This document shows, piece by piece, positions 1 through 64,000 of a DNA stretch of 64,000 nucleotides. Below the pieces are notes generated by a model. It was given only the letters and a program-made list of their open reading frames with translations. It had not been told where the DNA came from and searched no databases. The stretch is from Octopus vulgaris (taxonomy: Eukaryota). The stretch spans positions 28,458,001 to 28,522,000 of the forward strand of contig OX597827.1 in the NCBI GenBank assembly GCA_951406725.2. The letters are read 5' to 3'. Numbering within the stretch: the first letter of the stretch is position 1; each line of letters begins with the position of its first letter. Made by a program: the position numbers and the translations under genes.

Positions 1-496
1 TAAATAAAAGAGAAAAAGAAACGCATGTTATTAAAAAGGAATGGTGGATGGTAAATGATGGAATATAAAAGAATCAGTCTAGTCAGAAGGCATTACCGAT
101 GTGTAAACATCGGAATGGCTTTTGCGCGTCTTTTTATAACAGGAATATGTTTTCTAAGTGTTGAGATTGGCAGCAGAATCTGCAACAGTTTACTTAGAGA
201 ACGAAAAGAAGGAAAATAAGAAAGAAAGATAGAAATCAAAGAAAGTGGGGGTGGGGTAGGGTGGAAGAAAAGAAGAAGAAACAAAAATGAGAAGAAAAAA
301 GTACAAAAAATGAGGGGGAAATTAAATAAATGTATATAAAATGTATATGTTCCTGCTATAGACAGCCCTTTGCGTCTTTTCGATAATAACAAATATAATC
401 TAGTGTACATCTACTTAACACAAAATCTATCGACCGAAAAACCATCCTATATTCTCTCAATACAGTTTTGAGCGGGGAAGGTAAAAAGCATATACA

Positions 497-503
497 ATAC
501 ATG

Positions 504-544
<41 letters not shown>

Positions 545-557
545 ATGTATATGTATG

Positions 558-650
<93 letters not shown>

Positions 651-691
651 GTAAGCATGTATGTCTATGTATAGTTTTATGTGTATGTATG

Positions 692-762
<71 letters not shown>

Positions 763-1180
763 CATATATATCTATATGTCTATAAATATACCAATGAATA
801 TATATGAATAAATATATATTCATTGATATACATAAGTGTGTGCGCGTGTGTGTACATATATGAATATACACATGAACATATATAGATATATTTATCTATG
901 TATGCGTATAAACACACACACATATATATATACATACATACATATATCTATGCATATATTAATATATATACAAATATGTACTTTAGAAGCACACTCACAC
1001 GCAAATATATATATACATATATATATGTTTGTATGTATGTATATATATACATTCATATATATATACATATATATATATAGTGTGTGTATATATATTTCTA
1101 TATTTATATGTATGTATGTATATATATATATATATATATATAGGCAGTACATATATCTCTATATACATTTATGTATATGA
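497..1180. repeat. (TA)n/(TG)n/(TATG)n compound microsatellite; similar blocks recur throughout (e.g. 14520-15380, 28690-29900, 61050-62130)
   Basis: Dinucleotide runs visible directly; they explain the YI-repeat ORFs. Confidence 0.98.
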
Positions 1181-1937
1181 TCTCTGTGTAGGTTTCTGTG
1201 TATTTATGTGTGTTTTGTGAGTCTCTGTGTGTGTGTTTATGTAAAATGAAAGAACTAGGTACATCAATTTGTATCAGTCCATAAAAATACGATGATAAAT
1301 CATATAAGAAATGGAAACGAAACTCTTGTAATATTCAGTTATTTGAAATCAATTTTCGTTATGGTCTACGGAACGATTGTACACTAAATCCATCTGCATT
1401 CGCTAGAAAATGCTTCCATTACTGAAATGAGGTAGCAAAGCTTTTACATCAGATTATCAAATGATCAATAGTTTGGTTTAAAACGTAGACTATATTTTCA
1501 GACAAAATACTTTGCGTTAGCTTTGGGATGTAAACAGATGTGGAGATGATGGCGACGGCGGTGGTAGTTTTCGATGGTGGTGGTCGTAATGGAGGTAGTT
1601 TCGTCGGGGAAGATACGAAGAGGTGGGCTTGGGTTAACAAATAAACCTTAGGCAAACATTATTTGCTTCGTTGTTTTTCCTTTCTTCTTCTTGTTTATTC
1701 GTTATTCGGTTTTCGTGAAATAATTGATTAATAGTTGAAAAATAGTGTACGATGACTTTAGTAAACATTCTTACCAAGTGAAATGTTCTGACACGCAGTT
1801 TTCTTCCTTCCTTCCTTTTCTCTTTCTTTCTTTCTTTCTTTATGTATTTAGTTAATAACTTATCTATTTATATATTAATATATTCGTTTGTTTGTTATAT
1901 TAATTTAAATGTCCATTGACAATAAATGTTCAAATTA

Positions 1938-2272
1938 TTGGGTTGTCCGGAAAGCTCGGCTGAGATGTATCACCTCTCCCTCCATATTCTCCAGATATTG
2001 CTCCTTCGGATTTCCACTTATTCAGGTCTCTGCAGAATAGTCTTAATGGTAAAAATTTCAATTCCTTGGATGACATAAAAAGATACCTTGATGGATTCTT
2101 TGGCATGAAACTACCTCAATTCTGGAAGCGGGTATTTTCAAGTTAAAGGAAAGATGAAGACGCATTGTGTAGCAAAATGGTTTATATTTGGTTGATTAAA
2201 AATGTAATGGCAAGTATTTATTGTCCTTTCTCTTCCCTTTAAAAATCTGCTCGAACTTTCCGGACAACCCAA
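1938..2272 (+). mobile_element. Internally deleted mariner DNA transposon with both TIRs
   Basis: TIRs ttgggttgtccggaaagctcg / cgaactttccggacaacccaa flanked by TA on both sides; interior translates PYSPDIAPSDFHLFRSLQNSLNGKNF, the mariner transposase C-terminal motif. Confidence 0.9.
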
Positions 2273-2397
2273 TATATTGAAAACCGTTGGTGTTCCCCAG
2301 TTAATTTCTACATCGAAATTTCTTAGACATATTAATATTGTGTAATGCAGTCCCATCTTTACAAGTAAGATTTAAAAAACAAAACGAAAAACAACGG

Positions 2398-2685
2398 CGG
2401 TCTTCCGTCGCTTACGATGACGGACGTTTCAGTTGTTACGATCAGCGGAAAAGCTTGCTCGTGAAATTAACGTGCAAGACACGCGTAACCTTAACTTAGA
2501 TCTCGAAGAGATTCAGTGTTATACAGAATGTGACAAGTCTGACCCTTTCAATTAAATTTATATCTCATTTTTGCCAGCTAAGCGCACTGGAGCAACGTGA
2601 AATAATATGTCTTGTTCAAGGATTCAGCACACCGCCTGGAATCGAGCTCACGACTTTAAAACCGTGAGCCAAATATCCTAACGCA
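2398..2685 (-). mobile_element. tRNA-derived SINE, same family as 13690-13975
   Basis: Reverse complement shares the core caagacac..tttcacgttgctccagt..actcagctggcaaaaatgag and the tail ttgcacgttaatttcacgagcaagc with the 13.7-kb copy. Confidence 0.75.
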
Positions 2686-2914
2686 GAATCAAACTAGGTG
2701 GACATAAAAATGGCATTAAAAAAAACGCTTAATGCTCACACGAAATAGTTTCACATAAAAGTCTTTGAGATCACTATCCAAATCAAAAGAATGGCTCTCA
2801 TAATCCCAGGGACAAATTCTGATAACTTTTCAAAGCTTAACCACCGAATCTTTCTCAAAGATGTTATGTGTGAGAAATGAAAATTTGCGATCAATTTACC
2901 ACGTTTGATAAAAT

Positions 2915-2982
2915 TTTGCTGAACCGCTAAGTTACGGGGCGTAAACACACCAATACTGATTGTGAAGTGGTTATAAGGTATA

Positions 2983-3038
<56 letters not shown>

Positions 3039-3225
3039 AACACACGCACACGCACATAGATATGTATATATGACAGGCTTTTTTGCGTTTCCGTTTACCA
3101 AGCCCACTCACAAAGATTTGGTTAGTCCGAGGTTATAGCAGAAGAAGCTTGCCCAATGTGCCATGCAGGGGACCTGAGCCCTTGTGGGTGGGGACCAAGC
3201 TTCTTGCAACACAGCCACGCCTGGG
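2915..3225 (-). mobile_element. SINE with internal (CA)/(TA) microsatellite; related copies or fragments near 8735-9030, 16700-16990, 17460-17600, 30330-30670, 42445-42595, 45720-46110, 47530-47690, 50510-50740, 56930-57060
   Basis: Shares gaaccgctaagttacggg.cgtaaacacacc and tttccgt.tacca..ccactcacaa blocks with the complete copy at 43800-44213. Confidence 0.8.
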
Positions 3226-3361
3226 CTTTATGTGTAAATACTACAAAGCAAGGCGGAAAAAGATGGCATTCATTTGTGACTCCCGTTTGATATTGTAGAT
3301 CACGTGATGAGATTTAATGTACTTTGTAGCGGATAGATATCTAAGAGAGTATATATATTAC

Positions 3362-3688
3362 GGAGATGTACTTGCATAGCAAGTGACCTGATCTGAGACT
3401 GTGCGCTAGAACGAAAACAATTGCAGTATAGAAGGTGTTTTTAATCCATTTAAAAACACACAAAAGCCGTTAGATTCACTTCAACATTTAAATTTAATTT
3501 ATCAAAATATTTTCGTTGCTTTGAAACCGTGACCTGTTCACTGATGCAGCAGGAAGTTTTGTTAGTGAACAGGTCGCGGTATCAAAGCGACGAAAATATT
3601 CTGGCAAATTAAATTTTAATGTTGAAGTGAATCTAACGGTTTTGTGTGTTTCTTAAATGACTTATAAACACCTTCCACGCAGCAATTG

Positions 3689-3690
<2 letters not shown>
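3362..3690. mobile_element. Fold-back element in (TA)n, same family as 42843-43171 in opposite orientation
   Basis: ~130-bp imperfect inverted arms (3416-3545 / 3560-3690) plus a 55-bp single-copy extension that is also present in the 43-kb copy. Confidence 0.85.
3558..3608 (+). ncRNA. Type I hammerhead-like motif, G3-C8 core variant
   Basis: tttgtta-GTGAACA-g-gtcgc(ggtatcaaa)gcgac-GAAA-atat-T-C-tggcaaa; stem I closes with two G-U pairs. Confidence 0.6.
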
Positions 3691-3722
<32 letters not shown>

Positions 3723-3852
3723 TTTTATTTTCGGCTGGAAAGAGTAGATCCTTTTCATGCGCATTCATCTATATTTGTGCACAGGAATATGTATGTGTGT
3801 AATGTGTGAATAAGTATGTCCCTAGTATTTGTGTATTTGTGTATAATATATA

Positions 3853-3947
<95 letters not shown>

Positions 3948-4299
3948 GTCTGTGCATGTGTGTATGTGTGCACATATGGACGTTTACACAAAAATAACGT
4001 GAAATCAGTTAACATCTGAGGTTGAGAAATGTACATTTTTAACGTTTCGGACGTATACCTTTCATTAAAAAAGGATAAAGAGAGAGAAAGGAAAAAGAGA
4101 GCGGAAAACAAAGAAAACGAGAAAAAAATGGAAAGTAATACCAGAAAAGACGAAAAACCGAAAAGCAATCAGGCGCCATTATATTTTAAAATAATTACTT
4201 TACATACTATTCAGCAGGATAATAAATTTCACATGTTTGTCAGGAATTAACAAGCGACTGACAGACATGAGTGCCACTATGACTATAGTCATCACTGCG

Positions 4300-4436
4300 A
4301 CTACCACTCAACAACACCACAACCACATCCGCCACCACCATCACCGTTACAACAACAACAACAACAACAACAATTAGAAAAACAAACAACAAAAATTACC
4401 ACGATTACTACTACTACTACAACAACAACAACAACA

Positions 4437-4476
<40 letters not shown>

Positions 4477-4630
4477 ATAATAATAATAATAATAATGATA
4501 CTGCTGCTGTTGCTACTACTACTACTACTGCTCCTACTACTAATACTAATACTGCTGCTGCTACTACTACTACTACAATAGCAACAACAGCAACAATAGC
4601 AGCGACAACAAAAGCAACAGCAACAACCGT
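4300..4630. repeat. (CAA)/(CTA)/(TAA)/(CTG) trinucleotide microsatellite complex; a (CAT)n complex follows at 4890-5250
   Basis: Visible directly. Confidence 0.95.
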
Positions 4631-5488
4631 TAATCACCAAGGCTTCCACCAAGCAATTAAATCGTCTTTCTTAGCACTAATGGCGTATTTTATGCAATCT
4701 GTTGTTTAAAGTAGTAATATCTGCGAGGTTACACCTTCCGACAATGTTGTGGTTGAATATACCGTAGCGTTGGTTCTGTTGTCTAAAACACCAGGCTTCA
4801 TATTTTTTCTTTATTTTCTCCGTTTCGACGATCAGCCTCTTCGTCCAACTTACCTATTACATACCTATTCATTCTACTCTTCCTCGCTCTCTTCATCATC
4901 AACATAAATTCCAGCCACCGTTGCCATTCTCCTCGTCGTCGTCATCGGCCTCCTCCTCCTCCTCATCATCATCATCATCATCATCGCCATCATTGTCATC
5001 ATGATCATCATCGTCATCAGCAGCATCAAAAGTACAGCAGCAGCACCGTCGCCGTCGTTGTCATCATCATCATCATCATCATCAACAACATCACCATCAT
5101 CACCATCCTCATCTACCACCACCATCGTCATCAATACCATCACCATCCTCATGACCATCATCATTACCACCACCATCGTCATCAATACCATCATCATCAC
5201 TACCACCACCATCATCATCAACGCCATCATCATCATCATCGTCGTCGTTATGTATATTTCTTGTCCGCTTCTCACTGTTGCATTGACGTCATCGACAGTA
5301 TTGTTTGAGTTTTTACTTAATTCATTTTATTGTTTTGTCTCTCTTCCGTTTGTCTTGTCTCCATCGTGATTATTTCTAACAATCTTGTGATTCCAACACA
5401 ATCTCTATCCGTCTATCGTAAGGTGTAATATATGGCTATATATACATAGATACATGTACACGCACACACACACACACACACATGTGTA

Positions 5489-5539
<51 letters not shown>

Positions 5540-5937
5540 TTTATTTAAAGCAGCAGAAAATTCAACAAAATCTGTTACTCTGAGTTTTCCGTTGCCGTTC
5601 ATCGGACAGTTTTTGCTAGAATGGAACCGATATGTCAATTCTATCCAGACTATTACAAACGCTACACCTTTAAAAAAAACTGGACTTGTTTGATTGGCCC
5701 TTTAGAAATAACGTTCAATCTTCGAGCGATAAACAAAAATGAGCTCAAAAATATATATATGTATGTATATAAAAAAATTATAAAAATTATAAAATTCGAG
5801 GAAAAACCTTACATTGAATAAAATACATATTGACCTTAATGAAGGAAATATAATTAATACATGGAAATTAAAATGCATCAAAAATATTACACTGCAATAC
5901 ATATTCATGTTAAAGTATACATATATATATCAACATT

Positions 5938-6551
5938 ACATTTTACTTGTGCTTCTGAAAACATAATTTATGTCATAAGGTGCTCGAGCTGCCACCAAAA
6001 CTACGTGGGGTCCACGGGATTATCACTCAGACATAGATGCACTCTGCATCGGCAACAGATTGCATTCCCAGAATACAGAATGACACCCTTTAGTGAGCAT
6101 ATTGAGAAATGCGCAAAATAACTACTACCAGAATTTTTAATCTTTCCATTCTATCAATGTGCTATTGGAACACCAACACAAATTAGATTAAACAAGGAAA
6201 CATTCTTCATTGAAAAATATAAGCCTGAACATAACCATTCTAACATTCTTATACGGAGAAACTCATCTCATTACAAAAGGGAAAAGAAATATAAAGCGAT
6301 TATCTCCCTTATACCGGAAGAAATCGCTTAATACCTCCCCCTGCCTGGAACTCTTCTTTGCACTGCATAACGAAGACATGACACGATGTATGTAAAGACA
6401 TTTGAGAAATTTGAAAAGTTAACACGAAACCGGTAATTTCACCCAAAACTATGTTACTATATGCGAAATTTTATAATATTCTTCTTAACGACTTAAATAT
6501 ATTCTTTAACCTTATAAAACAAGCCTTCTGTAGTTATTTCACTCTTTTCTA

Positions 6552-6555
<4 letters not shown>
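5938..6555 (+). mobile_element. Penelope-like element 3' fragment (GIY-YIG endonuclease C-terminus + 3' end), Neptune type
   Basis: ORF 5861-6121 contains FTCASENIIYVIRCSSCHQNYVGSTG; closely similar to the end of the 11602-12543 ORF. Confidence 0.9.
6406..6440 (+). ncRNA. Minimal type I hammerhead-like motif, U3-A8 core variant
   Basis: gaaat-TTGAAAA-gt(taac)ac-GAAA-ccgg-T-A-atttc: 5-bp perfect stem I, palindromic stem III (accggt), GUA triplet. Confidence 0.6.
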
Positions 6556-6646
<91 letters not shown>

Positions 6647-7454
6647 TATATATGTATGTGTATATATATATATGTGTATACATATATATATATGCATATA
6701 TATTTGTATGTGTATATATATGTATACATATGTAAATGTACATATATATATGTATGTATATATATTTATATATGTTTGAATATATATGTATGTATATACA
6801 TATATATATGTATATATATATAGACATGTAGCTTACATCCCCTTGCTATACCCAAACCATTTTACTAAGTTGTACTACACTCATCCTTATGTTTGTTCTT
6901 ATTCTTCCTCTTCTTTTTCTGCATTTTTAAAAATAGACACACACTCTATACCTATTGTTCACTGATTTTATATCCCAAACTTAGAGGCACATTCACCTTC
7001 CAAACATTATGTACCCATCACTACAGGGCACTGCAGAGATGGAGATGGCATGAAGGATTTCATTGCCTCTTGGCAGAAACGGCCGTAAGGAACTAGCACC
7101 TACTGACAATCTGATCATTTGCTCTTTTCTATAAGATTAGTACATGTGTGTGTAACATGGTTATTATATGTGTATGTATTCTTCTAATATATTCTATTAC
7201 TTTGGAATAAATAGACATACTAGAATGTTTATCGGCTGATGTATGTCATTCTTGCATCCACTCCATTTTCCTATTTGCAGTATAAATGAACGTTAAACTA
7301 CTTTTTACCCCCGCCCATATATAACACTCAATTGCGAGATTGCTACACAATAACTAGCACTTGGGTATAAATAATTGGGAACACTACCAGCAGTATATTG
7401 GATAGGTACTATCCCTTAGTTGGTTGTTTTTCCAACATCTAACTCGCACAGAAA

Positions 7455-8639
7455 TCTTTATATATATAAACCTGAGAATGTGTCTATCTGTCTGTCTGTC
7501 TGTGTTTTTCCCGAAAACTTGAGAACTACACAACCAATTTCATTCAAATTTTACACATGCCTTACTTAGGGCCCGGGGAGTGTCATCGGCAAAAGAAATG
7601 CTCAACTTTTTGCCTAGGGCGAGCCAACAGCAATATCATATCTTCTCCACTACGATTCCCTAAAACTTGAGAACTACACAACCAACTTCATTCAAATTTT
7701 ACACGTGCCTTACTTAGGGTCCATGTAGTTTCATGGGCAAAAGAAATGCTCAACTTCTTGCCTAGAGCGAGTCCATAGCAATATCATATTATCTCCACTA
7801 TTCCAGTATTACGTGTTAAAAGTGAAACAAAAATATTTCTCTATTTTATGTCAGATACTTTCACTTTAACAATAGAAATAATAATAACACTTGAATTATA
7901 TGTAGTAAGTAATAATTAAAATCAAACTAAAGTATAATATAATCGTAACATAACAGAAGCAAAAATAGCAATTGGTATAAAATTGCATCAATGACTTGAA
8001 CTTGAATAAGTGGTTTCATATGAATGGGAATAAATTTAAAATAAAATTAGCGTGCAGAAATGGAATAGTCCAGATGGATAATAAGAAATTAAATTAAAGA
8101 AAAGACTATTGTCTATAAAGTATACAATGTAGAGAAAAAAGATTTGAACACCCGGAGGAAAGCAACTTCGAAAAGTATCTTGGTGCGACAATGAAAGATA
8201 TCTAATCAGAGGCGGTAAATTCGCCACAATAGAAGCAAGGTTCGAGTCAACTGAGCGTGCAAGGGATTACTCGACTCGAACTTGCAAAGTGGAAATATTT
8301 TATTTTTACTTTTATATCTGAGACGTACGACGTCCCGGATAAAGATTAAAGTTGCCCCCCCCACCCCGAAGTAGAGGTGGGCTGGATTGTAGCCACGCTT
8401 CTATACAAGAGGGAGGACAAGATGCAATTGATCGAAATTACAAGAGACGGGCTAACAATTCCAGTCTGTTATATATTTTGAGTATTGTTATCACTAGCGA
8501 TATCAAGATATAACTTTGTATTTTGTATTTTATGTGTAGATGTATATATATAGAAGTACATATAATATGTACACATATATATACACATATATACATGCAC
8601 TAGCACTATGACCCGGCAACGACGGGTCTTTAATGCTAG
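7455..8639 (+). mobile_element. Non-autonomous Helitron
   Basis: A|TC 5' end (tctttatatatataaa) followed by (CTGT)n; 3' hairpin gacccggcaacgacgggtc just before CTAG|T; internal ~148-bp tandem duplication 7507-7800. Confidence 0.8.
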
Positions 8640-8694
<55 letters not shown>

Positions 8695-8700
8695 GTGTGT

Positions 8701-8737
<37 letters not shown>

Positions 8738-9218
8738 ACTATGTGGTTTAGATAGCCGCTCCGCAATCACGTGGTTTCGTCTTCGCTGCAAAAGCGAGGT
8801 CCCCTAAGTAATTGACTTGAATTGTATCACTTGGCCTACCAATGCCTTGCATGCGAATTCTGTTGGTGAAAAGAATGTGGAAGCCCGTCGTATGTGCATA
8901 TATGTATGAATGTGTGCATGTGTTCATGTGTGTGTGAGTGAGTGTATATTTTTGAGTATTTGCAGTCATTTGACAATCGGTGTTGGTATGTTTATGTATA
9001 CGTAACTTAGAGGTTGAAAATGCAGAGAACGATGAAATAATATCCCAGCTTTATAAACTTGCAATTATTTTATCGTTCTCTGAATAATGTGCCTGGTGAG
9101 ATTCGTTCTACGAGCTTAAGAAACACTACGATGCATGTAGCTGAGTCAATTTCTTAATAGCTTATGTAACTCCTATGAAATATGTTGAGCGTACTTTCTT
9201 TAACCTGTCCACTCAATC

Positions 9219-9296
<78 letters not shown>

Positions 9297-9297
9297 C
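9219..9297. repeat. (CTAT)n microsatellite; also 11153-11210 and 19110-19290
   Basis: Visible directly. Confidence 0.97.
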
Positions 9298-9299
9298 AC

Positions 9300-11152
9300 T
9301 ATCGCGTAAATGGACATCTTTCGAGACCTTTCGACATTGCACGTTCGGTCCGTCAGGGATGCCCCCTCTCGTCGCTTCTATAAGTATTGACTCTCGAGCC
9401 ACTACTGCGGAAGCTGGCGACTCTGAGGGGCATCCCGCGAGAATTGGGATGCGGGACGAGCGTGTCTGCATACGCGGACGACATCACCGCCATAGTGTCA
9501 AGCCAAGAGCACATCGAGCTGGTCGGCGAGACACTGAAAGACTACGAAACGGTGACATGAGCGAAAATCAACCGTGAAAAGTCAGTGGGCTTGCGGCTGA
9601 GCACCTGGAGAAGCAAGCCCATGCCGTCCACCAGCACCTCCTTCGTGGGATGCTAGACGGACGGCCCGGTCGAGTTGCTCAGGGTCTGGTTCGGTCCGGA
9701 CCTCCAAATGGAGAAGAACTGGAACGAGATAACGAGTAGGGTGGTCACTCTCGCCCGGCAATGGACCGAGAGGAAACTGTCCCTAAAAGGTCGGGCGGAG
9801 ATGGCGAACACGTACATCGCGGCCATCATCTACTACCACCTGACCGTCGTACCTTGTCCCGACCCTACTATCACCAAACTAGAACGCATTCTCTTCCGCT
9901 TCTTGTGGAAAGGATGCGTCCCGATGGTCAGGCGATCCATTTGCTGTCAACACCCGTTAAAAGGAGGGCTGGATATGCCGTGGTTGATGATGCGCAGACA
10001 CCCGCTGAGACTGCGACATCTTCAGCTCTATGTAGACGACGGTGAACAGGTGTGGTCGCCGTTTGTGAGGCACGCCTTCCCGCAGCTCGTCTCCATGACC
10101 AAACTGCAGTCGTGGATCAAAAAGAGGCCGAGGAAGGGCGAATGGCACCGCGAGTGTCGCGTTGCTCTCAAGTAACTATGCCGTCCCGGGTCGACCTTGA
10201 GTGACTTCAACACAACTAAAGTATTCTATAGGGGATGAGTGGAGGGGAGGTACGACGACGATCTTGGAGCGAACCTGGGCGTCGACGAGGAATACCTGAC
10301 CCGCCGTTTTGAGAAGATCCCTGGCTTGGCAGTGCTACTGAGAAGCGCTACCCGTTCGGGTAGGAATGGCTCGAGAAACACGGGGCCGACCTGCACGAAA
10401 TGCGGTCACAGCGACGAAACCGTTCTGCACGCAATCGTGCAGTGTCCAACAATCTCCGACCTGTGGACTTATGTCGAACGACTGCTGCCACGTGTGGGAC
10501 GTGTCGGTTTATCAGCCGAGTCTATCGTTAATATCCTTCAAACGGGAAGGAAGAGCTATTTTTATCTTACTTATGGCTATGGCGAAAGAATGTATCTGGT
10601 GGACGCGCCTGAAAGGATTAGAGACAAACAGTTTCCTCCCTGGTCAATCTCTCATTAACTTCTTCAAGTATCACTTGAAAAGAAAAGTGAGAGTAGAGAG
10701 GCAAGTTTTGTCTAGTGAATGTTTTAAAAAAAGATGGGTGAAAGTAGCAGGGATGGCACATATGAATGACGAAGCCACTTTGAGTATGATCCTATGAACG
10801 GTGAAAATTTAATACAGGAAGTTACTTATTCGTAAAAAAAAATGTAACCTGTGACTTCATTGACCGAGGTTACCGTGGTCTTTTCCATAGGCTTTTCTTT
10901 CCACGGGTAAACCTTACCTGTCTTCCCCTTTACACTTTATATTGACATTTCTGTGATAACGATCCCTATTGATCGATTTTTCTTTTTCCTTTTATTTTTA
11001 TCCCCCCCTTTTTGCCTTTGCTTTCCTCTTTCTTTCTTTTTACGATCCCTTTTGATCGAAAACCAGCCCCACTGCTTGTTATCCCCAAAAGAAAAGCTCT
11101 ATCTTGTAATTTGTCCCGTCTGTGTGCAGCACTGTGTGGCTAATAAAGAAAC
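9300..11152 (+). mobile_element. 5'-truncated, frameshifted Tx1/L1-clade LINE (RT C-terminal half, CCHC finger, 3' UTR)
   Basis: Translates VNGHLSRPFDIARSVRQGCPLS, VSAYADDIT, WTERKLSLKGRA, KGGLDMP and CTKCGHSDETVLHAIVQC; ends aataaagaaacat-(CTAT)n. Confidence 0.88.
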
Positions 11153-11386
11153 ATATCTATCTATCTATATCTATCTGTCGTCTGTCTGTCTGTCTATCTA
11201 TCTATCAATCTACATCACGTTAAGTTGGATATAAAAATTAGCTTTTGATACTAATACAGCTTCCGTCGCTAATAATAATTACGTTATTCAATAATCCTGC
11301 CGACTATTTGCGACATTCAGTGCCTGAAAACCTCAATATTCTTTAAATACAGACAACGAGAGTTGGCTGGAAAGCTGTTAAATAAA

Positions 11387-11446
<60 letters not shown>

Positions 11447-11574
11447 AAAAGTAAGAGTGAAAAAACTACAGAAAGCTTAAATGTTAAAATATATATATAT
11501 TTGCGTCAATATGTCTGAAGAATATTAGAAAATTTTAAAAAACAACTTTTTCTCTTATAATGACATAATTTAAA

Positions 11575-11611
11575 AGAAAGACCGGTTTCGCGTGTAGCTT
11601 TTCAAATTTCT
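11575..11611 (-). ncRNA. Minimal hammerhead-like motif, U3-A8 variant, homolog of 6406-6440
   Basis: Reverse complement agaaat-TTGAAAA-gc(tacac)gc-GAAA-ccgg-T-C-tttct; stem I is offset by one nucleotide. Confidence 0.55.
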
Positions 11612-12543
11612 TGTGACGTTATGTTTATGTTGAATAGAATTATCGTTATGTTTATGTTCAGAAGAGTTCTAAATAAGGGAAGGTAGTGAGTGATTTCTTC
11701 CGGTGTAAGAGAGATAATCGCTGAAAAATGTTTTCCTTTCCCTTGGTGTGAATTTCTCTGTATCAGTATGTTCGGATGGTTGAGTCTGGGCTTGTACTTT
11801 TCAATGAAGAATGTTTCCTTGTTTAGTCTAATTTGTGTTGATGATCCGAAAGCACATTGGTAAAATGGAAAGATTAAAAATTGTGGTAGTAGTTGCTTTG
11901 CGCATTTCTCAATGTGCTCACTAAAAGGTATCATTCTATATTCTGGGAATGCAATCTTTTGTCGATGCAGTGTGCATCTACGTCTGAGTGATAGTCCCGT
12001 GGATCCCACGTAGTCTTGGTGGCAGCCCGAGCATTTTATGACATAAATTATGTTTTCAGAGGCACAAGTAAAGTTAGATTTGATCTTGAATTTCTGTCCC
12101 TCTTTAAAGAGGAATTCTGATCCTTCTAGCAGGTTAGGACATGTTGCACAGTTCGATCTACCACATTTTTTTACTTTTGCATCCGTAATTTCAGAAGACA
12201 ATTTTGCCTTTGTGAGAATCTTTTTAAGTGATTTAGGCTGTTTGTAGCTTTTAATGATTTGGTGTATGTTTAGAATTTCCTTTAATTTGGGGTCCTTATG
12301 AAGTATTGGTAAATTCTGGGTGATGATGGTGAAGGCTTCTTTGTTTCTGGGGTTGTATGTAGATATGTAAGGTAGTATTTTCGGGGAAGGTGTGTTGTTG
12401 TGTTGAACTTTTCTTAAAGTTTCTATGTTGATTTCTGTTGCACGTCTGATCCCATCCTCCATGAGTTGAGCTGGGTAATGTCTGTCAATTAGGGTGTTTT
12501 TGAGTTCTTGCAGTCTAAAGTTCCTGGTATTTTGTTCTGACAC
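11602..12543 (-). pseudogene. Penelope RT thumb / Cys linker / GIY-YIG endonuclease ORF fragment
   Basis: 313-aa ORF with IIY..YVG motif; upstream RT lies in disrupted frames. Confidence 0.85.
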
Positions 12544-13689
12544 TATTGTGCATATCCTTCTTGCAAGGTTGAAGGGGATGTTTGTTTTAGTGTGTCTTGG
12601 GTGGCATGAATTAAAGAGAAGGTATTGTTTGGCGTCTGTGGCTTTGTAAAAAATGTCTGTTTCTATTTTAAGGTTAATTTTTTAATTAGTATATCCAAGA
12701 ACGGGAGCTCCTTTTGGTTGTATTCCATTGTGAACTGTATATTTGGGTTTATGCTGTTCAATAGGTTTTTAAATTTTAGGAGTTTATCTGTGTTTTCATT
12801 CCAGAGAATAAAACAATCGTCTAAGAATCGTTTCCAATTCTCTTTTATGTATTGAGAGAGGGGTTTCCAAAGATTGATAAAGATTCCTGGTAAATGATTA
12901 TTTCCATGTATCCCATTGTTAAGTTCGCAATGACTGGTGCTGCCCTTGTACCCATAGCAATTCCGGATTTTTGACGGTAAAATGTATTGTCAAACATGAA
13001 GTGGTTATTGTGTAGGATGAATTCAATTGATTTAGTAATGAATTCTTTACTGATCCTTTTGGTATTTCTTCCGGAAATTGGTCTAACCAGAACTGTATTG
13101 CCTCCAGTCCATAATTATGAGGTATACTGGTATATAAGTTAACTACATCAAATGAAACCAGGATTGATTCTTCCTTGGCTTTTTTTGGAAGGTGGTTTAA
13201 CATATCTAAGTCATCTCTGATATGGCTATCGATATGTTTAAGGAAGGGTTTCAGGAGGATGTCCATAAGTAGATTTAGTCTGTGTGTTTCACAGGTTGGG
13301 CCAGCTACAATGGGTCGTAGTTTTAGGTCCCCCCGGTTAGGTGTGTGTATGTATGTCTTTGGTGATTTTTTAATGGTTTCATTTATAATTTGACTTTTAT
13401 GAATTTTTGGCAGACCATAGAAAGGACTAGGTTTGCATTTAAAGTTTGTTAGGAAGTCAATCTCTTTGGTTGTTAGTTCCTTTTCATGGGTTTTAATTAG
13501 TGAAGATAGAGTTTTCATTATTTTTTGTGGGGTGTAGTTGGTAATTTTTTCATAATGTATGTCGTCATCAAGCAATAAAATTACAAGATTTCTGTAGTAT
13601 GATGTATCCATTATTACAACTGCATTTCCCTTGTCTGCTTCCTTAAATGTTATATCCTCATCATTTTGAAGTTCTATCAGTTCAACTGA

Positions 13690-13975
13690 TGATCGTAAGG
13701 TCATGAATTCAATTCCGGGCGACGCATTGTGTCGTTGACCAAGACACTTTATTTCTCATTGCACCAGTCCACTCAGCTGCCAAGATGAGTTGTACCTGTA
13801 TTTCAAAAGGCCGGCCTTGTCACATTCTGAGTCGCGCTGAATTTCCACGAGAACTACGTTAAAGGTACAAGTGTCTGTGGAGTGCTCAGCCACTTGCACG
13901 TTAATTTCACGAGCAAGCTGTTCCTTTGGTCATGTCAGCTGGGACCTTCGTCGTCGCAACCGACGGAGGGCCAGT
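13690..13975 (+). mobile_element. tRNA-derived SINE lacking its extreme 5' end, abutting the Penelope truncation point
   Basis: gatcgtaaggtcatgaattcaattccggg (B-box-like) followed by the core shared with 2398-2685. Confidence 0.75.
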
Positions 13976-14239
13976 GTCAATAATTTGTCATCATCCTCAC
14001 GAATACGTGTTTCCTTTGGCTTACTCTATGTGCTTTTATACACACATATGTAAGATTGCGCATTTATATGTGTATAAAGCAGTATGTAAGTACGTGTTGC
14101 ATTTAACATCTGCACATAAACGATGGTCATATCCTGTGCAAGTTAAGAGTTGTACAAGGTTTACTTGATAAGTTGTACAGCGCCCCCTGTTGGTTAAACA
14201 AAATAAAACACTCTTAGTTAAACAATTGCAAATTGTATT

Positions 14240-14243
14240 GCTG

Positions 14244-14310
<67 letters not shown>

Positions 14311-14330
14311 TATTATTATTATTATTATTA

Positions 14331-14406
<76 letters not shown>

Positions 14407-14420
14407 TTGTTATCATTATT
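14240..14420. repeat. (TTA)n microsatellite without an insertion; similar tracts at 45880-46035 and 58570-58720
   Basis: Visible directly. Confidence 0.97.
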
Positions 14421-14518
14421 GGAATTTTATTTTATTTTCGCATATATAGCTAAGCAAACTCTTAAAGATAACATTTCCTGCTTTTAACGAGTGCGTATCG
14501 TAGAAAATATCTTTATCG

Positions 14519-14588
<70 letters not shown>

Positions 14589-14753
14589 GCATATGTGGTA
14601 TATATACGTTGATATATATCACATATTCTATATGTATACGTACGCCTGCGCATGTACACACACATATACATGTATAAGTGTTTGTAAAATGCTAACGAAA
14701 ATTATATGAATAAATCAAATAATTCGACAAGCATACATACATGCATATGTATG

Positions 14754-14798
<45 letters not shown>

Positions 14799-14799
14799 A

Positions 14800-14844
<45 letters not shown>

Positions 14845-15047
14845 ATCTATTAACATAAATATATGAATACATATATATATGTATGTATGTATATATATAT
14901 ATATATATATGAATTTAACTGAAGTAGTAATCGGAATATTATGAGATTGTGACAGAATTTTGGATTTTCGTCTCTTTCTACTTTAAACATTAGATGGAAT
15001 CTCATCCTTTGACTGTTATTACCCGGAACAATACAATACTTATGTAG

Positions 15048-15166
<119 letters not shown>

Positions 15167-15177
15167 ATATATGTATG

Positions 15178-15237
<60 letters not shown>

Positions 15238-15345
15238 CACATACATATATATATACATATATATACATATATATATATATATAAAGATATATAGATAGGT
15301 AGATAGATACGTGTACATATAATAGATACACATGGATACACACAC

Positions 15346-15380
<35 letters not shown>

Positions 15381-16922
15381 CCTGACGATTTCGAATTCAA
15401 TAATCACGCAACATGAAAAACTGAATAAATAATTAAAAATAAAATACATGATTGAAAGAATAAAAGAATGAACGAATAAATGAGAGAATATTATTATCGT
15501 TTTCAAAATCTATTGTTTTATAACGTTTTGCTTGGAATATATTTTATAATTTATTAAGAACTTTGAAAAATATAGAAATAATCCATCATCCAGATATGTA
15601 GATATTTCAGTCTTGAAACTTTCATTCAATCCGTGACGAAATAAAAGATAAAGCTGCTATGTATGTGTGTGTGTGTGTCTGTTTGTATGTCTGTATATGT
15701 ATGTGTGTATATATATAAGGATATATGCTCATATATACATACATATACATATAGATGTGTAAGTATGTGGGTGTTTCTGTGTATGTATTGTATATTGATT
15801 TCGAGTTTCGTTTCATTATGAGAAGGAGAAACAAAATGAATTAAATCGCCCCCTTCCTTGTCTGGCGTTTTATTTTATCAAAGAGGGAAAGACGAAAGGG
15901 TACGTTGACCTACGCGTGATTTGATATCAAGAACATAAGGCAGCCGAATGGTGCAAATAATTCAAACGCTACTGATACTGATAATCTGCCACCAAATACT
16001 TTCCCAGGTATTTATGTCCTGATACAAAATTATAAGAGTGTTCAATACAAATTATTTTGGTCGCGTAATAATTCATACGTATCTCATATTATGTGAGTCT
16101 AACGGGATTTCAAGATGCAAAGTGCAACTTCGTTTACTTGAGTATAAAATCAGCAAGCTGGAAATTAATAAGATGACTTTAAGTGTTGCAATTTGGTTGA
16201 TATAGGTGGATACCTATATTTGGTTTATATAGGCCTGTCATTTATCTGAAGTTGGTGATTTATACTCACACGAGAGGTTTTGAGTATGTGTAGTTCTTTA
16301 CATTTAAGATTATATAGAATGAGGATTCATATTGAGCTTTTTTGAGAAGCAGTTGTTGAAGAACTTTGATATGGTCTTAAATTAATGTCCCTTATCTAAC
16401 ATTCAGTTGCTCATAGTCTTTCCCTTGTCTTTCGATTTTCAAATGTTGTTTGAAAGAGCTGCGGTGTTTTTCAGGTGGCAACAACGGAAGGTGTTTTGCT
16501 GTGTCTGAGATAGATGAAATAGTCCCCTTTGTGTAAATCGTTGATATATGAGATATTAGCACCATGTAAATAGATTTTCTGTGGACTTTTGCCCTTTGTG
16601 GAATAAAATGCTGATAACTTGCTTCGTAGGATCATATATTTGAGCGTGATTTACATAGACCACGTACCGGCTGTTCTCACTGGCTTCAGTCGACTCTTTT
16701 ATCCCTTATTCTCTGCTTGCTTCAGTTATTGGACAGCGGTCATACTGGGGCACCGGCTTGAAGAATTTTTAGCCGAATGAATCGACCCCAGTACATTTTT
16801 AAAGCCTGGTACTTATTCGACATTTTACCGAACCGCTACGTTATTGCGATGTAAACAAACCATCAATGGTTGTCAAGCTGCGGAAGAGGAACAAACACCG
16901 GCACAAAGGCACACAAACAGAA

Positions 16923-17023
<101 letters not shown>

Positions 17024-17112
17024 ATTACAATAATAGATGATAAAATATTTAAAAGGATTATTAGTGGCCAGCGTATTAAATGAAACCAATTAAGGTGGAA
17101 ATTGTAAGTTTA

Positions 17113-17203
17113 ATTATAAGGGCTTACAAAAAATGTTCTCGACCCTATATATTGTCTATTTCCCAGCATATAGGCTACAAATTTTTTCTAAGCCCTTATA
17201 ATT
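17113..17203. repeat. Short inverted repeat / mini-MITE
   Basis: attataagggcttacaaaaaat ... attttttctaagcccttataat. Confidence 0.55.
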
Positions 17204-17258
17204 ATATATATACACACACATATATATACGTGAATGTGTGAGTGTATATATATATATA

Positions 17259-17450
17259 GGGAGAATTCACAAAAATAAGCAAAATACGAAGACAGGTGGT
17301 GTAGACAACAAACAGATGTATTAGTTTAACGCTCGGGAAAGAAAAATGTCTTTAACGCTTCGAACATACGCTCTTCCACAGAAAGGAACACAGAAAGAAA
17401 CAAGGAGAGAATATAAAGAATGTGTAGTGGCTAGTAATCTATCATGGTGA
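17259..17450 (-). mobile_element. Penelope terminal-repeat-like fragment with a degenerate hammerhead motif; related layout at 3975-4180 and 49440-49690
   Basis: Reverse complement ttt-CTGTGGA-a-gagc(gtat)gttc-GAAG-cg-T-T-aaa; flanked by (TA)n. Confidence 0.5.
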
Positions 17451-18207
17451 ATATATATCATGACAGGCTTGTTTCAGTTTTCGTCTATTAAATCCACTCA
17501 CGAAGCTATGGTCACCCCAAGTTTATAGTGACAGACATTAACCAAGGTGCGATGCAGTGGGACTGAACTCAGAACCAGGTGGTTGGTACAAATCCTGCAC
17601 CGATAAGTACGAGTTGGAATCCATCTCTTATCAGTTTGTTTTGACATTCCCCAAAATATATCAAAGAGCCGTCTGACCCTTTTTTTATTGTAGCAGTGTT
17701 TAGTTATAGAATGCAAAAAGAAGAAAGTAATTCCTCAGATGGACAGAGGGAATCATATTTCTGGTTTCTAAAGAGAACCGAATAAAAGAAGAAACACATG
17801 AAACAATTTGATGATATGGTACTATCGAATGGGGAGGAAGGTGATGTGAATGGGAAATTTGCCAGTTATTTTGCTAAACTTTTTTTGTTCCAAAGTAATA
17901 ATAACATTCTATTATATATCTTACAGAAGCATACATATATTTTGCGATCAAAAAACATATTTGAAGTAGCTAAACGCTAGCTTGTTTATGGATATCAAAG
18001 AACTATGCTATCTTTTGAATATGAGGCGTAGATTCTCATAAAACCATTGGGAAAACCGGTTCTTAAGTTCGAAAGTTGACATTTTGGTTTCATGCAATAC
18101 TTCATAAACATTCTTGGAGAATATGACTTTTTACATTAAAACAAATGACCATAAATTTTAGAGGACTTGTGTGAATCGCTGAAACACAGATGATGATAAG
18201 GATTTAA

Positions 18208-18259
<52 letters not shown>

Positions 18260-18731
18260 TGAATAATACATACGCAGATAAATAGACCATTTCTGTACGC
18301 ATATAAACACACACACACATACATATGTGTGTGTGTATATATATATCATTTAATATGTACAATTACAAAAGAACTACTAAGAGTTTCATGCTTTAAGATA
18401 CATAAAATTGGCAGATTTATATAACATGCTGTGTATATCCAAACAGTCTTTCAGGCTTAGTTCATAATGCCAGATGTATTTAAAAAGCAGGTCGACTATG
18501 ATGAAATATGAGGGAAAATAACGAGAAGATAATACTTGAAGAGGAGTGATGCGAAAAGTAACAAGAAAAAAAAAAAATTAGGAAAAGCAAGATCTTTGAC
18601 TGTTGATATCATAATTAATGTGACTGGTGAAGAATAATGTAACAGGAAGGAAGCCAATGTCTGTGAGACAGCTACTCACTACGGAATGGATAGTGTTCTC
18701 TATTTCGACAAAAGTAACTTGTCCATGTGCT

Positions 18732-19288
<557 letters not shown>

Positions 19289-19459
19289 ATATATATATAT
19301 ATATATATATATCTGCATTTATATATAGTACTCAGTGGTGTATGGTGGTTGTTGTATTGTGTGCGCTGACTCACGCAATGCCACCTAATTTCAAGCATGA
19401 TTATAAGAAAAATTTGCTATTAAGATTTGTGATTTAATTAATGAATAAGGTTAGTATGT

Positions 19460-19772
19460 GAAGGTGCATGGCTCAGTGGTTAGAGCGTCGAGCTTACGAT
19501 CGTGAGGTTGTGATTTCGAATCCCGGACCGGGCTGCGTGTTGTGTTCTTGAGCAAGACACTATTTCACATTGCTCCAGTTCACTCAACTGTAGAAATGGG
19601 TTGCGAAGTCACAGGTGCCAAGCTGTATCGGCCCCTTTGCCTTTCCCTTGGATAACACTGGTGGCGTGAAGTGGAGGCCGCTATGCATGGGTGACTGTTG
19701 TTCTTCCATAAACAACCTTGCCCTGGGAGGGTAACTTTCTTGGTGCCAGTCATGACCGAAGGGCGTCTCAGC
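19460..19772 (+). mobile_element. tRNA-derived SINE, apparently full length
   Basis: A box tggctcagtgg, B-box-like atttcgaatcc, then core gtgttcttgagcaagacac..tttcacattgctccag. Confidence 0.85.
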
Positions 19773-20029
19773 ATGGTTAGTAATTATAGGGAATTCACCA
19801 TATTCGATGAGTGTGCAGTGCACACCTGGTACACCTGGTATATAAGCCCCTGATAGTAATGTGTCTGCTTTTTATGCAAAAATTTGAATATACATCCGCC
19901 TGGGTATATCGAATATAAGTCATTATAATTCAAAGTGATTTCACTTGTCAGTCACATAAGTTTAATGCTACAGAAGGAATACCTATCTACAGTACTGGTC
20001 TGGTTGCAATTCATATCAAACATTGAATA

Positions 20030-20860
20030 TCATCGACCAATATCTCCCAATACTCCATAAGGACCTCAAACGTCAGAAAATTCTGCGTAGCCATAAAATC
20101 ATTAAGAGCAGCAAACAGCCTAAAACAATAAAGAAGATCCCCACAAATGCCAAACCATTCTCTAGAACAACAGACTAGGGAATCTAAGAGTCGAAGTCTG
20201 TTTGAAGGATCGGAATTCCATTTCAGAGAAGGGCAAATATTCAAAATCAAATCTAACATCACTTACGCCTCCCAAAGCATTATTTACGTAATCAGATGCT
20301 CGAGCTGCCGTCGAAACTATATTGGTTCAACAGGAATGTTGGTCAGACAGAGATGTATGGTCCATAGACAACAAATATCCTCCTCACAAATCGCCAAATA
20401 TATCTCAGTCAACACATTGACGAATGCACAGAACGATTACAACCACAATTCGTAATTTTCCCATTTTATCAACTTGCTTTCCGGACCTCAACATAATCAA
20501 GACTGAATAAAGAAGCCTCATTTATCCAAAAATACATTTAAATATGGATCCATATTAAAAGCAAAACACTTACCCCTTATATTGTAAGATATAAGTCAAG
20601 ATAAAATAAAGATCAAAAATTAAAATTACAGATTAAATAAGTGAACCGTTATCTACCCTATTAATATGTATTCATCCTAGTAATATGATAATTTTCAACC
20701 CTTAGCCTGATGAGCAATGCGAAACCGGTTCTTACTTTAATTCTGTTGAAAGAACAAAATCTTATTTTGTACAAAATTGCATATTTTTATTATTATGACT
20801 CTAATATACCCCTTAAACCTGTAAAACGAATCTTCTGTTTTTTCATCTTTTCTCTTTCTG
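20030..20860 (+). mobile_element. Degraded Penelope-like (Neptune) 3' fragment
   Basis: ORF 20147-20455 contains FEGSEFHFREGQIFKIKSNITYASQSIIYVIRCSSCRRNYIGSTG. Confidence 0.85.
20702..20735 (+). ncRNA. Minimal hammerhead motif, canonical core, weak stem I
   Basis: CTGATGA-gc(aat)gc-GAAA-ccgg-T-T downstream of the GIY-YIG ORF. Confidence 0.55.
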
Positions 20861-20920
20861 TATATATCTAATCACGTTTGTTCACCAGCTAAAATATTTT
20901 CTACTTTATATATATATATT

Positions 20921-20981
<61 letters not shown>

Positions 20982-21280
20982 GGGAGTTCTATCAATGAAA
21001 AGGTACGAGAAAAAACAACCTTTTCCTACGAGAAGAATTCTAATCAGAAATATAAAAAAAAGGCAAAATGCAGAGAAATTCTAAGCTTGACAATTTTTGT
21101 ATATATTTTTATGGAATAAATTATTCACATAGTTGACGGGTTGCATTTGTGCTAATCAGGAGAAAAAATTATTGATAATGAATACAATTATATGTTATAT
21201 TTTGTTTTCATTCCATGTCAGTAGGAGGGAGGTTTTATATATAAATATCTGTTTAGTGTTGACTATGGGAAATAATAGTG

Positions 21281-21344
<64 letters not shown>

Positions 21345-21421
21345 GTAGTAGTAGTAGTAGTAGTAGTAGTAGCAGCAGTAGCAGCAGCAGTAGTAGTGGT
21401 AGTAGTAGTAGTGGTAGTAGT

Positions 21422-21762
21422 AGTAGTTGTGGAGCATCATAGCGATGTTTGGAGAGGAATTCGTTGGGGTTTGGATAATTCACCTTCCGAAACATGGGTG
21501 TTTCGTTAAACATCCTTAAACAATCCTTATTCAGGGACCTTTTGAGTGGGATGGGCTACTCGACCTGAAGAAAATTCAAATTTGGCCTCACCTGCAAGGT
21601 CATGCGCTGTTAATCTTGATATGAAATCACCATGTCACGCATATATGGTTGTAATATATGTGCCTGGTGTACCCTTATGAGACAGGTAGTCAAGATGGGT
21701 ATACCGGGATTCGTATATTTTACCCCAGTGTCCCTTTGATGGCACGCACTGCTTTCTCACTC
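21422..21762 (+). mobile_element. 5'-truncated copy 1 of a non-coding TAA-tailed element
   Basis: Colinear with the 3' part of 23149-23676 and 26777-27326; ends ctcactc-(AAT)n. Confidence 0.8.
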
Positions 21763-21780
21763 AATAATAATAATAATAAC

Positions 21781-21818
<38 letters not shown>

Positions 21819-21825
21819 TAACAAC

Positions 21826-21943
<118 letters not shown>

Positions 21944-22004
21944 GAAGAAGAAGAAGAAGAAGAAGAAGAAGAAGAAGAAGAAGAAGAAGAAGAAGAAGAA
22001 AAAG

Positions 22005-23000
22005 AACCTCTCAATGGCAAATACCGTTATTCTGAATGATAAATGGCAAGAAAAACCTCTCAATGGCAAATACCAAAAGAGAGTGAATAATGCAAATGTT
22101 GACAAAGCCCTGACCCATCAATGGCTAATGGCCTCTGGCTTAGAATCTGAAACAGAGGGGTTTGTCATAGCAACTCAAGATCAATGCCTACCAACAAGGA
22201 ACTACCAGGCCAAAATATTAAAGAACGGCAGTAGCCCAACATGTCGTGTATGTCAACAACAAAATGAAACCATTGATCATGTTGTCTCCAAGTGCAGTCT
22301 TCTTGCGCCTCCAGAGTATCTGAACAGGCATGATAGAGCTGCACAATATATTCACTGGATAATTTGCAGAAGCCTGGACTTGCCCTATAATAAAAGCTAG
22401 TGGGAACACAATCCACCTCCAGTGCTTGAAAATGACCACTTCACACTCCTCTGGAACTTCACCATTCAAACTGACAGAAAGTTAGACGCGAATAGGCCAG
22501 ATATCATATTGAAAGACTTCAGACAAAGAACATGCCTCCTCATTGATATGACTGTCCCAATCGATATAAACGTATCTGTCAAGACCTACCAGGAACTGGG
22601 CCAATATAAAGATCTGGAAATAGAAATCAGCAAAATGTGGAACCTGAAGACTAAAACAATACATGTTGTCAAATGTGCCCTGGGAATGAAAGCGAAAGGA
22701 GCTGATTGCTACCTAACTCAGATACCAGGAAACCCCAAAATGACAGAAATTCAAAAGATAGTGCTCATGGGAACTGCTCATATCCTACGCAAAATACTTT
22801 CTATGTAATCTAAAGTTTTAAAACAAACATAATTTTCGTATGGTTTTTTTGGCATTCACTAGTACAACAATAAGTACAAAACAAATATATGGCGCCCTAG
22901 GCATAACACCAACATGAACTTCCAACTTGTTGTCTCTTGAGGTCTCTGGGTGAGACTTGGAGCCAGCTTGTGCAAATGTAAAGCAAAAGTCAAACATAGA
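22005..23000 (+). mobile_element. R4/Dong-clade LINE 3' fragment, subfamily A
   Basis: CRVCQQQNETIDHVVSKC (CCHC), RHD, ANRPDII..IDMTVP (RLE domain); flanked by (GAA)n/(TAA)n. Confidence 0.9.
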
Positions 23001-23086
23001 ATAATAATAATAATAATAATAATAACAACAACAACAACAACAATAATAATAATAATAACAACAACAACAACAGCAACAACAAAAAC

Positions 23087-23147
<61 letters not shown>

Positions 23148-23148
23148 T

Positions 23149-23676
23149 GTACAAGGCAGTGGCTCCTATGGCTTCTGATCTTAACTGATTGGAAGTGTTA
23201 TCATGTACATTGTTTTGTCTTGGTATAAAAGATGGGCTACAGCAAATATTCTGCTCAATACCACAGATTTGCTTGTCAGCTGTTTGACTTTAACCAGTTG
23301 AGCATGTCCCTTAGTGGCTGACGATATGTGCATCTCTGATTACATGCAGAAGTAGTGGGGGAGCATCATAGCCATGTGTTGAGAGGGATTGTTTGGGGTT
23401 TGAATAATTCACCTCTGGAAACATGTGTGTTTCTTTCAACATCCTTAAACAACCCTTATTCAGGAACTTTTGAGCGGGATGGGCTACTCAACCTGAAGAA
23501 AATTCTAACTGGGCCCCACCTCTGTTTATCTTGATATGAGATCACCATGTCGTGCACAAATGGTTGTGATGCATGTGCCTGGTGTACCCTTATCAGACGG
23601 GTAGTCATGATGGGTATATTGGGCTTCGTATATTTTACCCCAATGTCACTTTTTGGCATGAACTGCTCCCTCACTC
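23149..23676 (+). mobile_element. Copy 2 of the non-coding TAA-tailed element
   Basis: Colinear with 26777-27326; (TAA)n on both sides. Confidence 0.82.
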
Positions 23677-23714
<38 letters not shown>

Positions 23715-23723
23715 AAATAATAA

Positions 23724-23958
23724 TGTGCACTTGCAAGTTTCAACACTTTACTGCAAACACGGCTGAAAACCATTGGGGCAAGTGTTCTGAAGGTACAACA
23801 TCTACAAAAACCAGCATTGCTTGGAACTGCAAGAATTCTTCGCAGGGTTTTCGAAACATGACCAATAAAGAATTGTCACCTTAGTCTGCTGTCTGTGGAC
23901 AGCTGACGCTTTCCATCATACCCAGCAAAATTAGCTGTGAGTTTTCACATATCGATAG
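23724..23958 (+). mobile_element. Short R4/Dong-like 3' fragment, subfamily B
   Basis: Translates QHLQKPALLGTARILRRVFET*, matching the C-terminal pattern of the neighbouring RLE ORFs. Confidence 0.7.
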
Positions 23959-23964
23959 TAATAA

Positions 23965-24340
23965 TCAGATGCGATTCAGTGCGACCGTGAGATAGAGAAC
24001 AGGAAGCCAGACATAGTCTTAATTGAGAAAGAAACCAAACTATGCTGGATCATAGATATAGCATGCCCAGCTGACAAAAAGGTATGCGATAAGGAAGAAA
24101 GAACAGTTGTGGTCGACGAAAAAGGTGGTAGTAGTACTAATAATTGTCGGAGCTCTGTGAAGAGTGGGTAAAAATCTCGAGAAGTACGTTGAAGAAATAG
24201 GGGCTGCAATATGGGTGGAGCACTTGCAGAAAACAGCACTGCTTGGAAACGCTCGAAAAAGGAGAAGTGTTTCCTTAGTTCACTGGTTGTGAACAGCTGA
24301 CACTGTAATACATCTCCAGCGTTAGAAGCTGTGCAAAATC
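23965..24340 (+). mobile_element. Short R4/Dong-like 3' fragment, subfamily C
   Basis: IQCDREIENRKPDIVLIEKETKLCWIIDIACPAD and LQKTALLG; followed by (TAA)n. Confidence 0.78.
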
Positions 24341-24430
<90 letters not shown>

Positions 24431-24434
<4 letters not shown>

Positions 24435-26727
24435 GACACAAAAAACCCAAAGAATTACCGGCCAATAACATGTAAAAGACACAAAAAACCCAAAGAATTA
24501 CCGGCCAATAACATGTCTCAACACCACCTACAAAATCCTCACATCCATAATAACGGAGAGAATGTACGCTTTCCTTGAACAAAATTCTATCCTTCCACAA
24601 GCTCAAAAAGGTTGTAAAAGAAACTCTTATGGGTGCAAAGACCAATTGCTCATAAACAGAATGATTGTAGAGAATTGCCGGAGCAAAAACAAAAACCTGA
24701 GTATGGCATGGATAGACTACAGGAAAGCATATGACAGTGTCCCACATAAATGGATACTCAAGGCCCTTGAGATATACAAGATCTCTCCTGTCGTCTCAAA
24801 ATTCTTAGAGAATAGCATGACCATGTGGAACACACGTCTCTTTTTAAGCCATAGTAATGGGATGAGCCAGTCCAACAGCATCAACATCAAACGAGGCATC
24901 TTTCAAGGTGACTCCCTCTCTCCATTACTTTTTTGCATGGCACTGATCCCACTCTCAAACGAATTGGATAGTACTAGATATGGGTACAAAGTTTTTAGTA
25001 AATTAATAAACCATCTTTTCTATATGGACGACCTAAAGCTGTTTGCCAGGAATGACCAAGAGCTAGAAGGGCTGCTAACAACTGTTAAAGAGTTTAGCAA
25101 TGATATCGGAATGGATTTTGGCCTTGATAAGTGTGCTAAAGCAACTTTTGTAAGAGGCAAGCTCAAGCAAACAGCTTCTGTTAAATTAGATATTGACACT
25201 ACCATCAAGGAACTTGACCCACAGGAAAGTTACAAATACCTAGGAATCAACGAAGGAGATGGTATACATCATGCTACTATGAAGGAAAAAATAAGAAAGG
25301 AATACTATAGGAGAATAAGGCTTGTACTGAAGACTGAGCTCAACTCCAAAAATTGCATTGAGGCCATTAACACCCTGGCCCTTCCAGTAGTCCAGTACAG
25401 TTTTAATATCATTAACTGGAACCTTACGGAACTCCAACGCTTAGACAGGAAGACAAGAAAGTTACTGACATCTAGGAGCATGCACCACCCTAAGGCAGAT
25501 GTAGACCGCTTGTACCTACCTAGAAGCAGCGGGGGAGAGGAATGATGCAATTAGAGCTGTGCTATAAGACCTCTACTGTAGGAATGAACAGGTACCTATC
25601 TAGTACAAAGGACTGGATGCTGCGACTTGTGCGCGAACACGAAAGCAACAAAAAGCTGCATTCTATTGTCAAGGAAGCTTATAAGTTCGAAAGGGAACTA
25701 GACATTAACCTTGAATCAGATGAAGAGCCGGAAACCACTGCTACCAAGCAAGCAAAGCGAATCAAGCAGACTGCAAAAAAGAACGGGCAGAATCAAATTG
25801 AGAGGCGGTGGAGCCAGAAGCCCCTGCATGGACAATATATTCTCCGAAGCCAAAATGCTGATGTAGACCAAGCAACAACCCATCAGTGGCTGAAGAGCTC
25901 TGGATTGAAAGCAGAGACTGAAGGTTTCATAATGGCAGCACAAGATCAAAGCTTGTTTACCAGAAATTACCAGGCTAACGTTCTCCGAAACGGTACTGAC
26001 CCTAAATGCAGATTCTGCGACACATTTGACGAAACGATAGACCATCTCGTTTCGGGATGTCCTGTGCTGACACCAAACGAATACAAAAATCGCCACGATA
26101 GGGTAGGACAGTATATACATTGGAAGATATGTAAACACTACAAATCCGACATTCCTGCTAACTGGTACGAACACCATCCTCAGCCAGTTGTTGAAGGTAA
26201 AGATGTCACCATCCTCTGGGATTTTCCAGTCAACACTGACAGAACGATCAAGGCTAATCGACCAGACATAATTGTTAAGGACAGGGAAGAAAATACCTGC
26301 AGACTAATAGAAGTAAGCGTCCCCACTGATAAAAATGTATCTGTCAAGGAATTTGACAAACTTAGTAAATATAAGGACCTGGAAATCGAAATACAGAGGA
26401 TGTGGAATCTTAAAACAAAAACTGTTCCTGTTATTGTAGGTGCCCTAGGTATGATAAAAAAGGGATGTCAGAAACACCTAGACAATATCCCTGGAAAACC
26501 ATGTCTCAAGGAAATCCAAAAGATTGTGCTAACAAGTACTGCCCACATCCTTAGAAAAACCCTATCAATGTAAATGTCTGTGTTTGCATTACATGGAGAT
26601 ATATCTCTACTTCCCCTCCCCAAGCTTTCAGCTGTATTTCAACAACTCTTAACCTTCACTTGCCCTAGGGCGCTGGGTGTGCCCCGGCAGGTGATTGCAT
26701 CAAACATGCAGATTAAAAGTAAATGAC
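24431..26727 (+). mobile_element. 5'-truncated R4/Dong-clade LINE, subfamily D copy 1 (RT + CCHC + RLE, one frameshift near 25545)
   Basis: RGIFQGDSLSPLLF, HLFYMDDLKLF, CRFCDTFDETIDHLVSGC, RHD, NRPDII; (TAA)n on both sides. Confidence 0.95.
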
Positions 26728-26776
26728 AATAATAATAATAATAATAATAATAATGATGATAATAATAATAATTATA

Positions 26777-27326
26777 AATGCCCTGATGCAGTACCAGGCA
26801 GTGGCTCTCATGGCTTCTGATCTTAACTGATTGGAAGTGTTATCATGTACATTGTTTTGTCTTGGTATAAAAGATGGGCTACAACAAATATTCTGCTCAA
26901 TACCACAGATTTGCTTGTCAGTTGTTTGACCATAACCAGTTGAGCATGTCCCTTAGTGGCTGGCAATACGTGCATCTCTGATCACGAGCAGAAGTAGTGG
27001 GGGAGCATCATAGCCGTGTGTTGAGAGGGATTCTTTGTAGTTTGAATAATTCACCTCTGGAAACATGGGTGTTTCGTTCAACATCTTAAAGCAACCCTTA
27101 TTCAGGGACCTTTTGAGCAGGATGGGCTACTTGACCGGAAGAAAATTCTAACTGGGCCCCACCTGGAAGGTCATGTGCTATTTATCTTGATACGAGATCA
27201 CCATGTCACGCACATATGGTTGTGATGCATGTGCCTGGTGTACCCTTATCAGACGGGTAGTCATGATGGGTGTGCTGACACTTTTACCCCAGTGTCACTT
27301 TGATGGCATGCACTGCTCTCTCACTC
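26777..27326 (+). mobile_element. Copy 3 (longest) of the non-coding TAA-tailed element
   Basis: Starts aatgccctgatgcagtacc, ends ctctcactc-(AAT)n. Confidence 0.82.
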
Positions 27327-27366
27327 AATAATAATAATAATAATTATGATGATGATGATGATGATG

Positions 27367-27418
<52 letters not shown>

Positions 27419-27478
27419 GAAGGAAAGGGAAGGAATAATAATAATAAGAAGGAAAGGGGAAGAAGGAAAGAAAAAAAA

Positions 27479-27857
27479 TGCTTTCTAATTGATGTATCAG
27501 TACCGGCAGATGACAACGTGTCTCTAAAAGAAATGGAGAAACTCTCAAAATACAAAGACCTGGAAATAGAGGTAACTAGAATGTGGAATCTGAAAACAGA
27601 AACAATTCCTATCATAGTAGGTGCATTAGGCATGATAAAAAAATATTCAGACAAATACATAACAAAAACACCAGGACTTACAAACACATATAACATACAG
27701 AAAATTGCACTACTGGGCACTGCACACATCCTACGCAGAACACTTTCCATACAATAACCATCAGAGCATCACAACAAATCACAGCACATACCCAAGGCAC
27801 ACAGAGCTGTGCTCGGTAGTGAAGTGAAAGCACGCTATAAAAATAAAAATAAAACTA

Positions 27858-27860
<3 letters not shown>
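27479..27860 (+). mobile_element. R4/Dong-like 3' fragment, subfamily E
   Basis: EKLSKYKDLEIEVTRMWNLKTETIPIIVGALG..IQKIALLGTAHILRRTL; (TAA)n tail. Confidence 0.85.
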
Positions 27861-27943
<83 letters not shown>

Positions 27944-28840
27944 TAATAATGATAATGTAGTATTTTGTTTTGGTCGAGTCAGTTCCTGGTTATTCTGAAT
28001 TTTACAAATGGTGGTACATAAAGGATTTTCAAACAGGTTGCTTAAAGAAACTGTTCACTCTCAGATAAAAGTCAGAATGGTAAGAAACTGATTCGCCTAA
28101 AGTATATGTGTGTGCCTGTGTGTGTGGTTCTGTTTGTGTGTATTCATGCATATAGATCCAAATGTGTATCACATCAAAACCGATAGAAAACAAAATGCGA
28201 GATGTACGCTATTCTACGTTTCGGTTATATTTTTAGCGATTCTACTATCATGTATACATTCACAATTATAAAATTGTTTAGAGGTTTATTTCTAATTAAA
28301 CACACGCGAGGTTTACTTTCAAAACAAAAATAACAACAACAACAACTGCAACTATAGCAACAACGGCAACGACATAAACAGCAACAAGAAGAAAATGGAA
28401 TATATAAAACACGGCGAGGAATATCGGAATGATTTCTTTACATTTAAAGATTTAAACACTAATTAATATCACTTCCGGTACACATGGAGGAAATTAATCA
28501 CAAGTTAAAAGAAATAGAGTGGAGGGTGTGTAGAGGAGGTCAAAGGGGATGGAGAGATGGCATGAAATTCGATGAAATGGAATTACAAAGAAAATTGGAT
28601 CAATTAACACGGAAATATAGACAGATGAAGCATTAAGTAAACTTGCATAATTCAATTTGTATATAAAACTAAGGAGTATGGATATATGTAAGTGTATATA
28701 TATATACGTACGTATGTATGTATGCATGGATATATGTATGTATACATATATATATATGTATATGTATATACATATATATGTATGTATGTATGTGCAGGGT
28801 GTGTAAGTTGCACACGTACATATATATGCATATATATATA

Positions 28841-28879
<39 letters not shown>

Positions 28880-28959
28880 GCATTTATATATATATATATA
28901 CATGTATATATATAAATATATATATACATGTATATATATATACATGTATATATATATGC

Positions 28960-29014
<55 letters not shown>

Positions 29015-29075
29015 CTCTATTTAAATAAAATCGAGGTCTCATTCATACATTTCTTGTCATATATATATACATACA

Positions 29076-29147
<72 letters not shown>

Positions 29148-29320
29148 TACACATAAATAAATAACATGAAATACACGAAGGGACGAGCATATATATATAT
29201 AATTATATGTATAAAAGATTTTCCTGCATATATGTCTGTATATGGCTATTATGAACATCAATGTTTCTGTATATAAAGATAGCTAATTTCATATATGCAT
29301 GTAAATTTGTGTCTATGATT

Positions 29321-29396
<76 letters not shown>

Positions 29397-29558
29397 GTTT
29401 ATACAAAAACAAAAACACACATAGGCACACATATATACACACATACATAAACAACACAAGTACATATATAAATATCTATCTCCCTATAACATATATGTGT
29501 ATGTATATATGTATGTATACGTATAAAAATATATATGTGTGTGTATGTGTATATTATG

Positions 29559-29609
<51 letters not shown>

Positions 29610-29626
29610 ACATATATATAGATACA

Positions 29627-29658
<32 letters not shown>

Positions 29659-30677
29659 CTGAGAGAGAGAGGGAGAATGTGAGAGAGAGTCATCAGGCAT
29701 ATATACGTACTGAACATATGCTCTCATTTACATTCCTCCCATACATATGTGTATGTGTACCTTTATGTGCTTCGTTCTTAGTGTCATTGTTGTCTCTCTG
29801 TATGTTTGTATACTATTATATATACATGTATGTATGTATGTATGTATGTATGTATGTATGTATGTATGTATGTATGTATGTATGTATGCATGTATGTATG
29901 TATTTATGTATGTATGTATGAGTCTGTGCACGTGTTTCTATGAAAGCGCGCATGTGTTGTTTTCTGGCTGACTTTCGAAACACCCGTAATTCTAGTAATT
30001 AAGAAGTCGGGAGAAATAAAAGAGAAAACTATATGATGCGTGATCTTAATTAGCAAGTTGTCAGCGCATATGCATATTAGAGACACCAGATCGGTTCAAT
30101 TAGTTCACAAATAAATAGAAAGACGCTGCGCAAATTATATAATCTTGTATATTTATATAGTAGTAAATTGGTGCGCGAACAGAGGTAGATACGATGTTAA
30201 AATATAATTACTTGAAGATTGGTTAAAATGAAAAAATATATATGTTGTGTATTCTAATAGTATTGCTGTGCTTAGGCGTGTGTGCGTGTGTGATTTTGCA
30301 CGCATGTCGATGGATTCGAACCTCAGCCGGTTCAGTCCCAACTCGTGGCACCTTGGCCATGTCTGTGTCATTTTCTATAACGTCCGGCCGACCAAAGCGT
30401 TGCAAGTGGATTTGATATCACGGAAATTCTAATATGCGTGTGTGCGTTTCTGTTTGCGAATGTGTGTGTGTATGTGTGTGTCAGTGTTTGTTCCCTGCCA
30501 CCACTTCAAAACTGGTGTTGATTCACTTACATCCCAATAACGTAGCAGTTCGGCAAAAAATAAAACAGCGGAGTCCCATGGAATAATTTACTAGACTAGG
30601 ATTGATTCATTTGACAGAGAATTCTTGAAGGCGGTCCTCTAGTATTGGCACGATCTAATGACTGAAAGATATAAACT

Positions 30678-31340
30678 GGCTATGCTGATAACATAGAATT
30701 AGTACAAGCAGTCACGGAACCTTCTGATGCTAATCTTTTTCAGAAAGACCTAGATGACATATATAAATGGGCTGAAGAAAACAACATGATATTTAACGCA
30801 GGCAAATTCTAATCCCTCCGCTATCAGTCAATTGGCGAACAGAAGCCGCAACAACGGCTCCTTGCACCAAAAAGTTGGAGAAGAAAGGAGAGAAAGAGAA
30901 ACTTACTTAAAAAGCTTTTTTAAGAACGTTTTTCCAGGATCAGAAACAGTGTGTGGTCTCAGGATGATATGGGTAAACAATACCTCGTTTCATATGCTTA
31001 TCACCAAGATGGTAGCAGTGTGCAAGCAAATGACCTGATGGATTCTGAGAACCTTCAGAAAAAGGGGCCAGGTAACTATGCTGGTTCTATGGAGGACATT
31101 TGTCTTCATCCGTCAGGACTGCGGCTCTAATCTGATCCTACAGTGTCAGACTAATAGGGGAACTTGAGACAGTAGATCAATGTTACCCCAAGATGACTGC
31201 GTCAATGGAACAGCTGAGCTACTGGGAGAGATTGAGAGAGCTAAGACGGGAGAGGTATGCAGTGATCTATGTATGGAGAGGCTGGCACCAAAACTTTGGA
31301 ATCGAGAGTTATACAAGACCCCGAACTGGACGTCACTGGA
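30678..31340 (+). mobile_element. Degraded CR1/L2-group LINE RT 3' fragment
   Basis: YADN..DANLFQKDLDDIYKWAEENNMIFNAGKF and LSYWERLREL..RRERYAVIYVW. Confidence 0.75.
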
Positions 31341-31561
31341 CGTTACTTGGTTACACCATCGGTTTTGGTACCCCGAAAAAACACCCGGCACACAGTGAAA
31401 ATACGTTGGTGTTCGGAAGAAGTCCCAGAGCTTGGCCCATTCCTCGAGTTTGCCAGTTCTTATGAAACCGGCTAAACCATACGAGCGTAGAAATCAGACG
31501 TTAAGTGACGGTGATGATGATGATGATGATGATTGTGATGATATATATATTTACATAAACT

Positions 31562-31615
<54 letters not shown>

Positions 31616-31711
31616 TGTATGCATCTATATAATATATACATGTTTGTATATGTAGCTATACACATACAAACATATATATACGCTTATATATACGTGTGCA
31701 TATAAACATAA

Positions 31712-31867
31712 AAAGAATACATTATTTACATCATTTACATTTGACGGATATTTGTCCTCATCTTGTTTGCTATTAACATAATGTTTCAGCTGATATACCT
31801 TCCAAACTTCTTCAGGTGTCTTGGGGAAATTTCGGACCTGGGTTCCCAAACCAAAGGTATTTTCCGA

Positions 31868-31872
<5 letters not shown>
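31712..31872 (-). mobile_element. Short hammerhead-bearing element adjoining a (TAA)n tract, homolog of 42165-42340
   Basis: Reverse complement ccccaagacac-CTGAAGA-agtttg..cagct-GAAA-ca-TT (degenerate), then caaacaagatgaggacaaatatccgtcaaatgtaaat. Confidence 0.65.
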
Positions 31873-31922
<50 letters not shown>

Positions 31923-31970
31923 ATTCTTTTTCTTCTTATTATTTTTATTATTATTATTATTATTATTATT

Positions 31971-34900
31971 GTTCTATGTTTGACTTTTGCTTTATCTTTG
32001 TACAAGTTGGCTCCAAGTCTCACCCAGAGACCTCAAGTGACAACAGGTTGGAAGTTCGCGTTGTTGTTATGCCCAGTGTGCCATATATTTCGGGTCTTTT
32101 TTCGGTGTTGTACTAGTGAATGTCTAATAAATAACTTTTTTTTAAAAGTTTGATTTAAACCTTGAGATTACATATAGAGTATTTTGCGTAGGATATGAGC
32201 AGTTCCCATGAGCACTATCTTTTGAATTTCTGCCATTTTGGGGTTTCCTGGTATCTGAGTTAGGTAGCAATCAGCCCCTTTCGCTATCATTCCCAGGGCA
32301 CCTATGACAGCAGGTATTGTTTTAGTCTTCAGGTTCCACATTTTGCTGATTTCTATTTCCAGATCTTTATATTTGCCCAGTTTCTGGTAGGTCTTGACAG
32401 ATACGTTTATATCGATTGGGACAGTCATATCAATGAGGAGGCATGTTCTTTTAATATGATGTCTGGCCTGTTTGCATCTATCTTTCTGTCAGTTTGAATG
32501 GTGAAGTTCCAGAGGAGTGAGATGTGGTCATTTTCAAGCACTGGAGGTGGATTGTGTTGCCACCAGATTTTTTTCATGGGGCAAATCCAGGTTTTTGCAA
32601 ATTATCCAGTGAATATATTGTGCAGCTCTATCATGCCTGTTCAGATACTCCACAGGCGCAAGAAGACTGCACTTGGAGACAACATGATCAATGGTTTCTT
32701 TCATTTTGTTGTCGATATACACGACATGTTGGGCTACTGCCGTTCTTTAATACGTTGGCCTGGTAGTTTCTTGTTGGTAGGCATTGATCTTGAGCTGCTA
32801 TGATAGACCCTTCTGTTTCAGATTTTAAGCCAGAGGCCATTAGTCATTGATGGGTTAGGGCTTTGTCAATATCCGCATTATTCGCTCTGTTTGGGTATTT
32901 GCCATAGAGAGGTTTTTCTTGCCATTTATTATTAGAGAATATCTAAGGCCGCATTTTTGGCACGAGTTTTCATGCGCTTAGCTTTTTCTGTGCTTGTTTC
33001 TTTTATGACAATCTCTAATTCCGAAATTTGTTGTATTCGGAATTCACTAAGATGTTCCTTTGCCTGTTTTGTTACTGAGAATGATGCTTTCTTGTTTTCA
33101 TGTTTTGAGACAAGTTTTAACATCCAGTCCTCAGACTTTTTCAGGTAGGTGTCTAGGCCAATTGTAGCAATCTTCATTGGTATTGCCAGTTGTAAAAGTC
33201 CACGACCTCCATCTTTTCTTGGCAGATAAAGTCGTTCTGTATCTGCCTTAGGGTGGTGCATTCTATGCATTGTCAACAGTTTTCGTATTTTTCTGTCAAG
33301 CTGACATATTTCAGTAATTGACCAGTTAACGATATTGAAACTGTAAGTCACGACTGGTATTGCTAATGCATTGATCGCTTCGATCCTGTTTCTCGCATTC
33401 AGCTCTGTCTTGAGTATTGCTCTCACTCTTCAATAACATTCTCTCCTGATCCTTTCCTTCATCCTTTAAATCATCCATGTAAATGAGATGATTTATATTT
33501 TTATCAAACATTTTATACCCGTACAGCGCGTCATTGAGCAGTATTAAGGCTAAACAAAAGATGAGTGGTGACAGTGAGTCACACTGGAAAATGCCACATG
33601 AAAATTTTAAATCACCAGCATTTAGGGTTTCAGTGTCACTGTTCAAAGTTAGTGTGGTTCTCAATGATCTCATACTTACAGTCAAAATATTTCGCAGAGT
33701 AGGTGCTATCTAATACATTTCCAGGCATTTCTTAATCCAGCTATGTGGTAGGCTATCAAAAGCCTTTTTATAGTCTATCCAGGCTATTGATAAGTTTTTG
33801 TGTCGTTTGTGACAATCTTCTAAGATCATCTTATTGATGAGTAGTTGATCTTTACAACCGTATGATCCACGTTTACATCTTTTCTGTTCATTAGGGAACA
33901 TGCTGCTGTCTGTTAAAAATCTAAAAGTATATTCCGTCAGGACAGATGTTAGCGTTTTATACATTGTTGTTAAGCAGGTTATGGGTCTATAGTTTTTGGG
34001 TTCATTTGTTTCTTCACTTTTTAGAAGCAGGAATGTTAACCCATTAACTGGCCAAGAAGGCACCCTACTAGGGTGTTGCAAAACATCATTGTACAGTTCT
34101 GTTAGCAGTTCATGGCTCTCTGAGAAGGCATTCAGCCAGAAGTTAGGAATTTTATCCTTTCCTGGAGACTTCCATTTGCTTCACCTCCTGAGAGCAGATC
34201 TTATATCTTCTACCTTGACACCCTCCCACTTTTGCTCTTCTAAGGAGTCCAGTTCTGTAGATATTCTATCAATCCAGGGTTCCTTTTCGTTGTGTTTTTT
34301 CTTCTGCTCAAATTTTATTCCAAAATCCCTGCACTTCTTCTTTTGATGGTACAGACCTTACAGTAACTGCTGTTTTTCCTATCTTCCTGTAAAAATTTTT
34401 GGGGTTATTTTTGAACATGTTGTTGTCCTTGAAAAATCTAACACGCTTTTCATACCTCGCCATGCGAGCAGATTTGGCAGATACCTTTTGTTTGATGGTT
34501 TCTATCGTGACATCAATATCAAGTATAGTTTTCATATTATATTTTTTCATTAATTTTGGGGTTTTTGTAGGTTTGGTAGTCTTGTGAACCTTAAGGTTTT
34601 TCAAATAATCAATGTCAGATCTAAATAGTTTAATTTGTTGTTGCAAACGCTCTTGCCAAGAAGGCTTTTTGTGGGAATGTTGCCGTTTTCTAATCTTTAC
34701 ACCACATAGGATCGTTGAGATTTTCGCGGATGCATAGTATACGTGGTTGAGATTTGTGATATCAACATCATTAGCTGAAATTATATCCTTAAGTGCAAGC
34801 CAGACTTTACCAATTATTTTCATGTTTTGTTTAGAGTTGCGGATTTTAGGGAGTGCATCGCGTTCATCCATGCTGGTTTCTTTAATCTTCAGCCATTCAA

Positions 34901-35899
34901 TCATGATTTGATTTTTTTAGCTCATGTAGTTCTGTTGTATCCATATTTGTGTGACTTTCTTTATCTATTTGATGTTCATCTGTCTTAGTGTTTATGATTG
35001 GTTCAGGGAGCATTTCACTTTGCCTATCACTTATACTAACTCGTTCAATCCTTACTTCGTTTATATCAGCGCTGGGCTGGTCTATAATTATTTCCTCTGT
35101 ATTATCTTCTCTAGCTGCAGCTTCGTTCATTTTATCCGTTACTGCCCGTCTAACTTGATCAATCTCTACTTCAGTCAGTAATTTTTTTTTATAATGTTTC
35201 TTCTGACGTTGGCAAGTTTGTTACTGTCTATGTAGGGTCTTGCTTCAGGGTGTTTCTGTCTCCAGTTTAAGTATATTTGTGCAGTGTTAGATTTATCTGT
35301 GGGGAAATATATGACATGGTAGAAGGCCGCAAGAACTTCTTTATTATCTTCCCTAGACCAATTTTCGTTCTTTTTTTTTTTTAATTTGGTGACGAGCATG
35401 GATGGCCATCTGTTGGAATATTCCGGTTGTGGGGTACGTCCAGCTCCTGTGTATTGGGAAGATTTGATCCAGTAGCTGATTTTTCAATCAGAATTTGGTT
35501 CAATTTTAGGGTACGTGGTCTTTTGTAATCCGCGCGGTGACCATTGCGGTTTGTAGTTTGTTTGTTGACATTGACGCATGACGAGATTCCACTCTTACAT
35601 TAGGAGATGGATCTGTCAGTTTAGGGTTCTCTACACGTAAGCATTGCTCGTAGCGCAGCTTCTTAAGGTAGCAGATCTGTATTCGTCTGTATTTTTTTTG
35701 TTGATAGTTTTATCTCTGAACATATTTTTTCCCCTTTTCTTTTCCTTCTCTTCCTTTTTTCCTCTCTCTTTTTTCTTTCTCCTTCTTCCCCTTTTTCCTT
35801 CCTTCTTTTCCCTTCCTCTTTTAAACTTATAAAAGGCTCACTCTGCCTGTATTAGTTCGAAAAAATGAGAATAAAATACGGGAAAAAAGGGGTCTGTCA

Positions 35900-35900
<1 letters not shown>
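31971..35900 (-). mobile_element. Probably full-length but decayed R4/Dong-clade LINE, subfamily A (~3.9 kb)
   Basis: Serial minus-strand ORF fragments from the N-terminus (WSREDNKEVLAAFYH) through RT (NYRPITCL, HLIYMDDLK) to RLE; same C-terminus as 22005-23000; (TTA)n at both ends. Confidence 0.9.
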
Positions 35901-35959
<59 letters not shown>

Positions 35960-38044
35960 GTCATTTACTTTTAATCTGCATGTTTGATGCAATCACTTGC
36001 CGGGACACACCCAGCGCCCTAGGGCAAGTGAATGTTAAGAGTTGTTGAAATATAGCTGAAAGCTTGGGGAGGGGAAGTAGAGAAATATCTCCATGTAATA
36101 CAAACACAAACATTTACATTGATAGGGTTTTTCTAAGGATGTGGGCAGTACTTGTTAGCACAATCTTTTGGATTTCCTTGAGACATGGTTCTCCAGGGAT
36201 ATTGTCTAGGTGTTTCTGACATCCCTTTTTTATCATACCTAGGGTACCTACGATAACAGGAACAGTTTTTTTTTAAAGATTCCACATCTTTTGTATTTCG
36301 ATTTCCAGGTCCTTATATTTACTAAGTTTGTCAAATTCCTTTACAGATACATTTTTATCAGTGGGGACGCTTACCTCTATTAGTCTGCAGGTATTTTCTT
36401 CCCTGTCTTTAACAATTAAGTCTGGTCGATTAGCCTTGATCGTTCTGTCAGTGTTGACTGGAAAATCCCAGAGGATGGTGACATCCTTACCTTCAACAAC
36501 TGGCTGAGGATGGTGTTCATACCAGTTAGCAGGAGTGTCGAATTTGTAGTATTTACATATCTTCCAATGTATATACTGTCCTACCCTATCGTGGCGATTT
36601 TTGTATTCGTTTGGTGTCAGCACAGGACATCCCGAAACGAGATGGTCTATCGTTTCGTCAAATGTGTCGCAGAATATGCATTTAGGGTCAGTACCGTTTC
36701 GGAGAACGTTAGCCTGGTAATTTCTGGTAAACAAGCTTTGATCTTGTGCTGCCATTATGAAGCCTTCAGTCTCTGCTTTCAATCCAGAACTCTTCAGCCA
36801 CTGATGGGTTGTTGCTTGGTCTACATCAGCATTTTGGCATCGGAGAATATATTGTCCATGCAGGGTCTTCTGGCTCCACCGCCTCTCAATTTGATTCTGC
36901 CCGTTCTTTTTTGCAGTCTGCTTGATTCGCTTTGCTTGCTTGGTAGCAGTGGTTTCCGGCTCTTCATCTGATTCAAGGTTAATGTCTAGTTCTCTTTCGA
37001 ACTTATAGGCTTCCTTGACAATAGAATGCAGCTTTTTGCTGCTTTCGTGTTCGCACACAAGTCGCAGCATCCAGTCCTTTGTACTAGATAGGTACCTGTT
37101 CATTCCAACAGTAGAGGTCTTATAGCACAGCTCTAATTGCATCATTCCTCTCCCCCCGCTGCTTCTAGGTAGGTACAGGCGGTCTACATCTGCCTTAGGG
37201 TGGTGCATGGATGTCAGTAATTTTCTTGTCTTCCTGTCCAAGCGTTGGAGTTCCGTAAGGTTCCAGTTAATAAAACTGTACTGGACTACTGGAAGGGCCA
37301 GGGTGTTAATGGCCTCAATGCAATTTTTGGAGTTGAGTTCAGTCTTCAGTACAAACCTTATTCTCTTATAGTATTCCTTTCTTATTTTTTCCTTCATAGT
37401 AGCATGATGTATACCATCTCCTTCGTTGATTCCTAGGTATTTGTAACTTTCTTGTGGGTCAAGTTCCTTGATGGTAGTGTCAATATCTAATTTAACAGAA
37501 GCTGTTTGCCTGAGCTTGCCTCTTACAAAAGTTGCTTTAGCACACTTATCAAGGCCAAAATCCATTCCGATATCATTGCTAAACTCTTTAACAGTTGTTA
37601 GCAGCCCTTCTAGCTCTTGGTCATTCCTGGCAAACAGCTTTATGTCGTCCATATAGAAAAGGTGGTTTATTAACTTACTAAAAACTTTGTACCCATATCT
37701 GGTACTATCCAATTCGTTTGAGAGTGGGATCAGTGCCATGCAAAAAAGTAATGGAGAGAGGGACTCACCTTGAAAGATGCCTCGTTTGATGTTAATGCTG
37801 TTGGACTGGCTCATCCCATTACTATGGCTTAGAAAGAGACGTGTGTCCCATATGGTCATGCTATTCTCTAAGAATTTTGAGACGACAGGAGAGATCTTGT
37901 ATATCTCAAGGGCCTTGAGTATCCATTTATGTGGGACACTGTCATACGCTTTCCTGTAGTCTATCCATGCCATACTCAGGTTTTTGTTTTTGCTCCGGCA
38001 ATTCTCTACAATCATTCTGTTTATGAGCAATTGGTCTTTGCACC
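35960..38044 (-). mobile_element. 5'-truncated R4/Dong-clade LINE, subfamily D copy 2
   Basis: Near-identical reverse complement of 24632-26727. Confidence 0.95.
36273..38030 (-). CDS. Retrotransposon RT-CCHC-RLE polyprotein fragment (585 aa, no true N-terminus)
   Basis: Uninterrupted ORF with HLFYMDDIKLF, CIFC..HLVSGC, RHD and RPDL motifs. Confidence 0.8.
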   Translation of the reverse strand: MLINRMIVENCRSKNKNLSMAWIDYRKAYDSVPHKWILKALEIYKISPVVSKFLENSMTIWDTRLFLSHSNGMSQSNSINIKRGIFQGESLSPLLFCMALIPLSNELDSTRYGYKVFSKLINHLFYMDDIKLFARNDQELEGLLTTVKEFSNDIGMDFGLDKCAKATFVRGKLRQTASVKLDIDTTIKELDPQESYKYLGINEGDGIHHATMKEKIRKEYYKRIRFVLKTELNSKNCIEAINTLALPVVQYSFINWNLTELQRLDRKTRKLLTSMHHPKADVDRLYLPRSSGGRGMMQLELCYKTSTVGMNRYLSSTKDWMLRLVCEHESSKKLHSIVKEAYKFERELDINLESDEEPETTATKQAKRIKQTAKKNGQNQIERRWSQKTLHGQYILRCQNADVDQATTHQWLKSSGLKAETEGFIMAAQDQSLFTRNYQANVLRNGTDPKCIFCDTFDETIDHLVSGCPVLTPNEYKNRHDRVGQYIHWKICKYYKFDTPANWYEHHPQPVVEGKDVTILWDFPVNTDRTIKANRPDLIVKDREENTCRLIEVSVPTDKNVSVKEFDKLSKYKDLEIEIQKMWNL

Positions 38045-38186
38045 AATGCCTTGTGAGTGGATTTGGTAGACGGAAACTGAAAGAAGCCTATCGTATATAT
38101 GTATGTGTGTGTGTGTGTTTGTGTGCCTGTGTTTGTCCCCCTAGCATTGCTTGACAACCGATGCTGGTGTGTTTACGTCCCCGTCA
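38042..38186 (+). mobile_element. Internal SINE fragment fused to the 5' truncation of Dong copy D2
   Basis: Near-exact reverse complement of 43950-44102. Confidence 0.85.
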
Positions 38187-38520
38187 TATTGCTTTATGTG
38201 TAGTCACAGCAGTATCTTATTACTGTTATTTTTGTTTTTGTCATTATCACCATCACCACCACTAAGCTGTAGATATTTTGAGGGAAATTCAAATTACTCA
38301 CAGAAAACCGTAGATCTTCCAGTTTTTTACAGTTGTTTTTTTTCAGTTGTCCTGCTGGGTTTGCTACTGCCAGTTCAGAGCATCGAAAAAGTACGTCCAG
38401 CCTCTGTCACCTCCAGCCGCCTTCTTCTTCTTCTTCTTCTTCTTCTTCTTCTTCTTCTTCTTCTTCTTCTTCTTCTTCTTCTTCTTCTTCTTCTTCTTCT
38501 TCTTCTTCTTCTTCTTCTGC

Positions 38521-38577
<57 letters not shown>

Positions 38578-38582
<5 letters not shown>

Positions 38583-38715
38583 CTAACTGCCTGGAAACGA
38601 ACTCGGATTCATCGGATTAGTAACCCATGCTCTTAACCACTACGCCATATGCCTGTGGCCTAGTGCGGGGTACTAACCCCAACATTCCGAGTTCGTTTCC
38701 AGGCAGTTACCTAAA

Positions 38716-38716
<1 letters not shown>
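38578..38716. mobile_element. Head-to-head pair of very short tRNA-like SINEs
   Basis: 24-bp perfect inverted repeat 38584-38607 / 38686-38709; each half has an A-box-like (tggcgtagtgg / tggcctagtg) and B-box-like (gagttcgtttcc) motif plus a trinucleotide tail. Confidence 0.7.
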
Positions 38717-38768
<52 letters not shown>

Positions 38769-38791
38769 ATAATAATAATAATAATAATAAT

Positions 38792-41700
38792 AAGATACAA
38801 GAAACAAGATACAAGATACAAGAAACAAGATACAAGAAACAAGATACAAGAAATTCTATTGTACCTGTTAAAGATAGTCAGGAAAACGAAAAAACAACAG
38901 TAACTGAAGATCTCGCATTTGCTGAAGAACACAGAGAGTCTATGGCAGAAATGAGGCAGAAAATCCTGAATACGCTTGAAGTTGTAAGACATACAAGTAT
39001 GAATGATAGAGAACCACTTCATAAACTCTCAAATACAAACCAAAATAAAGAACAAATCCAAATTGGCAACTATGTAACAAATGAAATAATACGAGAATTA
39101 AAACCTGATTTTACTGAGTTAAATGAAATTATTTACGCTTCTGCTAGGGCAATTGAAACCAGCTGTATGCCCCCGAAAAAACAAAGAAAACAAAACCTGG
39201 GAAGAAATCAAACCTGGAGAAGTAAAATTGAAAAAGAGATTGAATTTATGAGAGGGGAAATATCAATATTAAATGAACTAATATGTGGAAATGATGTAAG
39301 ATCCAGAACAGGAAGAAAGATGAAGAGAAAATTTGGATCCTCACCAAGAGAAGAACTGATATCAATAAAAGAAACGCTGAAACAAAAAGTCCAAGCAAAA
39401 GCCCAAAGAATACGAAGATTTGAGAAGAGAAACAAGTTTTACAAGCAAAATAAGCTGTTCACATCCAATGCCAAAAAATTCTACAGAGAAATAAGGAAGG
39501 AGAAAGTAACCGTTAAAGACCCCCTCCCATGGAAGAAGTTCAAAACTTTTGGAAAAGGATTTGGAGTGACAAGAAGACGTACAACATAAATGCAGACTGG
39601 ATTAGACAAACTGAAGGATCCTACCAAAATTTACAACAACAAGCATGGGAAGACATCACAATAGGAGACCTAAGAAAGGCACTCACGAAGGCCCATAATT
39701 GGAAATCCCCCGGTAAAGATAGGGTGCCGAATTTCTGGCTCGCATCGCTCCCATGGGCACACGGTAAGCTAGTTCAGCTGCTCAATGGAATTATGAGAGA
39801 CCCAAAGAAAACACCTTAATGGTTAGCAAAGAATAACGAAACCAACCTTCCAAATAACTATCGGCCTATAACCTGTCTATCCACCACGTATAAAATCCTA
39901 ACATCTATCCTGGCGGAGAAAACATATGCATTCATGGAGAAGAACGATATTTTCCCCATTGAACAAAAAGGGTGCCGCCGAGGCTCTTACGGATGCAAAG
40001 ATCAACTGCTGATCAATCGTATGATCCTTGAGAACTGTCACAACAAGCGCAGAAATCTCAGCACCGCATGGATTGACTATAAAAAGGCCTTCGACAGTAT
40101 ACCGCATCCATGGATCTTGAGATCGCTGGACATCTTCAAAATTTCCCCTGTGATTTCAAACTTCCTGAAGCACAATATGTCGTTGTGGAATACGAATCTC
40201 CAATTATACCACTCTAATGGAGTACTTGACTCAGAAAATATAAACATCAACTGTGGAATTTTTCAAGGTGACTCACTTTCACCTTTAATATTCTGCATAG
40301 CCCTAATATCCCTTACAAGTGAATTAAACAGAACAGGGTATGGGTATAAAATTGCCAATAAAAAAATAAGCCATCTATTTTATATGGATGACTTAAAACT
40401 TTATGGTAAAGACAATAATGAACTTGAAGGCCTATTGCACACCGTGAAAGCATTCAGCGATGACATCGGGATGGAGTTTGGACTTGAGAAGTGTGCCAAG
40501 GCCACTTTCCAGAAAGGGAAAGTGAAGACCACAAATTCAGTCGTGTTAGATGTTGACACAGTCATAAGAGAGCTTGAGCAAGAACAAACATACAAATATT
40601 TAGGGATAAATGAAGGCTCTGGTATTCAGCATGCAAGCATGAAAGAGAAAATCAGGAAGGAATGTTATAGGAGAGTTCGTGCAGTCCTGAAATCTGAACT
40701 AAATGCACGTAACAAGGTGTTAGCTATAAATTCCTTAGCAGTTCCAGTTGTTACTTATAGCTACAATGTGTTGAACTGGAATATGAGTGAAGTAAAGAAT
40801 ATAGATAGGAAATACGCAAGCTGCTGAGTTGTAATAGGATGCACCACCCAAAGGCAGACGTAGATCGCCTTTACCTTCCCAGAGCCCAAGGAGGTCGAGG
40901 CCTGATCCAGTTTGAACTAGCTTACAAAACAACCACAATTGGACTGGCCAAATATCTCGAAATATCGAATTACTGGATGCTAAAGCTCGTGGAAAATCAC
41001 GAGAGACGAAAGAAGCTTCATTCTATCATAAAGGAAAGCAAAAAATTTGCTATTGATCTCGTGCAGGATACCCAAACTGAACAACCCGAGGGAAGTACGG
41101 CAACTATTGTTGCAAAGAAGGTGAAAATGATGGCAATGAAAAAAGCGCACGAGCAATTGGCTGATAGGTGGGAGGAGAAACCTCTGCACGGCAAATATGT
41201 GACCCGCAGCAAACAAGCTGATGTTGACCAGAAGCAAACCCATCAGTGGCTACGGAGCTCAGGGCTAAAAGCAGAGAGCGAAGGTTTCATCCTGGCTGCT
41301 CAAGATCAAAGCCTATTAACCCGGAACTACCAGGCCAATGTGATGAAAAATGGAGCAGACCCAAAAAAGCCGATTCTGCAACGACATGATTGAAACAGTG
41401 GACCACCTAATCTCTGGATGTAAAGTCTTAGCACCAGTGGAGTATAAATTAAGACATGACAGAGTTGGCCAATATCTCCACTGGCTAATAAGTTGGCATT
41501 ACAATATCAAAACTGCCGACAAGTGGTATAATCACCACCCTGAGGCTGTAACTGAAGGACAAAATGTAACCATTCTGTGGGACTTTCCAGTACATACAGA
41601 CCGACCCATCAAGGCCAATAAACCAGATATTGTTGTGAAAGACCAAAACAATAAAGTTTGCTTATTGATCGACATGAGCATCCCCTGTGATCATAATATC

Positions 41701-42112
41701 TCAGCGAAAGAGTTTGACAAGCTCAGAAAATATAAAGACCTACTCATTGAAATTGAGAAAATGTGGCATCTCAAGGCGGTTACAATACCAGTGATCGTAG
41801 GAGCACTAGGAATGATCAAGAAGTGAACCGAAAATTATATGAGAATGATCCCTGGCTTACCATCCCTGCAAGAAGTGCAATAGATTGTCTTAACTGGTAC
41901 ATCACACGTATTGAGAAGAGCATTGTCGATGTGAGAACTGTTGCTGCTCATGTATTTTAATTTAACTTTAAAATAAATAAATAAATAAATAATAAACGAA
42001 CTACTGAGTTTGGTTTAATGGCTTACCAATGTATACTATGAGTTTCTTTGCCCTAGGAGTCGGGAAGACACTCGGCAAGAAATGGAAGCAAATTTGAAAG
42101 AAGAAAAAAAAA
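38792..42112 (+). mobile_element. Long 5'-truncated R4/Dong-clade LINE, subfamily F, frameshifted
   Basis: ORFs 38627-39589, 39934-40827 (GIFQGDSLSPL, HLFYMDDLKL), 40839-41393 and 41350-41826 (RHD, NKPDIV..IDMSIP); (TAA)n on both sides. Confidence 0.93.
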
Positions 42113-42164
<52 letters not shown>

Positions 42165-42340
42165 CAACATTGAAAAATACCTTAGGAATGAGAATCCAGA
42201 TTGGAAATTTCCCCAAGACACCTGATGATGCTGGAGGGTATATCAGCCGAAACGTTGAGTTAACAACAAACAAGATGAGGACAAATATCCGTTAAATGTA
42301 AATAATGTACATAATTTCTCATCTCTTGAATATAGAACTA
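42165..42340 (+). mobile_element. Short hammerhead-bearing element adjoining a (TAA)n tract
   Basis: Homologous to 31712-31872. Confidence 0.65.
42218..42260 (+). ncRNA. Minimal type I hammerhead motif, canonical core
   Basis: acac-CTGATGA-t-gctg(gagggtatat)cagc-c-GAAA-cg-T-T-gagt. Confidence 0.6.
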
Positions 42341-42591
42341 TAAAGAATACGTACAGACACGCCCATGTCTATGTATAAAGAATAGCAAGCATTCAAACAT
42401 TGTTACATACAGTCTAATATTTAGAGAGGCATAGGTCGATCTGTTGGTAAAAAGTTTTGCTTCTCAGCCACTTGGTTCCAGTTTTAGTGCCACTGCGAGA
42501 CACCTTGGGCAGATGTCCTTTGCTATAGACCTGGACCGACCGAAGTCGCGTGAGTGGGTTTGGTTGGCGGATACAGAAAGAAGCCCGTCGC

Positions 42592-42622
<31 letters not shown>

Positions 42623-42777
42623 TTGAATAATTTTCACTAACATTATTTAGAATAATGTTAATAATAAAGTGGTTAGCAAGTTTAGACATTTATAGGGAAA
42701 ATATAAATGAAATACACAAGGGCGTTGCTAAGAGCATTGTGTTTTAGAGCGACAGCTCTGTTCATAGGAAGTGGAAT

Positions 42778-42833
<56 letters not shown>

Positions 42834-42842
42834 TATATATAT

Positions 42843-43169
42843 AACAATGCAGCGTGGAAGGTGTTTATAAGCCATTTAAGGAACACACAAAAGCCGTTCG
42901 ATTCACTTCAACATTTAAGTTTAATTTGTCAAAATATTTTCGTCGCTAAAATCCGCGACCTGTTCACTGACAAAAATCCGTGCTTGTCAGTGAACAGGTC
43001 GCGGATTTTAGCGACGAAAATATTTTGACAAATTAAACTTAAATGTTGAAGTGAATCGAACGGCTTTTGTGTGTTTCTTAAATGGCTTATAAACACCTTC
43101 CACGCTGCAATTGTTTTCGTTTCAGCACACGATCTCAGATCAAATTACTTGCTGTGCGAGTACATCTCC

Positions 43170-43171
<2 letters not shown>
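42843..43171. mobile_element. Fold-back element in (TA)n with near-perfect ~130-bp arms
   Basis: Arms 42843-42973 / 42984-43115 with a ~10-nt loop; family member at 3362-3690. Confidence 0.9.
42984..43031 (+). ncRNA. Type I hammerhead-like motif, G3-C8 variant; mirror copy on the minus strand at 42925-42975
   Basis: ttgtca-GTGAACA-g-gtcgc(ggatttta)gcgac-GAAA-atat-T-T-tgacaa: perfect stems I and II, palindromic stem III aatatt. Confidence 0.65.
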
Positions 43172-43212
<41 letters not shown>

Positions 43213-43218
<6 letters not shown>

Positions 43219-43795
43219 ATAAAATACAGTGCACGTTTAAACACATAAGGAATCCTCTCGTGGGATTTAACACGATAGAAAGTACAGCTAGGTTCTATTT
43301 AAGTTCCATTTCCCTTTGATTTGATTAAGTATTGTATGTTTTTGGATAATTTTCGGTTTTAAAAGTTAGCATTTTTTATTGCCGGCGAAGGGCTGCATCT
43401 GCGCAGTAGATTTTGAAAAAAATTAAGATGTATAAACAAGATGCACATAGTTGATCGCATCGTGTTTATATATTTAATCTAAGGTGTACCTGTGGAGAAC
43501 GATTTCACCTAGCTGGTAAATGGCATTTAATCCGAAACCAATTGGTCCAGGAAACTAGGTGGTGAAATGTTTTTATTTTCATTTCGTTCCTGTCGAATTT
43601 TATCCCTGATTTTGTGGTTATAGAACCTAGGTGTTCTTTCTAGCGTGTTGAATCCCACGAGTGGATTCCTTATGTGTTTAAATGTACACTGTATTTTATG
43701 ACTAATTCATATTCTTTTAGGACTAAATTTTTACACGTTAGGTCACTGGAAATGAAAATTTCTATTAATTTCCATTTCCCTTTGATATGATTATA
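43213..43795. mobile_element. Element with ~85-bp inverted repeats and a short direct repeat, resembling an inverted Penelope terminal repeat
   Basis: IR 43213-43297 / 43619-43703; ttccatttccctttgat.tgatt at ~43305 and ~43770. Confidence 0.7.
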
Positions 43796-43799
43796 TCTT

Positions 43800-44213
43800 T
43801 ACTCTTACTCTTTTACTCTTGTACTTGTTTTAGTCATTTGACTGCAGTCATGCAGGAGCACCGCCTTTAGTCAAGCAAATCGACCCCGGGACTTATTCTT
43901 TGTAAGCCCAGTACTTATTCTATCGGTCTCTTTTTGCCGAACCGCTAGGTGACGGGGACGTAAACACACCAGCATCGGTTGTCAAGCAATGCTAGGGGGA
44001 CAAACACGGGCACACAAACACACACACACACATATATATATACATATATACGACAGGCTTCTTTCAGTTTCCGTCTACCAAATCCACTCACAAGGCATTG
44101 GTCGGCCCGAGGCTATAGCAGAAGACATTTGCCCAAGATGCCACGCAGTGGGACTGAACCCGGTACCATGTGGCTGGTTAGCAAGCTACTTACCACAGAG
44201 CCACTCCTGCACC
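43800..44213 (-). mobile_element. Complete SINE with internal microsatellite
   Basis: tRNA-like head (rc ggtgcaggagtggctctgtggtaag..gggttcagtccc) and simple-repeat tail (gagtaaaa)n. Confidence 0.88.
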
Positions 44214-44234
44214 TATATATATATATATATATAT

Positions 44235-44990
44235 ATATGAAAAAAGGTTTGAAAATGCAATTTTAAAAGATGTTTATTTACTTTACCGGTTTCACTCTTT
44301 GGAAAAAGATTGTCAAAAGTAACATGTAGAAGTTTGGTTGCGTTAATTATTGGTTATTGCAAATTGCTACATTACATATATACAGTCTTTGGTAACAAGG
44401 ACATGTTAAGGACATAAAAAATTTAAAGAAATTCCTTAAAATATTGGGCACAAAAGATTACAGCATAAATAATCATTCTGAAGAACATGTTTAAGATAGT
44501 TTCCAGAAGGAATTAAAAAGTTCAGTGGGGTATTGGTATTGGTATTGTATCTGTATATTCAAACACGCACAGAATATTGGTTGACACAGAATACTACAAT
44601 ACATATATATATATACATTCTTTGGTGACAAGAGCATGTTGAGAACATATAAAAGTTTAACAAGTTCCTTGAAATATTGGACACAAAAGATTACAACAAA
44701 TATATTATACATTCTCAAGATAATTTCCAGAAGGAATTATTAAAAAGTTCAGTGGAATATTGGTATACACGCACAGAATATTATGAGTTCAAAAAGGTTT
44801 GAACTCAATAGCAATATCCCACTGAACTTTTTAATAATTCCTTCTGGAAACTATCTTAACCATGTTCTTGAGAATGATTATTTATGTAATCGGTAAAGTA
44901 AGTAAACATCTTTTAAAATTGCATTTTCAAACATTCTTTCTTATATAATTCCACTCGTGCGGTACCCTACAACTCCACTTTGTAATATAT
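44235..44990. mobile_element. Element in (TA)n with ~55-bp inverted ends plus internal direct and inverted duplications
   Basis: IR 44240-44288 / 44890-44940; block 44400-44540 repeated at 44630-44765 and inverted at 44810-44890. Confidence 0.7.
44278..44322 (-). ncRNA. Hammerhead-like motif, U3-A8 variant
   Basis: Reverse complement ttactt-TTGACAA-tcttt(ttcc)aaaga-gt-GAAA-ccgg-T-A-aagtaa. Confidence 0.55.
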
Positions 44991-45051
44991 ATATATATAT
45001 ATATTTTCTCCAGTTTCAGCTCAGAGTTGCAGCCATAGATATATATATATA

Positions 45052-45619
45052 CTTGTGGTATATTCTATTAAGAACGTAGTAAAATACAGTATAAAGCTCG
45101 TCCACTTTCAGATGTCACTCTATGCGCTCCAGTAGTTCTATTATACGTACTCCAGTTGTTTTTCAGTTATCTATTCACGACAGGAACCGAAACGCAAACC
45201 TGGAAGTAGGTATAATACTACTACTGTATAGCAGAGGGGGAAACCTGAAGGTGAACGAGCTTTATACTGCACTGTAATACGTTCTTAACAGAATATACCA
45301 TAACCAATATTGACAGAAACCATGAAACAGGTATAAGTTGCTTTTTACATTAGAGTACTATAGAATGGAGAAAGTAAAGCTCGACCTCTCACTCACAGAC
45401 ATCCCCATACCAAGCAAAAGCGAATGCTTAAAACAACTATCAGCAAACACAAGCTAATTCATAAGAAGAATGAGATGGAAAGCATTCTTATATGAAACGA
45501 AAAACAGAACACAGGGATACCAGAAGGAAGAAAAGGCACTCAAGAAAGAGTTCAAATCCCTGAGAACCCACCAACAAATCAACATCTAACACAATTCGAA
45601 GAACTCTACAAAATAATAA

Positions 45620-45620
<1 letters not shown>
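45052..45620 (+). mobile_element. 5' end of a Penelope-like element: diverged hairpin followed by the ORF N-terminus
   Basis: Inverted arms ~45056-45155 / 45200-45300; from 45365 translates [37 protein letters not shown] with one stop, resembling Penelope N-terminal motifs. Confidence 0.65.
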
Positions 45621-45688
<68 letters not shown>

Positions 45689-45696
45689 GTACATAT

Positions 45697-45727
<31 letters not shown>

Positions 45728-45728
45728 C

Positions 45729-45761
<33 letters not shown>

Positions 45762-45883
45762 CGTATGTATGTCTGTGTTTGTGTTTGGTCATGCTACCGC
45801 TTGACAACCGGTATAAATTCCTTTATGAATTCCGAACTTAGCTGTTCGGCCATAGACGATATTTATAAGTACTAAGCTTAAAC

Positions 45884-45997
<114 letters not shown>

Positions 45998-45998
45998 C

Positions 45999-46037
<39 letters not shown>

Positions 46038-46942
46038 GGTACTGGGGTTGATTCATTCAACTACAACTCTACGCGGTGCTGCCCCGGCATGGTTGCAGTC
46101 TAATGAATGAAAAACAGAAGAAAAAGAGAGCGTAAGATATAAACGCCATTTTAGTTCACTCAGCATTCTATCTAAGGTATTAGATCCCTCAGAAAGCTTT
46201 ATATATGATATTCTTTATAAAATTATTTCAACCAAAGAAGAAAGTGATATCCTTATCCCATTTATAGATGGTCGCCTTCTTATTTGCCAGATTAATTCGG
46301 TTGATCTGAAGCTGTCATGAAATGTATGCAAGTCGATAGCTCCGCGAAGTAAAGTTTGAGAAAAGAACAGGTTCTTGTTCTGAATGCTTATGAGAAAAGT
46401 TTGGCTTAAATTGCGCTTGTGCACCTGTACACTTACTTGGCCTATGTTACACCTGTGCATTTGTACGCTTGTTTTATGACCAGCGGATAAAAGTAAAATC
46501 CACGCAAGTTTTCAAGTCAGAAATCGATTTTTTTCTTTTACCTTAAGTTCATTACTAATGGAAGCAGACATATCAAAAGAAAGATGAAAGTTGCATACAA
46601 GTAGCTTTTTTGCGCAAATTCTTAGTAAAAGCAAAAAAAAAAAAACGACTCAATGAAATATTGGTTGTAACAGAGTGAACTTAAGGAAATTGCACCTGAG
46701 AACTATGTAGTCGTGTCAAGCAGAACTGTGGAGCTTACCAAGGTTTCTTTTTTGTTTTGTTTCTCATCTATGTTACGTAATCAAAGATCTAATGAGTAAT
46801 AACTTACCGCAGGAAATAATTAGCAATCAAAACAGAAGCAAAATCAATACACACGCAGAAGCATATATGCATGTGTACACAAATACAAGCATAAATTTAT
46901 ATATATATATACAGGTAGATATTTACATATATATATACATAC

Positions 46943-46983
<41 letters not shown>

Positions 46984-47714
46984 GGTATATGCACGCATTA
47001 CATACACACACACATATACACAACACACACATATGTGTATGTATGCATGTATGTATATGTATTCGTTTGTGCTTGTGCCAATGAAATTCTCTTGTTATAT
47101 CCAATTATATATTTTCAAAGTTGGCTTTAGATCGTCCTTCGCTGCAACAGGTTTCATTTTGTGAACACAAGGAAACCTGATTCTCTGAATAGACGGTTCC
47201 CAACCAAACAACGTCACATCACATCTTGTCCCTTTGTACTACGAAGTGTTCACATATTGTATTTCGCTTCTTCCTGTCTGAGTCGCTGCTTTTGTGTACT
47301 CCAGCACACTTTCCAGCCAATAATCCCATATTCTAAAATCATGATCAAACCAGAAGAGGAATGATAAACCCTAAGTCATGTTTGTGCTCCAGATTCTCTC
47401 ATATATTCTGTAGAAAATCGGGAGTTAACCATGACTCATTCATTATCCGTGAATCACAGATTAAGTTAAAGTTCTTACAACAGTGTGGACTCCACAAACA
47501 ACATCTGAATTGTATGTAATGAGCTGGAACGGAGGATTGTGTTGTAAGAAATTTCCTTCTTCGCTACATGCTTCCGAGTTCAGTCCCGTTACGTGGCATC
47601 TCAGGCAACAGTCATTTTCTATAGCCTTGGGCCGTTCAAAATCTTGTGAGTGGATTTGGTAGACGGAAACTGAAAGAAGTTCGTCGTGTATATATATATA
47701 TATATATATATGTA

Positions 47715-49690
47715 TTTTCCCCACACAACGGACCTCCACAATCCACGCTTCACCTGGAACAACGATTTATATTTACTTTGCGGGCTAATATCCCGCACGG
47801 ACTTAACACTGCCCCCTCCTCTTAGTGACTGCTTCTACACCTCCCGCAACAAGCAACATTATTTCTTCTTTCTTCTCTTCTCTTTTTTTCATTTACTTTC
47901 ATTGCGTGCAATTACGTATTTTTTATTGTTTTATAATTTTTTTTATTGTATATAATTTTATTGTTTTTATAAATTATTGTTTTTATACACGAACACATAC
48001 ACACACACATACTCACATACCCACGAACACACACATACCTCCCACATACCACGCACATACAACATACATACATGCACATATACGCACACATACTTCCATA
48101 CACATACACACACGCATACATACACATATACACACACCCACATACACCCTCGCGCACACACACATATGCGCGTACACACACACACGTACACAAACGTACA
48201 CACACACAGGAATGCACAGAAACCTATCCCATCCAACCCCACGCACACACAGACACACACACATGAACGTACACACAAGAACATACACGCACATACACAA
48301 GCACACGCGCGTACGCACAATAAAATGAACACAACCTGACACACATCTCCACGTTCACACACACGCACACAACCTGACACAGGTCTACACGTTCTCACAC
48401 ACACATATACACACGCACGCACATGCACACACGCACCTACACATACACTCACATACATACGCACATAATACACGCACACACACATATACACACGTACATA
48501 CACGCACACACCAGTACAGATGCCCACATATACCTCCAACAAACAATACTCATACAGATACGCACACAATTATACACACATGGGCACAGATAAACACGCA
48601 CATACACGCACGTAAGCACACACACGCACACAAACACACGCATGCACATTACGCCTACACAACTCAAAAAAACCCACACACGCGCATACACAAATTCACA
48701 TACACACCTATACATATACATACACACAATATATGCCTACACGCGTACACACACATACACATGCGTATACACATATAGGCACAGACACACACACACACAC
48801 GTACACAAAAACATGCGCACACATACGCACGCACACACGCACACGAATGCACACACCCAACACTCACAACCCCACGGATACACGTATATACACCCACATA
48901 CGTTTACACACATACACAAATGAACCCACACATACATCCCATACACACAGCACACAATTATACACACACACACAATTATACATACATGTGTACACACATA
49001 CGCACGTACAAGCACACACGCACACATACACAAAGTAAAGCATAGTTATTCGCCACATACACAAACTCTACGCATACACATACGAACACACACATACACA
49101 CACAACAAACAAAACAGACACACACAACAAACAAAAACAGACACACAATACATATACATACACGCACACACACAGACATACTTCAAACTAGCAGTACCTC
49201 TCACTGACCATGGGTAGACAGAAGAGCCGCTCCTAATTCCTTCTTCCTTGACCTTAAACAATACTAAACCCTGCAACACACATAGATTTACAGCCACAAC
49301 CACACACACACGCACACACACGTGTTATCATTGCACACATACACACATATACACACACGCACACGCAGACCTTCGTGCACGCACATATCCACACTTACAC
49401 ACACATACCTCCTCTTGCACTCTCCTGTCTTTGCAAGAACTTTTCTTCACCCATTTTCTCCCGATCATTTAAAATGTGACCGCGTGTGTACCGTTGGCGA
49501 TTTCTTTTCCTCCGTCTTCCCTTCTTTGGATCTTTCCTTTTGCTATGTTTCTGACGAAGAGCCCCGCTCGAAACGTTAAACCCTCCTTCTTCCCTTCCTT
49601 TCTGAGCGTCCAATAATACTACATTTGTCCCACATCCTCGCGTTGTTGTGTTTTCTCTTTGTGCTGTCATGTTTGGATTAACTGTGTTTA
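47715..49690 (+). mobile_element. Penelope-like 3' end: endonuclease C-terminus, ~1.4-kb degenerate (CA)n region, then terminal repeat with hammerhead
   Basis: 47754-47825 translates LEQRFIFTLRANIPHGLNTAPSS*; hammerhead at 49547; ends in (TA)n. Continuity across the CA region is inferred. Confidence 0.6.
49547..49581 (+). ncRNA. Minimal type I hammerhead motif, canonical core
   Basis: gttt-CTGACGA-a-gagc(ccc)gctc-GAAA-cg-T-T-aaac. Confidence 0.7.
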
Positions 49691-49731
49691 TATATATATA
49701 TATATATATATCCTTTTCTACTATCTTACTG

Positions 49732-49764
<33 letters not shown>

Positions 49765-51465
49765 GATTCTTCATTCTTTCTGGTTTTCTCTACAACCATT
49801 CCCTTTTTTCTCTCCCTTTCTCTTGGTCCTCCTCCTCCCTCTCGTCGCTGACCCGCGACGAGAGCTCTACTACTGTCTTTCTGACCTGGCTTCCTTCAAG
49901 TGTAGATGGCATTTTCTGTGGCTCCTTCACCGTTCTCAAAAATAGCGTTCGTAATACTTTATCTCGTTCGGCTTAACAGCCCTTCTTGTCTGTGTTACTG
50001 TTATTCTCCTTGTCCTGTCTTTTACTTTTTATATTTTGTACTGTCGTTACTGTCCTGTTTTTGTTACAATTTTTACCCCTCCGCAAAAAGATCTCAAATT
50101 CTATTTAATTTGCTTTTCGCGGGAAGGAAAGTTTCAATCGAAGATGCGTCTCGCCTTCACCTTCGAAACGCAGAGTAGATGAAACCATGGCGACTGAAGA
50201 AGGGGAATTTTCCTTGTGTTATTTGTCCTGTACTCTATTTTTTCGTTGTTTAAGAAAAATGTACAGTTCCTTAGTTTTTTTGTTTATGTTTTCGTTTCTC
50301 ATTGTGTTCGACGTTTTTTTTGGTGTCCTGTATCCATATATGTATGTATATATACATGTAGAGGTAGGTACGTACATATATGTATGTATATATGCATATG
50401 TTTTATTTTATTTATTAATTTATTATATATATATATATATTTATGTATGTATGTATATATATATATATATATGCATATGTATGTGTGTGTATGTGTGTGC
50501 GTATGTATGTGCACGTGCGCGCGTATGTGTGTACATCATTCTGCCTATGTATGTCCTGTACTACCTCTTGACAACTGGTGCTGGTTTATTTACGTCCCCA
50601 CAAAATAGCGGTGGGCAAAACAGACGGACACAATGTGTACTAGACTTTTAAAATATAAGTCCTGCGTTCGATTCATTCGCTTATAAATTCTTCGAGATGG
50701 TGCTCCAACATGGCTGCAGCCTAATGACTGGCACAAGATGATCGATAAAAAATACCCCAAAGGCGCGTATATTTCATCTGTGGGGTTTCCATTTAATTTC
50801 CGTTCAAAATGGTTTCTCTCCCAATACTTTGGCCCACCTGAAACTATGCCAAAGCTACACTTACAATATCCTGTGCAATAGATGGTACATGATTGTAAGG
50901 CTAGCTTCATAATGATCCCATTAACAGACCCAAGAATATTGCTTGTATATATTGTCAGGACTCAGTGACATGCCGATAATTCTGGGTATTTTACTTCTTT
51001 GTTTTAAAGCAACTTGATTTGTAAGAAACACCAGCCAAATCACCCTCATATTACGTCTTAACAAAAGGAAGTACAAATTGGATAAAACTTTACTTGATAC
51101 ACTGTACGACACCAACAAGAACAATCACATCAGGCACGGCAACAGCTTCATACGCAATGACAGACGGCATGACGTCCTCATACGAACAATTGAAGCGTTC
51201 TAATGATTCCACTAATTCTATCATAGTATTTCATTTTAATGTGTTTCCTTTGAATCTTCAGAAATTATTGATCGATAACCATTTTTCAAAAATATTGAAC
51301 TGATCGATATTTTATTAAAGAACCATACCACTACAAATTTAGAATAAGCTTTATATAGTTATTGCACATCAAAATATTGTTTATATGAAAATAATTTGTT
51401 CGTATCATTATTGTAAAGATCAGAGATCTTCTGGCAATGGGTAGTCAATACGATTTATTCTTTTA

Positions 51466-51996
51466 TGAGATCAGATCAAAAAATATCGGACCTTGTGCTA
51501 TAAAAACAAAACTATACACATATCAATTCGGCTTTTAATCTCTTTTGAAACTGTCCCCTTTCTGAAGTCACACATTTATCCAGCGTCGTCTCCATTGATT
51601 GAAGCATTCCTGCAATTTTTTGAGGGGATAGGGATCAGCAACCCGTCGCATTCTCTTGGATTTCCTCGATGCCTTGAAACCTTGTTAGGGGTCTTCCACT
51701 TGGAAGACTGAACCTAGATTCTGGGTCATAACCAGAAACCCACGATTCGTCACTTTTTATGACCGGTTTGAAAAAGTATTTGTCTTCCTCGACATAGTCA
51801 AGGAGATCCTGCACAGCTGAAAACCGATCTTCGTTTTCAGACGACCACACTTTATACACTCTACTTCCAAGCATTGTTGCAAACAATGGAAGCGCGTAAG
51901 AACGTTATCATTTAGTGCAGCAGAATTCAGCGTCACTTGCCGTACTTTTATTCTGTTACCATAGCAACAGTCCTGATACTTTTTGATCAGACCTCG
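51466..51996 (-). mobile_element. Internally deleted mariner transposon
   Basis: TIRs ta-tgagatcagatcaaaaaatatc / gatactttttgatcagacctcg-ta; FFKPVIKSDESWVSGYDPES resembles the mariner ITGDESWV.YDPE motif. Confidence 0.8.
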
Positions 51997-52218
51997 TAGG
52001 GTTTAGAGAAACTCCTTTGAGATATTTGAGGGTCACATTTTGCTCCCAAGTCATTGTTCAAATAAGGGGATATAACTCTAATAAACGCATGGATCATATT
52101 CCGTTGAGACATTTAAACACATGATATAAGATAGGTTTCATGTATAACAAGAGAATTTCCAAAATGAGGGTCATAAGTGTACTCAAAGCACAGGTAAATC
52201 AAATAATTAGGGGTGTAT

Positions 52219-52435
52219 AAGGCGGCGAGGTGGCAGAACCGTTACCGTGCCGGAAAACGTTTTGTAGCATTTCGTCCGTCTTTACGTTCTAAGTTCAATT
52301 TCCGTTAAGCTCGAACTTTGCATTTCATCCTCTCTGCATCGATAAAATAAGTATCAGTTGAGCCGTGGAGTCGATTTAATCGACTTAAATCCTCCCCCGA
52401 TATTACTGGCCTTGTGTCAAGATTTGAAAGCAATA
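52219..52435 (+). mobile_element. SINE with a Meta-domain-like core; also 54150-54330, 56395-56605, 63398-63627
   Basis: ggcggcgag.tggcagaa head; core cgactttgcctttcatcc..gtcgataaa.taagtaccag shared among copies. Confidence 0.75.
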
Positions 52436-52510
52436 TTTAAGAGTATAATACTGATGAAAAAGAAGTATGCATTTGAAATGGGAACTATATTAAACATGAA
52501 AGTAAGAATA

Positions 52511-52640
52511 TACAGTAATCCCTCGCCATATCGCGGTTCACCTATCGCACACTCAGTATATCGCGGTTTATCTATCGCACACTCAGTACATCGTGGTTTA
52601 TCTATTGCGCACGCAGTACATCGCGAATTTTTGTGGCTAA
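52511..52640 (+). mobile_element. pogo/Tigger-like MITE end with three 30-bp subterminal tandem repeats
   Basis: ta-cagtaatccctcg terminus, then (atatcgcggtt.a.ctatcgcacactcagt) x3; the motif resumes after 53140. Confidence 0.55.
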
Positions 52641-52644
52641 TATA

Positions 52645-53137
52645 CAAGGTTATTTAAAAAGAATGAACCGATTTCATTACGCAACATTTTAATAAGGAAA
52701 AGCAATAGAATACTCCAGCTAAGTCACAAGTATTTACTTACAATCAACTTTTATTTCCTGTCTTACAAGGGTTCAATGTGGCCACAGCATATCAGAAGCA
52801 AGTTCATTATGGAACCAGAGAATAAGTTTGAGTTGCTTGAGGCGATTCCAGAAGATATCGACATAGAAAGGAAATGGAAAAACTTCGATAAAGCATTCAA
52901 CCAGACAGCCAAAGAAGTACTCAGTGGATCGTGGTATGCTGATACACATCTAGGAGGAATTCTCTTATCGCATTGATGTTCCCCGTGCTGCAGGTGGTGG
53001 CCACATTGAACACTTGTAAGACAAGAAATAAAAGTTGATTGTAAGCAAATACTTGTGGCTTAGCTGGAGTTTTCTATTGCTTTTCCTTATTAAAATATTG
53101 CGTAATGAAATCGGTTCATTCTTTTTGAATAACCCTG
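52645..53137. mobile_element. Tc1/mariner-type MITE with ~140-bp TIRs and TA target duplication
   Basis: ta-caaggttatttaaaaagaatgaaccg ... cggttcattctttttgaataaccctg-ta. Confidence 0.85.
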
Positions 53138-55233
53138 TATGTAAAGTTATAGCGCGGACTCCTCAGCATATCGCGGGTTTCTGTGGTTACCAGGTATTTA
53201 TATTTTTTATTAGATTTTAATTATTTTTGTGGGAGGTTTTGGAACATTTTTCGGAAGTGGAACATTCGTCGACGTAACCTACGAAGTTCCAGTTTGCAAG
53301 TTGTTATGTAGAAATATAAAATTTCAATATGTGACAGTGACATTTGAATCTCGAGCATCTGGTTTATTAAAATTCTTCGGCGTCTTAAGAAACATATATC
53401 TTGTCTAACGGTGGTCTGTACTTGGGTAGATCCAGATCTTTTGCGCACGATCTGGGAGGGCTCGTACTATCTCATGCAGCTGTTAAGTAGATTACTGGAA
53501 TTTCGTCTTACACGACTAAACTTGGGATGAACAGTAGAATGGTTTCCTGTTGTTTCCTCCAGAAAGGTGGGATTTGAATTCGGGAATGTAGAGAGCAAGA
53601 ATTTACACCGCAAAGCATCGCTGCCAAAGCGCCAATGATTCTGTCATTGCCCCACTCGCAGAGCAACGTGAGACGAAGCGTTTTGCTCATAATTAAAACG
53701 CTCCACCCAGTCTGAGAATTGAGCTTACGATCTAACAATCGCGAGTGAAATGTCACAACCACAGGACCACGCATTTGCACTGAACTATATATCTGTATCC
53801 CTTATATTTTAATCATAATGCGTTTCATGACATAACGAAAAGAACAAAAGGAAATCATTATGTGATTTTCATTTTTATTCATATCAGTAAAAATGCGGTG
53901 AGAAAAAACTTATCCGGTTTGCATTGGACATTGAAAGAGAAAACCTTCAACACCTGACTGGTCCTTCAACCACGTTCACTCTGCCTGTTTTGTCAACCAC
54001 CGACGTTCGACACCACTTTCGGATTCGTTCCCGTCAACAACTGTTGCACAAACAATGCATCCTCTTTCCTCTTCCTTATCTCTTTTAATCATTCGCACTA
54101 TGTGTTCTTTTAGTTTTCGTTTGTTTTTATTTTTTTCATTTTCCAGTTCAGCAACAAGTTGTTAGCGCACCGGACAAAATGCTACGCGTCAGTTCTTCTG
54201 ACCCTACGGTCTGAGTTCAAATACATTTCCTCTTTTCCCGATCGATGAAGTAAGTACTAGTTGACTACTGGGACCGATGTTATAGATTTCCCCTGCCCGA
54301 CCACTAAATTTGCTGGCTTGTACTAAAAGTGCAGTGTTAAACAACTGCAAAGCAGCTCTGAAAGCTTCATAATATTTACTTCTACAAAATTTCTATAAAT
54401 TCTTAAATCAGTATTGAAAGCTACGATGTTTCGTATGCGAATACATCTATATAAACAATGCGATCGAAGATAGGAAAAATAGGTAGTGGGTGTAGATCCA
54501 CATTTCTAGAGTTATTGCTCTTTCATCAGTACCACAATCAACCCGTCAATCATCCATGAATGCATTGCTTAAATACCCGCTAAGTTAGCCAGGTGAATAT
54601 TAAAGTTTACTCTTTGCATTGTGTTGTAACAACAGAACGATAAGAATCTTTGTATTGTAGCTACTAAACGGCAACACTTCACTGCTTGTGTTTTAGTTAC
54701 AGAACTACATTAACGTTATATCTACATACTTTGGACCGAAATAATCTGAATATTTCAAATTTTACAGTAGAAAAACTCACTTCTCGAAATCTGCAAGCTT
54801 TTTCTCAGATGTATGAAGGACGAGAGTCAAAATGAAATGAATAGAATGCAACCAGAATTGGATTCTAAACCGAATCACGGAATCGGTTCACCAGGAAAAT
54901 CGTCGTCTATGGCTTTGATTGTGAGCGAATCATTTGTGATTATGTTAATATGTATTGATTTTTATTTTTAGTCAGGAACAAGTCCGCAAATTTTTAGGCT
55001 AGCGGAATGAGATTGTGTTTTTCTCATGGGTATTAACGATGTAACTGAAGTTAATCGAACATTGCTGATCTGACAATATATCGGGAATTCCCATTATCAA
55101 TAGAGCGGATAAATTCAACCATCTGGACAGAATTATATCACTTAGAGACCTGCTGTTTTACCATTCAATGAAATTTGGGGAATAAATTCCATTATGTCAT
55201 TCTGCAGAATTGACATACGTCTCTTTCAGTTAA

Positions 55234-55280
<47 letters not shown>

Positions 55281-55421
55281 TCTTTAATAGAATGGCAAAA
55301 TTTTGTACAAATCACACAGTGAATCAGTGAACTGTCTCTCTCTCTTTCTCTGTCCCTTTGTCTCTCCTTTTCAAAATATCTCTGCTGTTTATTGTTAAAC
55401 CTGGAAGTGTTAAATCTAAGG

Positions 55422-55612
55422 CAGTGGTTCTCATCAATTTTAACATCCATGCCACATCCCAAACCTGGATTTTGTTAGGGGCCTGCACCAAAAAAAAATA
55501 AATAAAAGCACGAGTCAATCAAGGAAAAGTATGGACGGAACATCACCCAGGACTGCCGGAAGGATATTTGAGGGCCACATGTAACCATGAGAACCGCGAT
55601 GGAGAACCGCTT
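55422..55612. mobile_element. Possible hAT-Charlie-type MITE
   Basis: cagtggttctc ... gagaaccgct termini with subterminal gggccaca; target duplication only partial. Confidence 0.5.
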
Positions 55613-56631
55613 ATCGAAAACTTATTCAACTTAAGACCTATTGTCCTTGAGCGCTTAACTCCTATAAAACTGCACTAGAACCGCTGCTGCTTGGAATGTA
55701 TCTCAGTTATTTTAAAAGTCACGGTCTCATTCCTCTCTAGGCCTGAACACAGCTGTTTCTTCCCAGAGCGATTATGTTTATAAAGAGAAGAATAATCGAC
55801 TTAAGTATTGAACTGCTACTTTATTCATCGAAAGTGGAGCTAAAGTTGATTTCAGTAGGAAGGGGTCCTAGAATAGCGATGGTTATGGGAAGTTGTTTAC
55901 ATCTTTAGCATGTAATAATTGCCGATATAGACACTCGTTGGTTGATTCTTCATTCACACTTTACGTTGTATGTTAAAAGACAGAGATAAATAAAGCGATA
56001 GAGAGAGAGAGAAAGAGAGAGTAAGAAAGAGCGATGAAGAGAGGGTTAGCATAAGAGAGGAGAGATGAGTGCATATACTAGGCTTGGTGCAGGCAATGTG
56101 TAAAGGAACACTATACAGAGAGAAAAGCTCATAGATAGATGAGGAGGAGAGGGAGGAGAAGGAGGAGAGCAGTGGTATTCGTGGTGGTGGTGGTAATGAT
56201 GGTGTTTTGGTGGTGGTTTTGGTGGTGGTGGTGGTGGTGGTGGTATCGGTGGTGGTGGTGGAGCTAGTTGGCTACAGTTGCAGAAGGGTCTGCATTTCTT
56301 TTCCACTCCTGCATTGGTCGCTAGACATTCACTAACTCTTATAAATAAGTGTGTATGTGTGTATATTTATATTAATTGCTATGTGTATGCTTATAAGATG
56401 GTGAGCTGGCAGAATCGGACACCGAACGAAATAATTAGCAGTACTTTGACCATCGCTACGTCCTGAGTTCAAATTTAGCCGAGGTCGACTTTGCCTTTCA
56501 TCATTTCAGTGTCAATAGATTAAGTACCAGTTGCGTACTGAGGTCGATCTAATCCACTTGCCCTCTGCCCAAACATTTCGGGCCTTGTGCTTAAAGTAGA
56601 AAAAAATATGTAAGCATATATATATATATAA

Positions 56632-56662
<31 letters not shown>

Positions 56663-56668
56663 TGTATG

Positions 56669-56747
<79 letters not shown>

Positions 56748-57074
56748 AGGCTGGTGCAAAAGTTTGGACTCATAGGCAATTTATTATATAAAACTTTAAG
56801 GTTTACAATAAGTGTTCAAACTGATTTCCACCTTCTTCCAAACACTTCCTTACTCGGGGGAGACATGATCTTTGCACATTTCTGACCATAGAGTTATTAC
56901 CTCTTATGGTTTCAATTATGCTTATTCTTTGTATGCCTAGAACTTATACTATCGGTCTCTCTTGCCGAACTCTAAGTTACGGGGATGTAAACACACAAAC
57001 ATCAGTGATGTTGGGGAACAAACACAGACACACAAACATACACATATACGTATATACATACATACATACATACA

Positions 57075-57108
<34 letters not shown>

Positions 57109-57179
57109 GAAATGGCAAGACAACAAGAGAATGAAAGAAACGTCGATATTATGTAAATAGAGGACTTTATCTGTAAATA

Positions 57180-57387
57180 TAATATGTGACACTTATTCGG
57201 TAGCCATGATAAAACTCCGAGTTTCGGATGTCGGGGCGGAAACCCACGCCGGCATCTCTTCAGTTATCGGGCATTTCATAGCTTTTTTCCGATGGTCCGA
57301 TAACTGAAGAGATGCCGGCGTGGGTTTCCGCTCCGACATCCGAAACTCGGAGTTTTATCATGGCTACCGAATAATTGCTACATATAT
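57180..57387. mobile_element. Short fold-back element, 78-bp arms with one mismatch
   Basis: 57193-57270 versus 57297-57374. Confidence 0.9.
57299..57359 (+). ncRNA. Type I hammerhead motif, canonical core; mirror copy on the minus strand at 57208-57268
   Basis: gataa-CTGAAGA-gatgccgg(..)ccgacatc-c-GAAA-ctcggag-T-T-ttatc. Confidence 0.7.
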
Positions 57388-57396
57388 TTATACACA

Positions 57397-57471
<75 letters not shown>

Positions 57472-57593
57472 CGTACGTAGTTCCAAATAGGCTTCATAAT
57501 TTCTTGCATGCACCAAAAGGGAAAAAAAGTTGTAGTGATTAATGGAAATGTGAATCATCAGCTTCAAACGAATACATTCACACAGATTTATAT

Positions 57594-57626
<33 letters not shown>

Positions 57627-58571
57627 ATACACATACATACTCTACTCCATGTATAGTGTATTTTCGTCAGTCGATATAACTAAACATGTACAATCACCCC
57701 GCAAACATACACAATCACACACACACATACGTACACTATACACACATACACTATACACACACACACACGCGCACACACACACACACAGAGGTTCATATCT
57801 TTCAAAATAACCCATTTTTTCCTTACAACATTTTCTATCACCTGGCAAAATTTCTAACATTACCTATTTTAAATATCTCCCTGACAACGTTTCTTTTCAC
57901 GAATTACGATTTATTTACTTTTATTTTATTTTATCCTTCTTGTTTTGTTGTGTTGTTTTTGTCGCTGTTGCCGCTGCTGCTGCTGCTGCTACCACCGCCT
58001 TTGCTGTTGCCGCTGCTGTTACCGCCGCCACCGTTGTTGCTGCTGTTGTTGTTTCATTTTCTTCTCTATTATAATTTCGTAATGTACTTGTTATTTCAAG
58101 CTAAGTAAACAGATTTATGGAAATCCTTAAACTTCCCCTAAGCCTCAACTCCCCTCCCTCTCTCTCCCTCCCCGTCTTTCTCTCTTTCTCTCTCTCCCTC
58201 TTTCTCTCACTTAATCTTCTTGTTTCGATCTCTTCGTGTTTACCCTTTTCTATCACCCTCTTTTTCTCTCTTTTACTCCCACTCTCGTTTTTTTATCTCT
58301 TTCATTCGCAGTCTTGTTGCTTCTCTTTTTATCTTCTCTCACTCTTTCCACTTCACTCCCTCCCTCTCCCTTTCTCTCTCCCTCTCTCTCTGTTTATCTC
58401 TTTTTACCCATCAACTCTTTCTTTTCACACTATGCATCAGAATGAAAAAAATAATAAAATAAAATATAACACCAGAACTCTTGATGATTCGAAGAGATTA
58501 AATTAGAAATAATTTTATTATTTTAATCAATCTATACTTTTAGTTTTTGCTTTATTTGTGAAATATTGCAC

Positions 58572-58622
<51 letters not shown>

Positions 58623-58658
58623 CATTATTTCTATTATTATTATTATTATTATTATTAC

Positions 58659-58718
<60 letters not shown>

Positions 58719-60149
58719 CGATGTTGGTGTCATTGTTGCTACAATTGTTATTATTGACGTTGTTTATTCATTACTAATATTCATTACTAATATTTTGTTA
58801 TTGCTGTTTTAGTTGTTACCATCATTATTATTAGGTATTGCTGTGGCAAGACGACTTGTTTTGCTTCGCTTTCATTATTTTGGATTTTTATCAAGTGAAA
58901 CTACTTTGAATCCTTGTTAGAAGTATCTTCTACAAAAAGAATGTTCTGTGGATCTTCTCCCCAGCCGGTGAGAGACTTTAATTTGTGAAATCGAAAATTT
59001 TCTTTGCACTCGTAAATTAACAGCCAGAAGCGCACAAGTTTATGAACGGAGGCATAAACGCTTTTACCAACATGAAACGATAAATTATGGAGATTTAATT
59101 TTTCGACAGAGACACGTATTTCATAATTTGTAAAACATATCGATTTTCTAACAGAAAATAACATTGTTATGAACAATGTAAATGACACGAATCACGCTGA
59201 CAACAACAAACACACATTTTACCACATTAAAAGAATGAGTAACAAAATATTAAAATAAAAACAAGTGCCCCAGCATGGCCACAGCTCGTGAGCTGAAACT
59301 AGATGAAATAAAATTTTAAAAAACCTATCTAATGTAAACAGAGACCCCAAAAATAGTGAATAAGTGAATAAAGTCTGCTTGGTATTGCTATTTTACAAGG
59401 ACAGGTGCATCTCTACTCTAGTCATTTATGAAACCACGAAAAAGAAAAGAATAACGTCAATCAGTAACTCGAAAGTAACATTGGCCTTCCTCGTGCTTAT
59501 GAATAGCCATTTGGTCGAGGTGTAAAAGCCATCTGTCCCACCAGAAATGATAAATGGATGTCTGTTGCAGGAGGCATATATTCATCCTATGACCCGTATT
59601 GGTTAGCTAGGAAGAGATCTTACCCTTCATGGTCAAAGCGTGATCACAATATTTCCACGATTAACACTGGTCCTTATGATGGGGACATTTCTTCTTTACT
59701 GACTACTTTTGTTGCTTTCTTTCATTTTTTGTTTCCATGTAAAATCTTTACTATTCTGTGTTTTGACCTTGCATTTCGACCTTTCAGGCATTTAAATAAA
59801 TTCTTCTTCTTCTTCTTCTTCTTCTTCTTCTTCTTCTTCTTCTTCTTCTTCTTCTTCTTCTTCTTCTTCTCACATTCTCCTCTTCCTACTACTACTACTA
59901 CTACCACCACCACCACGACAACCGTCACCACCACAACCACATCAGTAGATCGTAGGAATAGTAGCCGAGGGAGAACTCAAACATACACAGTCGACGAAAT
60001 GTATTCATGCGTACACATGTACAGGTGCATAAGTATAGCAAGGTATTACTGAACCTATACTCAAGTAAACATGCATTCATACAATTACAATACAATACAA
60101 TATACATACAAGCACACATATGTCTATATATATATTTATAATATATATA

Positions 60150-61047
60150 TATGAAATTTAGAGGACTGACCACTAAAAAATGGACAACCTATATGCTAGA
60201 TATAGACGTGAAATTCGCCATTTTCTACGAGGAATGTGTTCTTAAGGAAAAAAAATTCAGCAAAAAAAGAAACAAAGTGTAAAAATAAGCAAGACAAATG
60301 AAAATATACGAAATAAAAAAACCATTACCTATGTACTAGTCCGGAAAATAGCGATTTTGACGTCTATATCTAGCATATCGGCTGTCCCTTTTTTTAGTGT
60401 TCAGTCCTCTAAATTTTGTATGAAAAAAATTTTAATCTTCGGATTTTTTAAAATATGCTAGGCCACTGGGTTTAATTCATTAATATCAATTTCTGCCCTT
60501 ATTTAATTTTAAATTTAAAAAAATGTTCTCTAGCCGGTAAATTGACTGCTGTAGTTTATTAACTGCAAAGTAATTTCCGATTTCAGTGCGCCAAGGTGAA
60601 GGCATTTGAAAGATACACATAAATATAATTTGTTGAACTTTATACATGCTGGATTTCGGTCGAGCGTTCTGTGTCTAGTTCTGGAAATAATGTTTTATAA
60701 ACGACAGACAATGCTGATGATCTTGCAGATGTTTGCGTATCCATATACGTAAATATTAACAAATGAAAATAATTAGTACATAATTAATCGTTTTTTTATT
60801 TCGTATATTTTCATTTGTCTTGCTTATTTTTACACTTTGATTTTTTGCTGAATTTTTTTCTTGAGGACACATTCTTCGTGGAAAATGGTGATTTTGACGT
60901 CTATATCTAGCATATAGGCTGTCCATTTTTTTAGTGGTCAGTCCTCTAAATTTTGTATGAAAACATTTAATCTTCGAATTTTTTAAAATATGCTAGGCCA
61001 CTGGTTTTAATTGATTAATATCAATTTCTACCCTTATTATTTAATTT

Positions 61048-61050
<3 letters not shown>
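60150..61050. mobile_element. Element in (TA)n combining a ~185-bp inverted repeat and a ~165-bp direct repeat
   Basis: IR 60153-60340 / 60775-60955; DR 60345-60515 / 60880-61050. Confidence 0.8.
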
Positions 61051-61086
<36 letters not shown>

Positions 61087-61305
61087 ATATATATATAATA
61101 TATATATAATATATATATGATATATGATATATATATATATAATATATATATTATATAATTTGTATGCATATATATATACACACACAGAAACACACCCATC
61201 CATTCATACACACATACATAAATGCGTGTCTTTTGTGCATGAGCTGATCATCCACAAAGACATTCACACATTAATTCAAAAACCAATCAATATGCATATG
61301 CAACA

Positions 61306-61350
<45 letters not shown>

Positions 61351-61977
61351 CATATGTATATATTTGTGTATGTTTATTCATGTACCATATACACGTACAT
61401 ATCGTGTTCAAACATCAGTCTGCACACGTTTACATACTGAGATATGTCGTTACGTATCCATGAATGGTAATCGAAATGAATTAATATTATATTAGGTGAT
61501 AAGGTAAGGCAATGTATTGAAGTGATAATCGATACGAGAACGTAAATAGCTGTCTGAGACAACTTCGAAATCATGGCGAAATGTCGTATCACGGAAGTGA
61601 GTCGTGAAAGAATAGTGTCGAAGACTATAAAAAGGAGGGAGAGGGAGGGAAAATTAGAGGGGTGGGAAGAAATATAAGATATGAGTGTGTACGTGTGTGT
61701 GTGTGTGTGTAAACATATGTTTATGTTAGAGAAGTGCACGAGTGTAGCACTCGTATGTATGTATGTACGTACGTATGTATGTGTGTATGTTTATGTATAT
61801 TTATGTGTGCTTAGTGTGTGTATGTGTGAGCGTGCATACAAAAGAGAGAGAGAGAGAGAGAGAAAGAGAGATAATGCGAAATATGATAGATACAGGCATA
61901 ATGGAAGACTAACAAATATGTGTGTGTGTAGAAATAGAAATATATGCATACAGTTGGATAGATAAATAGATCGACAC

Positions 61978-62024
<47 letters not shown>

Positions 62025-62039
62025 GCATATAATTATATG

Positions 62040-62123
<84 letters not shown>

Positions 62124-62269
62124 TATATTAATATGTATGTATGCATGTATTCATGTATTATATGTTTGTGGATAAATAGATAGATAGATAGACACGTAGA
62201 TTTTCGCGCTCATGAAATCACACGTAGATTGAAATACGCATATGAACAGGAAATGAGCAAGACTGGCTC

Positions 62270-63260
62270 AGAGAGAGAAAGAGAGAGAGAGAGCGAAGAA
62301 TGAGAGAGAAGAAAGAGAAAAGTCAGAAAAGGAAGTCAGAGAGAAGCAGAGCATGATAGAGAGAGGAGGCAGAACGTGAGAGAATGTGCGGGAGAGAGTG
62401 CTGACTGTGGAGAACGGAGAGTACGAGAGAAGAGAGCCGTTAGAAATAGAAATGTGGAATTATAGGAGATGAGTAGGGTTTTGACAAATTAAAGAGAGAA
62501 AGAAAAGGAAGGGGACAGAGGTGGGGTGGGGGTAGAGTTTAGGGACAAAGTGAAGGGCGAGTAGAAAATATGGTAGAGAAGAGGAAGTGCAAATAAAGGG
62601 TGATAGGTAAAGAAAACCGAGGGATAAAATAATGTCGTTGGGAGATAAGATGAGGACGAGTGGGAGTGGGAGTTAAGGAGATCGAGAAAGAGAGAAAGAG
62701 AGTGCGACGAGAGAGAGAGAGAGAGAGAAAAGGGGAAGCAGAGAGAAAAAGAAAAGACGAACAAATGAAAGAGAGAGGAAGCAAAGAGAGCATGCGAGAG
62801 AGAAGAGATAACGAGCGAGCGAGAGAGGGAGAGAGAGAGGGAGAGGAAGAGATACAGAGGGAGAAACGGGGAAAAGGAGAGGGAGAGTTAAAGAGAGAGG
62901 GAATATACAGATGGAAAGAGAGAGAGAGAGAGAGAGGAAGCAAAAAGATATAGAGAGAGGGAAGGGAGAGATTGTGAGAGAGGGAAAAAGGTTTGGGAAA
63001 AGACAAACAGAAGATTGATGGAATGAGATAGATGTAAAGATGAAGAAGAGAAAAAGTGATAGGAATAAGAAGAAATGATGCGTTTAGACGATAAGTTATG
63101 GTTGAGAGGAGAAGATTGAAATGAAAAAAATGAAAATATTTTGGTGAGAGAAAATTTTAAGGATGACGAGAAGTTTTTTTTCAAAGAAAGACGAAATGAT
63201 AGAGGTGGGACGAGGAAATGATAAGGGTTGCAGGGAATATAGAAGGATACAAGGATAGTC
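62270..63260. repeat. Purine-rich degenerate (GA)n low-complexity region
   Basis: Visible directly. Confidence 0.85.
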
Positions 63261-63274
63261 ACGATATCACGTGA

Positions 63275-63793
63275 TCGAGCAGATTATCGGATGGTGTTAT
63301 ACATCGCTGGTCACGACGTGATTTGCATTGTTTTAGCATTCGAATGATGCCACCCTGCGGGCTAGGAGAGCAGGCCAACATTCTCCACTGATCAGAAGGC
63401 GAGCTGGCAGAAACGTTAGCACGCCGGGCGAAATGCTAAGCGGTATTTCGTCTGCCGTTACATTCTGAGTTCAAATTCCGCCGAGATCGACTTTGCCTTT
63501 CATCCTTTCGGGGTCGATAAATTAAGTACCAGTTACGCACTGGGGTTGATGTAATCGACTTAATCCGTTTGTCTGTCCTTGTTTGTCCCCTCTATGTTTA
63601 GCCTCTTGTGGGCAATAAAGAAATAAGAAGGCTATTGTTTCGCTGTTACTCTTTTTTTCCAGCTGAGTGGACTGGAGTAATGTGAAATGAAATGTCTTGC
63701 TTCAGAACACGACGCAAAGCCCGCTCCAGGAATCGAACTCCTGATCAAGCGATCATCAGTGCACCAGCCTAACTACAAAGGTCACGCATCTTC
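63275..63793 (-). mobile_element. Older tRNA-SINE (minus strand) interrupted by a younger plus-strand SINE at 63398-63627
   Basis: 63655-63793 is the rc head/core shared with 19460; agaaggc occurs at both ends of the inner SINE. Confidence 0.7.
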
Positions 63794-64000
63794 ACATAGG
63801 GACAATAGAAATAGAAGATGAGTATGGAAGAAAGAAGTAAAGTTATGAAGGAGGAGACGTGGAAAGACGAAGGTGACAGCAAATATGGTGGAGAAAAGCG
63901 GAAATGCTAACAGAAAGAAAGGGAAATAGAATGGGCGAAAGAAAAATAATGGAGGAAGAAGAAATATAAGGAGGAGATGATGAAACCATGATGAGGGGAG

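Follow-up and report, generated by a model that had tools for sequence, protein, structure and literature searches.

A U3-A8 minimal hammerhead motif in the terminal repeat of Neptune-like Penelope elements, and mismatches of its 3-8 pair in amplified sister families

In the hammerhead ribozyme the pair between core positions 3 and 8 positions the general acid ribose. Its exchange for U3-A8 is already known, both from natural hammerheads stated to be active in vitro (Perreault et al., 2011; PMC3088659) and from the minimal hammerheads of Schistosoma Penelope elements, with about 1,300 matches (Cervera and De la Pena, 2014; PMC4209133), and for Penelope hammerheads weak, dimer-dependent cleavage has been published along with it (PMC4209133). 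Cores in the supplement of the latter paper start with UUGAAAA or UUGAUAA, and a Saccoglossus family there has UUGAAGA, that is U3.G8. Against an easy equivalence of U-A, a mutant screen found rescue by the G-C swap only (PMC9901934); a Penelope hammerhead needed the 3-8 pair and the element's protein to cut, and hammerhead mutants of the anole element had no effect on insertion in vitro (PMC11167929). The U3-A8 core pair described below is thus nothing new in itself, and the new point is only the mismatch of this pair, together with an extra base next to the core, in amplified sister families.

The window, by which we mean the whole 64 kb stretch of DNA analysed, belongs to a genome of 2.8 Gb. 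An earlier note had placed a U3-A8 hammerhead at 6406-6440, with two relatives further on, and had assigned it to the 3' end of Neptune-type Penelope elements; the motif, the places of all three copies and a setting at the 3' end of endonuclease-bearing (EN+) Penelope-like elements are confirmed here. A loose hammerhead pattern run over both strands of the window gave exactly three matches, copies 1, 2 and 3, and of the 265 matches of an Rfam scan, uninformative for so small a motif, the 150 listed were all microRNA models on microsatellites, with no hammerhead model among them. The features are as follows.

5942 to 6555, plus strand: copy 1, a decayed, 5'-truncated Penelope-like element, with GIY-YIG endonuclease end and 3' UTR/pLTR
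6406 to 6440, plus strand: copy 1 hammerhead, type I minimal, from the sequence and the loose pattern search
6429 to 6434, plus strand: palindrome ACCGGU in copy 1, predicted intermolecular stem III of a double hammerhead, from the sequence and the copy 2 dimer fold
6590 to 6638, strand not given: (TA)n tract past the 3' end of copy 1, likely insertion target
11437 to 13755, minus strand: copy 2, a frameshifted, 5'-truncated RT+EN Penelope-like element of a younger subfamily
11574 to 11612, minus strand: copy 2 hammerhead, core UUGAAAA at 11605-11599, stem II G-C/C-G (GC/GC), GUC
20029 to 20905, plus strand: copy 3, decayed, from an older sister family whose protein is about 56-60% identical in the EN region
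20693 to 20751, plus strand: copy 3 hammerhead, CUGAUGA at 20707-20713, with ccgg

The three copies and their host element

Copy 1, a dead insertion that is truncated and stands solo, shares 76% identity with copy 2 and 74% with a young full-length copy; its GIY-YIG Pfam match is weak, and its hammerhead lies about 180 nt past the endonuclease. Stem I has 5 bp (gaaat/atttc, 6406-6410/6436-6440), the core UUGAAAA at 6411-6417 reads U3-U4-G5-A6-A7-A8-A9, and a 2-bp stem II at 6418-6425 (G-C and U-A, GU/AC) is followed by GAAA at 6426-6429; by hammerhead numbering the predicted cut would fall after 6435 (GUA). All parts of the type I core are present, including G12-A13-A14, A15.1-U16.1 and H17, with the published U3-A8 exchange. 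Copy 2, which is 94.9% identical to a full-length copy over 11437-13683 and has a CX4CX2C linker and CCHH motifs, reaches a stem I of 6 bp only with one extra unpaired U (11606) before U3, and copy 3 has a proximal stem I of only 2 bp, in a shifted register with an extra C (20706), beside a distal helix at 20693-20699/20745-20751; the earlier note had left out both extra bases. Every one of the three copies is 5'-truncated and broken, each has its hammerhead about 170-185 nt past the end of the GIY-YIG match, and a (TA)n tract follows all three. A stop codon inside the core was considered as a feature, as the copy 2 ORF ends at the core UGA, but family copies stop about 135 nt earlier, so that the read-through is peculiar to copy 2.

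Other repeats share the window: a 2.1-kb retroelement pair in opposite orientation (24629-26777 and 35910-38047, 96.8% identity), with more distant relatives, further retroelement copies at 39820-41900 and 21945-23724, pieces of the ORF of another non-LTR retrotransposon, zinc-finger-like in a C-terminal stretch (9657-10797), and a 273-bp palindromic element, MITE-like by shape and 95.6% self-complementary (42843-43115), with a second copy at 3350-3720.

The host element has the order of an EN+ Penelope-like element, RT followed by a C-terminal GIY-YIG with CCHH; homologues of the full-length family protein carry PF00078 and PF01541 (the RT and GIY-YIG domains), and partial tandem and inverted 5'-truncated copies occur in the genome, as they do for such elements. 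Two traits are those of Neptune, a CX2-5CxxC linker before the endonuclease and microsatellite targets. The linker and CCHH together mark Neptune/Nematis-type elements, the linker being common to both clades (PMC8557442), and because none of the 120 homologues listed carries a clade name, it is by the linker that we call the element Neptune-like. In 3 of 20 fetched stretches tandem full-length units have two same-strand motifs 3,468-3,996 nt apart, the upstream motif preceding the first ATG of the next unit by about 230 nt. The short palindromic stem III ACCGGU, the location in a terminal repeat and the two motifs flanking tandem full-length units are traits of the Penelope minimal (dimer) hammerhead, but where that class has a long stem II, bulged by one base between A9 and G10.1, the motif here has 1-2 bp and no bulge, which places it closer to the 'less atypical' variants with a small palindromic helix III (PMC4209133).

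Two ORFs are present in the full-length copies (L117, minus strand, 4773-7088; L122; L129, plus strand, 2948-6262): an ORF1 of 450 residues and the RT+EN ORF, which it overlaps in the -1 frame and which lacks an ATG ahead of its conserved N-terminal motif. In the overlap, in the right register, each of the 3 copies checked has a U-UUU-UUA heptamer, as does a distant family (L117, minus strand, 237-2108), and this heptamer is a candidate for programmed -1 frameshifting; a hairpin downstream of it folds in the main family (-10.3 kcal/mol) and not in the distant one. A frameshifted ORF1 is already mentioned for some Penelope types in the Fig. 1 legend of Craig et al. (2021; PMC8557442). At L044, L050 and L117 different Penelope families nest side by side, so that a single strand carries two unlike hammerheads some 100 nt from each other.

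Our preferred reading, which we hold to be probable, is that 6406-6440 is a family-standard minimal hammerhead in the terminal repeat of an EN-bearing Neptune-like Penelope element, that it likely cuts the tandem transcript as a dimer, with U3-A8 as the predicted stand-in for C3-G8, and that the 3-8 pair is preferred but not required for spread. Two motifs some 3.5-4 kb apart in a tandem transcript would pair through ACCGGU into a double hammerhead, which would cut after GUH, probably weakly and perhaps helped by the element's protein. Cofolding of copy 2 gave the double-hammerhead arrangement (-12.7 kcal/mol, versus -3.3 per monomer), and that of copy 1 gave a longer intermolecular helix and no double hammerhead. 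A Watson-Crick 3-8 pair, U-A, is found in copies 1 and 2 and in most of the family but not in the U3.G8 sister lineages; position 8 would have changed to G, with no change at 3, at least twice in the clade, and it is for this reason that we regard the pair as preferred and not required. The extra base before U3, U3.G8 and A.A in stem II of the young subfamilies would each be expected to weaken cutting.

States of the 3-8 pair and their history

About 230 of some 7,000 motif loci in the host genome were sampled, and the states of the 3-8 pair were counted with patterns. With short stem II and ccgg, U3-A8 with A7 gave 2,484 exact matches and U3-A8 with another base at position 7 gave 148 (at least 70 of them satellite), next to 213 for U3.G8, 9 for C3.A8 and 4 for C3-G8, the reversed controls of these patterns giving 0-1 matches and that of the first giving 0. 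Allowing transitions at U4, A6 and A9 added 26 matches, about 9 per site, which is the level of decay; C3.A8 equals this level and U3.G8 exceeds it about 25-fold. Where stem II is longer and stem III may be any G/C helix, the counts are 4,439 for U3-R8 (control 21), of which 137 are U3.G8 (control 9) and 4,302 are further U3-A8 motifs of several families, and 90 for C3.A8 (control 4); 144 matches (control 15), mostly of one 360-bp retrozyme family, came from a C3-G8 pattern that was broader and differed somewhat in its gap range. U3-A8 is the majority state of the hammerhead motifs visible to the patterns used, which count motifs with a stem III of G and C only. About 20 GGCC matches of 'C3.A8' type were rejected as hammerheads, the 7 fetched having neither a stem I complement nor an upstream Penelope ORF; their start appears to resemble a mariner-type terminal repeat.

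That U3-A8 should be post-insertion decay or a chance match in AT-rich DNA has a negligible probability in our view: the window has 36% G+C and copy 1 is decayed, but the U3-A8/ccgg pattern is not chance, because 2,484 matches face none in the reversed controls, only 4 C3-G8 motifs fit the matching pattern, and young subfamilies at 1.5% divergence carry U3-A8. The earlier note was right to treat it as a real variant, which is also the family consensus.

The same cannot be said of the history that the note had proposed, in which the element at 20707 served as canonical comparator and one lineage switched from C-G to U-A. A search of the 20707 family with position 3 free and G8 fixed found 23 G8 copies, 20 with U3, two with C3 and one with A3, and three more copies are U3-A8; the family is old (median end branch 0.17 in a 27-row tree), and none of 200 bootstrap replicates of this poorly resolved tree joined the two C3 copies as a clade. 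A private change is the best reading of the C at 20707, and with U3.G8 in 20 of 23 and C3 in 2 of 23 such copies, 20707 gives no canonical reference. Nor is U3-A8 confined to one lineage, for it recurs in a more distant Penelope family (51-54% protein identity) and in a retrozyme family, and ccgg in stem III, which the note took as a common trait of related elements, is no lineage marker, a retrozyme family having it too.

The DNA tree was built from flanks only, for the 41 of the 87 motif loci then in hand that had an endonuclease match, and it shows a ladder of U3-A8 subfamilies in which the 11 U3.G8 rows, from two subfamilies, make one tip clade (99/98) and the 3 C3.A8 rows are scattered. 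The two young U3.G8 subfamilies hold 167 exact identical motifs at 0.8-1.5% median divergence, and some of their copies keep long ORFs (775 codons in L118). The protein tree covers 46 of 231 loci and was rooted, by distance, on the family 51-54% identical, which has U3-A8 and a 4-bp stem II; three rows (two of L044, and L050m1500) were ignored, since nesting of different families within one microsatellite had left them mixed or misassigned. The tree places the 20707 family as sister to the main family and gives support (98/96) to an 8-row GCTAACTGC clade, but it leaves the two U3.G8 subfamilies unjoined; the DNA tree alone brings them together. By fewest changes, with the root chosen by distance and the young U3.G8 subfamilies apart in the protein tree, U3-A8 would be ancestral and G8 gained twice, and no C3-G8 ancestor would be needed inside the Penelope clade of copies 1-3. 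Contigs from runs of two other organism codes, which may be very close kin of the host, have both A and G at position 8, with A making up 13,718 of 14,888 and 2,611 of 3,034 of the summed depth.

A single lineage passing by strict covariation from C3-G8 to U3-A8, with 20707 in the ancestral canonical state, is very improbable on these results. It can draw on the C3-G8 consensus of metazoan Penelope hammerheads (PMC4209133, supplement) and on C3.A8 being at decay level in the short-stem Penelope class (9, with about 9 expected); against it stand the composition of the 20707 family and its C3 copies, the U3-A8 state of the outgroup Penelope family, the 4,302 U3-A8 motifs with longer stem II in several families, and the change of position 8 alone in amplified lineages. 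The earlier note had itself named two outcomes that would speak against it: one, U/A as decay, is not seen, and the other, independent variation of positions 3 and 8, is seen in part, position 8 changing without position 3 in 167 U3.G8 and 24 C3.A8 motifs. Its evolutionary inference is wrong in direction and in scope.

Tandem families outside the intact elements show further states. A 94-bp tandem satellite derived from the terminal repeat of the 20707 family (L137, 1781-3198 and 4568-5742, on G000 contig 29, 27.5-29.2 Mb) forms arrays of 12-15 units at 98% identity, every unit having a U3-A8 motif with a stem II mismatch. The 360-bp tandem retrozyme family (L141-L163, L194-L199) has a ccgg stem III and occurs in C3-G8, C3.A8 and U3-A8 forms; one retrozyme subfamily has 24 identical C3.A8 motifs with intact stems on 10 contigs (hand count), its relatives being C3-G8 or U3-A8. 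A second retrozyme family, of about 362 bp, has U3-A8 and a CGCG stem III (L166-L173, L185, L189).

An extra base beside the core

Stem II covariation had been claimed from the change of the second pair between copies 1 and 2, and this change is real, but it is a single event that separates subfamilies, and in a third subfamily the pair is absent. In a hand count of the first 100 listed copies out of 2,484, all on contig 1, the second pair is C-G in 78, U-A in 10, A.A or A.G in 10 and other in 2; one subfamily has a single pair in stem II.

Stem I was scored in its normal register and in the register that leaves an extra base before position 3, with satellite and unassigned motifs left out. 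Of 54 fetched U3.G8 motifs, 46 pair better in the shifted register, 1 does so in the normal one and 7 are ties; the shifted register is also the better one in 29 of 108 U3-A8, in 2 of 20 C3-G8 (both of the 20707 family) and in 2 of 19 C3.A8. Three U3.G8 families lean to it, the young clade, the 20707 family and an old GCGC family (4 of 10 ties), and as copies are not independent the shift counts as three events. A C stands before U3 in 9 of 10 copies of one U3.G8 family and in 9 of 18 of another, and the extra base of the main family is older than its A8G change. The old family, with a 5-bp stem II and GCGC stem III (L207-L213, L165, L178, L179), holds most of the listed U3.G8 long-stem matches, usually with C before U3, its U3-A8 relatives having a normal stem I; no Penelope ORF was found within 2.6 kb of the 10 motifs fetched.

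The extra base suggests a core strand of 8 nt, and one may ask whether such a strand (Y-U-U-G-A-N-R-A) works, the additional pyrimidine serving as slack or as a shifted partner so that G8 is tolerated, or, where it is C, pairing with G8. We think this unlikely. In its favour are the better pairing at +1 in U3.G8 than in U3-A8 motifs, the shift in three separate families, the frequent C before U3 and the order of changes in the main family; but the origins are only three and their copies not independent, the 2-bp stem I of the 20707 family makes the register weak there, in the published drawing the Saccoglossus U3.G8 motif has a normal stem I (PMC4209133), the extra base of the young clade is U, with which a C-G pair is impossible, and a two-step loss of function would fit the pattern as well. 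Its boldest form, to which we would likewise give a low probability, is that all four 3-8 states occur in amplified elements and that a working Y-UUGANGA core has arisen three times, the extra pyrimidine licensing G8 opposite U3 or pairing as C, which would make a stepping stone between C-G and U-A with no dead ribozyme on the way.

The loss of function just mentioned leads to the question of what selection has kept. Between the majorities of the U-A subfamilies 0 of 17 constrained motif positions differ, with UTRs differing by 26-42% (P 0.006 or less under neutrality), and because of this the core can be called conserved over the long run; it is also kept by the family only 51-54% identical in protein. 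For the young subfamilies (UTR difference 6-17%) neutrality is mostly not rejected (P 0.05-0.40). It is conceivable, as a minority view, that in young lineages the motif needs no cutting and is kept as a folded or protein-binding signal, or simply carried along, so that the 3-8 pair and stem I drift. The U3.G8 clade with its 167 motifs in two successive subfamilies, the 24 identical C3.A8 retrozyme motifs and the 10 of the first 100 listed copies with A.A or A.G in stem II would all agree with this, as would the anole mutants that do not block insertion in vitro (PMC11167929) and the insertions next to C3 that impaired a natural hammerhead (PMC3088659). But in amplified subfamilies the changes fall at positions 7, 8 and 17 and in the stems, U4, G5, A6, A9, GAAA and the palindrome being the same in all 9 subfamily majorities, and one young subfamily has a perfect stem I again.

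Meaning and comparison with known systems

The U3-A8 finding itself extends a published variant to another genome. What is useful is a natural allelic series in close, datable subfamilies, namely U-A with perfect stem I, U-A with the extra base, U.G with the extra base, and the C.A of a retrozyme, which makes it testable whether the spread of the element depends on cutting by its Penelope hammerhead: dead mismatch forms would mean that recent amplification can do without cutting, and mismatch forms that cut would mean that the hammerhead core consensus and the search descriptors are too narrow. Our literature search found no discussion of U3.G8 or of an extra base in Penelope hammerheads, which does not establish their absence from print.

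Among the known systems, in the parts of the sources cited, the variants of Perreault et al. likewise show U3-A8 covariation in nature and insertions next to C3, at positions 2a and 2b, but there the insertions are of two bases, in saltern sequences, with impaired cutting and with no tie to G8 or to retroelements (PMC3088659). The UUGAAGA family of Saccoglossus kowalevskii is a natural, Penelope-associated U3.G8 as well, shown with stem I in the normal register and with 6 bp in stem II, whereas here U3.G8 goes with the extra base (PMC4209133, Fig. S3). The PAc hammerhead of the anole Poseidon element also lies in a Penelope terminal repeat, and its 3-8 pair was tested by single and double mutants, but it has a C3-G8 core overlapping the ORF start, where the motif here is non-coding and lies about 230 nt before the first ATG (PMC11167929). 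Neptune/Nematis elements share the C-terminal GIY-YIG with CCHH, the CX2-5CxxC linker, the microsatellite targets and the tandem and inverted copies, and differ in that the full-length copies here have a separate upstream ORF (PMC8557442). The Cercyon hammerheads of Schistosoma mansoni are alike in being type I, in a terminal repeat, with a U3-A8 core, a palindromic stem III, mostly solo copies and opposite-strand pairs; compared with them, the motif described here has a stem II of 1-2 bp, no bulge after A9, ACCGGU as stem III and a host with a Neptune-like linker, and its U3-A8 is the majority state of the genome (PMC4209133).

What the first reader, a model, noticed from the sequence alone, without database searches (positions are those of the whole stretch)
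57180..57387. Near-perfect 200-bp hairpin that is little more than two opposed canonical hammerheads
Seen: 78-bp arms with one mismatch, of which 61 bp is a type I hammerhead (gataa/ttatc stem I, CUGAAGA, long stem II, GAAA, near-palindromic actcggagt). A transcript from either strand would carry one ribozyme paired with its own antisense. Inference: a minimal ribozyme cassette that is self-inhibited or dsRNA-forming. Ribozymes in both polarities recall viroid-like RNAs, but an inverted Penelope terminal repeat is the simpler explanation.
Basis: partly seen in the sequence, partly recalled or inferred. Interest (0 to 1): 0.7.

Follow-up and report, generated by a model that had tools for sequence, protein, structure and literature searches.

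The report
Head-to-head Penelope retrotransposon ends
This hairpin is an ordinary scar of a Penelope-type jumping gene: two short copies of the element's ribozyme-bearing end lie head to head in a microsatellite, like hundreds of others in this genome, and pairing of the two arms is predicted to keep the ribozymes from folding.

Summary
The hairpin is real: 78-bp arms with one mismatch, and a complete type I hammerhead motif on each strand. It is not a free-standing cassette. Longer copies join this arm to a reverse-transcriptase/GIY-YIG frame with the motifs of Hydra-clade Penelope-like elements (PLEs).

The family has at least 6,000 arms. Of 81 unselected loci, 49 are head-to-head pairs and 47 of those have one tailed and one untailed arm. 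Junctions differ at every locus, and arms decay neutrally, with no sign of selection on pairing or catalytic core. Inverted truncated copies with a one-sided tail are the published PLE insertion structure.

Pairs are often little more than two ribozymes because 5' ends pile up 5-34 nt upstream of the core, likely where the RNA starts (inferred). Ends do not pile up at the predicted cut site. Cleavage was not tested. This scan already reported the pattern on other DNA, including this genome. Verdict: ordinary retrotransposon by-product, with modest mechanistic value.

The parts
57051..57107 (.). Left flank: (TACA)n/(TA)n microsatellite, the target site
   Evidence: Sequence; most sibling copies end in (TA)n at both 3' ends
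57108..57167 (-). PLE 'tail': about 60 nt present on this arm only; in full-length copies it continues towards the long reading frame
   Evidence: Arm plus tail is 158/165 identical to the pLTR-to-ORF junction of L091; tailed arms end at ruler position 161, untailed at about 91-98
57168..57272 (-). Left arm: 5'-truncated pLTR copy starting 9 nt upstream of the ribozyme core
57208..57268 (-). Type I hammerhead motif; predicted cut between 57213 and 57212 (GUU)
   Evidence: cleavage untested
57272..57296 (+). Inversion junction (1 exactly shared base at 57272; imperfect 4-nt GG[G/T]C overlap) and the 'loop', which is the 5' leader of the right arm, starting at the Inr-like TCATTT about 32 nt upstream of the core
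   Evidence: the Inr-like label is recalled from the Drosophila consensus and comes from no call
57272..57391 (+). Right arm: 5'-truncated pLTR copy without tail
57299..57359 (+). Type I hammerhead motif: core 57304-57310, GAAA 57342-57345, predicted cut between 57354 and 57355; near-palindromic stem III that can self-dimerise (-13.3 kcal/mol)
   Evidence: cleavage untested
57312..57374 (+). 20-codon small frame starting at the ATG in stem II; a 20-codon frame also sits here in L091 and L131
   Evidence: Sequence
57392..57471 (.). Right flank: (TA)/(CA)n/(TA)n microsatellite

Best explanation
It is a head-to-head insertion of two 5'-truncated ends of a Penelope-like retrotransposon with Hydra-clade protein motifs, lying in a microsatellite, and it was likely made in one event by two reverse-transcription starts. 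Shown: each arm is the element's pLTR region with its hammerhead motif; one arm has the tail and one does not; junctions differ between loci; copies decay neutrally. Inferred steps: (1) the GIY-YIG endonuclease nicks both strands of self-complementary (TA)n; (2) one 3' end primes cDNA at the distal start site (tail) and the other at the proximal site about 65 nt upstream; (3) both cDNAs copy uncut RNA through the ribozyme and usually stop at or shortly before the RNA's 5' end, about 33 nt upstream of the core; (4) the two cDNA ends are joined and filled in. The product is a dead insertion. If transcribed through, it would form a long dsRNA hairpin with the ribozyme unfolded.
For: Parent element: L097 = endonuclease frame + 3' UTR + arm + tail + (TA)n. 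L091 = arm + decayed RT + endonuclease. L131 = pLTR, 717-aa frame, pLTR, with an upstream partial tandem and an inverted untailed copy. Hydra motifs RWK, DKT, CxCX5C, CxxC, CxH present, CCHH absent (vs PMC8557442 section 11). Copy number: 3,283 and 6,000 exact hits of two short words, controls 1 and 1. Architecture: 49 of 81 unselected loci are inverted pairs, 47 of 49 tailed + untailed (binomial p = 4e-12 against 50%); long pairs L131, L133, L134, L137, L138, L139 follow the same rule. One source per pair: arms agree at subfamily-diagnostic sites in 212 of 231 comparisons over 41 pairs, shuffled mean 53%, max 69%. Neither arm is a subset of the other: the untailed arm reaches further 5' in 31 of 47 pairs, the tailed in 7, tie in 9. 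5' ends: 62 of 111 core-bearing arms stop 5-34 nt upstream of the core, 12.1% per 5-nt bin against 4.1% further up (p = 4e-6), peak 14 of 62 at -30..-34. Literature: inverted truncated copy and one-sided tail (PMC8557442 passages); two internal RT starts equal the tail, both strands cut and extended, ribozyme cleavage not needed (PMC11167929 main text).
Against: The two-primer step is inferred; PMC3846280 (passages) proposes self-priming on an antisense template instead. A fold-back followed by asymmetric central deletion could also leave non-nested arms. The 5'-end zone was drawn after seeing the data, bins are not independent, 30 of the loci pooled were picked by likeness to the window arm, and the U-rich tract there could cause stops without any transcription start. 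No RNA 5' ends were seen (table 6: none). Clade assignment therefore rests on motifs and a by-eye comparison with Hydra-1_Obim, not on a tree. The tail (about 65 nt) is longer than the published 30-40 bp. 32 of 81 loci showed no partner arm; at least one of these (L222) has a short partner that my filter missed, and flanks were only 1.5-3 kb. The window copy has 0 rare variants in 156 paired bases against 9 in 96 outside.
Confidence: 0.93

Rival explanations
1. Same element, other mechanism: one cDNA or an antisense RNA folds back and self-primes to make a palindrome, which later loses its centre asymmetrically.
For: Self-priming is proposed in PMC3846280 (passages). The BLAST ends of the two arms overlap by 1-13 nt in 24 of 49 pairs. 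Arms share subfamily alleles.
Against: A plain fold-back of the tailed cDNA needs the untailed arm to be nested in it, yet it reaches further 5' in 31 of 47 pairs. Random later deletion would not favour the untailed arm nor concentrate ends just upstream of the ribozyme.
Confidence: 0.2
2. A non-autonomous fold-back mini-element (MITE-like or retrozyme-like) that replicates as a whole 285-bp hairpin.
For: Hundreds of similar short hairpins: 154 exact two-arm matches; all 40 scored hits of the hairpin query are full length.
Against: Loops differ in every listed copy. Arm lengths are continuous up to ORF-bearing inversions. No tandem monomer repeat at this locus. Rare variants are mostly unshared between arms.
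Confidence: 0.03
3. This one copy has been co-opted as a functional dsRNA hairpin (small-RNA source, editing substrate or self-inhibited ribozyme switch).
For: One mismatch in 78 bp against a median of 5.5 in 28 unselected sibling pairs, of which 1 has at most one mismatch. 0 rare variants in 156 paired bases against 9 in 96 outside. Family reads from both strands occur in an RNA run of another, coded organism.
Against: No family-wide constraint. The clean stretch was delimited after the fact. No read or contig laid spans this junction. No orthologous locus could be examined.
Confidence: 0.04
4. Viroid-like circular RNA with ribozymes in both polarities, or an assembly fold-back artefact.
For: A hammerhead motif on each strand; no spanning read at this locus.
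Against: The two ribozymes are one motif and its mirror image, so they quench each other. The element is tied to a retrotransposon frame and (TA)n targets. Arms differ from each other and overlap non-nested, which a chimeric read would not give.
Confidence: 0.01

Closest known systems
Insertion units of endonuclease-bearing Penelope-like elements: inverted 5'-truncated copy plus one-sided tail (Craig et al. 2021, PMC8557442, passages, section 11 and supplement look-ups; Arkhipova et al. 2013, PMC3846280, passages; Schostak et al. 2008, PMC2377424, passages)
   Same: Head-to-head inversion, strong 5' truncation, tail on one end, hammerhead in the pLTR, partial tandems in long copies
   Different: Here both copies are cut back to the ribozyme-bearing end; tail about 65 nt rather than 30-40 bp; no target duplication can be read in the microsatellite
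Hydra clade of C-terminal EN+ PLEs, including Hydra-1_Obim (PMC8557442 section 11 and supplement rows)
   Same: Under 3 kb, single frame of about 710 aa, RWK, DKT, CxCX5C, CxxC/CxH, no CCHH, (TA)n targets, hammerhead with a CUGAAGA core, long stem II and palindromic stem III
   Different: A different family: protein and ribozyme stems differ from Hydra-1_Obim by eye; that entry is noted as 'no pLTR', whereas pLTRs are plain here; the intact-frame sister subfamily carries a U4C core
Poseidon of Anolis (Frangieh et al. 2024, PMC11167929, main text read)
   Same: Two internal RT start sites bounding the tail; ATG at the start of stem II; AT-rich targets; uncut RNA as template
   Different: In Poseidon the stem II ATG opens the main frame; here it opens a 20-codon frame and the main frame starts about 230 nt later
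Metazoan type I / PLE hammerheads that work as dimers (Cervera and de la Pena 2014, PMC4209133, passages); animal non-LTR retrozymes (10.64898/2026.07.22.740005, abstract and outline only)
   Same: Short palindromic helix III suited to dimer pairing
   Different: Dimer activity needs two copies on the same strand; here they are on opposite strands, and there is no tandem monomer repeat

Membership tests
EN+ Penelope-like element | Arm linked to a single frame with RT and C-terminal GIY-YIG endonuclease | tested here: met
   L091, L097, L131-L134; YKDD and IIYEA...YVG; Pfam GIY-YIG only E = 0.012, below cut-off; no Pfam hit for the full frame
EN+ Penelope-like element | pLTRs formed by partial tandem, with an inverted 5'-truncated copy | tested here: met
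   L131, L134; 49 of 81 loci inverted
EN+ Penelope-like element | Optional tail on one end | tested here: met
   47 of 49 pairs; length about 65 nt, longer than published
EN+ Penelope-like element | Hammerhead motif in the pLTR | tested here: met
   127 of 194 arms keep an intact core
Hydra clade | RWK, DKT, CxCX5C linker, CxxC and CxH around E and N, no CCHH | tested here: met
   L131 frame, against PMC8557442 section 11
Hydra clade | Under 3 kb; (TA)n insertion | tested here: met
   L131 unit about 2.4 kb from pLTR to pLTR; 3' flanks mostly (TA)n
Hydra clade | Phylogenetic placement with reference Hydra RTs | not tested
   Reference proteins were seen only as supplement text; no tree built
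Active hammerhead ribozyme | Self-cleavage | not testable with these tools
   The hammerhead fold is not the lowest-energy fold even alone (-12.8 vs -16.7 kcal/mol); no pile-up of genomic 5' ends at the cut site; no sharp RNA ends
Non-LTR retrozyme | Tandem direct monomers, each with one ribozyme | tested here: not met
   One inverted pair, no direct repeat of the unit at the locus
MITE / fold-back DNA transposon | Uniform unit with fixed interior and symmetric terminal repeats | tested here: not met
   Variable junctions and asymmetric ends
Viroid-like RNA | Circular RNA with distinct, foldable ribozymes in both polarities | tested here: not met
   Mirror-image motif, +94 to +99 kcal/mol to fold; circular RNA itself not testable here

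The most novel reading that the evidence does not exclude
These stubs record a coupled two-primer mechanism. One PLE complex, perhaps a dimer, primes both nicked strands of (TA)n, always one at the distal and one at the proximal start site, on uncut RNA. The copies run off the RNA's 5' end at an internal start about 33 nt upstream of the ribozyme. Most PLE insertions would then be run-off copies of the transcript leader, and inverted pLTRs would be the default product rather than a rearrangement.
Probability: 0.4. Interest if true: 0.5.

Novelty: new member of a known kind. Interest (0 to 1): 0.2.

Why it matters
As a sequence feature it is ordinary, and it warns that paired opposite-strand hammerheads in animal genomes can be retrotransposon scars rather than viroid-like RNAs. 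Its residual value is mechanistic. How PLEs make inverted copies and tails is unresolved in the papers read here, and this family gives thousands of countable products: a near-strict tail/no-tail rule, non-nested arms and stops just upstream of the ribozyme. Intact-frame sister copies exist for an in vitro test. Hundreds of such hairpins could also feed dsRNA pathways if transcribed, which is untested.

Tried and rejected
Rfam scan of the window: no hit. Pfam and PDB searches of the full frame: nothing. The Penelope remnant at window 11602-13755 as parent: tblastn gave only two short incidental hits among 100 loci, and its end carries no such arm.

In vivo cleavage recorded in genomic 5' ends: 7 of 137 BLAST ends fell at the cut site, which looked suggestive. 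A dedicated search (216 matches, first 100 listed) showed no pile-up. My hand tally found about 7 of about 68 interpretable truncations at the three cut-site positions of 15; about 32 rows were set aside as indels or internal deletions.

Selection on pairing or on the core: none family-wide. Arm-to-arm homogenisation: arms were closer to each other than to the nearest other locus in only 4 of 63 pairs.

A-to-I editing: A>G and T>C differences in RNA run X24 cannot be told from family variants of another organism; not claimed. Expression: no RNA holder listed for this locus. A read lay on a full-length copy gave no result, so RNA ends on the full element remain unseen.

Literature: 'Penelope' + 'twin priming' returned 3 papers whose listings are not about PLE mechanism (listing only). 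'octopus' + 'Penelope' + 'genome' + 'inverted repeats' returned 4 listed papers. Repbase and Dfam were not available, so the family may already be catalogued. Supplements of the bioRxiv retrozyme preprint were not seen and could list it.

Full report
Observation. The hairpin is there. Positions 57193-57270 pair with 57297-57374 over 78 bp with one mismatch, and the region folds at -175.6 kcal/mol, z = -25. Each strand carries one 61-nt type I hammerhead motif: 5-bp stem I, CUGAAGA, bulged stem II, GAAA, 3-bp stem III and a GUU cut triplet. Rfam does not detect it at gathering scores. The flanks are microsatellites.

It is a repeat family and larger than stated. In the 2.8-Gb own genome the hairpin query had 2,714 first-look candidates; all 40 scored were full-length hairpins. 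Two short words give 3,283 and 6,000 exact hits, controls 1 and 1. A strict two-arm pattern gives 154 loci, control 0. Sibling loci show that one arm carries about 65 further bases before (TA)n. In the window this tail runs to 57108, so the insertion is 57108-57391.

Parent element. L097 has an endonuclease frame, a 3' UTR, the arm, the tail and (TA)n. L091 has the arm followed by a decayed RT and endonuclease; the window's tailed arm matches it at 158 of 165 bases. A sister subfamily has intact 717-aa frames. L131 shows pLTR, frame, pLTR with tail, preceded by a partial tandem and an inverted untailed copy. The protein has RWK, DKT, YKDD, CxCX5C, GIY-YIG-like IIYEA...YVG, CxxC and CxH, and no CCHH. 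These are the listed features of the Hydra clade (PMC8557442 section 11). Its supplement holds a related octopus family, Hydra-1_Obim, compared by eye only. Against a firm label: no Pfam hit for the full frame, GIY-YIG below cut-off for the fragment, no PDB hit, unnamed homologues, no tree. The genome looks octopus-like; that is my inference.

Architecture. I took the first 100 exact hits of a word shared by tailed and untailed arms, which gave 81 loci. 49 are head-to-head pairs, 47 of them tailed + untailed, 1 untailed + untailed, 1 unclear. 32 showed no partner; this overstates solos, since L222 has a short partner my filter missed and flanks were 1.5-3 kb. One tailed + tailed pair (L055) appeared in another sample. 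Both arms hold the whole ribozyme in 13 pairs, and in 8 both stop within 45 nt of it. So about a tenth of loci look like the window copy, which scales to several hundred. Junctions differ everywhere.

How the pairs arise. Arms of a pair agree at seven subfamily sites in 212 of 231 comparisons (41 pairs not picked by likeness to the window; shuffled mean 53%), so both come from one source. The untailed arm reaches further 5' in 31 of 47 pairs, the tailed in 7, tie in 9, so neither arm is a simple fold-back copy of the other. In vitro, Poseidon cuts and extends both strands, starts at two internal sites that bound the tail, and does not need ribozyme cleavage (PMC11167929 main text). I infer two primers, one per start site, with the cDNA ends joined. 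Self-priming followed by central deletion (PMC3846280 passages) remains possible.

Why so short. 62 stop 5-34 nt upstream of the core, 12.1% per 5-nt bin against 4.1% further up (p = 4e-6), with a peak of 14 of 62 at -30..-34. The window's right arm starts at -32, on a TCATTT that resembles an initiator (consensus recalled, from no call). Drosophila Penelope has a TATA-less internal promoter in its pLTR (PMC2377424 passages). Run-off at the RNA's 5' end is the likeliest cause, but the zone was chosen after the fact, 30 pooled loci were picked by likeness, and the U-rich tract could stop the enzyme on its own. There is no pile-up at the predicted cut site (hand tally), unlike the claim of note e1-9820663 for another genome.

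Function of the hairpin. Alone, the hammerhead fold is 3.9 kcal/mol above the best fold, and stem III can self-dimerise at -13.3 kcal/mol, as described for metazoan hammerheads that act as dimers (PMC4209133 passages). In the hairpin it costs +99 or +94 kcal/mol. Rare variants occur at 2.8% in paired arms and 3.1% in solo arms (p = 0.49), and at 3.1% in the core against 3.8% outside (p = 0.39). Arms differ by a median 6.7%. The family shows no sign of selection. The window copy is cleaner than most: one mismatch against a median of 5.5 in 28 unselected pairs, and 0 rare variants in 156 paired bases against 9 in 96 outside. I read this as chance but cannot exclude local constraint. An RNA run of another coded organism has 319 family reads on both strands, few at the junction and no sharp ends; nothing laid spans this junction.

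Comparison and verdict. It works like, and is, a PLE inverted insertion with one-sided tail (PMC8557442 passages). It fails the tests for retrozyme, MITE and viroid-like RNA. The family seems distinct from Hydra-1_Obim, but Repbase and Dfam were not checked. This scan has reported the same pattern, including the short/long rule, elsewhere in this genome; those notes are leads, not support. Novelty: new member of a known kind. Interest 0.2.

Noticed in passing
L131-L134, L136-L138 (e.g. L131:3960-6110, -): A sister subfamily with intact 717-aa frames carries CCGA(A/U)GA, a U4C core change, in all 14 cores matched in 7 of 8 loci searched. PMC3088659 (one passage) says U4C lowers activity in vitro but is tolerated in a viroid. 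The apparently younger lineage may have a weakened ribozyme.
   Followed up: partly
window 49551 (+), 20707 (+), 42222 (+), 31815 (-): Four more CUGANGA...GAAA hammerhead-like motifs of other families; 42222 and 31815 resemble each other.
   Followed up: partly
window 11602-13755 (-): Broken Penelope-like RT + GIY-YIG element of a different family, ending in (TA)n at about 11440.
   Followed up: partly
window 21945-26573, 32932-41826: Several decayed non-LTR retrotransposon copies (RVT_1, zf-RVT), next to (AAT)n/(AAC)n runs, on both strands.
   Followed up: partly
window 60175-61000: Nested repeat: 79-nt inverted arms (60175-60253 / 60853-60931) and a roughly 120-nt direct repeat 537 bp apart; looks like a rearranged small DNA transposon.
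   Followed up: no
pLTR, about 55-60 nt upstream of the core: A second, smaller cluster of 5' ends (6 of 39 at risk), possibly a second start site.
   Followed up: no
L103-L105, L109, L112, L114, L116 (contig C17): Seven near-identical ORF-bearing copies on one contig, likely carried by segmental duplication rather than separate insertions.
   Followed up: no
window 57193-57374: The paired core has 0 rare variants in 156 bases while the rest of this copy has 9 in 96; unexplained, probably chance.
   Followed up: partly
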